The notes beneath the pieces were generated by a model that worked only from the letters and a program-made list of their open reading frames with translations, had not been told where the DNA came from and did not search any database. 64,000 nt of DNA from Candidatus Bipolaricaulota bacterium. GTDB taxonomy: Bacteria > Bipolaricaulota > Bipolaricaulia > RBG-16-55-9. The stretch lies in NCBI GenBank assembly GCA_026982655.1, contig JALSGO010000083.1:30-64029 (forward strand), given 5' to 3'. Below, piece by piece: positions 1 to 64,000 of the stretch; the stretch's first letter is position 1, and every line of letters starts with the position of its first letter. The position numbers were made by a program, and so were the translations under genes.

Positions 1-1
1 G

Positions 2-247
2 ACGTGGGACCTGGAGACGGGCCTGCGCTGGCACCTCTCGCCGCAGTTGGCCCTCTCCCTGCAGGCCCTCTTTCTCTTCGACGTCCTCGACGGCTTCGGC
101 CCCCAGCTGGGGGCCGAGGTGCGCTGGAGCTTTCCCCTAACTTCGACAGGGTCGTGGAGGTTCTTCAACGAGGTAGGGCTGTACGTTCCCCTGAAGGAGC
201 GCTTCGTACAGCCCGTCTACGGGGCAGGGATCTCGCTGCGGTTTTGA
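2..247 (+). CDS. Partial CDS (5' end outside window): C-terminal fragment of a putative outer-membrane beta-barrel protein, ending ...SLRF
   Basis: ORF frame 2 runs off the window start; alternating hydrophobic pattern and C-terminal Phe typical of OMP beta-barrels. Confidence 0.3.
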   Translation, partial: TWDLETGLRWHLSPQLALSLQALFLFDVLDGFGPQLGAEVRWSFPLTSTGSWRFFNEVGLYVPLKERFVQPVYGAGISLRF

Positions 248-424
248 CGACGGAGGGTGGGATCCACCGGGCGATGATCCGGCTCATGTCCTGGTGAGCA
301 GGTAAGCTTTGCAGGTTTGACATGGGAGGATCTGCGAACTCCACAGACCTTCTCGTCGGAGTCTCGAAAGGAGGGGGACTAAAGCTGGGTACGTGCCAGC
401 CGGATGGGGAGAGAACGCCCCGCC

Positions 425-814
425 CTACTCCCGGCGGTGCCGGGATCGTCGGCGCTCCGGAAAGAAAGCTAAAGCAAGCCCGATGCCCACGGCATCGATG
501 AGCACGTCCCGGGGGCTCCCCTCCCGCCCCGGAACGAAGCTTTGGTGGTACTCGTCGAGCGCGGCGTAGAAGAGGGCCAAGGCCGCTGCCGTGATCCGAA
601 CATGTCGCGGTGCCAGCGAGTGAGCGCGGAGCGCCCGTCCCAGGAGCCAGGTAAGAACCGCATATTCGAACACATGCCCGACCTTCCGAAGGACGAGGTC
701 TCCGGCCCGGGGCAGCCCCGATTCCAGGGAGGGCACCGAGGAGAGGGCGAAGATGAGCCCCGCCCAGGCGAACACGGGGAGCCAGTAGCGAAGAAAAAGC
801 CTCGGGCTGTGCAT
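425..814 (-). CDS. VanZ family membrane protein
   Basis: Start chosen at internal Met (MHSPRLFLRYWLPVFAWAGLIF...); VanZ-like motifs ...EYAVLTWLLGRAL... and DEYHQSFVPGREGSPRDVLIDAVG; hydrophobic segments. Confidence 0.55.
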   Translation of the reverse strand: MHSPRLFLRYWLPVFAWAGLIFALSSVPSLESGLPRAGDLVLRKVGHVFEYAVLTWLLGRALRAHSLAPRHVRITAAALALFYAALDEYHQSFVPGREGSPRDVLIDAVGIGLALAFFPERRRSRHRRE

Positions 815-897
815 CGTAGTCGGGATGATAGCACAGATGCAGACACAGAGGAAGTTAGGTTGACGGGAGAGAGACGATCCCCTAAGCTCAGAGCGCG

Positions 898-2595
898 ATG
901 AGCTGCGGGGTCGTCGGGGTCCTCCCCCTTGCGAGCGTCGAGGCACGCGAGGCCGTAGGGCTGACCATCGAGCTGCTGGAGAACTGCCGCAACCGCGGCG
1001 AGGACGGCACCGGCTTGCTGTTGTACGGCCAAGGGCTCTTCCCCCGGCTCTTCCACATCGAGAAGTGGTTCGGCTCCGCGTACGAGATCCCGCAACGCCT
1101 CTACGAGCTCAACCTGGAACACCACCCCGAGGCCATCCTGGGGCACACCCGCTACGCCACCCGCGGCGTCATCCAGGAGGAGAACATCCACCCCGTCTGG
1201 GCCGGATTTTCACCTTCCTGCGACGGGAATTCCCGAGACTTTGAGGAAGAAGTCCACCTCTTTCTGGTGATGAACGGCGAGGTCTCGTTCACAGAGCGCT
1301 GGGTTCGCCTCGCAGAGCGAAGGGGCATCAACCTCCACGGGGCCACCACGGACACCGCCGGGTGCGCCGGGTACTTGCTGGCGCTCTACCTCGAGCGTCG
1401 CGATCTGGGGGAGGCGCTCACGGAGTTCTACAAGCAGGCCTTCCCCTTCGGTGGCTTTTCGATTCTGGGCCTGCTCCTCGACGGCCCGCAGGCGTGGTTT
1501 CTCTATCTGAGGGACGGGATGCGCCCGCTCCACCGCGCCCGCTACGAGGGCTACGAGATCTTCGTCTCGGAGACGAAGCCCTTAACGAGCTTAGGGCTCC
1601 TCTATGAGGACATCGCCGCGATCCCGGCGGGGAGCGTGGGCTTTTGCTCCTTAGAGGATCGGGCTTGGGAGCACTTGGACATGACAAAAAGGCTTAAGGG
1701 CCGGGCGTTTCGTGGGGAGTGCTCCTTCGAGTACGCGTATTTTCAAGAGCCCAACTCCGTCATGCACGGGAGGAGCATGGACGAGATCCGGAGGGAGTTC
1801 GGCAAGGCCGCCTGCCGGGAGCATCCGCCCCAAAAACCCGAAACCGACCCGGGGGCTCGGGTGGTGGTGACCCCGGTGCCCAAGTCGGGGATCAGCGCCG
1901 CCTATGGGTACGCGGAGCAGGCGCTGCGCGACGGGTACGACGTCCACCTGGGGGCGGTGGTGCTGCGCCGGGGTGGGAGGGGGAGCGAGACCCGCTCCTT
2001 CCTGGGGGAGGGCCGCCCGGAGATCGTCCGCCGTCTGCGCAAGAAGTTCGAGATCAACGTCCAAGAGGCCAAGGACGCCGTGATCGTCAACGTGGACGAC
2101 TCCATCGTCCGGGGGAACGTCTCGGCCTGGATCACCCAGGGGGAGCGAAGAGCGGGGGCGCGGGAGGTTCGATTTGTCTCGGCCTGGCCGCCCATCCTCG
2201 GCCCCTGCTTTGCGGGGATCGCCATCGACATGGGCGAGCCCTTGGCGCATCTGGTGGCGGAGTTCGAGCCCGAAGAGCTCGCCCAAGACCACACCCCCCT
2301 GGAGGAGGAACTCAAGGAGGGCTTCGAGCACGAGGAGTTCGGCCCCACGCGCTTCGACGAGGTGGGCTACGTGAGCGTCCGGGCCGTCACCGACATCTTG
2401 CGGAAGATCGTCCCCGGGGACTTCTGCACCGGCTGCTTTACGGGGCTGTACAACTACATCAACCCGCTCAACATCCGGGGGAAGCCCTATCGCTACGCGA
2501 GGTGGCTCGACGAGTTCATCGAACAGAACGGCGTGGAGATGCCGAACGCCGAGGCCCCCGAACGAGGAGAACGGGGAGAAGGAGGCGCTTCGTGA
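898..2595 (+). CDS. Class II (Ntn) glutamine amidotransferase / amidophosphoribosyltransferase-like protein, atypically long at 565 aa
   Basis: N-terminal MSCGVVG (Cys nucleophile); PRTase motif VIVNVDDSIVRGNVS; C-terminal Cys cluster CTGCFTGLYNY like the PurF Fe-S site; putative TTGACG/TAAGCT promoter about 40 nt upstream. Confidence 0.6.
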   Translation: MSCGVVGVLPLASVEAREAVGLTIELLENCRNRGEDGTGLLLYGQGLFPRLFHIEKWFGSAYEIPQRLYELNLEHHPEAILGHTRYATRGVIQEENIHPVWAGFSPSCDGNSRDFEEEVHLFLVMNGEVSFTERWVRLAERRGINLHGATTDTAGCAGYLLALYLERRDLGEALTEFYKQAFPFGGFSILGLLLDGPQAWFLYLRDGMRPLHRARYEGYEIFVSETKPLTSLGLLYEDIAAIPAGSVGFCSLEDRAWEHLDMTKRLKGRAFRGECSFEYAYFQEPNSVMHGRSMDEIRREFGKAACREHPPQKPETDPGARVVVTPVPKSGISAAYGYAEQALRDGYDVHLGAVVLRRGGRGSETRSFLGEGRPEIVRRLRKKFEINVQEAKDAVIVNVDDSIVRGNVSAWITQGERRAGAREVRFVSAWPPILGPCFAGIAIDMGEPLAHLVAEFEPEELAQDHTPLEEELKEGFEHEEFGPTRFDEVGYVSVRAVTDILRKIVPGDFCTGCFTGLYNYINPLNIRGKPYRYARWLDEFIEQNGVEMPNAEAPERGERGEGGAS

Positions 2596-2614
2596 TTCGT
2601 TTCGTGAGATCAAG

Positions 2615-3100
2615 ATGAGGAAGCGGCGGACGTGGGCTTTTGTGTTCGTGCTCTTGCTTGCGATAAGCCTTTTGTCGGGGGAGGTCCGGGCGGTCGTCCG
2701 CGTCGGTGGGGGGGTGGGGTTCGTCGGCGGGGAGGCGGCTCCGGTGGGGCGGGTCGTGCTGGACGTGCTGCCCCTGTGGTTCATCGCCCTCTCGCTGGAC
2801 GTGGAGTACTGGCTCCTCCCCGACCGGGGGGAGCTGCTGCCGTTTTTGACCGCAAGCACGACGCTGATCCTCCAAGCTACCTTGGGAGCCGGTCCCCTTC
2901 TCGCTTTCAGGCTCGCGGATGAGGAGAGGAAGATAGCGCTGCAGGGGGTGGGGCTTAAGGCCGGAATCGGGACGGTGCTCGGGCCCTTAGGACTCTTTGC
3001 CGAAGCGATCGTGCTCCCGGGAGCGGATGCTCCCCTGGCCCCGCCCCTCCGGGTGCGGGGGGAGCTGCGCTTCGCCGTCGGAGCCACGCTGGGGTTCTAG
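2615..3100 (+). CDS. Small secreted protein, possible outer-membrane beta-barrel (ends ...TLGF)
   Basis: Signal-peptide-like N-terminus MRKRRTWAFVFVLLLAISLLSGEVRA; Gly/Val-rich alternating pattern; C-terminal Phe. Confidence 0.35.
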   Translation: MRKRRTWAFVFVLLLAISLLSGEVRAVVRVGGGVGFVGGEAAPVGRVVLDVLPLWFIALSLDVEYWLLPDRGELLPFLTASTTLILQATLGAGPLLAFRLADEERKIALQGVGLKAGIGTVLGPLGLFAEAIVLPGADAPLAPPLRVRGELRFAVGATLGF

Positions 3101-3138
3101 GGGCTGGGAAGGAGGAGGAGAAAGGGAGGGGATCCTCG

Positions 3139-4945
3139 GTGAACAAGTGGATTCTGCTCGTGCTGGCGGCGCTCGTCGTAGCGCTGCTGCTCCTGGGCTT
3201 GGGACGCCCCAAGCCGGAGGCGCCGGAGCAGGTGGCTCCTACCCCTACTCCGGCACCGAGGACGGAGAGGAGGGCGGAGCCCGTCGCGGAGGAGGGCGCG
3301 TTTAGGATGCTCTACGCGGGCTCGCCCGTCGGGGAGGAGCGCTACTCCCTGCGGAGCGTCGAAGGGGAGTGGGAGCTCCGCTCCGAGGTGGACCTCTCGA
3401 TCTTCGGGCAGGAGGCTACGCTTCGGACGAACCTGCAGCTCGCAGCGCCGGACCTCCCCCAGACGTACAGCCTCCAGGCGGACACACCCCAGGAGAGACA
3501 AGAGCTGCGGGTCACCCTCGACTGGACCGCCGGAAAGGCCTCCCTCCAAGCGAAGGCGGGAAGGCGGACGGTTCAACGCGAGCTCTCCGTGGAACGCCCG
3601 CTCTTCGTGATCGACAACAACGTGAGCAGCCACTTCGTCGTGCTCTACCGGGCGCTCCGCGTCCATGACTGGGGTGCCCGCCCGGAGCTGAAGGGGATGG
3701 CGCTCGCCCCACAACCCATGCTGACGGTCCCCCTGCGGGCCGAGCCTCCGCAGTCCGCTTCCGTCGTGAACAGAGCCACGGGGGAGACGGTGGACGTACA
3801 GAGCTTCCGCGTGCAGCTGGGAGACCTTGCGATCACGGTCTATGGGCAGGGGGACACCCTGCTGGTCATCGACAACCCGGCCCAACAGGTGCTCGTCTAC
3901 CGCTCCGACCTCCTGCCGGAGGGCGTAGAGCTCTCCGCTCCCTCGTCGGAGGCGGAAGCGTCCGAATCAGCCCTTCCCCGAGGGGTGCGGGAGGTGGAGC
4001 TCTCGTTCCGGAGCGAGGGGCTCACGCTGGCGGGGACGCTCGCGCTCCCCCAAGGGGAGGGGCCGTTCCCCGCCGTGCTGCTGCTCCCCGGCTCCGGGCC
4101 CGTAGATCGCGATGAGAACGCCCCCGGATTGCCGATCGACTTCTTCCGGGAGGCAGCCCATCGCTTGGCCCGAGAGGGGATCGCGAGCTTCCGCTACGAC
4201 AAGCGCGGCGTGGGGGAGAGCGAGGGCGACCTCTCCCGGGCGGGGATGCGCGATTTGGTAAGAGACGCCCGGGCCGCCCTAGAATTTCTCAGATCCCGGG
4301 AGGAAGTCGACCCCCGCAGGGTCTTCGTGCTGGGCCACAGCGAAGGAGGGGTCTTGGCCCCCCTGCTCGCCTCGGAGGGCGGGGTCGCCGGGGTCATCCT
4401 CGTGGCCGCGCCCGCCCAGCCCCTCGATCGGGTGCTCCTAGAGCAAGCCCGGCGAATCGCCGAAGCGATGGGCCTTCCGCCCGAACAGGTGGAAGCCCAA
4501 GTCCGGCAGACCCGACGGTTCATCGAGCTGGTGAAGTCCACCGAGGGCGATTGGGAGGACCTCCCCCCGGAGGAGCTCCAAGAGCGCTTCCCCTTGGCTC
4601 ACCGAGGAGCTGCTCGAGGCGTATCAGGGCCTCTCTCTGAGGTGGTTCCGCGAGCACTTTCGGCACAACCCCCTGCGGGCCGTGCAGTTCGTGCAGGCCC
4701 CCGTGCTGATCCTCCACGGCGAGAAGGATTTGCAGGTCGCGCCCTACCACGCGGAGCGCCTGGCCGAGGCCCTGCGCGAGGCCGGAAACCCGGACGTCAC
4801 GGTGAAGATCCTCCCCGACCTCAACCACCTCCTGCGCCGCCACCCGGAGGAACCCAGCGTCGCCTATCGGCATCTGGACGAGCCCGTGGACGAGCGCGTC
4901 CTGCGCCTCATCGCCGACTGGGTGAAGGAGCGCCTAGGGGGCTAA
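3139..4945 (+). pseudogene. Signal-anchored alpha/beta hydrolase (dienelactone hydrolase / S9-like fold) with an apparent +1 frameshift near 4590-4600
   Basis: Frame-1 ORF 3139.. encodes a TM anchor, a domain of unknown function and the hydrolase core (GHSEGG nucleophile elbow), then degenerates into Pro/Arg-rich sequence. The homologous C-terminus (VLILHGEKD...LPDLNHLL, Asp/His of the triad) is in frame 2 (ORF 4682..4945). GTG start with GGAGGAGGAG RBS. Confidence 0.55.
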
Positions 4946-6844
4946 GTGCTCCGTGAAGAAGCGGACGATCTCGTTATAGCATCGAACTTTGTTGGGGAAC
5001 TTCGTCACGTCGTGCCCCTCGTCCTCGAACACCAAGTATTCGACCTGCTTCCCCTGCCGACGGAGTTCCTCGACCAAGTCGCGCGACTCGGCTTCCACCA
5101 CCCGCGGGTCGTTCTTCCCCTGAATCACCAGTAGGGGGCACGCCAGACGGTGCAAATGCGTCTTGGGCGATCGCTCCACCAAGAAGTCGCGGTCGCGCTC
5201 GGGATCCCCTAGGATCATCCGGAAGTACGTCTGCCACGTCGGGGGGATGCGCTCCAAAAACGTTAAGAGGTTGTACGGCCCGAACATGTCGCAGGCGGCC
5301 TTCCACAATTCGGGGTGGCAGCCTGCGAGCATCAACGTCATATAGCCCCCGTAGGAGCGGCCCATGACGCCCGCACGCTCTAGGTCCAGCCTCTCGTCGT
5401 CCTTGAGGTGCTCGAAGGCGGCTACGTGGTCTAAGCGGTCCTTCCCGCCCCAGTCGCGGTCCACCTGCTTCATGTAGGAGAGCCCATAGCCGGAGCTGCC
5501 CCGGACGTTGGGGACGAAGACCGCAAAGCCCTTCAGCGTGAAGTACTGGATCAAGGGCATGGAGAACCAGGTGAAGTCGGGGCGCTCCTGGCTGTGGGGT
5601 CCCCCGTGGATGTAGAAGATCACGGGCCGTGGGCCTCGATACCCCAGCTGCTCCGAGGGCAGATACAACCGGGCGGAGACCCGCAGCCCGTCGTGGCTCT
5701 CATACGAGGCGTCCTCCCCCGGGGAGAGGAGCTCTTGAGGGATCCCCAGCACCCGCTCGCGGGTGTGCCGCCTCACCTCCCCGTCCTCCACGGTGTAGAT
5801 CTGCGCGGGCGAGGTGGCGGTGGAGAACGTCAGCACGAAGTGCCCGCTCCCCTTGTCGAAGTGCAAAGACTGGAGCACGCCGTCCCGCAGCGGGGCTTGG
5901 AGGCCGCAGATCGGGCGCTCGATGCGCAGTCGAAGGGCCTCTTCGTCGAAGGTCCCCTCGTAGACGTAGGAGCAGCCGTCGATGTTGTAATAAACGAGGT
6001 AGCGGTCGCCGTGGAGGCGCTCCAGGCCGGTAAGCTCCCCGAGGCCTCGGTGGAGGGTCCCCTCCACAGCCACGGGGCGCACGTCCTTGGGGTTCGCCAG
6101 CGGGAAGTACCCCAGGCCGTAGGTATCCTCGAAGAGGGAGGTCACAAAGAGCAGCCCCTCCCGCGTGAAGTGGCAGTCGTGGATCGAGTTTAAGGGGACC
6201 TCCTCGCCCGCTCGTCGTCCCTCTAAAGGCGTGCCGAAGAGGAGCTCCCGCCGTCGGGAGCCCTCCTCCCAGAGGTAGAGCACGTGATCCCCCGCCGTGT
6301 AGGAGTCCCGGAGGATGAGCTTTCGGTGATCCTCGCTTACGCCGTCCACGAGGTTGCCGTAGAGGCTCGTCCCCAGCTCTTCCCGTTTTAGGGTCTCGAG
6401 ATGGCAGCGGAACGTGAGGTGATTCGGGTCGGTGCGCGGGTCGACGGAGAAGTACGCTAGGTTGGCGTCGGGATCGCAGCGGAGGAGCCGGAGCTGTTGG
6501 CCCTCAAATTCTTCCCCGAAGAGCGGCTCGGGGAAGCCCCCCTCCAGGGGGATGACGTACGGCTGATAGTTCTCGTCCCCGTCGCGGTCGATCATCACCA
6601 CGATCTTCCCCAGTCGGGGGAAGACGGAGAAGGGCTTCCCGAACAGGAGGGCCGGGGTGTGCAGCGCCACGTCCCGGGGCAGCAAGGGCTCGGGGACGCT
6701 CCCGCCCTGGTCCATGGCGTACAGACTCAGGCGCCCGGAGAGGTCGCTGACGAAGTAGATGCGCTCCCCCACGAGCTGGGGGCTTACGAAGAGCCGAGTC
6801 GACAATAGGGCTTCTACAGATACAGACGTGCGGAGCGATGTCAT
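4934..6844 (-). CDS. S9 family peptidase (prolyl oligopeptidase / acylaminoacyl-peptidase-like), N-terminal beta-propeller plus C-terminal alpha/beta hydrolase
   Basis: YIHGGPHSQ...GRSYGGYMTL (GxSxG), Asp and His (DEGHD) downstream; start set at MTSLRTSV with AAGGGGAGAG RBS. Confidence 0.85.
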   Translation of the reverse strand: MTSLRTSVSVEALLSTRLFVSPQLVGERIYFVSDLSGRLSLYAMDQGGSVPEPLLPRDVALHTPALLFGKPFSVFPRLGKIVVMIDRDGDENYQPYVIPLEGGFPEPLFGEEFEGQQLRLLRCDPDANLAYFSVDPRTDPNHLTFRCHLETLKREELGTSLYGNLVDGVSEDHRKLILRDSYTAGDHVLYLWEEGSRRRELLFGTPLEGRRAGEEVPLNSIHDCHFTREGLLFVTSLFEDTYGLGYFPLANPKDVRPVAVEGTLHRGLGELTGLERLHGDRYLVYYNIDGCSYVYEGTFDEEALRLRIERPICGLQAPLRDGVLQSLHFDKGSGHFVLTFSTATSPAQIYTVEDGEVRRHTRERVLGIPQELLSPGEDASYESHDGLRVSARLYLPSEQLGYRGPRPVIFYIHGGPHSQERPDFTWFSMPLIQYFTLKGFAVFVPNVRGSSGYGLSYMKQVDRDWGGKDRLDHVAAFEHLKDDERLDLERAGVMGRSYGGYMTLMLAGCHPELWKAACDMFGPYNLLTFLERIPPTWQTYFRMILGDPERDRDFLVERSPKTHLHRLACPLLVIQGKNDPRVVEAESRDLVEELRRQGKQVEYLVFEDEGHDVTKFPNKVRCYNEIVRFFTEHLAP

Positions 6845-6930
6845 ATGGGTTCTCTCCCCTTGGATCTCGATTGAGGGTAACGGCATCGTACCCCAAACGG
6901 GGAGGGGGCACAAGGTCCGCCTGCTGGTCG

Positions 6931-7263
6931 TCAGGTTGGCATGACTTCGTAGAGTTGAAACTCGTTGGGACGGCTGAACCACTCCTTCGACGCTCCGCGG
7001 CGATGGCCTTTTTGGAACTCCTCCGAGTTCGTCCAGCGTTCGAAGTCCTCTCTCGATTCCCACCAGGTCATCACCAGGTAGTCCTCTCCGGTGGTGGGGC
7101 GGAGGATCTGGATGCGCACGAACCCCGGCATCGTCTCCACCAGCCGCTCCCGCTCGCGGAACCGCTGCTCGAAGGACTCCCGATACTCCGGTTTCACGAA
7201 GATCCGGTTGACGGCAACGATCATCTCGTCTACCTCCTCGCTACGGGATCGGATGTGCATCAC
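6931..7263 (-). CDS. Antibiotic biosynthesis monooxygenase (ABM) domain protein
   Basis: About 110 aa, ferredoxin-like ABM pattern (VAVNRIFVKPEYRESFEQRF...GFVRIQILRP...); start GTGATG overlaps the stop of the upstream methyltransferase (translational coupling). Confidence 0.65.
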   Translation of the reverse strand: MMHIRSRSEEVDEMIVAVNRIFVKPEYRESFEQRFRERERLVETMPGFVRIQILRPTTGEDYLVMTWWESREDFERWTNSEEFQKGHRRGASKEWFSRPNEFQLYEVMPT

Positions 7264-8384
7264 GTTCTCATTATAGTGCGCGGCGTCTCCGCTCGATAGA
7301 GCGTGTGCGCTCCGGTGGCTGCGAGTGTCTCCACCTGTTGGAAGGACTCCCGGAGCCAGCGGAGGAGGGGGAGCCCCGCGGAGCTTACGACGTAGGCCCT
7401 CCCCCGGGGCTGCAACACCCGGGCTGCCCCCTGGATGAACCGCTGGGCCGTCTCCCGATCCCGCGTCCAGTCGCGATGAGCCGGGGGGTAGGTCAGCACG
7501 ACGTCAAAGCGTTCCCCTGCGATGCCGGAGGTGACGTCGCTATATCGTACCGCCGCCTGGGGCTCGGAGAGCCCGTAGAGCGCGAGGGTGCGCCGGGAGG
7601 CCTCCAAGGCGGCGGCGCTTACGTCCACCAGCACCGCTCGCGCCGCAAAGCGCCGGACTGCGAGGAGCCCCACGATTCCGGACCCGCATCCCAGGTCCAG
7701 CACGCGCTCCCCCGGCCTGAGGTCCATAGATTCTAGCAGCATGCGGGTCCCTGGGTCGAGTCCCTCGGCACCGTAGGCGAAGAGGGCCGGGTGGGTGTAG
7801 CTGTGCCACCTTTGCCCGTAGACCTCGACCTCGTGGAGCCGAAACCCCTCTCCGGGGTCCTCCCTCCGGGAGGAGAGAAGGAGCACGGCGCAGGCAGCTC
7901 GGCAGCCTCCGCCGTACGTCTCCTCCTCCAGATCCCCAAACAGCTCCCGTGTGAAGGCCAGGGCACCGGAGATGCCGCCGCGCTTCGGACCCGCCAGGCA
8001 GAACCGCCCGCCGGGTCGAAGGTACCAAGCGGCCAGCCGGATCAGTCGGCGGGTGAACTCCTTCCCCTTGGGGATGGAAAGACAGACGAGATCGAAGCTT
8101 CCCGGCGTAAGAACCGCGTAGCCGTCGCCGTGGAGGAGTCGGATTCGTCGCCCTGGATCGCGATCGCCCATGAGGCTGTCGCGGGCGAGAGCCCGGCGGA
8201 GGGCTTCAATGGCCCCTCCGTGGTCGTCCGCCAGCACCACGTCCCCGAGAGCTCGGCGGACGAGGAAGCGGGCGAGCTCACCCTTCCCTGCGCCACACCG
8301 CAGGTCGAGAACCCGGCGGGTGGGAGGAGAGAGGCTCAACCGGGCGATGAGCAGGCGGGCTGCGGGATCGCCGGGCTCCCTCAT
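7260..8384 (-). CDS. Tandem-domain class I SAM-dependent methyltransferase, RsmC/RlmG-like (rRNA guanine-N2 methyltransferase family)
   Basis: Two Rossmann methyltransferase halves; C-terminal half has motif I VLDLGCGSGIVG and motif IV DVVLTYPPAH (NPPF-like). Start taken at Met77 of the ORF, giving an ATGA overlap with the upstream gene. Confidence 0.55.
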   Translation of the reverse strand: MREPGDPAARLLIARLSLSPPTRRVLDLRCGAGKGELARFLVRRALGDVVLADDHGGAIEALRRALARDSLMGDRDPGRRIRLLHGDGYAVLTPGSFDLVCLSIPKGKEFTRRLIRLAAWYLRPGGRFCLAGPKRGGISGALAFTRELFGDLEEETYGGGCRAACAVLLLSSRREDPGEGFRLHEVEVYGQRWHSYTHPALFAYGAEGLDPGTRMLLESMDLRPGERVLDLGCGSGIVGLLAVRRFAARAVLVDVSAAALEASRRTLALYGLSEPQAAVRYSDVTSGIAGERFDVVLTYPPAHRDWTRDRETAQRFIQGAARVLQPRGRAYVVSSAGLPLLRWLRESFQQVETLAATGAHTLYRAETPRTIMRT

Positions 8385-9175
8385 TCTAGGGGGGCCGGGG
8401 GACTCCAAAACCCCACGAGCCAAACCTCCGATGCTGCGGCACGGAGTCGGATCGGACGGGCTGCGGAGAGCAGGGTCAACCCGCCGGGCTCCACCGTCAC
8501 CTCGGAGCCGAAGCGGTTCGTGCCCAGCCGCAACCCACCCCGCATCACGTAGAGCGCGACATCGCCTTCCGCCGGCCGCAGAGACCCCGTCCCCCGCAGG
8601 CGCAGGAGCCAAACGCTCCCGGTGGGGGACTCGAAGACGGGGGAGCCCTCTATGCTCTCGCCCTCTCCGGCTTCGGCTTCGACGTCGGTACCGGCCTTGA
8701 GCGACCTCAGAGGTTGGGTAAACCGCACGTCAAGAGCGATCCGAAGCGGAAAGAGCCCTCCAGAGATCGGCGGCTCGTCCCGGGTCACCGAGGGGGGAGG
8801 CGTGGAGAAGACGAGCAGGAGGAGAGTCCGATCGCCCGAAGGGCGGATCTCCGCTTGGGTCCCTTGGAAGAGGATGAGCAGCTCCTCCGCGTCCAGGCGG
8901 AGGTCCCCCTGAGGGAAGGTGGCGTGCCCTTGGCCCCGAAGGGCGAGCACGGCCTCGTGGCTGGCGGGGTTCGAGCGCCAGCTCTCCCCCGGCGGGATGC
9001 GCCAGAGGGTAAGGCGCCCCGACGGGTTCTCCCAGAGGACCCAAGGGGAAGGGGAGAGGGGGTCCCGGATCTCCTCCGGCGCGAGCACCCGAGGCCGAGA
9101 GCCCCCGCCGACGAGGAGATTCAGCGCCCACAGCCCCGTAAGCGCAGCGATCAGGAGGGCGAGAACCCAACGCAT
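8381..9175 (-). CDS. Secreted hypothetical protein
   Basis: Signal peptide MRWVLALLIAALTGLWALNLLVGG; no recognisable catalytic motif. Confidence 0.45.
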   Translation of the reverse strand: MRWVLALLIAALTGLWALNLLVGGGSRPRVLAPEEIRDPLSPSPWVLWENPSGRLTLWRIPPGESWRSNPASHEAVLALRGQGHATFPQGDLRLDAEELLILFQGTQAEIRPSGDRTLLLLVFSTPPPSVTRDEPPISGGLFPLRIALDVRFTQPLRSLKAGTDVEAEAGEGESIEGSPVFESPTGSVWLLRLRGTGSLRPAEGDVALYVMRGGLRLGTNRFGSEVTVEPGGLTLLSAARPIRLRAAASEVWLVGFWSPPAPLE

Positions 9176-9188
9176 GCGGCCCCGTCCT

Positions 9189-9563
9189 TCAGCCCCTCAT
9201 CGTGGGGGGGGGAGCGGGTTGGTCTCGACGGATCTCGTCCAGGGTTTCCACCGCCCTTCGCAAATGGGGGATGACGATGGACCCGCCTACGATCAAGGCA
9301 ACGCCGAACGCTTCGAAGAGCTCCTCGTCGGTTACGCCCTGCTCGGTGCACCGTAAGAGGTGGTACGTGATGCAGTCGTCACAGCGGAGCACCATCGAGG
9401 CTACCAACCCCATAAGCTCCTTCGTGCGGGCGGGCAGGGCCCCGTCCCGATACATCTGGGTGTCCAAGCTGAAGAGCCGGTTGATCGCAAGGTTCCCCTG
9501 GCGAAAGATCCGCTCGTTCATCCGTTCGCGGTACTCCTGGAATGCCTTGAGGCGATCGCCCAT
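9189..9563 (-). CDS. Carboxymuconolactone decarboxylase (AhpD-like) family protein
   Basis: 124 aa; CxxC-type motif RCDDCITYHLLRC characteristic of the AhpD/CMD core. Confidence 0.7.
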   Translation of the reverse strand: MGDRLKAFQEYRERMNERIFRQGNLAINRLFSLDTQMYRDGALPARTKELMGLVASMVLRCDDCITYHLLRCTEQGVTDEELFEAFGVALIVGGSIVIPHLRRAVETLDEIRRDQPAPPPTMRG

Positions 9564-10510
9564 CAAGGACTTCCCCCTTTCCTCCGCTCCGGTAAAGGAA
9601 GCGTCTTCCTCAAGAACGTCACGACGAGCTGGGTGGCGGGATCCTCCCTCCGGCCCAGGAACGCTACGATCGACCCGTGGTCCCGATCCGGGACCTCGGA
9701 GAGGTCCGCGTCCGCTCCTTGGGCGAGGAGGGCGCGATAGAAGACCTGCGCTTGGTGGCCCAACGTGGGGATATCGTACTGAGCGTACAAGATGAGAAAG
9801 GGAAACGGGGGAGGGTCGCCCTCCCGAGCGTACGTGAGGGGGGAAGCGTCTCGCCGGCGTTCGGGGTCGTTCCCGAAGACCTCGGCAAACCCGGGGACGG
9901 CGTTGAGGTCGTAGACGCCGCTGATGGGGATCACGCCGTCGAGGATCCGGGGGGAGAGCCCCTGCTCGCGGAGGTAGCGGTCGTCGAGGGCCAGCAGCGC
10001 GACGAGATGCCCCCCGGCCGAGTGGCCCATGAGGACGATCCGTTCGGGGTCTCCGCCGTAGTCGGCGATGCGGTTGTAGGTCCAGGCCACGGCGCGGGCG
10101 ACGTCCCGGACGTGCACCGGGTGCTGCACCTCGGGGCTCAGGCGGTAGTTGGGGATCACGGTCACGTACCCCTGGGAGGCGAAGGCATTCCCCAGGTAGC
10201 CATAGGTGCCCTTGTCGCCGCTCGTCCACCCCCCGCCGTGGACGAAGAGGAGCACCGGGGCCGCCTCCGCCCCCCGGAGGCGGTAGAGGTCCAGCGCGTT
10301 GCGCCGGGGATCCGCTCCGAACCCCTCGAAGTAGGGAAGGTCTTGGAGGACCTCTACCGCCGTCTCGGGCGAAAGGGGCTGTGCGTAAGGGATCAGCCCT
10401 CCCAGCAAGAGCAGAACCCAAGCTGCTCCTAGGTCCTGAAGCGTTCGGTGCCCACGCCGATCCCGATCCCGAGAGCGGTGCCGTCTCGGTCGTGCTGGGC
10501 GATCGATCAT
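9563..10510 (-). CDS. Secreted alpha/beta hydrolase, HGGG-motif esterase/lipase family (paralog A)
   Basis: LLFVHGGGWTSGDK oxyanion motif; GHSAGGHL nucleophile elbow; N-terminal hydrophobic signal; GGAGG RBS; the alternative upstream Met would overlap the neighbouring gene. Confidence 0.8.
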   Translation of the reverse strand: MIDRPARPRRHRSRDRDRRGHRTLQDLGAAWVLLLLGGLIPYAQPLSPETAVEVLQDLPYFEGFGADPRRNALDLYRLRGAEAAPVLLFVHGGGWTSGDKGTYGYLGNAFASQGYVTVIPNYRLSPEVQHPVHVRDVARAVAWTYNRIADYGGDPERIVLMGHSAGGHLVALLALDDRYLREQGLSPRILDGVIPISGVYDLNAVPGFAEVFGNDPERRRDASPLTYAREGDPPPFPFLILYAQYDIPTLGHQAQVFYRALLAQGADADLSEVPDRDHGSIVAFLGRREDPATQLVVTFLRKTLPLPERRKGGSP

Positions 10511-10529
10511 GAGGGACCTCCTCGGGAGG

Positions 10530-11945
10530 TCAAAACTCCTCCCATACAAGGTCGGTCACCACAGGGAGGCCGTTCTCCAAGCGCTTGACCTCCGCGCGCT
10601 GGATGCGAACGCGAACCTCACCCGTCTGCGAGTCCCAGTCCAGAAGCTTGCGGTAGGCGTACGGGAACCCCCGGAAGAGCCGAACCACGAAGGCGATCTT
10701 CTCGCGCAAGACCGTCTTGCCCGTGAGCGATTCGATGCGCTGCGCTCGGCTCACCATCGCGGGGGTGTCTCGGGTGTACGCTTCGAAGGTCGAGGCGAAA
10801 TCTTCGAAGCGATTGACCATGGCGTAGTGGAGGATCCCTGCCCGGCGGGCTCCGGCATCGGCGTCTTGGATGGGATAGCGATCGGAGTCCTCGCCTGAGC
10901 GCCGATGGAGCTGTATCCAGCGCTGCTGCTCCGAGGGGGTGAAGAGGCGATCCTGGAGGACGTGGCCGATCTCGTGATAGGTGGTCTCGGCAAAGGCCTT
11001 GAGGTGCCGGAGGTTGGCGAAGAGCCGTACGGTGCCCACCCCTGTGTACATGCCGGCGATCTCTTCGCTCTCCGGCATGCGGATGAACTGTGCGATCGGG
11101 TTGCGTAAGGGGTCCGGCAGGCTGCGGAGGACGGCCAGCAGGATCGCGCAGTAGGGCTCCGTCAGCGGCTCGGCCCCCTCCCGCTCGCCGATGAAGAGGA
11201 GGAACTCCTCAAAGATCCGGGTGCAGCTCTCCTCCGGCTGGGGAGGAGGGGCGGCAAAGAGGTCCACCGTGTCCCCTTCTCGGACGGCAAGCACCGCGAT
11301 GTCGTACGCTTGGCCCGCGCTGCGGTTGTCCCAACCGCGGGAAGTCGACCGTTCGTCCACATAGATCCCCCAGGAGCGGATCCTCTGCAGGGAGGTTTCC
11401 CAGTTGTAGAAGGCGGCATTTCCCGCGAGGTCCACGTCTTGGGAGTTAAGGACGAAGAACCCTCCTTCCCGGTTCCTCTCCGCCGTGTTGTCGCGGAGAC
11501 GCACCCGCTGTGAGTCGACGACCTGGAAGCCCCGATCGCTGCCCGTGACCCGGCAGGCCTCCACGGTGACGTTCGCAACCCGCTCCAGCAGGATCCCTAC
11601 CTCCCGGGCGTTGAGCACCTCACAGCGGCGTAGGATCACATACGCATCCGTGTCGGAGAGGTGAACCCCCACGGAGGCTTCGGAGGCGTCGATGCGCCAA
11701 CCTTCGATCACGTAGGGATCCCTTTCGGTGCCCGATCCCCGCAGCACGCCGTTTCTCCCCGTGAACTCTTCGTTCCCTCGGATGACGATGGGCGCGTGGG
11801 ACCGGAGAGGGCGCTCCTCCCGAGCTTGGGCCCAGACCGAGGAGCCCAAGTCCTCGGCCGGGAGGGCCAGGATTCCCACTAGCAAAGCTCCCCACAGGAA
11901 CGCCCGGATCGTGGCCATCCCTCGGGGCTTCTCCTCCTGCAGCAT
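10530..11945 (-). CDS. Secreted protein with right-handed beta-helix (pectate-lyase/NosD-like) repeats and a C-terminal HEXXH zinc-metallopeptidase-like motif (HEIGH)
   Basis: Signal peptide MATIRAFLWGALLVGILALPAEDLG; repeated ...VxxCxV / NAxERNREGGFFV beta-helix-like segments; TTYHEIGHVLQD. Confidence 0.55.
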   Translation of the reverse strand: MLQEEKPRGMATIRAFLWGALLVGILALPAEDLGSSVWAQAREERPLRSHAPIVIRGNEEFTGRNGVLRGSGTERDPYVIEGWRIDASEASVGVHLSDTDAYVILRRCEVLNAREVGILLERVANVTVEACRVTGSDRGFQVVDSQRVRLRDNTAERNREGGFFVLNSQDVDLAGNAAFYNWETSLQRIRSWGIYVDERSTSRGWDNRSAGQAYDIAVLAVREGDTVDLFAAPPPQPEESCTRIFEEFLLFIGEREGAEPLTEPYCAILLAVLRSLPDPLRNPIAQFIRMPESEEIAGMYTGVGTVRLFANLRHLKAFAETTYHEIGHVLQDRLFTPSEQQRWIQLHRRSGEDSDRYPIQDADAGARRAGILHYAMVNRFEDFASTFEAYTRDTPAMVSRAQRIESLTGKTVLREKIAFVVRLFRGFPYAYRKLLDWDSQTGEVRVRIQRAEVKRLENGLPVVTDLVWEEF

Positions 11946-12153
11946 GCGGTGCTCCTCCTCCTTGCTTGCGTCGCCGGAAGTTGAAACAGGGGCGCTGCGG
12001 TAGATTCTGCCCTCCCAAGGGAGCGCACGCAACCCGTACCCTCCCCCCGGGGGGGCCAGGCTGTCGCGGGCGAGGCAGCCGTCCTTGTCTGCTCGACAAA
12101 GGTCGGGTATACCCAATCATCCGGTGGAACGGGCAAGGAAGGGAGGCGTCTCA

Positions 12154-12585
12154 ATGCTGGCTAAAGTGTTTGGGCAACCCGACGACGTAGCGTTGTTTCT
12201 CGGGCGGGTCATCCTCGGGGTGATCTTCTTTGCCCACGGGTATCAGAAGTTCTTCGACATCGGGGTGGAGAACGTCGCGTCCTTCTTCGCATCGATAGGG
12301 ATTCCGGCCCCCCTGTTCTTTGCCTGGGGGGTCTCGTTGGTGGAGCTCCTGGGCGGAGCGGCGCTGGTGGTGGGGGTCTTTACCCGCTGGGCGGCGTTGG
12401 GCGTTGCGATCATCCTGGTGGTGGCTACCCTCACCGTGAAGTTGCCTGTGGGACTCATCGCGCCCCCGGGGAAGGGAGCCGGCTACGAGCTCGACCTGGC
12501 CCTTTTGGGGCTGGCTTTGATCTTCCTCCTCGTCGGGCCCGGGCGCCTCTCTCTGGAGAAGGGCGTGCTCCGGAGGGAGATGTAG
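12154..12585 (+). CDS. DoxX family membrane protein
   Basis: MLAKVFGQ...FLGRVILGVIFFAHGYQKF... DoxX signature, four TM segments; AAGGAAGGGAGG RBS. Confidence 0.8.
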   Translation: MLAKVFGQPDDVALFLGRVILGVIFFAHGYQKFFDIGVENVASFFASIGIPAPLFFAWGVSLVELLGGAALVVGVFTRWAALGVAIILVVATLTVKLPVGLIAPPGKGAGYELDLALLGLALIFLLVGPGRLSLEKGVLRREM

Positions 12586-12599
12586 CCTCCCTCGGGTCC

Positions 12600-12628
12600 T
12601 TGCCGGACGGAAGGGGCTCCGGTATGCT
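12600..12628 (+). promoter_or_regulatory. Sigma-70-type promoter for the sigma factor gene (TTGCCG - 17 nt - TATGCT)
   Basis: Hexamers and spacing read directly from the sequence; leaves a 5' UTR of about 165 nt. Confidence 0.45.
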
Positions 12629-12755
12629 GAACGGGGTCGGCTCGAGAGGCCCTGCCCGACTCGGCGGTGCGACGGATGCCAGGCTGGGGAGGGGGGAGGA
12701 GGGGAGCCCTTTCAGCAAGACCGACGTCGATACGGGACCGGGGGAGGATCGGATC

Positions 12756-12779
12756 GAAGGGGTGGGAGAAGGGGTGGGA
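12756..12779 (+). repeat. Tandem direct repeat 2 x GAAGGGGTGGGA in the sigma-factor 5' UTR
   Basis: Exact 12-nt duplication 17 nt upstream of the start codon; contains the GGGGTGGGA half-site of the palindromes found in the copper island. Confidence 0.8.
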
Positions 12780-12795
12780 TAGGAGAGGCAGGATC

Positions 12796-13866
12796 ATGCG
12801 GGAACGGAGATCGGAAGAGATCGAGGAGAGCCGGAGCGAGAGGGAAGCGGCAGCAGAAGCCGGAGCAGGCGCGGAGGAGGCTTTTGTCTCCTCGGGGTCT
12901 GACCTCGCCCCCGACCCCGATCCTGCCCTGGAGGGGAGCTGGGGCCCCTTGGGGGAGTGGGAAGAGGGAGAAGGGGAAGGGGATCGAGCCGAGGAGGGGA
13001 GCGCCCCGCCTGCGGAAGGAGGATCGGGAGGCCGGGAGGATCCGATCCAAACCTACCTCCGGGAGATCGGCCGCATCCCGCTGCTGACGGCGGAGGAGGA
13101 GAAGGAGTTGGCCCGTCGCGCCCGTGCCGGGGACGAGGAAGCCAAGGCGAAGCTCGCCGCGGCCAACCTGCGCCTGGTGGTCTCCATCGCCAAGCGCTAC
13201 ACCGGACTGGGGCTCCCCCTGCTCGATTTGATCCAAGAGGGGAACGTGGGCCTGATGCGGGCCGTAGAGAAGTTTGACCCCGAGCGGGGATACAAGTTCA
13301 GCACCTACGCCACGTGGTGGATTCGTCAGGCCATCACGCGGGCCCTAACGCAGACTGCTCGATCCATCCGCCTCCCGGAGTCCCTCCTGCAGCGGTTGCG
13401 CAAGATCCAGGAAGCCGAGTCGGAGTGGCTCCAGGAGTACGGCGAGCTCCCCACGGACGAGGAGCTGGCGGAAGTGCTGGGGATGCCCGTTGAACAGATC
13501 CAAGAGGCCCGTCAGGCCCCGCAGTACACCCCCTCCCTCGATCAGCCCTTGGACGAAGAGGAGGACGGGGACGAGCTGGAGCAGCTCATCGGCAACGGGA
13601 GCCTCCCCTCCCCGCTGCGCACCGCCTTGAAGGAGCTGCGTCGCGAGGAGCTGCTCAAAGCTTTGGAATCGTTGAGTGAACGGGAGCGCAAGGTCCTCTC
13701 GCTGCGGTACGGTCTGGAGGACGACCAGCCCCGCACCCTCGAGGAGACCGGACGCATCCTGGGGATCAGCCGCGAGCGGGTCCGCCAGATCCAGAACGAA
13801 GCGCTGGAGAAGCTGCGCCAGCCCAAGATCCGCAAACGCTTGGAGAAGTTCCTCGACTTCACGTGA
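12796..13866 (+). CDS. RNA polymerase sigma factor, sigma-70 family (RpoD/SigA-like; regions 1.2-4 present, acidic N-terminus)
   Basis: [17 protein letters not shown] (region 1.2), [37 protein letters not shown] (2.2-2.4), [29 protein letters not shown] (4.2). Confidence 0.9.
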
Positions 13867-13967
13867 GGGGCGACGCTCCGGCCCCAGGCGCGGCGGAAAG
13901 CGAATCCCCTCCCTGGCGCCCTGAGGATGGAGGCCTCGAAATCCCATCCTCTCCTTCCCTGTGTCCG

Positions 13968-13996
13968 TTGCCCCCGGACAGGTGCTCTGCTATACT
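13968..13996 (+). promoter_or_regulatory. Sigma-70-type promoter upstream of ferredoxin (TTGCCC - 17 nt - TATACT)
   Basis: Read from sequence; about 110 nt upstream of the fdx start. Confidence 0.45.
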
Positions 13997-14107
13997 CCGT
14001 CTAACCGTGTCGTACCGTGACGTGCGTGCTGCACCGAAGGGCGTCGGGCGGAGACCCGGAGTGCAAGACGAAGGAGAAGGAGTAGTAAAGGGAGAAGGAG
14101 GAAGCGT

Positions 14108-14368
14108 ATGGCCTTTGTCATCGCGGAGCCCTGTGTGAACACCAAGTCGGGCGAGTGCCTCCAAGTCTGTCCGGTGGATTGCATCCACCCGCGTCCGGAT
14201 GAGCCCGGATACGACGAGGCCCCCCAGCTGTACATCGACCCACAGACCTGCATCAACTGCGGCGCGTGCGCGTCCGTCTGCCCGGTGGAGGCGATCTTCC
14301 CCGAGGAGGACCTCCCCGAGGAGTGGCGCAAGTACATCGAGATCAACGCGCAGTACTATCAGAAGTGA
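14108..14368 (+). CDS. Ferredoxin, 7Fe type ([3Fe-4S][4Fe-4S])
   Basis: CVNTKSGECLQVCPVDCIH ... CINCGACASVCPVEAI; GGAGAAGGAGG RBS. Confidence 0.9.
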   Translation: MAFVIAEPCVNTKSGECLQVCPVDCIHPRPDEPGYDEAPQLYIDPQTCINCGACASVCPVEAIFPEEDLPEEWRKYIEINAQYYQK

Positions 14369-14437
14369 CCCGCACGGAACGGAACGGGTCGTCTCCGCCT
14401 CCTCCAGGCCGTTCGGCGGTCCTGAAGGGCTTTCCTT

Positions 14438-15256
14438 TCAAGGGTCGAGGGCCGGATCCTTGGGAGGGCTCTGCCCCGTTCGGGGGACGAAGAGACGGAT
14501 CAACCCCATCCCGGCCAGGAATCCCCCGATATGGGCGATCCAAGCGACCCCGCCGCCGGCTCCGGATCCGGCCAGGGAAGCGTTCAGGAGCTGGAACAGG
14601 AACCAAAAGCCCAGGAAATACAGAGCCGGAAGCCGGAGGAGGCGCACGAAGTAGAAGAACCACAAGAGGGTGAGGACCCTTCCCCGAGGGTAGAGGACTA
14701 GGTAGGCCCCCAGCACGCCGGAGACGGCTCCCGAGGCACCGATCATCGGCACCGTCGAAGTAGGGTCTGCGGCGATCTGCGCTCCGGCGGCCGCCAATCC
14801 GCTTAGGAGATAGAAGAGAACAAAGCGAACCTTCCCCATCGCGTCTTCCACGTTGTCTGCAAAGACCCAAAGGTACCACATGTTCCCCACCAGATGGAGT
14901 ATGCTTCCGTGAAGAAACATAGAGGTGAATAGAGTCATCCAGAGGGGGAACTCGACGGGCGGGAAGGGCGAACAGCTCCCCAGCACCTCGCAGGGGGAGA
15001 GGCCGTAGGTGTAGAGGAAGAGCATCTCTCGGCTGAGATAAGCACCATGCCCTCCTCCGAGCTCAACCCAAACCCTACGATCGCCCAGGAGAAAGGCCTG
15101 ATAGAGGTAGATGAGGACGTCGATCGCGATGATCGTGACGGTCACCCCGGGGAAGGTGCGGCTGGGCCGGTAATCGCGCAGGGGGAAGAACACCGAGCAT
15201 CGCCTCGCTCTCCGGAAAGTCGGGCCCACTCTACCGCTTGGGGGAAAGCGCTGCAA
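14438..15256 (-). CDS. Rhomboid family intramembrane serine protease
   Basis: GASGAVSGVLGAY (GxSG catalytic Ser) and a downstream His in the TM region; multiple TM helices. Confidence 0.75.
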   Translation of the reverse strand: MQRFPPSGRVGPTFRRARRCSVFFPLRDYRPSRTFPGVTVTIIAIDVLIYLYQAFLLGDRRVWVELGGGHGAYLSREMLFLYTYGLSPCEVLGSCSPFPPVEFPLWMTLFTSMFLHGSILHLVGNMWYLWVFADNVEDAMGKVRFVLFYLLSGLAAAGAQIAADPTSTVPMIGASGAVSGVLGAYLVLYPRGRVLTLLWFFYFVRLLRLPALYFLGFWFLFQLLNASLAGSGAGGGVAWIAHIGGFLAGMGLIRLFVPRTGQSPPKDPALDP

Positions 15257-15303
15257 CTCCGCTCCGTTTGAGTTCGCGGAGGCGCGGGCCTACAATGATA
15301 ACG

Positions 15304-15702
15304 ATGCGCTCCTCAAAGCTTCTTGCGTTCTTCGCGCGCTGGGTGGCCGGGACCCTGGCCATCTACGCCGTGGCTTGGCTTCTGCCGGGCATCGTGGTGG
15401 AGGACTTCGCCGCGGCGATCTGGGCCGGGCTGGCGTTGGGGCTCCTCAACGCTTTCCTACGCCCGCTGTTGATCTTCTTCACCCTCCCGGCCACGATCGT
15501 GACGTTGGGGCTGTTTATCCTGGTGATCAACGCGTTCATCCTCTATTTGGTGGGGGAGCTGGTGGCGGGCGTGGAGATCCGCGGCTTCGGCTCCGCGTTC
15601 CTGGGGGCGCTCCTCATCAGCCTCCTGAGCAGCGTCCTCTACGCCCTCATCGGACCGGAAGAATATCGTGTGCGGGTGGAACTTCGACGGGGACCCCGAT
15701 GA
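15304..15702 (+). CDS. Phage-holin family / DUF360 small membrane protein
   Basis: About 130 aa, three or four TM helices, LVINAFILYLVGELV... pattern typical of DUF360. Confidence 0.55.
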   Translation: MRSSKLLAFFARWVAGTLAIYAVAWLLPGIVVEDFAAAIWAGLALGLLNAFLRPLLIFFTLPATIVTLGLFILVINAFILYLVGELVAGVEIRGFGSAFLGALLISLLSSVLYALIGPEEYRVRVELRRGPR

Positions 15703-15977
15703 AGAGGAAGACGAGGGTGAAGGTCTTCTCCCTTCGGCGCTATGTCGAGGAAGCGCTGAAAAGGGCTTGCTACGAGGTCGACGAGAACGGCGTGGTGATC
15801 GCCAAGGTGCCGGATGCGTCCGGGTTCTTCGCCCAAGGGGAGACGTTCGAGGAGGCCCGGGAGAACCTGCGCGACGTCATTGAGGGAAACGTCATACTGG
15901 CCTTGCAGTTGGGGCTGGAGATCCCCCAGGTCTCCGGCGTCAAGATCGAAGAGCGCGAGGTTCCTATCGAGTCGTGA
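15699..15977 (+). CDS. hicB: HicB-like antitoxin (UPF0150 domain, no DNA-binding extension)
   Basis: 93 aa; ...ACYEVDENGVVIAKVPDASGFFAQGETFEEARENLRDVIEG... matches the HicB N-terminal domain consensus; start ATG overlaps the upstream stop. Confidence 0.6.
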   Translation: MKRKTRVKVFSLRRYVEEALKRACYEVDENGVVIAKVPDASGFFAQGETFEEARENLRDVIEGNVILALQLGLEIPQVSGVKIEEREVPIES

Positions 15978-15984
15978 GGGGCGG

Positions 15985-16209
15985 ATGGCCAAGCTCACCC
16001 CTCTCAAGCCCCGGCAGGTGATTCAAAAGCTGAGGAAGCTCGGCTACGTCGGTCCCTTCCCCGGCGGACGCCATCGCAGAATGGTACACCCGGAGTCGGG
16101 CAAGATCATTCCCATCCCCATGCACAGGGGGAAGGATGTGAGCGTAGGCCTCATCCGCGAGATCCTCCGCGAACTCGGCATCTCGCGTGAGGAGTGGCTG
16201 GACCTATAG
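15985..16209 (+). CDS. hicA: HicA-family mRNA interferase toxin (YcfA-like)
   Basis: 74 aa; RQVIQKLRKLGYVGPFPGGRHRRMVHP...IPIPMHRGKDVSVGLIREILRELGIS matches the HicA pattern; begins 8 nt after the hicB stop. Confidence 0.6.
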   Translation: MAKLTPLKPRQVIQKLRKLGYVGPFPGGRHRRMVHPESGKIIPIPMHRGKDVSVGLIREILRELGISREEWLDL

Positions 16210-16273
16210 CTTCTCCTTCCCTGCTTGCAAGGCGGCTGGCGGACCGGAAGGTCGCAGGCAGGAGGAACTGGAC

Positions 16274-17230
16274 CTATAGCTCCAGCTCCTTCCCCACCCC
16301 CTGCTCCCGGGCCTTCCGGAAGAGGTGTGCCCCTACGGCGACGTCCTCCAGCGCGATCCCCTGGGACTCGAAGAGGGTGATCTCCTCGGCCTGAAGCCTT
16401 CCGGGGACGATCCCCGCCACCACGTCCTTGAGCTCACGGACCTGCTCCCAGCGCAGCACCCCCCGTTCGACCGCGGGGAGGAGGTCCCCGCACTCGACCC
16501 GGGCCTGCTCGAGGTCGTCCACCACCACGCGATTCGCCCGGCGGACGGCCTCGGTGTCCAGCTCGCGCCGGAGCCAGTGGTTCGAGCCCGCCGCCAGCAC
16601 GCACGTCCCCGGGGCGAGCCACTCCCCCCGGAGGACGGGCTCACGGGCCGAGGTGATCGTGATCACGATGTCCGCGCCCTCCACGGCCTCCCGCGCGTCG
16701 TCCACGGGTCGGATCTCCACACCCAGATGTTGGCCCATGCGCTCGGCGAAGGCCCGGCGGCGCTCGGGGGTGCGGCTGTAGACCCGGACGCGCTCGACGG
16801 GGCGGACCCGGCAGACGGCCTCCAACTGGGTCTCCGCTTGGTAGCCCGCGCCCAGAAGGCCCACGACCCAGGAGTCCTCTCGGGCCAAGTATTTGGCGGC
16901 CACCCCGGAGGCCGCGCCCGTGCGCACCTGCCCCAGGCGGTCGGCCTCCATCAAGGCCAAGACCTCCCCGGTCTCCGCGCCGAAGAGCACCACGAGGAAG
17001 CGGGCCCGGTGGCCCGCGACGGTGGAGTAGGACTTAAAGCCCATCACGCGCTCGTCGAGGGCCGCCGCGGGCATCAGGTGCAGAAAGCCGTGGGGCACCC
17101 GCACGCGCATCCGGGGACGGTTCACCGCCCTCCCCTCCCCCCAGCTGCGAAACGCCTCCTCCACGGCTCGGAGGGCGTCGTCCAGGGTGAGCAGCCTCTC
17201 CACATCGGATTCTCGAAGGAAAAGGGCCAT
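16274..17230 (-). CDS. Ornithine cyclodeaminase / mu-crystallin family protein
   Basis: Full-length match to the OCD family pattern (VVGLLGAGYQAETQLEA..., ITITSAREPVL...). Confidence 0.85.
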   Translation of the reverse strand: MALFLRESDVERLLTLDDALRAVEEAFRSWGEGRAVNRPRMRVRVPHGFLHLMPAAALDERVMGFKSYSTVAGHRARFLVVLFGAETGEVLALMEADRLGQVRTGAASGVAAKYLAREDSWVVGLLGAGYQAETQLEAVCRVRPVERVRVYSRTPERRRAFAERMGQHLGVEIRPVDDAREAVEGADIVITITSAREPVLRGEWLAPGTCVLAAGSNHWLRRELDTEAVRRANRVVVDDLEQARVECGDLLPAVERGVLRWEQVRELKDVVAGIVPGRLQAEEITLFESQGIALEDVAVGAHLFRKAREQGVGKELEL

Positions 17231-17261
17231 GCGAGTCCTCCTTTCTCATCCCAAGCCTTAC

Positions 17262-18533
17262 TTACGGTTGCTTCCGTAGCGCGGGGAAGACCCACGCGCC
17301 CACGAGGCCCGAGAGCGCCCCGCCCGCGCCCGCCAGCCCGAAGAGCCACGGCGCCTCCAACGCCTCGCCCAAGGCCCCCGTAGCAAACGACGAGAGGGCC
17401 ATAAACCCCACCACGGTAAGGTTCACCAGCGCGAAGACCCGCCCCAGGCGCTCCGGGGGCACAAGTTCTTGAATGAGCGACGTTCGGGTCACGGTGATGA
17501 GCGGGATGAACAGCCCGTGAAACGCGATCAGCGCCAAGCTCAGCCCGTAGGAGCGCACGTCCCCGCTCAGAAACGCCAGAAAGGGCAAATAGGTCGCCCC
17601 GTCCATCGCGATCCCGAGCAGCAGCAACTTCCCCTTGGGGAGGCGCTTGCCGTAGCGGAGCATCCCCAGCGTCCCCAGGAGCCACCCCGCCGCCAGCGCC
17701 GCCTGGAAGAACGCCAGGTGTCGGGCCTCCAGCTCGAGGGTTTGCTTGACGAAGAGGTTGGCCCCCACCACCGCCGGGCCCATGATGAAGAGGTTATCGA
17801 TGGCCGTGAGCAGCAGCAGCCCCCGCAGCACGGGCGAGCCCCACGCATACCGCAGCCCCTCGACGGCCTCCCGCCACGCCGAGGGCACCTCTCGTCGACG
17901 GCTCCCCAGGGGCGGCTCGTCCACCCGGATGAGCCAGACGCACAGGAACGAGACGAAGAAGGTGAGCCCGTCCAGCACCAGAAGCCGGATCATCGGGAGC
18001 ACCTCGTCCTCGCCCGCGCCTCCTCCGCTTCCCGTCTGCACGCTGAGCAGAACCCCGGCCAAGAGCGTCCCCGTGATCATCGCCAGCTGCGTCGAGGTCT
18101 GGACCCAGGCGTTCGCCTGCACCAGGCGCTCCTTCCCTACTAAAGAGGGGATCAGCGCGTCGCGGGCCGGGTTGAAGAGCGTGGAGAACGTCGAGAGCAG
18201 GAACGCGATCGCTCCCAAGGAGACCCAGCTCAGCCACCCCAGCGCCCAGAGCAGGGGCACCGCAAAGAGCAGAAGCCCCCGGGCGGCGTCGGAGAGGAGC
18301 ATCATCGTCCGGCGGCGGTAGCGGTCCACCAACGATCCGGCCAGGAGCCCGAACAACAAGAAGGGCAGCGTCTCCAAGGTGCTGACCGTCCCGGCCTTGA
18401 GCGCGCCCTGGGCGGGCTCGATCGTGAGGATCAAGAAGAGGACCGTGGCCTGAAACAGGAAATCCCCCGTCTGGGAGATGAACTGCCCGGCCCAAAGCAG
18501 CACCAAATTGCGGCTCTCCCGGAGGGCGATCAT
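17262..18533 (-). CDS. MFS transporter (EntS/macrolide-efflux-like subfamily)
   Basis: 12 TM profile; N-terminal LLWAGQFISQTGDFLF...GLLAGSLVDRYRRR MFS motifs. Confidence 0.85.
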   Translation of the reverse strand: MIALRESRNLVLLWAGQFISQTGDFLFQATVLFLILTIEPAQGALKAGTVSTLETLPFLLFGLLAGSLVDRYRRRTMMLLSDAARGLLLFAVPLLWALGWLSWVSLGAIAFLLSTFSTLFNPARDALIPSLVGKERLVQANAWVQTSTQLAMITGTLLAGVLLSVQTGSGGGAGEDEVLPMIRLLVLDGLTFFVSFLCVWLIRVDEPPLGSRRREVPSAWREAVEGLRYAWGSPVLRGLLLLTAIDNLFIMGPAVVGANLFVKQTLELEARHLAFFQAALAAGWLLGTLGMLRYGKRLPKGKLLLLGIAMDGATYLPFLAFLSGDVRSYGLSLALIAFHGLFIPLITVTRTSLIQELVPPERLGRVFALVNLTVVGFMALSSFATGALGEALEAPWLFGLAGAGGALSGLVGAWVFPALRKQP

Positions 18534-18540
18534 CGATCTA

Positions 18541-18563
18541 GGATCTAGACGTTATCTAGACGT
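18541..18563. repeat. Tandem duplication of ATCTAGACGT (two TCTAGA palindromes) between the MFS start and the phosphoesterase stop
   Basis: Read from sequence; AT-rich in a GC-rich context; the second copy carries the stop codon of the downstream gene. Confidence 0.7.
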
Positions 18564-19047
18564 CCACGCGCTCGGCCTCGTGGGTTTCGGTGTCGTAGAG
18601 CGCGAAGGTGGAAGCCCCGAAGCGACCCATCACTTCCCCGGGGTTGATCAACAACGCGTTCCCCTCGCGCGAGAGGTGGAAGCGATGGTCGTGCCCGTAG
18701 CAGACGACGTCGTACTGCCCGGACTTCGCCAGGGCGCGCCCGATCTCGGGGAAGTGGGTCACCGCAAAGCGCTTCCCCCCTAACGAGAGCTCCGCGAACT
18801 CGCCGTGCAGCTTGACGTGCTCATAGCGCAGGGCCTGCTGCGCGATGCGGAAGGGGTCCCCGTCGTTGTTCCCGAAGACGATGTGGATCTCGCCCGAGAA
18901 GCCCTCGGCCAGCTGCGGAACGACGAAGGGCGCGCACAAGTCGCCGCAGCAGATCAGCGCTTCTGCGCCCCGCTTCCCGATCTCCTTCAGAACCTCCGAG
19001 AGCTTCCAGATGTTATCGTGGATGTCGGAGAGAATGACGATCTTCAC
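18556..19047 (-). CDS. Metallophosphoesterase, YfcE-like phosphodiesterase
   Basis: MKIVILSDIHDN ... GDL ... GNNDG ... GHDH ... metallophosphatase motifs. Confidence 0.85.
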   Translation of the reverse strand: MKIVILSDIHDNIWKLSEVLKEIGKRGAEALICCGDLCAPFVVPQLAEGFSGEIHIVFGNNDGDPFRIAQQALRYEHVKLHGEFAELSLGGKRFAVTHFPEIGRALAKSGQYDVVCYGHDHRFHLSREGNALLINPGEVMGRFGASTFALYDTETHEAERVDV

Positions 19048-19062
19048 GCCCTCACCTCCCCT

Positions 19063-19620
19063 TCAGTACTTGTACCCCTTCGCTTCCTCCTCGCTGAACT
19101 CGACGCCCAATCCCAAGGCCACGCGGTTTACGAAGTTGAAGTAGCTCACGATCAAGTTGGCTTGCAGGATCTCCTCGTCGGAGAAGCCGGCTTCCCTGAG
19201 GGTCTGAACGTCCTGCTCCGTCACGGACGAGGGCGATCGGGTGAGTTGGGCCGCGTACTCGACGATCGCCCGATCCTTCGGGGAGAGCTCGACTTGGCGG
19301 TAATCTTCAAGGAGCTTCTGCAGGCGCTCCTCGTCCTTCCAGTAGAAGTTGAGGGCTTCGGCGTGGTGGCGGGTGCAGTAGGCGCAGTCGTTGAGCACGG
19401 AGACGACCGTCGCGATCAGCTCCCGCTGCTCGCGGCGCAGCCCGCCGGGGCGGAACATGAGGGCTACGTAGAGCTCGAGGTGCTGCTGCATCGTCTCGGG
19501 CAGGAGGCTCTGCACCTTGAGGATGTTGGCCACCTTGCCCCGGGCTTCTCGAATTGCCTCGTAGATCCGGGCCAGATCCCCTTGGGCCTCGGGTTCGTCG
19601 ACGACGCGGATCCAGGGCAT
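19063..19620 (-). CDS. Carboxymuconolactone decarboxylase-family protein (peroxidase-related enzyme subfamily)
   Basis: 185 aa from MPWIRVVDEP; CxxC-containing CAYCTRHH core. Confidence 0.7.
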   Translation of the reverse strand: MPWIRVVDEPEAQGDLARIYEAIREARGKVANILKVQSLLPETMQQHLELYVALMFRPGGLRREQRELIATVVSVLNDCAYCTRHHAEALNFYWKDEERLQKLLEDYRQVELSPKDRAIVEYAAQLTRSPSSVTEQDVQTLREAGFSDEEILQANLIVSYFNFVNRVALGLGVEFSEEEAKGYKY

Positions 19621-19732
19621 CGTATGCACCCCTTCGATGGTACGCCGAGCGGGCAGCACGGGCAAGCGAGCGGCATGGGGAACGAACTTGTCTTTTCGCG
19701 AGCCAGCCGTTAAAGTTTCGCAGGAGGGTGCG

Positions 19733-20518
19733 ATGAGTACGAAGATCTTGTGGATCGTAGCGGCGGCGTTGGCAGTGCTGCTGGGCTTCCTCTGGATCTC
19801 CGGGGGCCGAGGCGGGGTGCAGTCGGCCGAGGAACCCGAGGGGGGGGAGGAGTACCCTCTCGCGGTCGCGGAGCTTGTGAACACGGAAGGGATGTTCGTG
19901 GGGATCGCGATCCTCACCGAGCTTCCCGAGGGCGTGCGGGTTCAGCTCAAGGCCGAGAGGCTCCCGCCGGGGGAGCACGCCCTCCACATCCACGAGACGG
20001 GGCGGTGCGAGCCGCCGGATTTCCGCAGCGCCGGGGGTCACTTCAACCCCTTCGGGAAGCGCCATGGGCTCAACAACCCCGAGGGGCCGCACGCAGGGGA
20101 CCTTCCCAACGTGACCGTGGACGAGGACGGCTCCCTGGATGTAGACCTCGTCGCGGAGGGGGTGACGCTCCGGCCCGGGGCGCAGAACTCGCTCTTCGAC
20201 GGGGACGGCTCGGCCTTGGTGATCCACGCCGGGCCCGACGATCTCAGGAGCGACCCGGCAGGGAACGCGGGGCCGCGGATCGCCTGCGGTGTGATCCAAC
20301 AACCGGAGTCCGGAAGCCACATAGACCTGTCTTCCCGCATGTCCTCCGGTAGAGGACAAGAAAGGAACACCGATGGGTGGAGCAGTAGCAGCAGTGCTCG
20401 GGCGTCGCAGGCACCTGCGGCTGGGGGCGTGGGTGTTCGCCCTCTTGGTCGGGTTGGTTTCTTCCTCGGTCGCGCAGATCTCCCCTCAGTCCCCGTCTTC
20501 GCTCAACATTTCTCTTAA
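19733..20518 (+). CDS. sodC: Cu/Zn superoxide dismutase with a signal anchor and a low-complexity C-terminal extension
   Basis: HALHIHETGRCE, GGHFNPFG, HAGDLPNV, ...RIACGVI motifs. The ORF continues about 65 codons past the usual C-terminus and overlaps the next gene by 146 nt. Confidence 0.8.
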   Translation: MSTKILWIVAAALAVLLGFLWISGGRGGVQSAEEPEGGEEYPLAVAELVNTEGMFVGIAILTELPEGVRVQLKAERLPPGEHALHIHETGRCEPPDFRSAGGHFNPFGKRHGLNNPEGPHAGDLPNVTVDEDGSLDVDLVAEGVTLRPGAQNSLFDGDGSALVIHAGPDDLRSDPAGNAGPRIACGVIQQPESGSHIDLSSRMSSGRGQERNTDGWSSSSSARASQAPAAGGVGVRPLGRVGFFLGRADLPSVPVFAQHFS

Positions 20519-21269
20519 CATCCCCTACTTTGCAGGCAAGGACTCCGATCCTCGAAGAAACGCGTTGGACATCTACGCGCAAGCGGGGGCGGAGGCGGCC
20601 CCGGTGCTCCTCTTCGTCCACGGCGGGGGGTGGACGAGCGGCGACAAGGGCACCTATGGCTACCTGGGGCGCTCCTTCGCCTCCCAGGGGTACGTGACCG
20701 TGATCCCCAACTACCGCCTGAGCCCCGAGGTGCAGCACCCGGTGCACGTCCGGGACGTCGCCCGCGCCGTGGCCTGGACCTACAACCGCATCGCCGACTA
20801 CGGCGGAGACCCCGAACGGATCGTCCTCATGGGCCACTCGGCCGGGGGGCATCTCGTCGCGCTGCTGGCCCTCGACGACCGCTACCTCCGCGAGCAGGGG
20901 CTCTCCCCCCGGATCCTCGACGGCGTGATCCCCATCAGCGGCGTCTACGACTTGACCGTGATCCCTGCCTTCACGGAGGTCTTTGGAAACAGCTTGGATC
21001 GCCGTCGTGACGCCTCCCCCCTCTACCACGCCCGGGAAGGGCGCCTCCCGTCCCTCCCCTGGCGAATCCTCTACGCCGAGGAGGACCTGCCCACCCTAGG
21101 GGAGCAAGCGGAAGACTTCTACCAAGCGCTCCGCTCCCGGGGGGCGAGAGCGGAGCTCTTCCGGATCCCAGGCCGGGACCATGAGACGATTATCTCGTTC
21201 CTCGGGCGCAATGCGGACCCGGCTACGCGGCTCGTCCTGGCGTTCCTGAAGGAGCAGATCGGTCCCTGA
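20373..21269 (+). CDS. Secreted alpha/beta hydrolase, HGGG-motif esterase/lipase family (paralog B)
   Basis: Same motifs as paralog A; signal peptide LRLGAWVFALLVGLVSSSVAQ; purine-rich RBS. Confidence 0.8.
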   Translation: MGGAVAAVLGRRRHLRLGAWVFALLVGLVSSSVAQISPQSPSSLNISLNIPYFAGKDSDPRRNALDIYAQAGAEAAPVLLFVHGGGWTSGDKGTYGYLGRSFASQGYVTVIPNYRLSPEVQHPVHVRDVARAVAWTYNRIADYGGDPERIVLMGHSAGGHLVALLALDDRYLREQGLSPRILDGVIPISGVYDLTVIPAFTEVFGNSLDRRRDASPLYHAREGRLPSLPWRILYAEEDLPTLGEQAEDFYQALRSRGARAELFRIPGRDHETIISFLGRNADPATRLVLAFLKEQIGP

Positions 21270-21283
21270 CCTGCGCGGAGGGG

Positions 21284-21302
21284 AACCCCCTACGAGGGGT
21301 TC
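21284..21302 (+). terminator. Hairpin AACCCCT-acg-AGGGGTT followed by TTC (terminator-like) after the esterase gene
   Basis: 7-bp perfect stem, 3-nt loop, short U-run; sits between the esterase stop and the hrcA promoter. Confidence 0.4.
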
Positions 21303-21347
21303 GCGACGTCTCCGCAGTCCGATCCGGAAGGCGAGATACGGCTTCGC

Positions 21348-21376
21348 TTGACAACTCCACGCCTCGCCGGTATCCT
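21348..21376 (+). promoter_or_regulatory. Sigma-A-type promoter of the hrcA operon (TTGACA - 17 nt - TATCCT)
   Basis: Consensus -35 and spacing; the CIRCE element lies 14 nt downstream. Confidence 0.55.
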
Positions 21377-21390
21377 TGGTGGCGCCCGTA

Positions 21391-21417
21391 TTAGCAGTCC
21401 TCCAAGGAGAGTGCTAA
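21391..21417 (+). promoter_or_regulatory. CIRCE operator (HrcA binding site): TTAGCAGTC-N9-GAGTGCTAA
   Basis: One mismatch to the consensus TTAGCACTC-N9-GAGTGCTAA; AGGAGA RBS within the spacer; immediately upstream of the hrcA GTG start. Confidence 0.85.
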
Positions 21418-21420
21418 CCC

Positions 21421-22473
21421 GTGGACGACCGGAAGCGCCTAGTGCTCAAAGCCATCGTCGATCACTACATCAAGACCGGACAACCCTTAAGCAGCCAGAC
21501 GCTGCTTAAGGAGTACGGCCTCGACGTCAGTTCCGCCACGATCCGCAACGACATGAAGGCGCTGGAGCGCGAGGGGCTGATCACCAAGGAGTACAGCTCC
21601 GCGGGGCGCGTCCCCACGGAGAAGGGGTTCCGCTTCTTCGTAGATTGGTTGGTAGAGCTCAGCGAGCTGACCCGTCCCGAGGAGCACGCGCTCATGGAGA
21701 GCTATCGCCTCCAGCGCCAGCCCTTGGAAGAACTCCTCAAACAGACGGCGCTCCTTCTGGCGGGTCTCAGCGGCTACGCCGGGTTCGTCCTCTCCCCCCG
21801 GCTGGAGGAGACCCGCCTCGAGTCCATCACGTGGGTGAAGCTCGACGAGGAGAGCGCTCTGGTCGTCATCTTATCGGAGCTGGGGATCGTGGAGCATCGA
21901 ATCCTGCCCACGTCCCTCTCCCAGGAGGAGCTCGAAGAAATTGGAAGATGGCTGAGCGAGCGGCTCCGAGGGCGCACCCTCAGCGAGGTGCGTGAAGAAG
22001 CCCAACGGTACGTGACGGAGGCGGGCGAGGGCTGGCACGACCCCCGCACCCAGAGCGCCTTCCAACTGCTGCGGAGCGCCCTCGAGCGGCGCTTGGAGCG
22101 GAGACTGTACACCGAGGGGCTCTTCAACCTCCTCCAGAAGCTCCTAGAGGAGGAGGTAGGACTCGCGGAAGTGCGGGACATCGTGCGGCTCCTCAGCGAG
22201 TCCGCCCGCTTCGGGGAGTATTTGGAATCCCAGATCGAGGACTCGAAGCTGCAGGTGCGCATCGGCTCCGAGAACTCTTTGCGGGAACTGCGACCGTGCA
22301 GCTTGGTCCTGATGGGCTACGGCTACTCCGGCGTGCTGGGGGTGCTCGGCCCCGTGCGCATGGACTACTCCAAGGCCTGCTCCATCACCCAGTACATCGG
22401 GAACCGCCTGGAGGCGATCCTCACGCTCAGCCGCCGCGCGCCCATGGAGGCCCCGGAGGTGAACCCGTCGTGA
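21421..22473 (+). CDS. hrcA: Heat-inducible transcription repressor HrcA
   Basis: N-terminal winged helix KRLVLKAIVDHYIKTGQPLSSQTLLKEYGLDVSSATIRNDMKALEREGLI; operon context with grpE-dnaK-dnaJ. Confidence 0.9.
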   Translation: MDDRKRLVLKAIVDHYIKTGQPLSSQTLLKEYGLDVSSATIRNDMKALEREGLITKEYSSAGRVPTEKGFRFFVDWLVELSELTRPEEHALMESYRLQRQPLEELLKQTALLLAGLSGYAGFVLSPRLEETRLESITWVKLDEESALVVILSELGIVEHRILPTSLSQEELEEIGRWLSERLRGRTLSEVREEAQRYVTEAGEGWHDPRTQSAFQLLRSALERRLERRLYTEGLFNLLQKLLEEEVGLAEVRDIVRLLSESARFGEYLESQIEDSKLQVRIGSENSLRELRPCSLVLMGYGYSGVLGVLGPVRMDYSKACSITQYIGNRLEAILTLSRRAPMEAPEVNPS

Positions 22474-23150
22474 GCGACACCGAGAAGGATCAACGCGAAC
22501 GCGAACGCGAGGCCGAGCAGCAGAGGGAGGCTCAGGTCCAGCAGGCGCAAGGGCAGCCCGACGCGGAAGCGCTCCGGAAGGAGCTTCAAGGGCTAAGACA
22601 GCAGTTGGAGGAGCGCGACCGGCAGCTCCAGGAGCTTACGGAGCGCCTCCGGCGCCTGCAGGCAGACTTCGACAACTACAAGAAGCGCGTCGAGCGCGAG
22701 CGGGAGGAGTTCGCCCGCATCGTCGAGGATCGGTTTCTGCTCAAGATCCTCCCGATCTACGACAACCTGGAGCGGGCCTTTCGCTCGTACGACCACAACA
22801 ACGACAAGGACTCGTTCATCGAGGGCATGGAGCGGATCTTCGCCCAGTTCCGCGAGTTCTTGAAGGGCGAGGGGGTCCAGCCCATCGAGGCGTTAGGGAA
22901 ACCGTTCGACCCCTTGCTCCACGAGGCGCTCCTCAGCGTCGAGACCGAGAACGATCCGCCCAACGTGGTGCTCGAGGAGTTCGAGCGGGGGTATCTCAGA
23001 GCGGAGCGGGTGCTGCGCCCCAGCCGCGTCAAGGTGAGCCGCAGGCCCGCCAAAGCCCCGACGCAGGGGACCGACGAGGAAGGCTCCGGATCGGGCGAGA
23101 GCGAAGGCCGGAGCGGGAACGGGAACGGGCAGGCGAAAGAGGAGGGATAG
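22470..23150 (+). CDS. grpE: Nucleotide exchange factor GrpE
   Basis: GTG start overlapping the hrcA stop (GTGA); LQADFDNYKKRVERE ... ILPIYDNLERA ... GrpE signature. Confidence 0.9.
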   Translation: MSDTEKDQREREREAEQQREAQVQQAQGQPDAEALRKELQGLRQQLEERDRQLQELTERLRRLQADFDNYKKRVEREREEFARIVEDRFLLKILPIYDNLERAFRSYDHNNDKDSFIEGMERIFAQFREFLKGEGVQPIEALGKPFDPLLHEALLSVETENDPPNVVLEEFERGYLRAERVLRPSRVKVSRRPAKAPTQGTDEEGSGSGESEGRSGNGNGQAKEEG

Positions 23151-23153
23151 GAG

Positions 23154-25043
23154 ATGGCCAAGGAGAAAGTGGTGGGCATCGATTTGGGCACGACGATGTC
23201 GGCCATCGCCATCGTCGAGGGAGGCCGACCGGAGATCATCCCCAACGCCGAGGGCGAGCGAATCACGCCCTCCGTGGTGGCGTTCACCGAGGACGGCGAG
23301 CGCCTGGTGGGTCGGCTGGCGCTGCGCCAGGCGATCACGAACCCCGAGCGCACCGTCATGGAGATCAAGCGTAAGATGGGGACCTCCCATCGTGTGAAGA
23401 TCCAGACGAACGCCTGGACCAAGGAGTTCTCCCCGGAGGAGATCTCCGCAATGATCCTCCAGAAGCTCAAGAAGGACGCGGAGGAGCGCTTGGGGCACCC
23501 CGTCAAGAAGGCCGTGATCACCTGTCCGGCCTACTTCGACAACACCCAGCGCCAGGCGACCAAGGACGCCGGGAAGATCGCCGGTCTGGAGGTGCTGAGG
23601 ATCATCAACGAGCCGACCGCCGCCGCGCTCGCCTACGGGCTCGACAAAGAAAAAGACCAGACGATCCTGGTGTACGACCTGGGAGGGGGGACCTTCGACG
23701 TCTCGATCCTCGAGATCGGGGAGGGCGTCTTCGAGGTCGTGGCCACCGGCGGGGACAACCAGCTCGGCGGCAAGGACTTCGACGAGCGGATCATGGACTG
23801 GCTCATCGAGGAGTTCAAGGAGGAGACGGGCATCGACCTGCGGAACGACGCCGCCGCGATGCAGCGCCTCAAGGAAGCCGCCGAGAACGCCAAGAAGGAG
23901 CTCTCCTCCAAGAAGGAGACGGTCATCCACCTCCCCTACATCACCGCGGACGCCAGCGGCCCCAAGCACCTCGAGAAGAAGCTCACCCGCGCCAAGCTCG
24001 AGAGCTTGATCGGCGACCTCCTCGAGCGCACGATCGACCTGCTGCACCAGACGCTCAAGGAAGCGAAGATGACCGAAAAAGACATCGACCAGATCGTGCT
24101 GGTGGGCGGGTCCACCCGGATCCCCAAGGTGCAGCAGCTCATCGAGGAGGCGATCCCGGGCAAGATCAACAAGGAGATCAACCCCGACGAGGTGGTCGCC
24201 CTGGGCGCGGCGCTCCAGGGGGCCGTCCTCTCCGGGGAGATCGACGAGATCGTGCTCTTAGATGTAACCCCCTTGACGCTCTCCGTCGAGACCCTGGGCG
24301 GGATCGCCACCCCCATCATCGAGAAGAACACCACCATCCCCTGCGAGAAGACGCGGGTCTTCACCACCGCCGAGGACGGGCAGACCACGGTGGACATCCA
24401 CATCGTCCAGGGGGAGCGCAAGCTCGCCAAGGACAACAAGAGCCTAGGGAGGTTTCAGCTCACGGGCATCCCGCCCGCGCCGCGGGGCGTGCCCCAGATC
24501 GAGGTGAAGTTCGCCATCGACGCCGACGGCATCCTCAACGTCACGGCCAAGGACCTGGGGACGGGCAAGTCCGCGAGCATCGTCATCAAGGAGACCTCGC
24601 GCCTGAGCGAGGAGGAGATCGAGCGGATGCGCAAGGAGGCGGAGGAGCACGCGGAGGAGGACCGCCGCCGGGTCGAGGAGATCGAGACCCGCAACCAAGC
24701 CGACCAACTCGTGTACATGACCGAGAAGAGCCTGAGAGAGTACGGCGACAAGGTGAGCGCCGCCACCCGCCAGAGCATCGAGGAGAAGCTCAAGGAGCTG
24801 AAGGAGCTGATCGAGAAGGAAGCGCCCGTCGCCGATCTGCGAAGGGCGATGGAGGAGCTGCGCCAGGCCTCGTTCGAGCTGGGCCAGCAGATCTATCAGC
24901 AACAGCAGCAGGCGGCCACCGCCGCGGCGGGGTCGACGGAGGCGAGCCCCGACGGCTCGGATGCCCAAGCCGAGGAGGCTGCCACGAAGACCGGCGGGTA
25001 CGTGGAAGCCGAGTACGAGAAGGACGACGAGGAGAAGAAGTGA
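23154..25043 (+). CDS. dnaK: Molecular chaperone DnaK (Hsp70)
   Basis: [43 protein letters not shown] and other Hsp70 signatures. Confidence 0.97.
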
Positions 25044-25046
25044 GGG

Positions 25047-26156
25047 ATGGCGAAGAAGGACTACTACGAGATCCTCGGGGTCTCGCGCGACGCATCCCCA
25101 GAGGAGATCAAGCGGGCCTACCGCCGCTTGGCCAAGAAGTACCACCCCGACGTGGCCAAGGACGGCGGGAGCGCCGAGAAGTTCAAGGAGATCGCCGAGG
25201 CCTACGAGGTCTTGTCGGACCCGGAGAAGCGGGCCCAATACGATCGCTTCGGCCACGTGGGGCCGGAGCAGGGCTTCGACTTCGACGTGGGCGATTTCCG
25301 CCGGGCGCGCGAGACCTTCGAGGAGTTCTTCGGGTTCGGGAGCTGGGAGGACCTCTTCGACCTCTTCTTCGGGGAGGGCCCGAGCACCCGGACCCGGACC
25401 CGCAGACGCACCCGCGCCCGCCGCGGCGAGGACCTCGAGTACAAGCTGCGCCTGACCCTAGAGGACGCCGCGCAGGGGACGCGGGTGAAGGTGACGGTGC
25501 CCCGCTACGTGGCCTGCGACCGCTGCGGCGGGACGGGCCGTGAGCCCGGCACGGACGCCCGGATCTGCCCCACGTGCAACGGGGCCGGACAGGTCGAGTA
25601 CCGCCGCCGGACGATGCTGGGGAGCTTCGTCAACATCCAGACCTGCGGGCGCTGCGAGGGGACCGGCGAGATCATCGAGGAGCCCTGCACCCGCTGCGAC
25701 GGCAAGGGGAGGGTGTGGGAGCAGAGCCGCATCTCGATTAAAGTCCCGCCGGGGGTGGACACGGGCTCCCGCTTGAAGCTCACGGGCGAGGGGAACGCGG
25801 GACTCTACGGGGGCCCGCCGGGGGACCTCTACATCGTGGTAGAGCTTGCGCCCCACGACGTCTTCACCCGCCAGGGGGACGACCTCTACTGCGAGGTGCC
25901 CATCACCTTCCCGCAGGCCGCCTTGGGGGCCACCATCAAGGTCCCCACGCTCTTCGGGGAGGAGGAGCTGAAGATCCCGCCGGGGACGCAGTCGGGGGAG
26001 ACGTTCGTGCTCCGCGGCAAGGGGATTCCGCACCTTCGGGGCCGCGGACGCGGCGATCAGTACGTCACCGTCAAGGTCCAGACCCCCAAGCGGGTGACCC
26101 GCCGGGTGCGGAAACTCCTCGAGGAGCTGGATCAGGAGCTGCGGGAGCAGCAGTAG
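25047..26156 (+). CDS. dnaJ: Molecular chaperone DnaJ (Hsp40): J domain, G/F region, zinc finger CxxCxGxG x4
   Basis: KDYYEILGV...HPD J-domain; [32 protein letters not shown]. Confidence 0.95.
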
Positions 26157-26193
26157 CGCTACAGGGCGTCGTTTGCATCCCATGTTGCAGATG

Positions 26194-26222
26194 TTGCAGG
26201 ACCTCTTCTGTGACGGCATACT
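26194..26222 (+). promoter_or_regulatory. Putative promoter TTGCAG - 17 nt - CATACT, ending 6 nt before the ATG of the small ORF (near-leaderless transcript)
   Basis: Read from sequence; three TTGCA copies in the 72-nt dnaJ-ORF intergenic region. Confidence 0.35.
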
Positions 26223-26228
26223 CCGGGT

Positions 26229-26441
26229 ATGGACGTACGAGACCTGGCCGAAAGCGTGCTGCCCAGCGAGGTCTTCGCCATGGTCACCTTCGACCCGGAG
26301 ACCCAGGAGGTGGGCGTGCAGTACGGCTACGTACTGCTGAGCCTGCCCCGCGAGGACTTCGAAAGCTTCGTCGAGCTGCTCGTCCGGGCGGGAGAGCGGC
26401 TCGAGGGGGCGGAACCGGAAGGCCGAAGGAAGAAGGGATGA
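26229..26441 (+). CDS. Hypothetical small acidic protein (70 aa), co-oriented with the Rad52-like gene
   Basis: High-GC3 ORF; stop is 3 nt before the next start. Confidence 0.4.
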   Translation: MDVRDLAESVLPSEVFAMVTFDPETQEVGVQYGYVLLSLPREDFESFVELLVRAGERLEGAEPEGRRKKG

Positions 26442-26444
26442 ACG

Positions 26445-27191
26445 ATGGCCACCGCGAAGGAGAAGGGCGATCTGCTCTCCTCGGCTGCGCGGACGAAGGA
26501 ACCCCAAGAGCTAACGAAGGCGCCGAGCAGCCCCCTCACCCTCCGACAGATCGAGGAACTCAAGAAACCCCTCGACCCGAGCCGGGTGCTGCGCCGGGTG
26601 GGCTTCCGCGGCCAGCAGCTCGAGTATCTCCCCGTCCACGACGTCATCGAGACGGCCAACCGCATCTTCGGGTACGGGGGCTGGCAGCGGGAGATCCGGC
26701 GCCTCGAGAAGGTCTACGAGGACGAGACGGACGGCGTCTACAGCGTCGGGTACCTCTGCGAGTATCGAGTGCGGGTGGGGGACGTGGTCCACGAGGACGT
26801 GGGGTTTGGCTCCTCTTCGAATCAACCCGACCCGGCCCAGGCCCACGAGATGGCGGTAAAAGCCGCCGTCTCCGACGCGCTCAAGCGCTGCTTTCGGGCC
26901 TTCGGCGATCAGTTCGGGCTGAGCTTATATCGCAAGCACGAGATTGAGGAGGGCCCCGCAGGCGGGGTGCGCACCGCCACCGACGCCCAAGTGGGCAGGC
27001 TGCGCAAGTCGCTCCGGACCCACGGCCTCCAGGAGGGCGACCTCCTGGAGTACATCAACGCCAAGATGGGGACGGACTACGCCCGCCTCTCGGACCTGCC
27101 CCTCAAGGTCGCCAGCCGCGCGATCGAGCGCTTCACCAAGGAAGGGGAGGCCTTCGCCGCCGAGATCCGCGAGATCGCCCAGGCGAAATAA
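26445..27191 (+). CDS. Rad52/22-family single-strand annealing protein (DdrA-like)
   Basis: FGYGGWQREI ... HEDVGFGSSSN ... AVKAAVSDALKRCFRAFGDQFGLSLY: close match to the Rad52 N-terminal signature (FGYNGW ... HEDVGYG ... [24 protein letters not shown]). Confidence 0.75.
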   Translation: MATAKEKGDLLSSAARTKEPQELTKAPSSPLTLRQIEELKKPLDPSRVLRRVGFRGQQLEYLPVHDVIETANRIFGYGGWQREIRRLEKVYEDETDGVYSVGYLCEYRVRVGDVVHEDVGFGSSSNQPDPAQAHEMAVKAAVSDALKRCFRAFGDQFGLSLYRKHEIEEGPAGGVRTATDAQVGRLRKSLRTHGLQEGDLLEYINAKMGTDYARLSDLPLKVASRAIERFTKEGEAFAAEIREIAQAK

Positions 27192-28762
27192 CGAAGACGC
27201 ACCCCCGGATCGAGTGCAAGGAGCAAGAGAAGCGGCCAAAGCGCCGTAGCTGTCGCCCACGCTTCCCCGTCTACGGGGACATAGGCCCAGGGGAGCCGGG
27301 CGAAGAACTCCACCGCATATGTAAGCCCGGAGAGCCACAACCCTTCGAGCCTCCCCACGAGGGCGGCGACCGGAACCGGGACCGGGAAGAGGGCCAGCAC
27401 CAGGAGGAGCACCCCCAGCCAGAGGGCGACGGCCACCATGGGCACGACCACCCCGTTGGCCACCCAAGCCCCCACGTAGAGTCGCTGGAAGTGATAGGCG
27501 ATCACGGGGGCTACCGCCAGCTGCGCCGCCCCGGAGATCACCACCAGGTAGATGCCCTTCTCCAGGACCCAGAGCAGAAAGCGCTTCGGGAGGGGCAGGG
27601 GGCTTCGTGCCCCGCCTCCGCCCTCGCTCCCGCTCCCGCCCCGGAGCCTGCGGAACCGGCGCTGCAGGCGCGGGTGCGCCCACCCGAGCGCGAGCAGGAT
27701 GCCCGCAGTGGCAGCGAAGCTGAGCTGAAAGCTCACGTCGAAGAGCGCGGCGGGCGTCGTCCCCAAGATCACCAGGGCTGCGAGGCTCAACCCCTGGAGG
27801 GGATCGCTCCAGCGCCGCAGGATGAGGCCGCGCTCGGCCAGCACGGAGCCCAGGGCCACGAAGGCCAGCATCAGCGACGCCCGGACCAAGCTCACCTTGA
27901 AGCCCACCAGCGTCAGGTACAGCAGCGTCAGCGGCAGGAGTACCCCATAGGTGGCCGTAGCGGAGAGCCCCGCAGCCCGAAGGAGCCACCAGCCGAGTCC
28001 CAGCAGGATGCTGAGGTGCAGCCCCGAGACGGCGAGGACGTGCATCACCCCCGCGTCGCGAAAGCTCGCCTCCTGTTCGGGGGAGAGATGGGCCCGCTCC
28101 CCGAAGAGAAGCCCTTTGAGCAGTCCCCCTTCCTGCTCCGGGAGATGACGGTCGATGAGGTCGAAAAGCTCCCTTCGGGCTCGATCGCCCCACCGCAGCA
28201 GGGGGTGACCCCCTTCCCGCTCTAGGACCCGCAGCTGCCGCCCGCTCCAGAAGGTTCCCACGCCCCAGACGCCCCGCGTCTCGAGGTACGCGCGGTAGTC
28301 GAAGTCCTCGAACGTCCAGGGGACCTCGAAGTCGGCCTCCAGCTCGACGACGTCGCCGTACGCGACGGCCTTGGAGGCCCCCCGGGGGTGCCGATAGAAG
28401 ATCTGGAGCTGGCCGGGGAGGCCCTCGGGCCGGAGCCGGAAGCTCGTTCGGTCCGGGCGCTCCGTCGGGTAGCTCACGACCGTCCCGCGGACGCGGGCCA
28501 TCCCCTCCAAGAGGGGGTAGAGCCGCTCCACGGGGAGGCGGGTCTCGACGTACCCGAGCGCTCCTACGGCGGCCACGAGCCCGAGGAGCGCGCCGGACCA
28601 TCCCGGATGCCCCCGCAGGTAGAGGGCGGCCGTAAGCCCCAGGAGCCCGACCGCTGTGGCCCACAGAGCCACCGGCGGGACTACGGGCGAGAGCTCGCGG
28701 CCATAGGCGATCCCCAGCGCTCCGGCCAGCCCAAGGTACAGCAGAGGACACCGACGGGCCAT
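27077..28762 (-). CDS. comEC: ComEC/Rec2-family competence membrane protein (DUF4131 plus competence domain; no C-terminal metallo-beta-lactamase domain)
   Basis: Polytopic; HVLAVSGLHLSILLGLGWWLL ... competence-domain motifs. Start taken at MARRCPLL because the upstream part of the ORF is the shadow of the (AGCA)n repeat. 3' end overlaps the convergent rad52-like gene by about 115 nt. Confidence 0.7.
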   Translation of the reverse strand: MARRCPLLYLGLAGALGIAYGRELSPVVPPVALWATAVGLLGLTAALYLRGHPGWSGALLGLVAAVGALGYVETRLPVERLYPLLEGMARVRGTVVSYPTERPDRTSFRLRPEGLPGQLQIFYRHPRGASKAVAYGDVVELEADFEVPWTFEDFDYRAYLETRGVWGVGTFWSGRQLRVLEREGGHPLLRWGDRARRELFDLIDRHLPEQEGGLLKGLLFGERAHLSPEQEASFRDAGVMHVLAVSGLHLSILLGLGWWLLRAAGLSATATYGVLLPLTLLYLTLVGFKVSLVRASLMLAFVALGSVLAERGLILRRWSDPLQGLSLAALVILGTTPAALFDVSFQLSFAATAGILLALGWAHPRLQRRFRRLRGGSGSEGGGGARSPLPLPKRFLLWVLEKGIYLVVISGAAQLAVAPVIAYHFQRLYVGAWVANGVVVPMVAVALWLGVLLLVLALFPVPVPVAALVGRLEGLWLSGLTYAVEFFARLPWAYVPVDGEAWATATALWPLLLLLALDPGVRLRYFAWAISRISAAKASPSLVKRSIARLATLRGRSERRA

Positions 28763-28808
28763 CTCCCTTGGCCTCCCGGGGAGGACAACGTTATACTCGT
28801 TCGTGCCC

Positions 28809-28851
28809 TGTGCTACCTGTACCAGCTGTACTATGTACCATCTGTACCATC
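28809..28851. repeat. Four to five tandem copies of TGTACCA(TC/GC) (9-bp period) in the divergent comEC / binding-protein promoter region
   Basis: tgtgctacc tgtaccagc tgtacta tgtaccatc tgtaccatc read from sequence. Confidence 0.8.
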
Positions 28852-28910
28852 CCGGGCCCGGGCGAGCCAACGCCGGTTCGGTGCTTGCGCATACGGTGCA
28901 GGAAGCAAGG

Positions 28911-28940
28911 AGCAAGCAAGCAAGCAAGCAAACAAGCAAG
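28911..28940. repeat. Tetranucleotide microsatellite (AGCA)5-AACA-AGCA immediately upstream of the substrate-binding-protein RBS
   Basis: Read from sequence. Confidence 0.9.
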
Positions 28941-28951
28941 GAGGGAGAACG

Positions 28952-30565
28952 ATGGCTACGACCGCAAGGGATGTCGTCGTCCGGTGGGCACAGCGTGGGG
29001 GCCGTGCCCTGATCGTCGTGGGCCTAGGGGTCCTGGGGTTGCTGGGAGCCCTGGGGTGGGAGAGCGGGACGACGGCCGTTGGACAGGGTGCCTCCGAACT
29101 CGTCATCGGCGTGGCCAAGGACCAATATCGTCTCGAAGGGGACGCGGCCGCCTTGGGGGTTTACCCCTTGAACGCGAACATCACCGAGACGCTGGTGCGT
29201 CTCACCCCGGACTTCCAGATCATCCCCTGGCTAGCCACCTCGTGGGAGTACGTCGGGGAAAACACCTGGCGGTTCTCCCTGCGCCGGGGGGTCAAGTTCC
29301 ACAACGGGGACGAGATGGACGCCGAAGCCGTCAAGTGGTCGCTGGCCAAACAGCAGCGCTTCCAGCCCCTCTTCCCCGCGGGCGAGGAGAACATCCGCGT
29401 GGTGGACAAGTACACGATCGAGATCACGACCCGCTGGGACTTCCGCCGGGTGGTGGAGGCGCTCACCCACCCGAGCTACGCGATCTACTCACCCAAGGGC
29501 GACCCGGGGCGCAACCCCATCGGGACGGGGCCGTTCCGCCTGGTGGAGTACCGCCAGAACGAGGTCCTCGTCGTGGAGCGCTTCGCAGACTACTGGAACG
29601 CGGAGGAGGCCCCGCGGGTGGACCGCCTCGTCTTCCGCTTCGTCCCCGACGGTTCGACGCGTATCCTCGCGCTCCAGGCCGGCCAAGTCGACCTGATCGT
29701 GCCGGTCCCGCGCGAGAACGCCGCCGCGCTGGCTCAGCAGCCGGGCATCACCGTCTATCAAGCCCCTGCGAACGCTTACTACGCGCTCTACTTCGCCACC
29801 AAGGACCAAGTCCCACCCTATGATACCCTCACCGACCCTCGGGTGCGCAAGGCCGTCAACTACGCGATCGACCGGGAGACGATCGTCGAGCAGATCTACT
29901 CGGGCTTCGCCGAGGTGGCCAAGACCCTCACGCCGCCCGCCGTGCTCCCCGAAGTCGACGCCGGGGTAGAGGGCTTCTCGTTCTCCCCGGAGCGCGTGGC
30001 CGAGCTGCTCACGGAGGCGGGCTACACCCGCGGAGCCGACGGCTTCTGGGAGAAGGACGGCGAGCCGCTCGCCCTGACGCTGGTGTCGGGCTTCCCGCCC
30101 GCCAGCATCATCAAGCCCCTGCCGGAGGTCCTCCAGGCGATGCTCGAGGACCAGGGCATCCGGGTGCGCCTCGTCGAGTTCGACGACATCGGGGCCTACT
30201 ACGACTACGTCGACACCGGGGAGCTCCACATGGTCATCGAATCGGGCAGCTGGAACATGCCCGACCCCTCGTTCATCCCCTTCGGGCTCTTCTGCTCCTG
30301 CAACACCGAGGGGGAGGCCATCCTCTACCAGCGCTTCTGGATCAACGAGGCGTTCGAGCAAGAGGTCATGCGCATGGTCTCCGCCGAGGACCGGGCCGAG
30401 GTCGTAGAGGCCGCCGTCCGGGCCGCCCAGATCCTGGTCGACGAGTTCACGGGGGTGGGCCCGATCGCCTACATCCCGAACCTGATCGCCGCCCGCGATG
30501 AGGTCCAGGGGGTGGTCGTCCACCCGGCGGCCGTCCACCAGCGCTGGACGGGGATGGGCAAGTAA
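28952..30565 (+). CDS. ABC transporter substrate-binding protein, family 5 (Dpp/Opp/Nik-like)
   Basis: Signal sequence then the SBP_bac_5 pattern (...IPWLATSWEYVGENTWRFSLRRGVKFHNGDEMDAEAVKWSL...); AAGGAGGGAG RBS. Confidence 0.85.
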   Translation: MATTARDVVVRWAQRGGRALIVVGLGVLGLLGALGWESGTTAVGQGASELVIGVAKDQYRLEGDAAALGVYPLNANITETLVRLTPDFQIIPWLATSWEYVGENTWRFSLRRGVKFHNGDEMDAEAVKWSLAKQQRFQPLFPAGEENIRVVDKYTIEITTRWDFRRVVEALTHPSYAIYSPKGDPGRNPIGTGPFRLVEYRQNEVLVVERFADYWNAEEAPRVDRLVFRFVPDGSTRILALQAGQVDLIVPVPRENAAALAQQPGITVYQAPANAYYALYFATKDQVPPYDTLTDPRVRKAVNYAIDRETIVEQIYSGFAEVAKTLTPPAVLPEVDAGVEGFSFSPERVAELLTEAGYTRGADGFWEKDGEPLALTLVSGFPPASIIKPLPEVLQAMLEDQGIRVRLVEFDDIGAYYDYVDTGELHMVIESGSWNMPDPSFIPFGLFCSCNTEGEAILYQRFWINEAFEQEVMRMVSAEDRAEVVEAAVRAAQILVDEFTGVGPIAYIPNLIAARDEVQGVVVHPAAVHQRWTGMGK

Positions 30566-30651
30566 CCCGGGCGGCAAACGCAAAGCGCGCAAGGCTTGCG
30601 TGAGGCTCCGGGGGACGAGGGACAGTCCGGAGGGGCAGGAGGGCGAACGGC

Positions 30652-31584
30652 GTGTTGCGCTATCTCGCCTCGCGTCTGGTGCAGCTGGGGGTCGTCTTGT
30701 TCGCCATCACGGTACTGAGCTTCGCCCTCCTGCACCTGGCCCCCGGCGACCCGGCCCAGATCCTCCTACGCAACCAGGGGGCGCTGCTCACCCAGACGAC
30801 CGTCGAGAAGATGCGGGCGGAGCTGGGGCTGGATCAGCCCCTTCCCGTGCAGTATTGGAGGTGGTTGAGGGGCGCCGTGCGCTTGGATTTCGGGGTCTCT
30901 TTCCGGACGGGGCAACCCGTCGCCGAGCTGCTCCTCGGGCGCTTGGGGGCGACGGTGGAGCTGGCCGCGGCGGCGTTGGTCCTGGCCCTGCTGTGGTCGG
31001 TGCCCTTGGGCATCCTCGCCGCCGTCTATCGGGACACCCTCCTCGACCACGCGAGCCGTCTGCTCGCGCTGGTAGGGGCGTCCATGCCCAGCTTTTGGCT
31101 TGGACTTCTGCTCATCTACGCCTTCGCCGTCCAATTGGGTTGGTTTCCCGTCCTGGGCCGGGGGTCGCTGGCCCACCTGGTGCTCCCTGCGATCACCCTT
31201 GCGTTGAGCTTGGCCCCCGTCTACATGCGCCTGATCCGGGCGAACCTCTGCGATGCGCTGCGGGAAGACTACATCCGGACCGCGCGGGCCAAAGGGGCCT
31301 CCGAGCGGCGGGTGATCCTGCGCCACGGGCTGCGGACGGCCCTCATCCCCGTGGTCACCCTCTTCGGGATGACGCTGGCCCACTTGTTGGGCGGCACCGT
31401 CGTGGTCGAGACGATCTTCGCTTGGCCGGGGATTGGCCAGCTCGCCGTCGAGGCGATCCTGAACCGAGACTTTCCCGTTGTCCAGGCCTTTGTGCTGCTC
31501 CTGTCCCTCGCCTTCGCGCTGGCCAACCTGGCCGTCGACCTCTTCTACGTCTTGCTGGACCCGCGGATCCGAGTGGAGGGATAG
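30652..31584 (+). CDS. ABC transporter permease (DppB/OppB-like)
   Basis: Six TM helices, BPD_transp_1 EAA-like loop (RTARAKGASERRVILRHGLR). Confidence 0.9.
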   Translation: MLRYLASRLVQLGVVLFAITVLSFALLHLAPGDPAQILLRNQGALLTQTTVEKMRAELGLDQPLPVQYWRWLRGAVRLDFGVSFRTGQPVAELLLGRLGATVELAAAALVLALLWSVPLGILAAVYRDTLLDHASRLLALVGASMPSFWLGLLLIYAFAVQLGWFPVLGRGSLAHLVLPAITLALSLAPVYMRLIRANLCDALREDYIRTARAKGASERRVILRHGLRTALIPVVTLFGMTLAHLLGGTVVVETIFAWPGIGQLAVEAILNRDFPVVQAFVLLLSLAFALANLAVDLFYVLLDPRIRVEG

Positions 31585-31587
31585 GGC

Positions 31588-32415
31588 GTGTGGAGACGGC
31601 TTCGGAGGGATCGGCTGGCCTGGGTGGGGCTCCTCCTCCTTGGGGGCATCGGCGCCGCGGCCCTGTTCGCCCCGTGGCTGACGGACCGGGATCCCCTCGA
31701 GACCGACTTCCTCCGGCGCTTCGAGCCGCCGAGCCGGGAGCACCCCTTGGGCACCGACCAGCTGGGGAGGGATCTGCTCGCCCGCTTGCTCTACGGCGCC
31801 CGCTACACCCTGGGGGCGGGCTTGGCGGCCTTGGTCCTCATCCTTACGGTGGGCACGGCGGTCGGCTTGGGGGCCGGACTCGTGGGAGGGCGCGTGGACG
31901 CCTTTCTGATGCGGATTGTGGACGTCCTGCTCGCCTTCCCCGGACTGATCTTGGCGTTGGCGATCGTCGGAATGCTGGGGCCCAGCTTGGGCAACGTGCT
32001 GATCGGAATCGCGGCCGTAAGCTGGGCTTCGTACGCTCGGGTGGTGCGGGGGTTGGTGCTCAGCCTGCGGGAACGGGAGTTCGTCGAAGCCGCCCGCGCC
32101 TTGGGCGCCCCTCGCCTCTGGGTGGCGCGACGGCACATCCTGCCCCATGTGCTCCCGACGGTCGTGGTGCTGGCCAGCCTCGATCTGGGCAACCTGCTGT
32201 TGGCCATCTCGGCGCTCTCCTTCCTCGGCGTCGGCGCGCAGGCTCCCACCCCGGAGTGGGGACGCATGCTCAACGACGCGCGGGCCTTCCTCTGGCAGGC
32301 TCCCCACCTGATGCTCTTTCCCGGGTTGGCCCTCTTCTTGGTGGTGCTCGCCTGTAACTTCTTGGGGGACGGGCTGCGCGATCTGCTCGATCCGCACCTT
32401 CGACAAGGGAGCTGA
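31588..32415 (+). CDS. ABC transporter permease (DppC/OppC-like)
   Basis: GTG start 4 nt after the upstream stop; N-terminal OppC_N-like region, conserved permease loop. Confidence 0.9.
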   Translation: MWRRLRRDRLAWVGLLLLGGIGAAALFAPWLTDRDPLETDFLRRFEPPSREHPLGTDQLGRDLLARLLYGARYTLGAGLAALVLILTVGTAVGLGAGLVGGRVDAFLMRIVDVLLAFPGLILALAIVGMLGPSLGNVLIGIAAVSWASYARVVRGLVLSLREREFVEAARALGAPRLWVARRHILPHVLPTVVVLASLDLGNLLLAISALSFLGVGAQAPTPEWGRMLNDARAFLWQAPHLMLFPGLALFLVVLACNFLGDGLRDLLDPHLRQGS

Positions 32416-32439
32416 CGGATGCCGGATCCGTTCCCGCCC

Positions 32440-32468
32440 TTGACAACCCGGGTCGGTCGTGGTATCGT
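32440..32468 (+). promoter_or_regulatory. Sigma-70-type promoter TTGACA - 17 nt - TATCGT for the Rieske-copA-csoR operon
   Basis: Consensus -35 and spacing. Confidence 0.5.
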
Positions 32469-32478
32469 AGGATCGCCT

Positions 32479-32502
32479 TTCCCACCCCACCGGGGGTGGG
32501 AA
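32479..32502 (+). promoter_or_regulatory. Perfect palindrome TTCCCACCCC-accg-GGGGTGGGAA (CsoR-type operator candidate, site A) at about +1..+25 of the promoter
   Basis: 10-bp perfect inverted arms, 4-bp spacer; same motif found at three other promoters; csoR is in the downstream operon. Confidence 0.6.
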
Positions 32503-32530
32503 GAGCCCGAGGAAAGGGGAGGGATCTCTC

Positions 32531-33181
32531 GTGAAAGCGCGGAAGAAACGGCCCGAGGAGGAGCGGTGGGAACTCTCGCCGGAGGCGCGTCGACTGAGCC
32601 GGCGGAAGTTCCTGGCTCGCTTGGGCCTGGGCTCGCTGGTCCTCACGGCGGGAGGAGCGGTCAGCAGCATCGGCGCCTACATCCTGCCGAAGGTGAACTT
32701 TGAGCCCTCTCAAGCGTTTACCGCCGGGCGACCGGAGGACTACAACGTCGGGGACGTGCGGCTGATCGAATCCCAGGCCGTGTTCATCTTCCGCACGCCC
32801 TATGGCTTTCAGGCCGTCTCGGACATCTGCACCCACCTGGGGTGCGCCTATCAGCCGTACGGCCCGCCGGACGACGAGTACCCCCAGGTCCATGCCCATT
32901 GCCCCTGTCACGGGTCGGTCTTCGCGCGGGACGGGCGGGTGTTGCGGGCTCCCGCTCCTCGGCCCGTGCCCTTCTACTACATGACGATCAACCCATCGGG
33001 CTTGCTGGTGGTGGACAAGGGGGTCTACGATCCCACGGACGAGCTGAGCCGCCAGAGCGGCGAGGGGGTAGGGCACAACCTCTATCTCGACCCCGAGACG
33101 GGGCAGATGGTAGAGGGTCCGCTGCCCACCGGCGAGGACCTCCGGTTCGGAGCGATCCGAACCGAGCCCTCTCGAGGCTGA
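32531..33181 (+). CDS. Rieske [2Fe-2S] protein with Tat signal
   Basis: SRRKFLARLGLG twin-arginine; CTHLGC ... CPCHGS Rieske boxes; GTG start. Confidence 0.8.
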   Translation: MKARKKRPEEERWELSPEARRLSRRKFLARLGLGSLVLTAGGAVSSIGAYILPKVNFEPSQAFTAGRPEDYNVGDVRLIESQAVFIFRTPYGFQAVSDICTHLGCAYQPYGPPDDEYPQVHAHCPCHGSVFARDGRVLRAPAPRPVPFYYMTINPSGLLVVDKGVYDPTDELSRQSGEGVGHNLYLDPETGQMVEGPLPTGEDLRFGAIRTEPSRG

Positions 33182-33268
33182 AGCCCGCGGGTGCGGAACG
33201 GGCGTGGAATAGAGAGAACAAAGAAGGAAGGCAAAGAAAGAATCTCCCAACGATGGAGGTGCTGTTCG

Positions 33269-35848
33269 GTGCAGAGATCGCAGGCACAGGCGAGGACGGC
33301 GACGGAGAAACGGGAGCAAAGCTCCGCGGACACGCGTCTGGAGCTCCCCATCCGCGGGATGACGTGCGCTTCGTGCGTGGCCCGGGTCGAGCGGGCGCTC
33401 CAAGGCGCGCCCGGCGTCCGGGAGGCCCAGGTGAACTTCGCCGCGGAGCGCGCGTCCGTGGTGCTCAACCCGGAGGCGGGCTCCCCGGAAGCGCTGGTGG
33501 AGGCCGTCCGCGAGGCCGGCTATGAGGTCCCCACCGAGGCGCTCACCCTGCGGGTAAAGGGGATGACGTGCGCTTCGTGCGTGGCCCGGGTCGAGCGGGC
33601 GCTTCGCGAGGTCCCGGGAACCTTGAAGGCCGCGGTCAACTTCGCCGCGGAGACGGCCCAGATCGAGTACCTCCCCGGGGTGGCCTCGCCGCAGGACTAC
33701 CTCCAGGCCGTCCGGGACGCGGGCTACGAGGCCCAGCTCGCCGAGGAGGAGCGGGGCGAGGACGCGCTGGAGCGCCAGAGGCGGGAACACGAGGCCCATC
33801 TCAAGAAGCTCCGCCTTAAGATCGCCGTCGGTGCGATCATCAGCGTCCCCGTCTTCTTCGGCAGCTACCCCAAGCTCTTCCCCTGGGTGCCGGAGATCCT
33901 GCAGAACTTCTACGTGCTCTGGGCGCTGACCACCCCGGTGCAGTTCTGGGTCGGCTGGCAGTTCTACAAGGGGACCTGGGCGGCCTTAAAGCACAAGTCC
34001 GCGGACATGAACACGCTGATCGCCGTCGGCACCTCCGCGGCCTACCTCTACAGCGTGCTCCTCATCTTGTTCCCCCGGTTCTTCGAGGCCCAGGGGATCG
34101 CCCGGGAAGTGTACTTTGACACCTCGACGATCATCATCACCCTCATCCTGGTGGGGCGGTATCTCGAGGCCGTGGCCAAGGGACGCACCTCGGAGGCCAT
34201 CCGCAAGCTCATGGGGCTCCAAGCCAAGACGGCCCGCGTGGTCCGCGACGGGCGCGAGATCGAGATCCCCGTCGAGGAGGTCCAGGTCGGCGACATCGTG
34301 GTGGTGCGCCCCGGCGAGAAGGTGCCTGTAGACGGCGTGGTGATCGAGGGCTCCTCCGCGGTGGACGAGTCGATGGTCACGGGCGAGTCGATCCCCGTGG
34401 AGAAGGGCCCCGGCGACGAGGTGATCGGGGCGACGATCAACAAGACGGGGACCTTTACCTTCAAGGCGACCCGAGTGGGCAAGGACACCTTCCTGAGCCA
34501 GATCATCAAGCTGGTCGAGGAGGCCCAGGGCTCGAAGGCCCCCATCCAGCGCCTGGTCGACAAGGTGACGGGCGTCTTCGTCCCGGCGGTGATGCTCATC
34601 GCCTTGGGGACGTTCGTCGTGTGGTACTTCTTCGGGCCGCACCCCGCTTTGACCTATGCGCTGCTCAACGCCGTGTCGGTGCTGATCATTGCCTGCCCCT
34701 GCGCGCTGGGGCTGGCCACTCCGACGTCCATCATGGTGGGGATGGGCAAGGGGGCCGAGCACGGCATCTTGATTCGCAGCAGCGAGGCGCTCGAGCGGGC
34801 GGGCAAGATACAGACCATCGTCTTCGACAAGACGGGGACGCTCACCCGCGGAGAGCCCCAACTGACGGACATCCTCCCCGCGGAGGGCTTCACGGAGGCC
34901 GAGGTGCTCCGACTGGCGGCGGCCGCGGAGCGGCGGAGCGAGCACCCCCTGGGGGAGGCGATCGTCCGAGGCGCCGAGGAGCGGGGGTTGGACTTGGCCG
35001 AGCCGGAGGGCTTCCAGGCGATCCCGGGCCACGGCATCGAGGCCACGGTCGAGGGGCACCGGGTGCTGTTGGGCAACCGGCGGCTCATGGAACGGGAGGG
35101 CGTCGACGTGCGCGCCTTGCAGGCCCAACTGGAGCGACTGGCCGACGAGGGCAAGACCCCCATGATCGTGGCCGTCGACGGCCGGGCAGCCGGGGTGCTG
35201 GCCGTGGCCGACACCCTCAAGGAGGGCTCCCGAGAGGCGATCGAGGCGCTGCACCGGTTGGGCATCGAGGTGGCGATGATCACGGGCGACAACCGGCGCA
35301 CCGCCGAGGCGATCGCCCGCCAGGTGGGGATCGATCGGGTGCTGGCCGAGGTGCTCCCCCAGGACAAGGCCAAGGAGGTCAAGCGCCTCCAGCAGGAGGG
35401 CCGGGTGGTGGCCATGGTGGGCGACGGGATCAACGACGCGCCCGCGCTGGCCCAGGCCGACGTGGGGATCGCCCTGGGGACGGGGACGGACATCGCCATC
35501 GAGACGGCCGAGGTCATCCTGATCTCGGGCGACGTGCGCGGGGTGGTGACCGCCATCGCCCTCTCCCGGGCCACGATCCGCAACATCAAGCAGAACCTCT
35601 TCTGGGCCTTCTTCTACAACACGGCGCTCATCCCTGTGGCCGCCGGGGTGCTCTACCCGTTCACGGGCCTGTTGCTCAACCCCATCCTCGCCGCGGCGGC
35701 GATGGCCACCAGCTCCGTCTCCGTGGTGACGAACGCCCTGAGGCTGCGGCGGTTCCGCCCCCCGGTCGTCCAGGGACCGCCCGGCCCCTCGCGCGGGGAG
35801 CCGCGCCCCGACTCCGTCCCGGTCCCGGCGGCCGGAGCGGGCCGCTAG
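33269..35848 (+). CDS. copA: Copper-translocating P1B-type ATPase (CopA-like), two N-terminal HMA domains
   Basis: 2 x [15 protein letters not shown]; CPC in TM6; DKTGT; YN...MATSS Cu(I) signature; GDGINDAP. Start uncertain (GTG 33269 after GGAGG; the ORF opens at 33191). Confidence 0.85.
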
Positions 35849-35923
35849 AGGGCAGAGCGGACGACCGTCGATCGCCCTTGCCCTCGCAACCACAACGAAG
35901 AAGAGAAGAGAGGAGAGGAGAGG

Positions 35924-36238
35924 ATGACCGAAGAACTACTGGTGTTGTTACAGCAGGGGAGCCTGGCGGCCCACCCGGAGGCGAAGCGCCACGCCCAGCG
36001 GCTCGTCCGCACCGTCATCGGCCACACCCAGGGCATCGAGCGGATGATCGAGGAAGAGCGATACTGCATCGACATCTTAAAGCAGATCGCCGCGGTGCAG
36101 GGGCTGCTGACCAAGCTGGCCCACACCGTAAGCGAAGCCCACATGAAACACTGCGTGCGACTGGCCATCGAGGAGGGCCACGGCGAGGAGGCCGTTGAAG
36201 AACTGATGGAGACGCTGAAATACCTGCGGAGCGTATAG
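35924..36238 (+). CDS. csoR: CsoR-family copper-sensing transcriptional repressor
   Basis: Strong similarity to M. tuberculosis CsoR across the core (GHTQGIERMIEEERYCIDILKQIAAVQGLL...HMKHCV), with the Cys/His/Cys Cu(I) ligand pattern conserved; GAGAGGAGAGG RBS. Confidence 0.85.
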   Translation: MTEELLVLLQQGSLAAHPEAKRHAQRLVRTVIGHTQGIERMIEEERYCIDILKQIAAVQGLLTKLAHTVSEAHMKHCVRLAIEEGHGEEAVEELMETLKYLRSV

Positions 36239-36245
36239 TTCCCCC

Positions 36246-38663
36246 ATGGGGTGGCTGGACGGCCTGCTGCGCCATCGTGGGCTCGTGCTGGGGGCGGCTT
36301 TGCTGCTCACCGTTCCGGCGCTCCTGTCTCTCAGTCGATTGGAGTCCCAGGACACCTACGATGCTTGGTTCCCCCCGGACGACCCGGCGTATCGCTTCTA
36401 TCGGGAGTTCCAGCGGCGGTTTGAGAACGACATGTTCATCGTGGTGGCCTATCGAGACGAGACCCTCTTCACCCGGGAGGGGCTGGCGTTCCTCGCGGAG
36501 CTCACCGCCCGTCTTGCGGAGCTCCCCTACGTGCGGGAGGTGACCAGCCTCACGAACGTCGAGCACGTCCGGGGGGAAGAGCAGGCGCTCATCGTCGAAC
36601 CCCTCGTCCCCGATCCGGAGCGCCTCGATCCCGACGTCGTCCGGCAACGGGCCCTCTCGCGCCCCCTCTACCGCGGGCTGCTGATCTCCGAGGACGGGAC
36701 GACGACCGCGGTCGTCGCCGAACTCGACCGGATCGCCTCCATGGACGAGGAGGCCGCTCTGGTGGGGGCCCTCAAGGACCTCCTGCGCACGCTGGAGGTC
36801 CGAACGGGCAAGTCCTTCTACATCGGGGGCTATCCCGTCCTCGACGTCGAGATCATGCAGGCTTCCGAGCGGGATATCCGGACGTTCATCCCCTTGACCG
36901 TCGGGGCCATCTTCCTCGTATTGTGGGGGGTCTTCCGCCGACCGTCGCTGGCCGCCCTGGCGTTCGTGTCCGTCTCGCTGGCGCTGGCTTGGACCTTCGG
37001 GCTGTACGCCGGCCTGGGTCTTAAGTACAGCATGATGCTGAGCATCCTGCCCACGATCATCCTCGCCATCGGGATTGCGGATGCGGTACACATCTTGGTC
37101 CACTACTACGAGGAGCTCGCCCGGGGGCGGCCGCAGCGGGAGGCCCTCCGTCAGACCCTACGAAAGATGCTCCGCCCCTGTCTGTTCACGACGCTGACGA
37201 CCGGAGCCGGGTTCATCTCGTTCTTGAGCAGCGATATCCCCGTGGTGCGGCTGACGGGGCTCTTTGCCGCGGTGGGCATCGGGCTTGCGTTCGTGCTCAC
37301 GGTGCTCGTGCTGCCCGCAGCCGTCTCGTTTTTCCGCCCGCCGCACGGGACGGCCCGGCGACGGTCTCAGGGCACGTTCGCTCGGGCCTTGGAGGGGCTG
37401 ACCCGAACGACCCTGGCCCACCCGCGCGCCGTGCTCCTGGGGGCCGGGATCGTGCTCGTCTTCGGCCTGTACGGGATCTCCCGCTTGGAAGCCGAGACGC
37501 TGGGCCTGGAGTGGCTGCGCGACGACCACCCCCTCCAGCAGAGCTATCGCTTCATCGAGGAGAACCTCACCGGGCTGTACAACCTCGAGCTCATCGTCGA
37601 GGGCGAACGGGACGCGCTCCGCTCCCCCGAGATGCTCCGCCGGATCGAGGAACTCAGTGCGTTTGCGCTCCAACAGCCGGGCGTGCGCAAGGCGATCTCC
37701 GTGGTCGACTACGTCAAAGAGATCCACCGGGCGCTCCGCGGGGGAGATCCCCGGTACTACACGATCCCGGACACGGCCCGCGACGTCGCGCAGGCGTTGT
37801 TGCTCTACGAGTTCTCCGGGGGACGCGAGCTGCGCGAGATCGTAAGCGGCGACTACAGCGCCGGACGACTCACCCTGCTGCTGGATGCCCTCTCCAGCCG
37901 GGAGTACACCGAGCTCAACCGACGCATCCTCGAGCGCGCCGAGACGTTGGACTTCCCTCGGCCCGTGCAGGCAACCGGTGCAGTGGTCCTGGTCGAGGCG
38001 ATGCTCAAGAAGCTCACCCTCAGCCAGGTCCGGAGCTTGGGGTTGGCTTTGGCCCTGATCACCTTGCTTATGATCGCCCTGTTGCGCTCCTGGAAGTTGG
38101 GGCTGCTCAGCTTGATCCCCAACGGGCTGCCGATCCTGCTGATGTTTGCGACCATGGGCCTGCTCTCCATCCCCCTGGACGCGGCGACGTCCACGGTCGC
38201 GGGGATGGCTTTAGGGATCGCCGTGGACGACACGATCCACTTCTTGACCCGCTTCCGACGCGAACTGAACGTGACGGGCGACTATCGCCGGGCGCTCACG
38301 CAGACGGCCCGGACGGTCGGCCAGGCGATCGTGTTCACGTCCGTGATCCTGCTGGCCGGCTTCAGCGTGCTGTTGCTGGGCAGCTTCAAGGGAACGGTGT
38401 ATATGGGGTTGCTCGTCGGGCTCACGATGCTCTTCGCGCTCGTAGGGGATTTGGTGCTCCTACCCGCGCTGCTCTGGGTCCTCAAGCCCCTCCCTGTGTC
38501 CGCAGCTGCTTCGACCCCGGCTCCGGCTCCGATGGCGGACGATGGCCGATCAGCTTCCGACCAGAGGAGGTTGAGGGAGGTCATGGACGACGCCCCCCGG
38601 GTGCAGGGTACGCTTATGCGTGGCCGGGACGAGGAAACAGGAGCCCGCGAAGCCGGCAGGTGA
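36246..38663 (+). CDS. RND-superfamily / MMPL-type exporter (HAE3/HpnN-like), paralog 1
   Basis: 805 aa, two 6-TM bundles with periplasmic loops; N-terminal LSRLESQDTYDAWFPPDDPAY...VREVTSLTNV pattern shared by the three paralogs. Confidence 0.8.
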   Translation: MGWLDGLLRHRGLVLGAALLLTVPALLSLSRLESQDTYDAWFPPDDPAYRFYREFQRRFENDMFIVVAYRDETLFTREGLAFLAELTARLAELPYVREVTSLTNVEHVRGEEQALIVEPLVPDPERLDPDVVRQRALSRPLYRGLLISEDGTTTAVVAELDRIASMDEEAALVGALKDLLRTLEVRTGKSFYIGGYPVLDVEIMQASERDIRTFIPLTVGAIFLVLWGVFRRPSLAALAFVSVSLALAWTFGLYAGLGLKYSMMLSILPTIILAIGIADAVHILVHYYEELARGRPQREALRQTLRKMLRPCLFTTLTTGAGFISFLSSDIPVVRLTGLFAAVGIGLAFVLTVLVLPAAVSFFRPPHGTARRRSQGTFARALEGLTRTTLAHPRAVLLGAGIVLVFGLYGISRLEAETLGLEWLRDDHPLQQSYRFIEENLTGLYNLELIVEGERDALRSPEMLRRIEELSAFALQQPGVRKAISVVDYVKEIHRALRGGDPRYYTIPDTARDVAQALLLYEFSGGRELREIVSGDYSAGRLTLLLDALSSREYTELNRRILERAETLDFPRPVQATGAVVLVEAMLKKLTLSQVRSLGLALALITLLMIALLRSWKLGLLSLIPNGLPILLMFATMGLLSIPLDAATSTVAGMALGIAVDDTIHFLTRFRRELNVTGDYRRALTQTARTVGQAIVFTSVILLAGFSVLLLGSFKGTVYMGLLVGLTMLFALVGDLVLLPALLWVLKPLPVSAAASTPAPAPMADDGRSASDQRRLREVMDDAPRVQGTLMRGRDEETGAREAGR

Positions 38664-38722
38664 GCGGCCTGCTCTGCCGGACGAAGCCATTCGGAAGCGA
38701 GAGGAAGGGAGGAAAGGAACTC

Positions 38723-39373
38723 ATGAACCCGCAGGAACGATGGAACGATGCTCTGACGCCGGAGAAGGAACCGACCGAGGGAGCTCTCTCGACGCCGCCC
38801 CCGGACGGCGCGTCCGAGGGGACCGGAGAGGGGCGGTCCCCTAAGGGGCGAACCGTGGGGATCGCCCTGATCCTCGCCGTGGTCGTGGGGATCGGCATCG
38901 GGTACTCGCTGTATTCCTTGCGGGCCGAGAGGGTGTCCGGGCTGGCGTCCACGGGGAGGGAGGTAGACCGGGGCCTCGGCGGCGGCATGCCGGCGATCGT
39001 GGTGGCCCCGCTGCTTAGGGATCTCGGGGAGGTGAGCGTCCAAGGGGGGACGGTGACCACCTTCTTCACCGTGCGCAATCCCGGGGACGGGGTGCTGGTC
39101 ATCACCGACATGGAGACTTCCTGTATGTGCACGGAGGTCGCTTTGATCGTGGACGGCGTGGAAGGCCCTCGACTCGGGATGCGCGGCCACGGTCCGCGGC
39201 CCGAGTGGTCGGCCCGGCTGAACCCGGGCGAGGAGGCGACCCTTAAGGTCTACTACGACCCCACGGTACACGAGGAGCTACGCGGACCGGTCACCCGCGT
39301 GGTGCGGGTTCACACGAACGTCCCCACCCGTCCCTACGTGGACATCTTGATCGATCTGGTGCAAACGGACTGA
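38723..39373 (+). CDS. DUF1573-domain secreted/anchored protein (variant motif SCMCT)
   Basis: N-terminal TM; VSVQGGTVTTFFTVRNPGDGVLVITDMETSCMCTEV...LNPGEEATLKVYYDP fits the DUF1573 consensus (F.F.N.G..PL.I..V..SCGCT ... PG....I.V.F). Confidence 0.55.
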   Translation: MNPQERWNDALTPEKEPTEGALSTPPPDGASEGTGEGRSPKGRTVGIALILAVVVGIGIGYSLYSLRAERVSGLASTGREVDRGLGGGMPAIVVAPLLRDLGEVSVQGGTVTTFFTVRNPGDGVLVITDMETSCMCTEVALIVDGVEGPRLGMRGHGPRPEWSARLNPGEEATLKVYYDPTVHEELRGPVTRVVRVHTNVPTRPYVDILIDLVQTD

Positions 39374-39424
39374 CTCCCGTGGGCAGACCGAAGGCTACAC
39401 GACAATCGGGGAGGGAATGCCAAG

Positions 39425-40000
39425 GTGATGAACGGGGAATCGAGGGACAAGGACCAAGGTCAGAATACGGAGATGCACGCGATCCGCCGCCGGGCGGCCT
39501 TCTTGAGCCGAGGCGGAGTGAGCCTGCCCCTCCTGATCATCGGGGTCCTCCTGGCCCTGGGGACGACTGCGGGCCTGGGGTATTTGCGTCTGGCGGGCCC
39601 ACCGGCGGCAGGCCCTCCGCGCATCGAGGTCACGCCGGAGCTCATCGAGTTCGGAGAGATCTCCCCCACCGAGAAGGCGGTCGTGGAGTACCGTGTGCGA
39701 AACGCCGGGGGAAGCCCGTTGGAGATCACCCGCGTGAGCACCTCGTGTGGGTGCACCACCGCCGAGGTCGGCAAGACGACGCTCCTCCCCGGCGAGACGA
39801 CTCCGTTGCGCGTCACCTTCGACCCCCAAGCGATGCGGGCCGAAGGGCTCAACGAGGAGGACATCTACCGGATCATCTTCCTAAGGAGCAACGACCCCGA
39901 GCGGCCGGAGGTTACCGTCGAGCTTCGCGGTCGCGTCCTGCCGTCGGACTCGGACTCGAACTCGAACTCGGAGCCGGAGTCTGCCGTCGAGGGGAGGTAA
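39425..40000 (+). CDS. DUF1573-domain protein (canonical SCGCTT motif) with a C-terminal Ser/Asp-rich tail
   Basis: EFGEISPTEKAVVEYRVRNAGGSPLEITRVSTSCGCTTAEV...LLPGETTPLRVTFDP. Confidence 0.65.
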   Translation: MMNGESRDKDQGQNTEMHAIRRRAAFLSRGGVSLPLLIIGVLLALGTTAGLGYLRLAGPPAAGPPRIEVTPELIEFGEISPTEKAVVEYRVRNAGGSPLEITRVSTSCGCTTAEVGKTTLLPGETTPLRVTFDPQAMRAEGLNEEDIYRIIFLRSNDPERPEVTVELRGRVLPSDSDSNSNSEPESAVEGR

Positions 40001-40098
40001 CCGAAGCGCTCGGTTGGGGCCGGGCACGGGGGACGGCCCCCTAATCCCACCCCAGGAGGGAAGGGAAAGGGGAAGCTTCCTGAAGGAAGAAGAAGCCC

Positions 40099-42771
40099 AT
40101 GGCCAAGGTCAAAGACCCCGTCTGCGGGATGGAGATCGACGAGGAAGAGGCCGTCGCCTCCCACGTCTACGAGGGGCAGACGTACTCCTTCTGCTCCAAG
40201 GACTGCGAGAAGGAGTTCGTCGAGAAGCCCGAGTTTTATGTCAAGCCGGAGCCCGCCCGCTCGGCGACCACGGGCGTGGACGTCGAGAGCACGGAGCCGG
40301 TGCACGCCGAGCTCCCCCTGGCGGGCTTGGACTGCACCAGCTGCGTGGTGACCGTCGAGCGCACCCTGCGGGAGGTCCCCGGCGTGGAGAGGGCCCACGT
40401 CAACTTCTCGCTGGGGATCGCGCACGTCACCTACGATCCCAAGGAGGCGAGCGTCGAGGACGCCGTCCAGGCGCTCAAGAAGGCGGGCTACGACGTGGGG
40501 GCCGCCGAGATGCGGGTGCGCATCGAGGGGCTTCGCTGCGCCTCCTGTGTGGGCTTCATCGAGGAGGCCCTGCGGAAGGTCCCCGGCGTCTTGGAGGCCA
40601 CGGTGAGCCCCGGAACGGAGACGGCGGTCATCCGCTACGTCCCCGGGATGGTGAGTTTTCCGGCGATCAAGGAAGCGATCGAATCTACGGGCTACAAAAC
40701 GGTCCACCGCCTGGAGGAGGAGGAGCCGCCCGATCAGGAGGCCGCCGCCCGCGAGCGGGAGTACCGCCTGCTCATGCGCCGCTTCCTCTTCGCCGCCGTC
40801 GTCTCCGTCCCGGTGCTCCTTACGGCCTATCCCGAGTTCGTGCCCTTCTTGAGGGATCTTCCCCGGAGCACGATCCGGCTCATCTGGGCCTTCGACGCGC
40901 TGCTGACGCTGCCCGTGTTGTTGTGGTCGGGTCAGCGCTTCTTCACGGGCGCTTGGGCGGCGTTCAAGCACCACAGCGCGGACATGAACACGCTGATCGC
41001 GCTGGGCACCGGCGCGGCGTGGGCCTATTCGACGGTCGCGATCGCCTTCCCTCAAGTGTTCCCCGAGGGGACGGCGGAGCCCTTCTTCGACGTGGCCGCC
41101 GTGGTCATCGCCTTGGTCGTGTTGGGCCAAGCGCTCGAGGTCCGGGCCAAGGGGCGCACCAGCGCGGCGATCAAAAAGCTTCTCGACTTACAAGCCAAGA
41201 CGGCCCGCGTGGTGCGCGACGGGCAGGAGATGGACATCCCCGTGGAAGAGGTGCTCGTGGGCGACGTGGTGGTGGTCCGCCCCGGCGAGAAGGTGCCTGT
41301 AGACGGCGTGGTGATCGAGGGCTCCTCCGCGGTGGACGAGTCGATGATCACCGGGGAGCCGATCCCCGTGGAAAAAAATCCCGGGGATGAGGTGATCGGC
41401 GGGACGATCAACAAGACGGGGTCCTTCAAGTTCCGGGCGACCAAGGTGGGCAAGGAGACGGCGCTGGCGCAGATCGTCCAGCTCGTACAACAAGCCCAAA
41501 GCACCAAGCCCCCGATCGCCCGGCTGGTGGATGTGGTGAGCGGCTACTTCGTGCCCGCGGTGATGATCATCGCGGTGCTGGCGTTCTTGGTATGGTTTAA
41601 TTTCGGGCCGGAGCCGCGGCTGACCTTCGCCCTGGTGACCGCGGTGACCACGCTGATCATCGCCTGCCCCTGCGCGCTGGGGCTGGCCACCCCCATGAGC
41701 ATCATGGTCGGGGTGGGCAAGGCCGCCGAACACGGGATTCTCATTCGCAACGGCGAGGCCCTCCAAAAGGCCTCGAAGCTGGACACGATCGTGCTCGACA
41801 AGACGGGCACGGTCACCAAGGGGAAGCCCGAGCTGACCGACGTGATCGCCGCTGAGGGCTTTACAGAAGACGAGGTGCTCCGCCTGGCGGCCAGCGCGGA
41901 GCGGGCCAGCGAACACCCCTTGGCCGAGGCGATCGTCCAGGGCGCCCAGGCGCGCGGACTGGAGCTTGCGGACCCCGAGACGTTCAACGCCGTCCCCGGC
42001 CACGGGATCGAAGCCACGCTCGACGGCAAGAGAGTGCTCCTGGGCAACGTAAAACTCATGAAGCGCGAGGGCATCGACGTCGGCGGCCTCCGCGAGGCGG
42101 CGGAGCGCCTCTCCGACGAGGGCAAGACCCCGATGTACATGGCCGTCGACGGCCAAGCCGCGGGGCTGATCGCCGTGGCCGACACGATCAAGGAAGACTC
42201 CGTCGCGGCCATTCGGACGCTCCAGGAGCTGGGGCTGGAGGTCGTCATGCTCACCGGGGACAACCGCCGCACCGCCGAGGCGATCGCCCGCCAGGTCCAC
42301 ATCGACCGGGTCCTGGCCGAAGTGCTCCCGGAGCAGAAGGCGGCAGAGGTGAAGAAGCTGCAGCTCGAGGGCCGCAGGGTCGGCATGGTCGGCGACGGGA
42401 TCAACGACGCGCCCGCCCTGGCCCAGGCCGACGTGGGCTTCGCCATCGGGACGGGGACGGACGTGGCCATTGAAGCTGCGGACATCACGCTCGTGGGCGG
42501 AAGCCTCCGCGGGGTGGTCACCGCCATCGAGATCTCCAAGGCCACCATGCGCAACATCAAGCAAAATCTCGTGGGAGCCTTCATCTACAACACGCTGGGC
42601 ATCCCGGTGGCCGCGGGGGTCTTCTATCCCCTCACGGGGATGCTGCTGAGCCCCCTCATCGCGGGGGCGGCGATGGCGTTTAGCAGCGTGACCGTGGTGA
42701 CGAACGCCAACCGCCTGCGGCGGTTCCGGCCCCGGATCGTCTCCGACTTCGAGGAAGGAGGTACGACATGA
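40099..42771 (+). CDS. copA: Copper-translocating P1B-type ATPase with N-terminal YHS/TRASH domain plus two HMA-like domains (second CopA paralog)
   Basis: [11 protein letters not shown]...[12 protein letters not shown] (YHS); GLDCTSCV and GLRCASCV; CPC; DKTGT; YN...MAFSS. Confidence 0.85.
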
Positions 42772-43142
42772 TCGCGCAAATCGTGGTGAACGTCTTGGGG
42801 CTGCTCGCGATCGTCTGGATCGTCTGGTACTTCTGGATCTACGAGAAGAAGGGCGTCGTGGCCGCGGAGGCGGGCGGCGCTCAAGAAGTTCGCATTCGGG
42901 TCAAGGGGGGCTACGACCCCGACGTCATCGTCGTCCAGGCCGGAAAGCCCGTGAAACTCCACTTCTACCGCGAGGAGGAGGCGTCGTGCAGCGAGACGGT
43001 CGTCTTCCCGGACTTCGCCCAGTCGCTGAAGCTTCCGCCCTTTGAGACCGTCACCCTGGAGCTTCTGCCGGAGAAGCCGGGGGAGTACGAGTTCCACTGC
43101 CAGATGAACATGCTGCGGGGCAAGCTCATCGTGGAGGAGTGA
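42768..43142 (+). CDS. Membrane-anchored cupredoxin_1-like small copper-binding protein
   Basis: ATGA overlap with the copA stop; TM anchor then ...[10 protein letters not shown]...[17 protein letters not shown] (His/Cys/Met cupredoxin-like ligand pattern). Confidence 0.6.
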
Positions 43143-43190
43143 GCCCTACGTGCGATCCACCTCCACAGAGAACGAAAGGATCGAAAGGGC

Positions 43191-44582
43191 ATGGGCGTAG
43201 ACTTGACGTTCCTCGGCGCCGCCGGGACGGTCACGGGCTCCAAGTATTGGCTCTCGGCGGGCGGCAAAAACTATCTCATCGACTGCGGGCTCTTCCAGGG
43301 ACCGGACGAGCTGGAGCAGCTCAACTGGGAACAGCTTCCCATCGCCCCCGCGGAGCTGGACGCCGTGGTGCTGACCCACGGGCACCTCGACCACTCGGGG
43401 TACCTCCCGCGGCTTGCGAAGAGGGGCTACTCCGGGCCGGTCTACGCCTCGGAGGCCACCTGCGCGCTGCTCGAGCTGCTTTTGCCCGACTCGGGATACC
43501 TGCAGGAGGAGCACGCGGGCTACGCCAACCGCAAGGGCTACTCCCGCCACAAGCCCGCGCTTCCGCTGTACACCTACGACCAAGCGCTCGAGTCCCTAAA
43601 GCTCTTACGGCCCGTGAAGCTCGCGGAGCCCTTCGCCGTAGACAAACACCTCACGGTCACGATGCGCCCGGCGGGCCACATCCTGGGCTCCGCGATCGTA
43701 GAGTGCGAGCTTGATAATAAAAAGATCGTCTTCTCCGGGGACCTGGGCCGCTACGATCAGGAAGTGATGAAATCCCCAGCGACGGTGACGCGGGCCGACT
43801 ATCTGCTGGTCGAGTCGACGTACGGCGATCGGGAGCACGGCGAGGACCCCATCGAAGATCAGCTGGCCCCCGTGGTGAACGCCGCTGTCGAGCGCGGCGG
43901 GGCGCTTCTCATCCCGAGCTTCGCCGTGGGCCGCACCCAGCACGTCCTCTACTACCTGCGAAAGCTCCAAGACCAAAAGCGCATCCCCGAGGTGCCCATC
44001 TACGTGGACAGCCCGATGGCCATCGACGCGACGGCGATCTACTGCCGCTTCGGAGATGAGCTCAACCTCAACGTCAACCTGCTGATGGACGACGAAGCCT
44101 GCCCGCTGCGCTGCCGCGACACGCGCTTTACGCGGACGGTCCCCGAGTCGAAGCGGCTCAACGACGCGCCGGGGCCTCTTGTGATCCTCTCCGCGAGCGG
44201 GATGTGCACCGGCGGTCGGATCCTCCACCACCTGAAGCACCGCCTGCCCGACCCCAAGAACACCGTGCTCTTCGTGGGCTACCAGGCCCAAGGCACCCGG
44301 GGCCGCAGGCTCCTCGAGGGAGCCGACGAGATCAGAATTCACGGGATGACCGTCCCGGTGCGGGCGGAGATCGCCCAGATCGACGGCCTCTCCGCCCACG
44401 GAGACGCCCGGGAGCTGATGCGCTGGCTCTCCGGGTTCGAGCGGCCTCCCGAACAGACGTTCCTCGTCCACGGGGAGCCGCACGCCTCCCAAGCGCTGGA
44501 GGAGCGCATTCGGAAGGAGCTGGGCTGGGCGACCCACCGGCCCCGCTACGGCGAGACCGTCTCCTTGGAGGGCAGGGGATGA
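43191..44582 (+). CDS. MBL-fold metallo-hydrolase with beta-CASP domain (RNA-metabolising, RNase J/CPSF-like)
   Basis: VLTHGHLDHSGYLP (HxHxDH), beta-CASP motifs, 463 aa. Confidence 0.8.
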   Translation: MGVDLTFLGAAGTVTGSKYWLSAGGKNYLIDCGLFQGPDELEQLNWEQLPIAPAELDAVVLTHGHLDHSGYLPRLAKRGYSGPVYASEATCALLELLLPDSGYLQEEHAGYANRKGYSRHKPALPLYTYDQALESLKLLRPVKLAEPFAVDKHLTVTMRPAGHILGSAIVECELDNKKIVFSGDLGRYDQEVMKSPATVTRADYLLVESTYGDREHGEDPIEDQLAPVVNAAVERGGALLIPSFAVGRTQHVLYYLRKLQDQKRIPEVPIYVDSPMAIDATAIYCRFGDELNLNVNLLMDDEACPLRCRDTRFTRTVPESKRLNDAPGPLVILSASGMCTGGRILHHLKHRLPDPKNTVLFVGYQAQGTRGRRLLEGADEIRIHGMTVPVRAEIAQIDGLSAHGDARELMRWLSGFERPPEQTFLVHGEPHASQALEERIRKELGWATHRPRYGETVSLEGRG

Positions 44583-45304
44583 TCCGCTACGCGCTCTTCG
44601 ACTTGGACGACACGCTCTATCCCCCGGCGGCGGGGCTCATGGAGGCCCTCAGCCGCCGCTTTACGCAGTGCATCGCCGAGGAGCTGGGCATCTCCCTCGA
44701 ACAAGCCGAGGCCCTGCGGCGCGAGTACGGCAAGCGCTACGGCTCGACCACGCGGGGGCTCGCCCTGCATCACCACGTGGACATCGGGGGATTTTTGGCC
44801 AAGGTCCACGACCTGCCCATCGAGGAGTATCTGCAGCCCGACCCCGAGCTGGGGTGTTTGTTGGACTGCATCGACGCGCAGAGGTGCATCTTCACCAACG
44901 CGCCGGAGGCCTACGCCCGGCGGGTGTTAGACGTCCTGGGCGTCGCGGATCGCTTCTGTCGGGTCTTCGCGGTCGAGTTCTCGGGTTATAGGGGCAAGCC
45001 CGACCCCCTCGTCTACGAGCGGGTGGTCGCCGAGCTGGGCGCTTCCGACCCGGAGATCGTGATGCTCGACGACGTGCGGGCCAACCTCCTCCCCGCCGCG
45101 CAGAGGGGCTGGACGACCGTCTGGGTCAACGGGCGGGGGAAGCCCGCCGACCCTCAAGACCTCGACGGGATCTCCTATGCGGTGGGCGACCTCTGGGAGG
45201 TGGCCCGCGTCTTCCGCGAGATCGGGCTCCTCGACGAGGCCCACCACGAGGAGTGGAACCGCTGCCTCCTCCGGTGCCCGCTGGGCCGGAGACGGGCTGG
45301 GTGA
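44579..45304 (+). CDS. HAD-superfamily hydrolase (pyrimidine 5'-nucleotidase-like)
   Basis: ALFDLDDTLY (motif I DxDxT), ...FTNAP..., ...MLDDVRANL...; ATGA overlap with the upstream gene. Confidence 0.75.
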   Translation: MIRYALFDLDDTLYPPAAGLMEALSRRFTQCIAEELGISLEQAEALRREYGKRYGSTTRGLALHHHVDIGGFLAKVHDLPIEEYLQPDPELGCLLDCIDAQRCIFTNAPEAYARRVLDVLGVADRFCRVFAVEFSGYRGKPDPLVYERVVAELGASDPEIVMLDDVRANLLPAAQRGWTTVWVNGRGKPADPQDLDGISYAVGDLWEVARVFREIGLLDEAHHEEWNRCLLRCPLGRRRAG

Positions 45305-45344
45305 CCTTGCTGGACGTCTTCCGGGGGGAACATGACGCAGATCA

Positions 45345-45374
45345 TTGATCCCACCCCACGGGGGGTGGGATAAT
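45345..45374 (+). promoter_or_regulatory. Promoter TTGATC - 18 nt - GATAAT whose spacer is the perfect palindrome ATCCCACCCC-acgg-GGGGTGGGAT (CsoR-type operator candidate, site B; palindrome 45348..45371)
   Basis: Read from sequence; the operator occupies the -35/-10 spacer, a classic repressor position; 35 nt upstream of the cytochrome b start. Confidence 0.65.
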
Positions 45375-45405
45375 GGCGGGCGAAAGGCGGGCGAAGGAGG
45401 GACGC

Positions 45406-46491
45406 ATGGAAGCACAGAAGACGGTCATGCAAAGCCGACGGCGACGCCTCTGGGAGGCGCTCGACGAGCGCCTGGGGTTGAGCGCCCTGAGGTACCCCGT
45501 CCCCGCCCACGCCAACACGCTGGGATATATGTTAGGCGGGATCACCCTCTTTGGCTTCCTCATCTTGATCGCCACAGGCATTTATCTTACGCAGTTCTAC
45601 AACCCCGACCCCAGCCAAGCCCACGACAGCGTCGTCTACCTCGTCGAGCAGACGACGTTCGGGGACCTCGTCCGCAGCATCCACTACTGGACGGCCAACT
45701 TGGTGGTCGTCACCGTTCTCCTCCACCTTCTACGGATCTTCTTTGCGGGGGCGTACAAGCGGCCCCGGGAGGCCAACTGGCTGGTCGGCTTGGCGCTTTT
45801 GGCGATCACCATCGGCTTCGTCTTCACCGGCACGGTCCTCAAGTGGGACCAAGAGGCCTACGAGGCGATGCTCCACAACATGGCCTTCTCGGAGCTTCTG
45901 GGCGGGATCGGGAGCTGGTTCTCCCCAAGTTTTACCCTGAGCGTGCCGATGCTCACCCGCCTCTACGCCGTCCACATCGCGGTGCTCCCGGCGCTCTTCC
46001 TCATCTTGATCGCGATTCATCTGATGCTGGTCAAGTACCACGGGATCTCGCCGCTGCCCACCCTGAACGCTCGGGCGGGCACCTGGGGCAAGGAAGGGAC
46101 GGGCCGCTTCTCCGCGCACCTGCGGCGCATGGTGGGCTACGGGCTATGGCTGCTGGCCTTAGCGGGGGTGCTGGCGCTCCTCTGGCCCGCGCCGCTGGGC
46201 TATCCCCCGGTTCCGGGCGCCGAGGTGACGAAGCCCCCGTGGTTGTTCCTGTGGCTCTACGCCTTCGAGAACTGGGTGGGGACCGCCGGGCTGCTCTGGC
46301 CACCGCTTGTGCTCTTCCTGCTGCTGGCGTTGGTGCCCTTCCTCGACCGCAGCCCCTATCTGGCACCCCGAAAGCGACCCGTAACCGTCACGCTCGGCGT
46401 GGTGCTGTTGCTCTTTTTGGTCGGGTTGAGCGTGTACGTGGCCCTCACCCCGCCGGTGAGCCACATCCAAGGGCAAGGGATGGGAGGTTGA
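45406..46491 (+). CDS. Cytochrome b (bc-complex cytochrome b N-terminal domain), paralog 1
   Basis: RSIHYWTANLVVVTVLLHLLRIFFAGAYKRPRE (R..H..A....H..R..F.G.Y heme-ligand pattern), 8 or 9 TM; GAAGGAGGGA RBS. Confidence 0.8.
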   Translation: MEAQKTVMQSRRRRLWEALDERLGLSALRYPVPAHANTLGYMLGGITLFGFLILIATGIYLTQFYNPDPSQAHDSVVYLVEQTTFGDLVRSIHYWTANLVVVTVLLHLLRIFFAGAYKRPREANWLVGLALLAITIGFVFTGTVLKWDQEAYEAMLHNMAFSELLGGIGSWFSPSFTLSVPMLTRLYAVHIAVLPALFLILIAIHLMLVKYHGISPLPTLNARAGTWGKEGTGRFSAHLRRMVGYGLWLLALAGVLALLWPAPLGYPPVPGAEVTKPPWLFLWLYAFENWVGTAGLLWPPLVLFLLLALVPFLDRSPYLAPRKRPVTVTLGVVLLLFLVGLSVYVALTPPVSHIQGQGMGG

Positions 46492-46495
46492 GACC

Positions 46496-47077
46496 ATGCG
46501 ACCACAGAGCAGTTGGGTTCACGTCGGTTGGATCACAGCGTTGCTGACGGTGGCGGTGGGGATCGGGCTTGCGGTGGGGCTTCCGGGACGGGCCCACGAG
46601 GGCGCGGAGGTGAGCGCCTATCCTACCACCGTGGCCCCGGGGGAGACGCTCTTCGTGGAGGGCGCGGACATCAACCCTAACGGCCCGATCGCCCTCTTCT
46701 TGGAGGGCGTAAAGGGCAAGTTCCGCCTGGGTCAGGTCCGGGGGGACGAGGACGGCGGGTTCAAGACGAGCGTGGCCCTCCCGCCGGATCTCCCGCCGGG
46801 GACCTATTTGTTGGTGGCCGTCGGGGCCAACGGGGAGAAGGCCACCTTCTCGGTGACGGTGGCCGCCGCGGTAAGCTCCCTCACCCAAGAGCCCAGGGAG
46901 CCCACGGACGCGCTCATGGAGCTGGACCGGTCAAGGTCCTCCGAGGAGTGGGCGTTCCTCGCCGTCGTGATCGGGCTGAGCCTGCTCCTGGGGGCGTGGC
47001 TGGCCCGCCCGGAACGGATGGTTGCACCTGCCTCTCCTTCTGCCTCCGCCGCCGAGCCCGACGGGAGCGGGCCTTGA
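46496..47077 (+). CDS. Hypothetical bitopic membrane protein (N- and C-terminal TM helices, central beta-rich domain) co-transcribed with cytochrome b
   Basis: ORF begins 5 nt after the cytochrome b stop; no heme (CxxCH) or copper motif. Confidence 0.4.
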   Translation: MRPQSSWVHVGWITALLTVAVGIGLAVGLPGRAHEGAEVSAYPTTVAPGETLFVEGADINPNGPIALFLEGVKGKFRLGQVRGDEDGGFKTSVALPPDLPPGTYLLVAVGANGEKATFSVTVAAAVSSLTQEPREPTDALMELDRSRSSEEWAFLAVVIGLSLLLGAWLARPERMVAPASPSASAAEPDGSGP

Positions 47078-47103
47078 GCGCAAAGGGGGCCGAGAGGAAG
47101 GAG

Positions 47104-48309
47104 ATGAGCCGACGGGGGTACGAAGGAGTTTCGGTCGTGGGGGCCGGACCGGCGGGGCTTGTGGCGGCCCTCACGCTGGCCCGCGCAGGCGTCCCCGTCA
47201 CCGTCTACGAGAAGGGGCCGACGGTGGGCACCCGCTTCCACGGCGACTTTCAAGGCTTAGAGAACTGGTCCCGCGAGCTCGACGTCTTGGAGGATCTCCG
47301 GACGATGGGGCTTGCGATCAACTTCGCCGTGCAACCGCGCGACTCAGCGGACTTCTACGACGCCTGGGACCGGAAGTACGACATCAGGACCCGAGAGCCC
47401 CTCTTCTATCTGGTGCGCCGCGGGGGTGGGGAGGGGAGCCTCGACCGCGGGCTCTACGCCCAGGCCCGGGAGGCCGGGGTGCGGTTCCGTTTCCACACCA
47501 AGCTCGATCGGGTGGAGGGCCCGGCGATCGTGGCCACCGGCCCGCGCTACGCCGACGGCATCTGCGTGGGCTACCTCTTCGAGACGGACCTAGAAGACCT
47601 TACGGCCTGCATCCTCTCCCAGCGCCTGGCCCCCCGCGGCTACAGCTACCTCCTGGTGGCCGACGGTCGGGCGACGCTGGTGAGCTGCCACTTCGCCGAC
47701 CTCCCCCGCTGGCGGGATCATCTGGAGGCCACCGTCGAGGCCTTCCGAAAGCTTTACCGCTTTGAGATGCGGAACCCCCGCTTCTTCTCCGGCTACGGGA
47801 ACCTCTTCGCCCGGGGGCGCTTCCGCGACGGCCAAAAACTCTACGTGGGCGAGGCCGCCGGGCTCCAGGACGGCCTGTGGGGCTTCGGGATGCGCTTTGC
47901 CCTGCGCTCGGGATATCTGGCGGCCCAGAGCCTGCTCTCCGGCCAAGACTACGACGAGCTGGTCCGAAGGGAGCTTCTGCCGCACCACCGGGCGGGGCTG
48001 GTCAACCGCTTTTTCTGGAACCTCTTGAGCGATCGCATGTTGGCGTTCTTCCTGCGGCGGGCGGCGCGCTGGACCGACCTTCGGGGGCGGCTGCGCGAGC
48101 TCGCCGGGCCCCGTCCCTGGAAGGATCGGCTCTATCCCTTCATCCGGGGAGCCTGCGGCTGGCGGGCCCGCTACCGCGACGAGCGCTGCCTCCGGGAGGG
48201 GTGTCCCTGCATCGGGTGCGCGTGTCGGAGTCCTTCGCGTACGATCTCGAGCCCCTGCGTCTCTTGGGGAGCGGCTCGGTTCCGACTCGACATGACGCAA
48301 GTCATTTGA
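47104..48309 (+). CDS. FAD-dependent oxidoreductase (geranylgeranyl-reductase-like family) with a Cys-rich C-terminus
   Basis: VSVVGAGPAGLVAALTLARAG dinucleotide-binding motif; ...GEAAGLQDG...; C-terminal CPCIGCACRS; GAGGAAGGAG RBS. Confidence 0.7.
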   Translation: MSRRGYEGVSVVGAGPAGLVAALTLARAGVPVTVYEKGPTVGTRFHGDFQGLENWSRELDVLEDLRTMGLAINFAVQPRDSADFYDAWDRKYDIRTREPLFYLVRRGGGEGSLDRGLYAQAREAGVRFRFHTKLDRVEGPAIVATGPRYADGICVGYLFETDLEDLTACILSQRLAPRGYSYLLVADGRATLVSCHFADLPRWRDHLEATVEAFRKLYRFEMRNPRFFSGYGNLFARGRFRDGQKLYVGEAAGLQDGLWGFGMRFALRSGYLAAQSLLSGQDYDELVRRELLPHHRAGLVNRFFWNLLSDRMLAFFLRRAARWTDLRGRLRELAGPRPWKDRLYPFIRGACGWRARYRDERCLREGCPCIGCACRSPSRTISSPCVSWGAARFRLDMTQVI

Positions 48310-48334
48310 CCCACCCCCTCTGGGGTGGAATAAT
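48306..48334 (+). promoter_or_regulatory. Promoter TTGACC - 17 nt - AATAAT containing the near-palindrome GACCCACCCC-ctct-GGGGTGGAAT (CsoR-type operator candidate, site C)
   Basis: Core arms match 7/8; the -35 overlaps the stop codon of the upstream oxidoreductase gene. Confidence 0.5.
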
Positions 48335-48342
48335 AGAGTGAA

Positions 48343-48669
48343 ATGTCTGCAGAAGCGCGGCGCGGGATCGACAGCAGGTTCCGGGATCTCCTGTCCCTGT
48401 TGCTCATCGGGGTGTTGATCCTGCCGATGGCCGGCCCCTCCGGCCCCTTCACGGAGTCAGGGGCGTGTTCGGGGAACCCGCTTGAGGCGGGATGCGCTGC
48501 GATTCTGCATGTCGCCCGAGGCACGGCCGGTCATTGCCTGCCTTGTGGTGCCGTTGTCCTCCTGAGCTCTCCTCTGCCCTTTGCCTGGGCACTCGTAGGG
48601 GATTGGACTTCCGCCGGACTTGGCAGCCCGTTGGATCCGTCCTTTGTGCCCTGGCGTCCCCCTGCCTGA
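48343..48669 (+). CDS. Putative small Cys-rich membrane protein (uncertain; GC3 drops in the 3' half)
   Basis: First ORF after the site-C operator; hydrophobic N-terminus; five Cys (CSGNPLEAGC...HCLPCG). Confidence 0.25.
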   Translation: MSAEARRGIDSRFRDLLSLLLIGVLILPMAGPSGPFTESGACSGNPLEAGCAAILHVARGTAGHCLPCGAVVLLSSPLPFAWALVGDWTSAGLGSPLDPSFVPWRPPA

Positions 48670-48784
48670 CCTCCGCTTCGTTCTTTTGCCCGTGCCCGCG
48701 GTCCTTTGAACGGGCCTTCGTCGGCCTAAGGGATCGTACGTATCTCAACTCCATCTGCAATCTGCACAAGGAGCAGGAGGTCGA

Positions 48785-49270
48785 GTGCCAATGCCTAAGA
48801 AGACGAACAAGGATCGGAAGGTCAAGCAGCAGCGTCTACTCCGGCAGGGGGCGGCCGGGGGCTGGCGGCCCTGGGCCTTTGGGGCCGTCACCCTCGGGGT
48901 GCTAACAGCCGCGTTTGGGCTGCTCTTGCCGAAGTTCTTCGCCGACGGTCCCGCAGCGGACGGGGAGGCCAACGTCATCCTGGTCGAAGCGGACATGGCC
49001 GGGCTCTATCCCAAGGAGATCCGGGTCAAGGCCGGGGAGCCCGTGACCATCCGCCTGCGCAGCTTGGACAACCGGTTCCACCTGGACGGGGGAGGCAAGC
49101 ACCAGTTCGCCATCGACGAGCTGGGGGTCAACATCATCGCTCCGCCGCTCGGCACGGCCGAGGCCACCTTCATCCCTACGGAACCGGGTGAATACGAGTT
49201 CTACTGCGACATCTGCTGCGGCGGGCGGGCCAACCCGACCATGGTAGGGAGGCTGATCGTCGAGCTATGA
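48785..49270 (+). CDS. Membrane-anchored cupredoxin_1-like copper-binding protein (paralog 2)
   Basis: ...HLDGGGKHQFAIDELGV...EYEFYCDICCGGRANPTMVGRLIV, same architecture as the protein at 42768. Confidence 0.6.
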   Translation: MPMPKKTNKDRKVKQQRLLRQGAAGGWRPWAFGAVTLGVLTAAFGLLLPKFFADGPAADGEANVILVEADMAGLYPKEIRVKAGEPVTIRLRSLDNRFHLDGGGKHQFAIDELGVNIIAPPLGTAEATFIPTEPGEYEFYCDICCGGRANPTMVGRLIVEL

Positions 49271-50109
49271 GCGCTCTGACCCAGATCTCCGCGCGCAAGG
49301 TGGTGCTGGCCTCGGCGATCGCCCTGGGGGTGATCGCCGCCGCGGTCTTCTTGGGGCTGCGGCACCCCTCCGCCCAGGCCGTCCCGATGAGCCCGCTCCT
49401 CCCGGCGGTGACGCTGGGGACCATCGTGGTGGCCGGGATCGTCGACGGGATCAACCCCTGTGCCTTCACGGTGCTCCTACTGTTCGTTACTGCCCTGCTC
49501 GCGAGCCTGCAAACCCGCAGCGACGTCGGGATCGCCGAGAACGTGGGGGCCACGCGCGCCCGGATCGTGGGGCTCGGCTCCATCTACATCGCAGCCATCT
49601 TCCTCACCTACCTGGCGCTGGGGGCGGGGCTCTTGGTGACGGCAGATCTCTTCGTGCGGGAGCACCTGCCCGCCCGGATCGGGGCGCTGCTCGCCATCTT
49701 CCTCGGGCTGTGGATGCTCAAGGACTACTTCCTGCCCGGGTGGGGCTGGCGGCTGGGGGCCCCCAAGGTCGTGGGGGAGTGGGCCCGGCGCGCGGCCCGG
49801 AAGATGACCGTCCCGGCGCTGGCGCTCGGGGGCTTTCTCATCGGGCTCTGCACCGTGCCCTGCAGCGGGGCGGTCTACCTGGCGGTGCTGGCGCTCCTCT
49901 CGACCCAGCCGACCGCGACGGCCTTCGGGTACCTGGTGCTCTACAACCTGATGTTCATCCTCCCGTTGGTCGGGGTGCTGGCCGTGGCCGCGTCGCGCCC
50001 GGCGCTGAACCGCTTGGCCCGCTGGAACCTCCACCACCGGGAGGGGGTCCGGCTGGCCTTGGGGTCGGGTGTCGTGCTCATGGGGCTGTTCATCCTGTAC
50101 ACCGTCTAG
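49267..50109 (+). CDS. CcdA/DsbD-family transmembrane thiol-disulfide protein (cytochrome c-type biogenesis CcdA-like)
   Basis: ATGA overlap with the upstream gene; DGINPCAFTVLLLFV (TM1 Cys) and LCTVPCSGAVYL (TM4 Cys), six TM. Confidence 0.6.
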   Translation: MSALTQISARKVVLASAIALGVIAAAVFLGLRHPSAQAVPMSPLLPAVTLGTIVVAGIVDGINPCAFTVLLLFVTALLASLQTRSDVGIAENVGATRARIVGLGSIYIAAIFLTYLALGAGLLVTADLFVREHLPARIGALLAIFLGLWMLKDYFLPGWGWRLGAPKVVGEWARRAARKMTVPALALGGFLIGLCTVPCSGAVYLAVLALLSTQPTATAFGYLVLYNLMFILPLVGVLAVAASRPALNRLARWNLHHREGVRLALGSGVVLMGLFILYTV

Positions 50110-50159
50110 CTGGGAAACGGAGAACGGATCGAGAACCCAGGAGAAAGGAGGAAGCGGCG

Positions 50160-50480
50160 GTGAACAACCATCATGCGGGAGGCGGCAAGCCCTGCCACGT
50201 CGAGCGGCTGGAGAAAGAGGTGGACATGGAGGCGCTGCGCTCCACCCGGGTCAGCATCCTGGCGGTGACGGGGATGGGGTGTCCCAACTGTGCCCTGCGG
50301 GTGCACAACGCGCTCCTCGCCCTCCCCGGCGTCCATCGGGTGGACGTGGAGCTGGAGGCCGAGCGGGCGATCGTCTACTGGGACCCGACCGCCCTGCAGC
50401 CGGAGAGGCTGATCGAGGCGGTCTCCCAGGCTGCGGCGGGGACCCCTCACGACTACCGGGCGTACTTCGTGAAGCCGTAG
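50160..50480 (+). CDS. copZ: Heavy-metal-associated (HMA) domain copper chaperone, CopZ-like, with a His-rich N-terminal tail
   Basis: GTG start after AGGAGAAAGGAGG; NNHHAGGGKPCH tail; VTGMGCPNCALRV (MxCxxC). Confidence 0.7.
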   Translation: MNNHHAGGGKPCHVERLEKEVDMEALRSTRVSILAVTGMGCPNCALRVHNALLALPGVHRVDVELEAERAIVYWDPTALQPERLIEAVSQAAAGTPHDYRAYFVKP

Positions 50481-50503
50481 CGGAGCCACAGACGCAGAGC
50501 GGG

Positions 50504-50590
50504 GCTGCCCGGGGCCCGAGTCACCGTCGTCGCATCGGCTTCCACCTCCGCCCCGGGCAGCTCCCCGCCCTGCCCGCCGACGGCAGGGAG
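50504..50590 (+). other. Two GC-rich hairpins (12-bp perfect inverted repeat GCTGCCCGGGGC ... GCCCCGGGCAGC, then CCCTGCC-N7-GGCAGGG) after the copZ-like gene
   Basis: Read from sequence; approximate coordinates. Confidence 0.4.
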
Positions 50591-50642
50591 CTCCCACACA
50601 CGGGGAGAGAAGGAGAAAGGGAAGACACAAGGAGGGATTTCC

Positions 50643-51173
50643 ATGGACCTTAGGCTCATCGCCGTTGCGATCGTCTCCTTGGCGCTGGGGTTCCTCTTGG
50701 CCTCCGGCCTGCGCCCGGAGGTCGGGGTGGGGCCTTCGGAGGCGGAGCGGATCTTGGAGCGGCTGCGGCGCGAGATCATCCCGGAGGAGGGCAGCCCCAC
50801 GGGCTACGGGATCGCCTTCAGCGAGGCGGGCTACCAGACCCTGGTGGCCAAGAACCGCACACTCAGCGTCCCGCCCGAGCGGGCGGACGACTTCGAGGGC
50901 CTGGACATGAGCCTGCCCTGCTGTCCCTTCCAGAGCCCGAGCGTCGACGAGGCGAAGAACTGCCCGTGCGAGCACCATCAGGCGCTCTACGGGCTGGCCA
51001 AGTGGCTCCTCCAAGAAGACTATCCCGCAGACCGGGTCCAGGAGGAGGTGGCGCGCTGGAGCCGCTACCTCTTCCCCAAGGAGGCGCTGCGGGCGGAGAT
51101 GGAGCGGCGGGCGAAGCTCGATCCCGCCGTCGAAGCCGCCCTGGAGGAGCTCAAGGCCAAGGGGAAGTGCTAG
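50643..51173 (+). CDS. Membrane-anchored protein with Cys/His metal-binding-like motifs (LPCCPF, NCPCEHH, C-terminal Cys)
   Basis: N-terminal TM; motifs reminiscent of the CopG/DUF411 or PCYCGC families, but assignment is uncertain. Confidence 0.4.
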   Translation: MDLRLIAVAIVSLALGFLLASGLRPEVGVGPSEAERILERLRREIIPEEGSPTGYGIAFSEAGYQTLVAKNRTLSVPPERADDFEGLDMSLPCCPFQSPSVDEAKNCPCEHHQALYGLAKWLLQEDYPADRVQEEVARWSRYLFPKEALRAEMERRAKLDPAVEAALEELKAKGKC

Positions 51174-51227
51174 GCCGATTGGAACAGGGACGACCCGACG
51201 AGATCGAGGACGAGGAGGCGAGCGACG

Positions 51228-52541
51228 ATGATGGCATCCACAGCCGAACCGGCGGAAACGGAACCCCGACGGGGCGGGGGCCTGGGGAAGAGCCTTCGGG
51301 AGCGCTGGGCGCTCTGGACCCTGGGGCTGTTCGCCCTGCTGATCGTAGGGCTCTTCTTCTTCTACCGCCCGCCCATGGAGGAGAGCATCACGGGGGACAC
51401 CTTCCACCCCATCCGCGGGCTGATCGGCTTCCCCCACGGCCCGGGGGCCGCCGCGGAACCCTACGACGAGGAGGCCCTCGACCGCTTCGTGGAGGAGACG
51501 ATCGCGGAGACCTACGCCAAGGCGCGCATCGATCAGATCAAGCTCCTCCTCATGGGGCTCCTCATCGGCTTGATCCCGCTGGGCTATTACCGCGGTCGGT
51601 CGGACCGCCTAAAGCGCCTGGGACAGCGGGTCAACAAGATCTGGGACCCCTACACCTTCGGCACCGTCTCGGGGCTCCTTTTGGTGGGGGTGATCATCCC
51701 TACGGGGACGGTCCTCGGCCTCTTCTACAGCGCCGACGCGGAGAAGCTCTACGAGAGCATGGCGGGCATCGTGGGGAACCCCATCCTGAGTTTCCTGCGC
51801 AACCTCCACCTCTGGGCCTCGGAGGCGTTCTTGCTCTTCCTGTTCCTGCACACGGCCCGGATCGTCTCCACGCGGGCCTACTTTGCGGGACGCAAGCTCG
51901 TCTGGGTTCTGGGTGTCGTGCTGCTTGTGATCAGCTGGGCGACCTTCCTGATCGGCACCTTCATCCGGGGGGACCAGGAAGCGTTTGAGGCCTGGGTCCA
52001 CATGATGGCCCTCATCCGCTTCATCCCCCTCGTCGGGGACCCGATCGCCGACTTCTTCTCCGGCCCCTTCGCCGTCATGCGGCTGTACGTCTTCCACATC
52101 GTGATCACCACCATCGCCTTGCTGCTGATTCTGGCACCCCACGTGCTGATGCAGAAGGTGTACGTCCACGTGCAGCGGCGCTGGAGGGCGGCCCTTCGCT
52201 ACACCCTGGGGCTTACGGCCCTGATCGCGGTCCTCAGCCTGCTGGTGCCCGCCCCCTTCCTGGCGGAGCCCTACCACGACCTGGAGATCACCAAGCCACC
52301 GTGGCCCTATTACTTCCTGTACGCCTGGGAGAACATCGGCGGCGCGGTGAGCATGATCTGGTCGCCGCTGCTCATCCTGGTGCCGCTGCTTCTGCTGCCG
52401 TACGCGCTGGAGCAGCTGCCACTCGCCCGCCGGACCGCCCAACGGGTGGGCGACTGGGTCTTCTACGGCGGGGTCCTGATCACCTTAGGGCTGAGCTACT
52501 GGGTGGCCGCCTCGGGAATTGTGGCCCACGTCTTCGAATGA
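51228..52541 (+). CDS. Cytochrome b-like protein (bc-complex cytochrome b N-terminal domain), paralog 2 with an N-terminal extension
   Basis: RNLHLWASEAFLLFLFLHTARIVSTRAYFAGRK heme-ligand pattern; polytopic. Confidence 0.7.
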   Translation: MMASTAEPAETEPRRGGGLGKSLRERWALWTLGLFALLIVGLFFFYRPPMEESITGDTFHPIRGLIGFPHGPGAAAEPYDEEALDRFVEETIAETYAKARIDQIKLLLMGLLIGLIPLGYYRGRSDRLKRLGQRVNKIWDPYTFGTVSGLLLVGVIIPTGTVLGLFYSADAEKLYESMAGIVGNPILSFLRNLHLWASEAFLLFLFLHTARIVSTRAYFAGRKLVWVLGVVLLVISWATFLIGTFIRGDQEAFEAWVHMMALIRFIPLVGDPIADFFSGPFAVMRLYVFHIVITTIALLLILAPHVLMQKVYVHVQRRWRAALRYTLGLTALIAVLSLLVPAPFLAEPYHDLEITKPPWPYYFLYAWENIGGAVSMIWSPLLILVPLLLLPYALEQLPLARRTAQRVGDWVFYGGVLITLGLSYWVAASGIVAHVFE

Positions 52542-52590
52542 GGAGGGCCGGACTTGACAACCCTCCCCGGATGGGGTACAGTGAGACCAT

Positions 52591-52616
52591 ATCCCACCCC
52601 AGGTGGGGTGGATAAG
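52591..52616 (+). promoter_or_regulatory. Near-palindrome ATCCCACCCC-aggt-GGGGTGGAT overlapping a GATAAG -10-like hexamer (CsoR-type operator candidate, site D)
   Basis: Right arm lacks one G relative to a perfect repeat; immediately upstream of the RND paralog 2 start. Confidence 0.5.
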
Positions 52617-52627
52617 GGGTGAAGCGA

Positions 52628-55573
52628 ATGGCCCGAGGGCCGGACTTCCTGATACGTTGGCGCGTGCCGCTGCTGGTCGCCGTCCTGGTGGCCACCGCGC
52701 TCTTGGGCGCGGCGGTCATGGGAGCCAAGCTCAACGCCGACTTCTCCACGTATCTTTCCCAAGACAGCCCGCTCGTCCGGGAGTTCAACCGCGTCGGCGA
52801 GGTCTTCAAGGCCAACTACGTCGGCATGGTCCTCGTCCGGACCGAGGATCTGTTCACCCCCGAGAACCTCAGGCTGCTGGATCGCCTGACCCGAGCGTAT
52901 AAGTCCATCGAGGGCGTCGACTCGGTGACCAGCCTCACCAACGCCGTCGACTTCCGGCGGGCCGACGGCGGCCTGGTTGTGGGAAAACTCCTCGAGGGCA
53001 AGCCCCTCCCGACGGCGCCCGAGGAGCTGGAGAGGTTCAAGCGCTACGTGCTCTCCAAGGAGATGTACGTCGGCGCGTTGGTCAACGCCAAGGGCACCAC
53101 CGCCGTGATCCTGGTGCGCCTGCTTCCCAAGGTGAATCACTTCAAGGTCGCCGGGCAGATCGACCAAGTCACCCAGGAGATCGCGCCCAATGCAGAAAAC
53201 ATCTACTACGGCGGGATGCCCTTCCTCATCTACTCCATGACCGGGCTCATCCTCGACAACCTCTTCTTCCTGGTGCCGCTGATCATCCTGTTGCTCGTGG
53301 GGGTGCTGGAGCTGGGTTTCCGCCGCCTGGGCGGGGTGCTCGCCCCCCTGACCGTGGTGCTGCTCGCCGTGGTCTGGACGATGGGGATCCTGGCGCTCCT
53401 GGGCCGCCCGATCGACCTTCTGACCGGGATCGTCCCCATCATCCTCATCGCGATGGGCTCGGCGGACGGGATCCACTTCATGCGGCGCTTCTACGAGGCG
53501 CGGGCCGCCGGAGCCGAGCGCCGCGAGGCCGTGAAAATCACAATGAGGGAGATGGGCACGCCGATCGTCTTTACGTCCATCACGACCATGATCGGGTTCG
53601 CCTCGCTGGCCATCTCGAACTTCGACATCATCCGGACGTTCGGCTGGGCCACCGCGCTGGGGATCTTCCTGGCGCTGGTCGTCACCCTGATCGTGCTCCC
53701 CGCCGGACTGTCCTTTGGCCGGGAGCGGGCCTCCGTGCCTGCCGAGACGGACAACAGCGGGAGGCCGCGCAGCGTCCGGGGAGGGAGCCGGGCGATGGCC
53801 GCCCTGGGCGGGGGGATCCACCGGCGTCCGGGCGCGATCGCGCTCCTGACGGTGGGGGTGATCGCGCTGGCCGCGGTGGGGATCCCCCGCATCGTGGTGA
53901 ACGTGGACTGGTCGCTCTGTCTGGCACGGGGCAGCAAGCCGTACTTGGCGGAGATGCTGCTGCGCCGGGAGTTCGGCGGCTCCCTGCCCCTGCTCGTGTC
54001 CGTGAAGGGCGACGTCAAGGACCCGGCGACGCTGGAGACGATGCGGGCCGTGGAGCGCCACCTCGACGCGCTGCCCGAGGTGAGCGAGGCCGAGTCGATA
54101 GCGTCGGTGCTGGCGGAGATGAACTGGACGCTCAACGGGCGCTTCGCCGTGCCCACCGAGCGGGCTCAAGTCAACAACTTGTGGTTCCTGCTCCAGGGAC
54201 AAGACGTGCTCGATCAGATGGTCCGCTCGGACAACCAAGAGGCGCTGGTGCAGGCGAAGGTGGCCTCGCTGGGCACGGCGGTGATCAGCCGGGTGGTCGA
54301 GGACGTGAACGCCTTCTTGAGCCGCCTGCCCCAGAAGTTGGTCGTCGTGGACGCCGCCCAAGCGCCCCCGGATGCTCAACAGGCGCTGAGGGAACTCCAA
54401 GCTCAGCAAGTGAAAGAGGCTCTGGCTCAAGACCTGCGGGCCAAAGGCCTTTCGGTTGAACCCGCGGCGCTCGAAGCTGTTGTTGAGGCAGCGCAGAGCT
54501 GGACCCCCGGCGAACCCGACTACGCGGCGCTCGGCGAAGCCATTGAGAAATATTTGCTGAGCCCCGAGTCCGAGGTGCCGTTCGACGACCCTGCACAGGC
54601 CGCGACGATAGCCGAGTCGATCACCACAGCGCTCAGCGAGCGAGGCGGACGGCCATTGAGTGTCTCTGAGTTAGAAGCGTTGCTGCGCCCCCAGGTCGAG
54701 ACGTCCTACCCCGAGGACGTGGCCTGGCTGGCAGAGGCGTTAGTTTATCGCGTCGATGAGTTTTTAGATGCCCGTCGCGTGGAGGCGGCTTACGCGCAGC
54801 TGGCCGCCCAGCTGCCCCCGGAGGCGCGCTCCAACACGGATCTTGCGAAGAAGCTGCGCGGCGACCTTTGGGGGCTGACGACTGCGACGCTGGCGCTCGG
54901 TCCCCAGCAGTACGAGTCCCTGCAGGCCCAATATGGTCTGGACCTCGCGCGGACGGTGACCCTGGCCGCCGAGCCCTCGGGCCTAGCCCCGGTGCTGGAT
55001 CAGATGGAGAAGGAGCTGCTCCCCACCCAGATCGAGAGCACGGCGCTGGCCTTGTTGGCCGTGACGCTCTTGCTGATTTTGGTGTTCCGCTCGCTGCGGG
55101 CGGGGCTTTTGGGGATCGTCCCCGTGGGCCTGACCATTCTGGTCAATTTCGCAGTGTTAGGCTACTTCGGCATCGGCCTGGACTCGTTCACCGCGATGAT
55201 CGCCAGCATCACCATCGGCCTGGGGATCGACTACGCGATCCACTTCACCCACCGCTTCCGGAAGGAGTTCGAGCGCTCCGGCGACGAGCGGACGGCCCTC
55301 ATCACCACGTTGCAGACGACGGGCGTGGCGATCCTCATCAATTCGTTTTCGGTGGGCGCGGGGTTCGCCGTGCTGCTCTTGGCCGGCGGCCAGCACATCC
55401 GGCTCTTGGGAGGCCTTACGGCAATAGCGCTCCTGGTGAGCGCGCTCTTCACCCTGGTCGTGCTCCCGGCGCTCACGCTCTTGTGGAAGCCGCGCTACTT
55501 TCAGACCCCCGTCGTCGTGGAGCCGAAGCTGCGCCCTGAGCCCGAAGCCGAGAGGGGAGTTCAAAGCGCGTGA
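52628..55573 (+). CDS. RND-superfamily / MMPL-type exporter, paralog 2 (984 aa, enlarged periplasmic domain)
   Basis: Same N-terminal pattern and twin 6-TM bundles as paralog 1; ATG 52628 preferred over GTG 52619 (RBS AAGGGG). Confidence 0.8.
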   Translation: MARGPDFLIRWRVPLLVAVLVATALLGAAVMGAKLNADFSTYLSQDSPLVREFNRVGEVFKANYVGMVLVRTEDLFTPENLRLLDRLTRAYKSIEGVDSVTSLTNAVDFRRADGGLVVGKLLEGKPLPTAPEELERFKRYVLSKEMYVGALVNAKGTTAVILVRLLPKVNHFKVAGQIDQVTQEIAPNAENIYYGGMPFLIYSMTGLILDNLFFLVPLIILLLVGVLELGFRRLGGVLAPLTVVLLAVVWTMGILALLGRPIDLLTGIVPIILIAMGSADGIHFMRRFYEARAAGAERREAVKITMREMGTPIVFTSITTMIGFASLAISNFDIIRTFGWATALGIFLALVVTLIVLPAGLSFGRERASVPAETDNSGRPRSVRGGSRAMAALGGGIHRRPGAIALLTVGVIALAAVGIPRIVVNVDWSLCLARGSKPYLAEMLLRREFGGSLPLLVSVKGDVKDPATLETMRAVERHLDALPEVSEAESIASVLAEMNWTLNGRFAVPTERAQVNNLWFLLQGQDVLDQMVRSDNQEALVQAKVASLGTAVISRVVEDVNAFLSRLPQKLVVVDAAQAPPDAQQALRELQAQQVKEALAQDLRAKGLSVEPAALEAVVEAAQSWTPGEPDYAALGEAIEKYLLSPESEVPFDDPAQAATIAESITTALSERGGRPLSVSELEALLRPQVETSYPEDVAWLAEALVYRVDEFLDARRVEAAYAQLAAQLPPEARSNTDLAKKLRGDLWGLTTATLALGPQQYESLQAQYGLDLARTVTLAAEPSGLAPVLDQMEKELLPTQIESTALALLAVTLLLILVFRSLRAGLLGIVPVGLTILVNFAVLGYFGIGLDSFTAMIASITIGLGIDYAIHFTHRFRKEFERSGDERTALITTLQTTGVAILINSFSVGAGFAVLLLAGGQHIRLLGGLTAIALLVSALFTLVVLPALTLLWKPRYFQTPVVVEPKLRPEPEAERGVQSA

Positions 55574-55624
55574 GGAATTTCGTCGGGGAGAGAATATCCC
55601 GTACAATAACAGGAGGTTGTTCCC

Positions 55625-56407
55625 ATGAAGCGTAGTGGAAGTAGAACGAGAACGGTGATCCTCGGACTGACGGTGACGTTGCTCCTGGCGGTCGGCGCTT
55701 GGGCGATCACGGGCGACGAGGTGCTGCAGAGGTCTCAAGAGGCGATGCGGCCCGGCCAGGACGCGACGATCACGGAACGGATGACGATCGCCAAGCCCGA
55801 CGGCCAGACGGACGTGCTGGAGCTCAAGATGTACATGAAGGGGGAGAAGACGCTGATCCGCGTCCTCGCCCCGGAGGACTTCGCGGGCATTGGGCTGTTG
55901 ATCCTGCCCCAGGAGGACGGCGGCGAGGAGATCTGGCTCTATCTTCCGGCCTTCCGGGACGTGAAGCAGATCGTGGCCGAATCCTTGAGCGAGGGCTTCG
56001 TCGGCTCGGACTTCGCCTACGAAGATCTCACGGTGCGCTACACCTCCAAGTGGGACGTGACCTCCATGAGCGAGGAGGAAGGGCAATACGTCCTGACGCT
56101 GGCTCCCAAGCCCGAGGCCCAGCTCAGTTACAGCGGGGCGCGCATGTGGGTGGACCAGGAGACGTTCCTGCCCACGCGGGCGGAGTTCGACCGGGAGGGA
56201 GAGCTGCTCAAGGTGCTGACCCTCTCGGAAGTGCAGGACTTCCCCAGCGTCGCGGACCCCGAGACGAGCTACCCCACCCCGACGCGGATCGAGATGGCCA
56301 ACGTGAAGACGGGGAGCCGGACCCTCATCGAGCTTTTGGAGGTCGAGTACGACACCGGGCTCTCGGACGACTTCTTCACCGTACGCAACCTCAAGCGGGG
56401 CGAATAA
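55625..56407 (+). CDS. Outer-membrane lipoprotein-sorting (LolA-like) domain protein, partner of the preceding RND exporter
   Basis: Signal peptide; EEIWLYLPAFRDVKQI and GSDFAYEDL motifs shared with the paralog at 60626; possible TTCGTC-17-TACAAT promoter upstream. Confidence 0.65.
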   Translation: MKRSGSRTRTVILGLTVTLLLAVGAWAITGDEVLQRSQEAMRPGQDATITERMTIAKPDGQTDVLELKMYMKGEKTLIRVLAPEDFAGIGLLILPQEDGGEEIWLYLPAFRDVKQIVAESLSEGFVGSDFAYEDLTVRYTSKWDVTSMSEEEGQYVLTLAPKPEAQLSYSGARMWVDQETFLPTRAEFDREGELLKVLTLSEVQDFPSVADPETSYPTPTRIEMANVKTGSRTLIELLEVEYDTGLSDDFFTVRNLKRGE

Positions 56408-56460
56408 GACTGGACTGAGCTAAGATAGCCGTACACAAGCCGTAAAGGGAGAGGAGGGGG

Positions 56461-57798
56461 ATGGGAATGGCGCAAGCGACGGCGACGGCAGATCGCACGG
56501 AAGCCCAAGTGCGAGCGGTTTTAGACCGCCTGCTCGAGGCCATCCGCCCGAGGGAGTTCGCCGTGCGACTCTGGAACGGGGAGGTCATCGAGCCCGACCC
56601 CGGCCATCCGGCCCGCTTTACGCTCGTACTTAACCACCCGGGCGCGCTGGGGCGGATGCTCTGGCCGCCCTCGGACCTCACGATAGGAGAAGCCTACATC
56701 CGGGGGGACTTCGACGTCGAAGGAGATCTCATCGCCGCCTTCTCGCTGCGGGAGCACTTCACCCGCCCGCCGTTCCGCCTTACGGAGATGCTGCGCATGG
56801 TCCGCGTCCTGCGCCGAGCGGCCCGGACGGCCCCTCCCCTCCAGCCCGATCGAGGGCCCGCGCGCCTGCGCGGGGCGCGCCACTCCAAGGAGCGGGATCG
56901 GGCCGCCGTCCGCTACCACTACGACGTGGGCAACGACTTCTACGCCCTGTGGCTCGACCGCAACATGGTCTACTCCTGCGCGTATTTTGAGACGGGCACC
57001 GAAGATATTGACACAGCCCAGGAAGCCAAACTGGACTACATCTGCCGCAAGCTGCGCCTTCAGCCGGGAGAACGGCTGTTGGACATCGGCTGCGGCTGGG
57101 GCGGACTCCTGATGCACGCGGCCCAGCACTACGGCGTCGAGGCCGTCGGCATCACGCTAAGCCCCCCGCAAGCCGAATGGGCCCGGGAGCGCATCCGCGA
57201 GCGGGGGCTCGCCGACCGCTGCCGGGTGGAGGTCGCCGACTATCGCGACTTCGACGAGGGCCCCTTTGACAAGCTGGTGAGCGTCGGGATGTTCGAGCAC
57301 GTGGGCGCGAAGATGCTCCCCGTCTACTTCCAAAAGGCCTGGTCGCTGCTTAAGCCCGGCGGGGTTTTTCTCAATCATGGGATTACGCTGGGCCCGGGCC
57401 CGCGCGACGAGCCGAGCTGGTGGGGACGCACGCTCTTTAAGCAGGGGCTGTTCATCCAGCGATACGTCTTCCCCGACGGCGAGCTGGAGCCGATCCACGA
57501 GTCGCTCCAGGCCGCCGGTGAGGTGGGCTTTGAACTTAGGGATGTGGAGTCGCTGCGCGAGCACTACGCGCTCACCCTGCGCCGCTGGGTCCAGCGCCTG
57601 GAGGCCCGCCACGACGAGGCCGTCCGCGCCGCGGGCGAGGCCGTTTATCGCATCTGGCGACTGTTCATGGCCGGATCGGCGTATCACTTCGAGATCGGGA
57701 GGCTCAACGTCTACCAGGCGCTCTTCGTCAAGCCCGATCGCGGGCGGAGCGGTTTGCCTCTGACCCGAGCCGACTGGTATGCTCGCCCTAGTTCCTAG
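56461..57798 (+). CDS. cfa: Cyclopropane-fatty-acyl-phospholipid synthase family methyltransferase
   Basis: VGNDFYALWLDRNMVYSCAYF...LLDIGCGWGGL...SVGMFEHVG CFA-synthase signature. Confidence 0.85.
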   Translation: MGMAQATATADRTEAQVRAVLDRLLEAIRPREFAVRLWNGEVIEPDPGHPARFTLVLNHPGALGRMLWPPSDLTIGEAYIRGDFDVEGDLIAAFSLREHFTRPPFRLTEMLRMVRVLRRAARTAPPLQPDRGPARLRGARHSKERDRAAVRYHYDVGNDFYALWLDRNMVYSCAYFETGTEDIDTAQEAKLDYICRKLRLQPGERLLDIGCGWGGLLMHAAQHYGVEAVGITLSPPQAEWARERIRERGLADRCRVEVADYRDFDEGPFDKLVSVGMFEHVGAKMLPVYFQKAWSLLKPGGVFLNHGITLGPGPRDEPSWWGRTLFKQGLFIQRYVFPDGELEPIHESLQAAGEVGFELRDVESLREHYALTLRRWVQRLEARHDEAVRAAGEAVYRIWRLFMAGSAYHFEIGRLNVYQALFVKPDRGRSGLPLTRADWYARPSS

Positions 57799-57815
57799 GG
57801 AAAGGGGGTGATACG

Positions 57816-58022
57816 ATGAACGAGTCGTTCACCGATCCCGTCTGCGGGATGACGATCGATAAGAGCCAAGTCGCCGCGACCCTCGAGTACGGAGGGAAAA
57901 CGTACTACTTCTGCTCCCCCGGCTGCAAGGTCGCCTTCGAGCGCGAGCCCGAGAGGTATGCCGAGTCGGAGTCCAAGCCGGAGTCCTCGGAGGGGAGCGC
58001 TCCCGGGTCGTCCTCTCCTTGA
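57816..58022 (+). CDS. YHS (TRASH-like) domain small protein
   Basis: DPVCGMTIDKSQ...YYFCSPGCKVAFEREPERY, same domain as the N-terminus of the second CopA. Confidence 0.75.
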   Translation: MNESFTDPVCGMTIDKSQVAATLEYGGKTYYFCSPGCKVAFEREPERYAESESKPESSEGSAPGSSSP

Positions 58023-58060
58023 AGTTCACCCCTTGGATAAACGAGGGAGCGCGAAAGCCT

Positions 58061-58106
58061 CCCGGACCGGCGGGGACCGAGGGACATCCCTCCCCGCCGG
58101 TCCGGG
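58061..58106 (+). other. Strong GC-rich stem-loop: 16-bp perfect inverted repeat CCCGGACCGGCGGGGA ... TCCCCGCCGGTCCGGG
   Basis: Read from sequence; lies between the YHS gene and RND paralog 3; no U-tract. Confidence 0.6.
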
Positions 58107-58188
58107 GCCGAGGACGGACCCCGCCCTCTCCACAAGATCTCCACAGCTCTTTCACCGGGACTTCACACCCCCTCCCTAAGGTGTCCTC

Positions 58189-60585
58189 ATGTCGACGCGA
58201 TCGCTCAAGGAGGAGAATCCCTCGATCATGTACAAGAAATACGTGGAATGGGTGCTGAACCGCCCCAAACTCGTGCTCGCGCTGATCGCGCTGGTGACCC
58301 TGGGGTTCGCCGCGGGGCTCCCGCGCATCCAGACGGACACCGACCCCGAGAACATGCTCCGTCCCGACGCCCCCATCCGCGTCTACAACGACCAGGTCAA
58401 AGCTTGGTTCGACCTCCAAGACGTGCTCGTCTTAGGGATCGTCAACGACCAAGACCCCAACGGGGTCTTGAACGCCCAAACGCTGGGGAAGATCTACCGC
58501 ATCACCCAAGAGATCCTCAAGATCGAGGGCGTCGTCCGCCGCAACGTCTGGAGTTTTCCGACGACCAACCACATCCGGGTGCGGGGAGGCACCCTCGTCC
58601 AAGAGCGTTTGCTCAAGACCGATCGGCCCACGGATGCCGACATCGCCGCGCTCGCCCAGGCCCTCGACGGAAACCCCCTCTTCGAGCGCATTCTCATCTC
58701 GGACGACCGCACGTTGGCCGCCCTCTACATCCCCGTGGAGGACGACGTGGACGCGAAACCCATCACGGATCGCATTCAGGAGATCGTCCAAGCCGAGGGC
58801 GGGCCGGAGGAGTATTACCTCGGCGGACAGCGCGTCGCCGAGGACGTCTTCGGGGTGCTGATGTTCCAACAGATGCTGCTGCTCTCGCCCTTGGTGGCCC
58901 TCGTCATCTGGGTGGGCTTGTGGCTCATGTTTCGAAGGCTGCGCTTTGCGTTTGTCTTCTCCCCCTTGTTGATCGCCTTGGTCTCGGTGATCTGGACGAT
59001 GGGGCTCATGATCTGGCTCGGGATCCCCGTCCACATCATGAGCTCCATGGCCCCCGTGTTTCTGATGAGCATCGGCGTGGTCGACGGGATCCACATCCTC
59101 AGTGAGTTCGTCGATCAGTACCCTAAGAGCCGCAACCGCCGCCGAGCGATCCTCGACACCCTGGTGGCCCTCAAGCGGCCCCTGCTCTACACCTCGCTGA
59201 CCACCGCCGTCGGCTTTGCGTCTTTGTACTTCACGGACATCCCGCCCGTTAGGGTCTTCGGGGTGTTCGTGGCCTTCGGGATCCTGGCCGCCTGGGTGCT
59301 TACGATCACCATGGTCCCGGCGATCGTGATGGTCCTGCGCGAGCAGGATGCCAAGGAGCTCGCTGCCAAGGAGAACCGCCTGGCCCGCGGGCTCCAAGCC
59401 CTGGGACGCTTCAGCATCCGGCGCCGCCGGGCCGTGCTCGTCGGGGGCCTCCTCGCTTTGGCCGTCGCGGGCTTCGGGCTGACTCAAATTCACATCGACG
59501 ACAGCCCCGTCTGGTGGTTCAAGAAGGGCCAGCCCATCCGCGAGGCCACCGCTTTATTGAACGAGAAGCTGGGAGGGACTTCGCTCCTGTATGTCGTGCT
59601 CGAGGGGGAGAAGGGCACGATGAAAGAACCCGAGGTGCTGCGGTACCTCGAGGAACTCCAGCGGTATCTGGAAGAATCCCCGTTGGTGGGCAAGACGACC
59701 TCGCTGGCCGACGTCGTCAAACGCATCAACGAGGCCTGGAACGACGACGATCCTCGGTATCGCGTGATCCCCGACTCCCGCAGGGCCGTAGCTCAGTTCC
59801 TGCTGCTGTACCTCTCCTCGGGGGACCCCAGCGATCTACAAGACTTCGTGACCCATGGCACGGGCTACGACAAGGCCAACGTCATCGTACAGGTGAAGAG
59901 CCCCGGTTCGGCGGCCATGGAGCGGGTCGTAGCACGGGCGCAAGCCTTCGTAGAGGGGAATCCGCCGCCCCGGGGGGTGCGGGTGAGCTTCGCCGGGCCG
60001 GGGTACTTCAATGCGAAGTGGAACGAGGAGATGTTCCGCGGGATGATGCGCGCCGTGGCCGGGGCCACCCTCGTCGTGTGGTTGCTGCTGTCGCTCAACT
60101 TCCGCTCGATGCGTTGGGGGATCGTGGGGCTGCTCCCCTTAGGGTTTACGATCGTGTTCACCTACGGGATGCTGGCTTTGCTGGGGGTGCCCTTCACCAT
60201 GCCCATCGAGGTGATCTCGGCCCTCTCGCTGGGGATGGCCGTGGACTTCGCCATCCACTTCGTCCAACGCTTCCGCGAGCGCTACGCCGAGACTCAAGAC
60301 GTAGAGGGCTCCTTGAGGTGGACCATGGGCGGGCCCGGCGTGGCCATTTTGCGCAACGCCGTCATCCTGTTTGTGGGCTTTACGGTGCTGATCTTCGCGC
60401 CGCTTACGCCGTATATCACCGTGGGGGTCTTTATCGCGATCATCATGGCCCTAAGCTCGCTGACCACGCTCTTCTTCTTGCCCGCGCTCATACGGCAGTT
60501 TGCCCCCTGGCTGGTGGACCGGCCCGCGCGGGCGGCCGTCCCCGCGGCCGCTGAAGTGGAAGCGGAAGTGGAACCGAAAGCCTAA
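58189..60585 (+). CDS. RND-superfamily / MMPL-type exporter, paralog 3
   Basis: 798 aa; same architecture (...LPRIQTDTDPENMLRPDAPIRVYNDQVKAWF...). Confidence 0.8.
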   Translation: MSTRSLKEENPSIMYKKYVEWVLNRPKLVLALIALVTLGFAAGLPRIQTDTDPENMLRPDAPIRVYNDQVKAWFDLQDVLVLGIVNDQDPNGVLNAQTLGKIYRITQEILKIEGVVRRNVWSFPTTNHIRVRGGTLVQERLLKTDRPTDADIAALAQALDGNPLFERILISDDRTLAALYIPVEDDVDAKPITDRIQEIVQAEGGPEEYYLGGQRVAEDVFGVLMFQQMLLLSPLVALVIWVGLWLMFRRLRFAFVFSPLLIALVSVIWTMGLMIWLGIPVHIMSSMAPVFLMSIGVVDGIHILSEFVDQYPKSRNRRRAILDTLVALKRPLLYTSLTTAVGFASLYFTDIPPVRVFGVFVAFGILAAWVLTITMVPAIVMVLREQDAKELAAKENRLARGLQALGRFSIRRRRAVLVGGLLALAVAGFGLTQIHIDDSPVWWFKKGQPIREATALLNEKLGGTSLLYVVLEGEKGTMKEPEVLRYLEELQRYLEESPLVGKTTSLADVVKRINEAWNDDDPRYRVIPDSRRAVAQFLLLYLSSGDPSDLQDFVTHGTGYDKANVIVQVKSPGSAAMERVVARAQAFVEGNPPPRGVRVSFAGPGYFNAKWNEEMFRGMMRAVAGATLVVWLLLSLNFRSMRWGIVGLLPLGFTIVFTYGMLALLGVPFTMPIEVISALSLGMAVDFAIHFVQRFRERYAETQDVEGSLRWTMGGPGVAILRNAVILFVGFTVLIFAPLTPYITVGVFIAIIMALSSLTTLFFLPALIRQFAPWLVDRPARAAVPAAAEVEAEVEPKA

Positions 60586-60625
60586 TGGAGAGATTTTACA
60601 GAACCCCATAGGAGGTTGACCGACC

Positions 60626-61486
60626 ATGAGGCAGAGCACAAGCAACAGACTCCTCACGACCGGACGGACGTTGGGGCTCCTGGCCCTGGGGCTGCTCCTC
60701 ACGCTGGGGGCCTTCCCCGTGGTCCTCACGCAGGCCCAAGCGCAAGGTCCCTCGGCGGAGGAGATCATGCAACAGGCGAAGGACCGCTGGCAGGGCGAGG
60801 ATTTCACGTCGGCCGTGCGGCTTACGACCGCGGAGCCCGGCGGCGGGGAGACCGTCCTCGACGTCGACTTCAAGGCCAAGCTCATCGAGGAGAGCCGGGA
60901 CTCGGGTGCGTTCCGCTACAAGGTGTTGGCCCGCGTCACGGCCCCGGAGGACGTAGCGGGCTGGGCGGTCCTCATCTGGGAGCAGGAGTTCCCCACCCCG
61001 GACGACATCTGGCTCTACCTGCCGGCGCTCGAGTCCACGAAGAAGATCTCGCTGGAGAACTTCCGTAACCCGCTCTTTGGAAGCGAGTTCGTGTTCGAGG
61101 ACGTCATCGGGCGCGAGCCGGGGCTCGACACCCACGAACTCCTGCGGGAGGAGACCCTCAACGTCGGCGGCGAGGACCGCCCCGTCTGGGTGATTAAGAG
61201 CACGCCTCAGGACCCCGATCTGGCGGGCTTCGCCTACCGCATCACCTACGTGGACCGGGAGACGCTCTTGGAGCTCCGCATGGAGCTCTACAACGACACC
61301 GACGCGTTGATCAAGCTCTACCAAGCCGAGGAGGTGCGAGAGCTGCAGGGCATCCCCACGTGGGTTACGGCGACGGCGGAGAACCTCGAGACGGGTCGAG
61401 TCACCACCTTCGAGTTCCTCGAGCCGGTCTACAACACGGGCGTTCCGGACGAGATCTTCGACCCGGAGCGGTTGGGGCAGCCGTAA
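60626..61486 (+). CDS. Outer-membrane lipoprotein-sorting (LolA-like) domain protein, partner of RND paralog 3
   Basis: Signal peptide; DDIWLYLPALESTKKI and GSEFVFEDV motifs paralogous to the protein at 55625. Confidence 0.65.
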   Translation: MRQSTSNRLLTTGRTLGLLALGLLLTLGAFPVVLTQAQAQGPSAEEIMQQAKDRWQGEDFTSAVRLTTAEPGGGETVLDVDFKAKLIEESRDSGAFRYKVLARVTAPEDVAGWAVLIWEQEFPTPDDIWLYLPALESTKKISLENFRNPLFGSEFVFEDVIGREPGLDTHELLREETLNVGGEDRPVWVIKSTPQDPDLAGFAYRITYVDRETLLELRMELYNDTDALIKLYQAEEVRELQGIPTWVTATAENLETGRVTTFEFLEPVYNTGVPDEIFDPERLGQP

Positions 61487-61493
61487 CGGCTGC
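61477..61493 (+). terminator. Hairpin GCAGCCG-taa-CGGCTGC whose loop is the stop codon of the LolA-like gene
   Basis: 7-bp perfect stem, 3-nt loop; followed by AGGGGCTTGC and then the poly-G tract. Confidence 0.3.
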
Positions 61494-61502
61494 AGGGGCT
61501 TG

Positions 61503-61543
<41 letters not shown>

Positions 61544-61681
61544 GATCCCCCTTGCGTTGGGATCTCCCCCTTGCTATCGTGAACCTATGTCGTTACGGAG
61601 GGAAACGTTCATCGCGCTGCGTCCGCAACCGGGGCGCACCGAGACCCTGAGGCACAACTCTGAGGAGGAGGGGATGAGCCC

Positions 61682-63124
61682 ATGAATGAGAAGACGTGGA
61701 TGATCGTGATGGTCGTGCTCGCGCTGGCCCTGGGACTGTGGTGGCTCTCCACACCGAAAGGCCCCCGGATGGAGATGGGGCAGAGAGCGGCCCCTGCGGC
61801 CGAGGAGGCCGTAGCCGGGGCTCAAGGGGGGCTGAACCGCCTGGCGTTCGTCGACCCGAGGACGGGCAGTCGGTTCACGGTCGAGGTCGGCCCGGCCACC
61901 CACGGCGTAGGCGTCCTGCCGGACGGCTCGAAGGCGTACGCCACCAGCTTCGGCGCCGACGAGATCTCCGTAGTCGATTTGGCCCAGAAGAAGACGGTCA
62001 AGACGATCTCCATCGGGGCCAAGTCCCACCATGTCGAGATCAGTCCCGACGGGCGTTGGGCCTACATCACCGCCGCGGACGACACCGTGGCCGTGATCGA
62101 CACCCGCACCGACACCCTGGCCGCGAAGATCGCCGTCCCGCCCGGCCCGATGTACGCCGTCTTCTCGCCCGACGGGCGCTTCGCGTACGTCACCAGCATG
62201 AAGGGCGGCGTGGTGAGCGTCCTCGACGTCGAAGCCCAGCAAGTCGTCCGGGAGATCCCCGTCGGGAAGGGGCCGGATCACGCGGCGCTCACCCCCGACG
62301 GGCGCTTCCTCTACGTCGCAAACCGCAACGACGGGACCGTGAGCGTCATTGACACCCAGCAGGGGAGCGTTATAGCGACGATCCCCGTGGGGAAGGGACC
62401 TCATGGGGTGGCCGTCGTCGAACGCGGTGGGAAACTGCTCGTCTTTGTGGGCAACCGCGGCGAGACGACGATCTCCATCATCGATCCCACGACGAACGCA
62501 GTCCTCGAGACGTTCGATCTGGGGGTAAGCCCCGAGCACCTCACGCCCTCCTTCGACCGCAAGACGCTCTACATCGGGAGCATCCCCGCGAAGCAGCTCT
62601 TCGTCTACGACGTCGAGCGCGGGGAGATCGTGCAGCGCTTCGACGTCGAAGGGGAGATCCACCAGATCGTCGTCGTGCCCCCACGCCAACAGGCCCGCAT
62701 GCCCATGCCGAGGATGCCCATGGAGCCTGAGCAAGAGAAGGGGAAAGAGATGGGCATGCCTATGGAAGTCGAGTACGAGCTCGTCGAGGTCGAGGGCGGC
62801 AGCTACCGAAATATCGACGCCCCCACCCTCTGGGCGATGCTCCAACAGAAGGACTTTCTGCTGATCAACGTCCACATCCCCTACGCGGGCGAGCTGCCCG
62901 AGACGGACTTGTTCATCCCCTTCAACGCCATTGAAGAAAACCTCGACAAGCTCCCGGAAGACAAGGACACGAAGATCGTGGTCTACTGCCGCAGCGGGCC
63001 GATGAGCGCGAAGGCCGCCGCGACGCTGGTGAAGCTGGGCTACACGAACGTCTGGAACTTAGAGCAGGGGATGCGCGAGTGGCAGGCGGCGGGGTTCCCA
63101 CTCTTGACGAACAAGGCGGAGTAG
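61682..63124 (+). CDS. Signal-anchored YVTN-family beta-propeller repeat protein fused to a Met-rich linker and a C-terminal rhodanese domain
   Basis: About seven repeats of the ...SPDG(R/K)xAYVxxxxxxxVSVID... type (YVTN/PQQ-like); MPMPRMPMEPEQEKGKEMGMPMEV linker; rhodanese-like C-terminus with active-site Cys (VVYCRSGPMSAKAA...NVWNLEQGMREW); GAGGAGGAGGGG RBS. Confidence 0.7.
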   Translation: MNEKTWMIVMVVLALALGLWWLSTPKGPRMEMGQRAAPAAEEAVAGAQGGLNRLAFVDPRTGSRFTVEVGPATHGVGVLPDGSKAYATSFGADEISVVDLAQKKTVKTISIGAKSHHVEISPDGRWAYITAADDTVAVIDTRTDTLAAKIAVPPGPMYAVFSPDGRFAYVTSMKGGVVSVLDVEAQQVVREIPVGKGPDHAALTPDGRFLYVANRNDGTVSVIDTQQGSVIATIPVGKGPHGVAVVERGGKLLVFVGNRGETTISIIDPTTNAVLETFDLGVSPEHLTPSFDRKTLYIGSIPAKQLFVYDVERGEIVQRFDVEGEIHQIVVVPPRQQARMPMPRMPMEPEQEKGKEMGMPMEVEYELVEVEGGSYRNIDAPTLWAMLQQKDFLLINVHIPYAGELPETDLFIPFNAIEENLDKLPEDKDTKIVVYCRSGPMSAKAAATLVKLGYTNVWNLEQGMREWQAAGFPLLTNKAE

Positions 63125-63131
63125 GTGCCCC

Positions 63132-63886
63132 ATGGTCTTAGACCCATCCGAGCCCAACCCGGCGCAAAAGGCGATGCCCTCGAAGGCCTTCCCCATAGAT
63201 CCGGAAGCGACGGGGGTCACGCGGGCGCGCTACGACCGCGTGGCCCCCGTCTATGACCTCTACGAAGGCCTGATGGAAGGGCTCTTCTTCCGCTCGTGGC
63301 GGCGGCTCGTCTGGGGCGCCGTCCAAGAGCACCTGGAGCACCTGCAGCAAATCGCAGCCGCCACGAGCGCAGCGAAGCCCCGCTTGCTGGAGGTCGGCGT
63401 GGGCACGGGCAAGAACCTGCCCTACTACCCCGGAGGCGTCGAAGCCCTAGCCATCGACCTCAGCGAGAAGATGCTGGAGCGCGCCCGGAAGCGGGCTCTC
63501 AAGCTGGGAAAGCCCGTAGATTTGCTCCCGATGGACGCCCAGGCCCTCGCCTTCCCCGACGAGTCCTTCGACGTCGTGGTGGCCACGTTCGTGTTCTGCT
63601 CTGTGCCCGATCCCGTCCTAGGGCTCCGCGAAGTCAACCGGGTATTGAAGCCCCACGGACAGGTGGTTTTGCTGGAGCACATGCGTCCGCGCTCCGAGCG
63701 CTTGGGGAAACTCTTCGATCTCTTCAATCCCCTCGCCGTGAGGCTGACCGGGGCGAACATCAACCGCCGTACGGTCGAAAACGTCCGCAAGGCGGGCCTC
63801 GAACTTGAGAGCGTAAGGGAGCTCTCGGCCCAAGGAATCGTAAAGCTTATCGTAGCCCGAAGGGGCTCACCCGAAGGAGGTCAGCC

Positions 63887-63890
<4 letters not shown>
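63132..63890 (+). CDS. Class I SAM-dependent methyltransferase (UbiE/COQ5-like)
   Basis: LEVGVGTGKNL (motif I), ...FDVVVATFVF..., ...LKPHGQVVLLEH. Confidence 0.85.

Positions 63891-64000
<110 letters not shown>

Follow-up and report, generated by a model that had tools for sequence, protein, structure and literature searches.

A seven-histidine YVTN beta-propeller fused to a rhodanese domain in a bacterial copper island

The 64,000 nucleotide stretch of DNA analysed here (the window) encodes a protein of 480 aa, whose conserved core, as judged from alignments, is a set of seven invariant histidines in a beta-propeller and not its Met-rich linker. We predict that the protein works outside the cytoplasm, tethered to the membrane, as part of a copper-stress island. 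As a tentative explanation, to which we give a little less than an even chance, the propeller would hold a multi-copper site in its central tunnel that is coupled to the tethered sulfurtransferase. The protein belongs to an uncharacterised family, while the fusion of propeller and rhodanese itself is already present in databases. The coordinates of all features are listed in Table 1.

Table 1. Features of the propeller-rhodanese gene and its surroundings in the window (residue numbers refer to the 480 aa protein)
Feature	Position	Strand	Basis or remark
Whole ORF: TM anchor, 7-His YVTN propeller, Met-rich linker, rhodanese	61682..63124	+	480 aa
N-terminal hydrophobic helix, residues 3-23	61688..61750	+	AlphaFold2 helix 3-23; sequence MNEKTWMIVMVVLALALGLWWLS
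Disordered tether after the helix, residues 24-42, with small Met motif PRMEMG	61751..61807	+	pLDDT <50 at 24-39
Seven-bladed YVTN beta-propeller, residues 43-333	61808..62680	+	AlphaFold2, Foldseek, TIGR02276
His74 codon, blade 1, 2nd residue of innermost strand	61901..61903	+	invariant in 33; strand 73-78
His116-His117 codons, blade 2 doublet	62027..62032	+	invariant; strand 115-120
His200 codon, blade 4, after nearly invariant Asp199	62279..62281	+	alignment; strand 198-203
His241 codon, blade 5	62402..62404	+	invariance alignment, AlphaFold2 strands
His286 codon, blade 6	62537..62539	+	invariance alignment, AlphaFold2 strands
His327-Gln328 codons, blade 7, both invariant	62660..62665	+	alignment, AlphaFold2 strands
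Met-rich interdomain linker, residues 334-364, MxM and MxxM motifs	62681..62773	+	AlphaFold2, composition test
Single-domain rhodanese, residues 365-476, loop C436-R-S-G-P-M-S	62774..63109	+	PF00581
Cys436 codon, sole Cys of the protein	62987..62989	+	ortholog alignment, sequence
SAM-dependent methyltransferase, 8 nt downstream of the ORF	63132..63890	+	domain scan
Start of CopB-type P1B ATPase, (EH)n N-terminus, runs off the window end	63887..64000	+	longer assembly
YHS protein, co-directional upstream	57816-58022	+	domain scans (group 57816..61486)
HAE3/MMPL RND transporter, co-directional upstream	58189-60585	+	domain scans
LolA-like protein, co-directional upstream	60626-61486	+	domain scans
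TM-anchored Cys/His-rich protein, PCCPF...NCPCEHH...KAKGKC	50643..51173	+	match to P0025
CuA-like cupredoxin	48785-49270	+	domain and motif scans
CcdA/DsbD-like membrane protein after the cupredoxin	49267-50109	+	domain scans

The ORF opens with ATG, and its frame has no start codon further upstream; a Shine-Dalgarno sequence (GGAGGAGGGG) is located 8-10 nt 5′ of the start codon. The N-terminus MNxK... is kept among the orthologs, and a protein identical to the product of the ORF is found in public collections (P0001). Scans for sigma-70 promoters and terminators around 61682..63124 gave no informative signal. Domain scans and an AlphaFold2 model (mean pLDDT 86.3) confirmed the multi-part architecture that had been proposed in an earlier note on this DNA (four parts, if the anchor is counted), and the YVTN, PD40 and rhodanese models with which that note suggested to check its proposal were all matched. 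The N-terminal helix has the features of a signal anchor or an uncleaved Sec signal, and the export topology is predicted from this; neither a twin-arginine motif nor a lipobox Cys was found in the N-terminus.

In the AlphaFold2 model 28 strands form seven four-stranded blades (residues 43-332, pLDDT mostly >90), and the ring is closed by N-terminal strands that join strand 326-332. The YVTN repeat model TIGR02276 matched five stretches with 140.5 bits in the NCBIfam scan (cut-off 27.85), and the Pfam scan of the propeller returned PF10282 Lactonase (70.7 bits), PF21783 (62.3 bits) and PD40 (E=8e-6). The best Foldseek match of the model was 1l0q (E 2e-26, target TM-score 0.70, 30% identity), the YVTN domain of a Methanosarcina mazei S-layer protein, which is the closest solved structure by sequence (245 bits) as well as by fold. 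1L0Q has a structural role at the cell surface and carries PKD domains in the same chain, and it differs from the 480 aa protein by the lack of His at the seven positions. The Foldseek search against the PDB gave about 2000 generic seven-bladed propellers, with NosZ only at rank 13 (rmsd 14), so that the fold search cannot discriminate function.

H74, H116, H117, H200, H241, H286 and H327 represent every His of the propeller, and all seven are invariant across 33 family members with 33-82% identity. The alignment of these members has 21 invariant columns, which include the seven His and Q328. As determined by DSSP on the AlphaFold2 model, each of these His is the second or third residue of the innermost (first) strand of its blade; six of the seven blades supply them, one by a His-His doublet. 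This strand register suggests that the seven residues surround the mouth of the central tunnel of the propeller and converge on one site. At the seven positions 1l0q, a generic YVTN structure, carries M/Q/L/K/S/A/Y. A structural His tetrad as in WD40 proteins (one His per blade) was dismissed, since these positions are free to vary in generic YVTN propellers. The seven histidines went unremarked in the earlier note. The whole protein has eight His, the eighth being H398 in the rhodanese domain, and one Cys.

The rhodanese model PF00581 matched residues 398-470 with 50.6 bits (cut-off 22.2; 53.8 bits for the isolated domain), and AlphaFold2 predicted an alpha/beta domain at residues 366-470. 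Matches of this domain to PspE and GlpE in NCBIfam stayed below threshold. The active-site Cys held up on alignment: the sequence VVYC436RSGPMSA, including the loop CRSGPMS, is invariant in all 14 orthologs, and the active-site Cys motif is retained in a distant clade and in an archaeal member. Cys436, which opens a six-residue loop behind the central beta-strand, is a catalytic-type Cys by these criteria, and sulfurtransferase activity is predicted. In orthologs with a short linker (6-10 residues), the rhodanese domain exits the propeller at the end of blade 7 strand A. This exit is probably on the face opposite to the His ring, and the distance between Cys436 and the ring may therefore be 15-20 Å or more.

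The linker at residues 334-364 (PRQQARMPMPRMPMEPEQEKGKEMGMPMEVE) contains 7 Met in 31 residues, compared to 2.2% Met elsewhere in the protein (binomial P = 4e-6). It is confined to the six closest orthologs (≥70% identity), and even among these its sequence is not conserved; the other 8 of the 14 orthologs have 6-10 residues with 0-1 Met in its place. AlphaFold2 predicted disorder (pLDDT <50 at residues 336-360). The earlier note had likened the linker to Cu(I)-binding Met motifs, and absence from orthologs, or disorder without binding, is what that note had named as speaking against its view. As for the suggested resemblance to CopC, PcoC and CusF, the composition in Met motifs is as described, while the Pfam and NCBIfam scans of the 480 aa protein gave no match to models of these families, so that the likeness is one of composition only. 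Relatives have Met-rich stretches elsewhere. One place is the tether behind the TM helix of P0001-P0006, the only members with Met in this tether (e.g., PDMMMGMG in P0003), and another is an insert of the B-C loop of blade 1 in the distant propeller-rhodanese clade and the archaeal member. At loci L005 and L087 a separate Met/His-rich secreted protein is encoded beside the propeller gene. Due to this recurrence, Met-rich segments of the Cu(I) type appear to be a mobile accessory feature.

The copper link of the protein is strong. The 20 kb upstream of the ORF encode a CopA-type ATPase (YHS and 2 HMA), a cupredoxin, an HMA protein and a YHS protein. The methyltransferase gene that the earlier note had placed next to the ORF is indeed present; it also adjoins the propeller gene in the closest loci L001 and L002, and L007 has a gene-sized gap at this place. 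The (EH)n stretch was likewise correctly seen; in an independent longer assembly of the locus it forms the His-rich N-terminal part of a CopB-type P-type ATPase (motifs CPH and DKTGT), which is followed by a multicopper oxidase (MCO). The copper-island setting extends to the relatives, since 11 of the 13 related loci examined contain copper-homeostasis genes (CopA/CopB, CsoR or MerR/ArsR, YHS, HMA, cupredoxin, MCO, DUF411/CopG, DsbD). A cupredoxin with CuA motif is encoded immediately upstream of the propeller gene in L005 and L087, and cupredoxin, Rieske, cytochrome b and DOMON genes are present in some islands.

The earlier note had called the architecture unusual and suggested a check for this fusion in databases; the fusion is not unique. 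We found 14 full-length orthologs with 50-82% identity, nine more cluster representatives of the distant propeller-rhodanese clade, and one 7-His member with both domains from a Methanosarcinales archaeon. These fusion proteins are unnamed or labelled only as "YVTN family beta-propeller protein". We define the 7-His family by H74, H116, H117, [Y/F]158, H200, H241, H286 and H327 (plus Q328), an N-terminal TM helix and a propeller of about 290 residues. The 480 aa protein has all of these features, and the family has no curated model; none of the members tested reached an NCBIfam equivalog cut-off. The signature HHH[Y/F]HHHH behaves as all-or-none: among 120 homologs, 33 have 7/7 His and the others 0-4. 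A pattern-based scan of GTDB species representatives, with 80 kept loci, found it only in L007, L008 and probably L009. When 1.84 billion representatives were searched with the family profile, giant multi-propeller YVTN proteins made up most of the output, and at least six single-stretch full-length representatives were among the best 150. From these searches the 7-His propeller proteins form a small, discrete family of a handful of 50%-identity clusters.

The C-terminal partner varies across the family, being a rhodanese, a CxxC thioredoxin-like domain (P0016) or a Cys/His-rich PCC/CxCEHH domain, and every fusion partner found is a Cys-based module. Propeller-only members (P0015, P0017-P0019, P0060) demonstrate that the rhodanese is not obligatory. 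The product of 50643..51173 in the window (176 aa) matches residues 458-611 of P0025 (60% identity, E 1e-69), and in sister genomes its homolog is fused C-terminally to a 7-His propeller. Pfam and NCBIfam scans assigned no family to this Cys/His-rich protein or to the C-terminal domains of the sister proteins.

An association of YVTN propellers with rhodaneses has been recognised before, as the names of two families show. TIGR03866 and TIGR03865 (PQQ-dependent-catabolism propeller and CXXCW rhodanese-like protein) are assigned to the same system, and the propeller half of the 480 aa protein scored 137 bits against TIGR03866 (cut-off 287.3), the rhodanese half 27.4 bits against TIGR03865 (cut-off 128). 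Unlike in that pair, PQQ dehydrogenase, ABC transporter and CXXCW motif are all absent here. The rhodanese domain itself resembles exported single-domain rhodaneses (PspE/GlpE-type, Wolinella Sud and lipoproteins of Chloroflexota), which are extracytoplasmic, have about 100 residues and a single catalytic Cys in C-x-x-G-x-x-S. In contrast to these, it is fused to a propeller, and NVH and GELPETD replace DVR and GHIPGA. Stand-alone lipoprotein rhodaneses with 55-62% identity are encoded at L019 and, beside a haem-copper oxidase, at L051; a stand-alone rhodanese is also part of the copper locus L090.

The CuZ centre of NosZ contains inorganic sulfide, and a sulfur donor therefore belongs to the biology of this enzyme. 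In NosZ seven His hold a four-copper centre (PMC7558416); H129/130, 178, 326, 382, 433 and 494 of the P. stutzeri sequence (3SBP) are at P-H-G or P-x-H repeat positions. Both the CuZ domain and our protein are seven-bladed propellers outside the cytoplasm, with seven His that start innermost strands, one His-His doublet and one blade without His. The islands with the propeller gene also encode CuA-like cupredoxins. The doublet is in blade 1 of NosZ but in blade 2 here. NosZ has a CuA domain in the same chain, whereas the 480 aa protein has a C-terminal rhodanese, a Sec/TM anchor and a context of copper resistance instead of denitrification. No nosDFYL-type or nosR genes were found among the genes scanned in the window (40-64 kb) and at L001-L006 and L087-L090. 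The NosZ models scored far below their cut-offs (TIGR04246 19.5 bits versus 625; L-NosZ NF052460 103.7 versus 700), and Pfam nos_propeller gave no match at E<0.01. An identity as clade III "lactonase-type" NosZ was tested with YVTN-cupredoxin proteins (P0061, P0069, P0087, P0098, P0112, P0116), 7-His members and the distant clade, and was rejected at 74-136 bits versus the cut-off of 700. A profile of the orthologs aligned weakly to the NosZ propeller by hhalign (E 0.05, probability 1%), which is informative for the local register only; it paired GPLH382 of NosZ with GPDH200 and PGH433 with PEH286. Since the blades are repeats, a blade-to-blade mapping to NosZ or TcDH is ambiguous. By family scores the 480 aa protein is not a member of NosZ, and it is not one of TcDH or AztD either; the latter two are considered below.

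Within the explanation that we favour, the ring of seven His would bind several copper ions, possibly three to four, because the number and placement of the His match CuZ of NosZ and the tri-copper centre of TcDH. Cys436 of the rhodanese would carry a persulfide, and the tethered domain could donate sulfane sulfur (or reducing equivalents derived from thiols) to the tunnel copper, or accept it from there. The outcome may be a sulfide-bridged copper cluster that keeps Cu harmless, or turnover of copper/sulfur species. The CcdA/DsbD-type conduit of the island could keep the Cys reduced, and in members that have them the disordered Met-rich tethers would be optional arms for the capture of Cu(I). 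We infer the identity of the metal, the nuclearity, any bridging sulfide and which way the sulfur moves; the His ring could instead bind Zn, Ni or Fe, or have another role. A bolder version, which we regard as unlikely, is that the ring templates a CuZ-like copper-sulfide cluster with sulfur provided in cis from the rhodanese persulfide and without NosDFY/NosL. If true, a Sec-exported protein would build a Cu-S cluster in a self-contained manner, and excess periplasmic copper could be locked up as protein-bound sulfide cluster; alternatively, together with the CuA-like cupredoxins of the islands, redox catalysis on N2O, SCN-, thiosulfate or Cu(I) could follow.

AztD is a periplasmic propeller protein that acts as zinc metallochaperone of a metal-homeostasis operon (PDB 6CMK). 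Like the 480 aa protein it is an extracytoplasmic beta-propeller surrounded by metal-homeostasis genes, and it differs in its metal, zinc, and in having no rhodanese domain. A function as metallochaperone or copper buffer of this kind, without sulfur chemistry, is rather unlikely and still survives best among the alternatives. The His at the tunnel mouth would bind Cu reversibly and deliver it to CopB, the MCO or the MMPL/LolA-like exporter, and the rhodanese Cys would serve only as Cu(I) thiolate relay or Cu(II) thiol reductant. Efflux pumps and MCO are adjacent, Met-rich tethers suit the capture of Cu(I), propeller-only members exist, and there are weak matches to AztD (NF038015 with E 2e-7, 6cmk with E 1e-4). 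The NF038015 score of 30 bits is, however, far under the cut-off of 400, seven invariant His exceed the need of a single exchangeable site, and the invariant canonical sulfurtransferase loop argues for normal rhodanese chemistry.

TcDH is a tri-copper enzyme with a seven-bladed propeller and three Cu in the central tunnel (PMC9456337). It releases S(0), genes for copper transport are part of its loci, and a putative S(0) acceptor is encoded next to it (PMC9456337, PMC6504805). A catabolic enzyme of this type, in which the tunnel copper oxidises thiocyanate, thiosulfate, sulfide or thiol, the rhodanese accepts the zero-valent sulfur, and the copper genes serve cofactor supply and not resistance, would fit these features, but we consider it unlikely. 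Cupredoxin, Rieske, cytochrome b and DOMON proteins of the islands could carry the electrons; of these, the CuA-type neighbour is confined to one lineage, and there is no adjacent c-type cytochrome partner. TcDH chains (PDB 5F75, 6UWE) matched the 480 aa protein with 33 bits (E 2e-7), over about 95 residues or three blades instead of the full length, and in a blade-shifted manner. TcDH is a soluble enzyme of sulfur oxidisers without rhodanese fusion, whereas the 480 aa protein is anchored and fused to one. TcDH is Tat-exported (PMC6504805), and the N-terminus MNEKTWMIVMVV... has no RR motif. The loci moreover resemble detoxification islands (CsoR/MerR/ArsR, CopA plus CopB, CopZ-like HMA, MCO) and not loci of energy metabolism.

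A role independent of metal is less probable still. Here the propeller would scaffold the MMPL/LolA-like export machinery, as MSMEG_5308 does for MmpL3, and the His would be structural or pH-sensing. The MMPL and LolA-like pair immediately upstream, which is also found in L002, L005 and L087, is consistent with such a role, as is a weak match (42 bits) to the MmpL3/TtfA stabiliser family NF048007. This score is far under the 600-bit cut-off, the examined surroundings of L003/L004, L088 and L090 gave no MMPL gene, and generic YVTN propellers need no His at the seven positions. Very unlikely, finally, is the mechanism of the earlier note, by which the linker would be a CopC/PcoC/CusF-like Cu(I) site coupled to the rhodanese and the propeller a mere scaffold: the marked accumulation of Met in MxM and MxxM spacing and the Met-rich segments elsewhere in relatives agree with it, but the linker is predicted to be disordered, is lacking in 8 of the 14 orthologs and has no CopC or CusF family match, and the mechanism leaves the invariant histidines unexplained.

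To our knowledge, NosZ and TcDH are the only enzyme families that build a multi-copper centre inside a propeller's central tunnel, and the source of the CuZ sulfide is still unsettled. We know of only indirect physiological evidence for a link between copper detoxification and sulfane sulfur. Our literature search for YVTN propellers together with rhodanese and copper, or in copper resistance, returned nothing relevant, and the reviews on bacterial copper homeostasis that we consulted do not mention propeller proteins. Since the protein has a single Cys and eight His, a single recombinant ectodomain and a small set of point mutants would suffice for a direct test of the hypothesis of copper bound in the tunnel and coupled to the rhodanese. 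The 7-His family occurs in copper-resistance islands of uncultured Bipolaricaulota-like bacteria and has one member in a Methanosarcinales archaeon. If the propeller His bind copper, the family would represent a third kind of propeller copper centre and would tie copper detoxification directly to sulfane-sulfur chemistry.

The open reading frame of the propeller-rhodanese protein lies where the earlier note had placed it, and its 480 codons are preceded by a strong Shine-Dalgarno sequence. The N-terminus of the protein is conserved among orthologs. Domain scans verified both proposed domains: TIGR02276 scored 140.5 bits (cut-off 27.85) on the YVTN propeller, and the C-terminal domain matched rhodanese PF00581 with 50.6 bits (against 22.2). 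The propeller region also matches the Pfam families Lactonase, Cytochrom_D1, YNCE and PD40. An AlphaFold2 model (14 orthologs as input, mean pLDDT 86) predicts a helix (residues 3-23) followed by a disordered tether (24-39), then seven four-stranded blades with 28 strands (43-332), where "roughly seven" had been claimed, and finally an alpha/beta domain of compact shape (366-470). The final propeller strand pairs with the N-terminal strands and closes the ring, while residues 336-360, with pLDDT <50, coincide with the Met-rich segment. The predicted topology is that of an exported protein, and its sole cysteine, Cys436, is of the catalytic type.

All seven histidines of the propeller (H74, H116, H117, H200, H241, H286 and H327) are invariant in the ortholog alignment, and the sole remaining His of the protein, H398, is located in the rhodanese domain. 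An alignment of 33 sequences, reaching down to 33% identity, has 21 invariant columns, including these seven and Q328. In the AlphaFold2 model the propeller His fall on residue two or three of the strand that opens their blade (strands 73-78, 115-120, 198-203, 240-248, 286-289 and 326-332). This strand is the innermost and lines the central tunnel, with the His at the end following the D-A loop. Blade 3 has no His; its place is taken by an aromatic residue (Y/F158). The signature behaves as all-or-none: all seven His are present in 33 of the 120 best homologs, and the others have 0-4. In 1L0Q, the S-layer YVTN domain that comes nearest among solved structures, the corresponding residues are M, Q, L, K, S, A and Y; the fold itself can thus do without His there. 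In a search of 1.84 billion representatives clustered at 50%, the 150 best-ranking ones included only six single-stretch full-length proteins of the family, and none of the family members tested reached a curated NCBIfam model.

Copper genes are present in the window and at most of the related loci examined, in agreement with the copper-island setting described earlier. L002 carries DUF411/CopG, thioredoxin, a P-type ATPase, an ArsR-type regulator and DsbA; at L003/L004 a YHS gene is directly upstream of the propeller gene; L005/L006 carry HMA, YHS, Rieske, CsoR, CopA, cupredoxin and DsbD, and the same gene set as at L005 surrounds a propeller-only member at L087. MerR, CopA and HMA accompany the member with a fused CxxC domain (L088), and CopA, cupredoxin, DOMON and DsbD_2 a sister member (L089). 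The distant-clade locus L090 holds rhodanese, cupredoxin, CopA, CsoR, YHS and two multicopper oxidases. A simple motif scan detected copper-gene motifs at L007 and L010, and none at L008 and L009. The association with copper homeostasis is thus conserved across the 7-His family and beyond. Our preferred reading, held tentatively and with somewhat less than even confidence, is that the His ring binds several copper ions and that the rhodanese exchanges sulfane sulfur or reducing equivalents with this copper. The protein might instead be a copper chaperone or buffer without any sulfur chemistry, which we consider unlikely.

CuZ of nitrous-oxide reductase (NosZ) contains four Cu and seven conserved His ligands (PMC7558416). 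In the P. stutzeri sequence, verified against PDB 3SBP, positions 129, 130, 178, 326, 382, 433 and 494 were confirmed as His. The motifs CHH, IHG, NPHG, GPLH, QPGH and EPHD of NosZ resemble SHH, THG, GPHG, GPDH, SPEH and EIHQ of the propeller-rhodanese protein, and the same two repeat positions are used. Both propellers have one His doublet and one blade contributing none, which in NosZ, as read from the sequence, is also blade 3; the doublet is in blade 1 of NosZ but in blade 2 of the studied propeller. A profile comparison with NosZ was weak (E 0.05) and aligned GPLH382 with GPDH200 and PGH433 with PEH286. Thiocyanate dehydrogenase, a seven-bladed propeller with three Cu in its central tunnel (PMC9456337), matched the studied protein at E 2e-7 over three blades. 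Judged by sequence register, these similarities likely reflect a common working principle. That the rhodanese builds a CuZ-like copper-sulfide cluster in cis is quite unlikely in our view, and we give as little credence to a sulfur-substrate oxidoreductase resembling thiocyanate dehydrogenase with a fused S(0) acceptor.

The propeller-rhodanese protein belongs to neither enzyme family: its model scores are far below the cut-offs, it has neither a CuA domain nor a Tat signal, and no nos accessory genes were found at the loci scanned. At L005/L087 the propeller gene is immediately preceded by one for a TM-anchored protein whose CuA motif is complete (H-x35-C-x3-C-x3-H-x2-M) and whose best family matches are CuA domains, those of L-NosZ and CoxB. 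In this one lineage the gene pair looks like NosZ divided into its halves, each half a polypeptide of its own.

Upstream in the window are genes for a CopA-type ATPase (YHS and two HMA domains), two cytochromes b, a CuA-like cupredoxin, a CcdA/DsbD-like protein and an HMA protein. In L001, an independent longer assembly of this locus, the order is YHS protein, HAE3/MMPL transporter, LolA-like protein, propeller gene, methyltransferase, CopB-type ATPase and multicopper oxidase; a second P-type ATPase and an ArsR-type regulator follow farther along. The methyltransferase neighbour is therefore correct. The "(EH)n protein" does adjoin as claimed, its identity being the His-rich N-terminus of the CopB-type P1B ATPase (motifs ITCPH (CPH), DKTGT and GDGVNDAP; no Pfam hit is precomputed for it in the collection). 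Given these neighbours, the protein might instead be a scaffold for the MMPL/LolA-like exporter, which appears improbable.

Coordinates and properties of features in the window and at related loci
Feature	Location	Remarks
Propeller-rhodanese gene	window 61682-63124, + strand	480 aa
Three small consecutive genes	window 48785-50480	cupredoxin, CcdA/DsbD-like, HMA protein; cupredoxin best matches (sub-threshold) CuA domains of NosZ and CoxB; motif YCDICCGGRANPTM with Ala in place of second CuA His and an extra Cys
CcdA/DsbD-like membrane protein	window 49267-50109	NPC and VPC motifs
HMA protein	window 50226-50480	84 aa; GMGCPNC motif
TM-anchored Cys/His-rich protein	window 50643-51173	176 aa; PCCPF...NCPCEHH...KAKGKC
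HAE3/MMPL RND transporter + LolA-like (TP_0789-like) pairs	window 52619-56407, 58189-61486	pair recurs in copper loci L002, L005, L087
Cyclopropane-fatty-acid-synthase-like gene	window 56461-57798	with YHS protein, between the two pairs
43-G run	window 61503-61545	between LolA-like and propeller genes; L001:4001-4017 reads G9-A-G7
Perfect 12-nt inverted repeat	window 61538-61570	GGGGGAGATCCC / GGGATCTCCCCC, 9 nt between arms
CopB-type P1B ATPase, (EH)n N-terminus	window 63887-64000; full length L001:6362-8596	744 aa
CuA-motif protein	L005:9230-9886, L087:7210-7860	218 aa; acidic His-rich insert
Secreted protein	L005:11431-12120, L087:9087-9944	directly downstream of propeller gene; coiled-coil-like N-terminal half; Met/His/Gln-rich tail, e.g. 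MSMPLGMMEGMGMNMPSSMQGM
Archaeal seven-His propeller-rhodanese	L009:112-1551	Methanosarcinales MAG; 32% identity; lipoprotein-like N-terminus
Stand-alone exported rhodanese	L051:7136-10432	Chloroflexota MAG; follows directly after the genes for haem-copper oxidase subunits; same subfamily (NVHVPYAGE...VVYCRSGRMS)
Molybdopterin oxidoreductase / 4Fe-4S / NrfD set	L089:9708-14600	downstream of sister seven-His propeller; then DsbD_2, thioredoxin, methyltransferase; domain make-up presumably recalls polysulfide or thiosulfate reductases

The G run is explained either by a hypervariable homopolymer or by an artefact of sequencing or assembly. The inverted repeat, which precedes the propeller start codon by 112 nt, overlaps a 16-nt direct repeat (GGGAGATCCCCCTTGC / GGGATCTCCCCCTTGC) and is not followed by a T-run; it might serve as an operator or form a hairpin in the transcript.

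Whether the fusion exists in databases had been left as a question. Public collections already contain an identical, unnamed protein, the architecture is common to 14 full-length orthologs (50-82% identity), and a distant clade adds nine cluster representatives (30-39% identity). A pattern-based scan of GTDB species representatives retained five loci with propeller and rhodanese matches; a Candidatus Bipolaricaulota MAG is the closest of them (78% identity), and a Methanosarcinales archaeon is another, so that the family crosses the boundary between bacteria and archaea. Of the 31 residues of the Met-rich segment 7 are Met, compared to 2.2% Met elsewhere (P = 4e-6). The earlier note had named absence from orthologs as evidence against its Met-linker mechanism, and eight of the 14 have linkers of 6-10 residues with 0-1 Met; the segment is confined to the six closest orthologs, differs in sequence each time and is not a conserved functional element, which leaves that mechanism very improbable. 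In these six the tether behind the TM helix is Met-rich as well, and in both the distant clade and the archaeal member (SEMMMEPGHDDGNQMDMKMK) the B-C loop of blade 1 holds an M/D/G-rich insert. In the genomes encoding the secreted Met/His/Gln-rich protein, the propeller protein is without Met-rich linkers. We read the recurring Met-rich stretches as movable accessory segments that catch Cu(I).

The 7-His propeller occurs alone (about 325 aa) or fused to rhodanese. In P0016 it is joined to a thioredoxin-like CxxC domain (DPNCIWCH; Thioredoxin_2 E 0.11), and in other members to an unclassified domain of about 130 aa, after which some of them have a Cys/His-rich tail (PCCAFKNP...NCACEHH...KAKGKC). 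The 176-aa protein of the window has no match among the Pfam and NCBIfam families; over 154 residues it shares 60% identity with the tail of one such homolog (P0025, residues 458-611; E 1e-69). This ties the separate gene to the propeller, and on this similarity its product is probably a functional partner. Chloroflexota encode the rhodanese module by itself, as a lipoprotein (55-62% identity), and an unfused rhodanese is present in copper locus L090.

According to the preferred reading, the protein would be anchored outside the cytoplasm, its His ring would bind several copper ions, and the tethered rhodanese would carry a persulfide on its single Cys and exchange sulfane sulfur or reducing equivalents with the ring copper. 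The CcdA/DsbD-type conduit of the island would keep this Cys reduced, and Met-rich tethers would serve as optional Cu(I) antennae. What the analysis shows is the architecture, the invariant His and their register, the catalytic-type Cys, the predicted export topology and the conserved copper neighbourhood; which metal is bound and in what number, whether sulfide bridges it and which way the transfer runs are what we infer. One geometric caveat is that in short-linker forms the rhodanese exits where strand A of blade 7 ends, probably on the side of the propeller that faces away from the His ring.

Databases already contain the propeller-rhodanese architecture, and its domains come from known superfamilies. 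In the curated models and literature searched we found no description of the seven-His signature, of its restriction to a small copper-island family or of the repeated fusion of this propeller to Cys-based modules. We tentatively group the protein with propeller proteins that have His-ligated multi-copper centres in the central tunnel.
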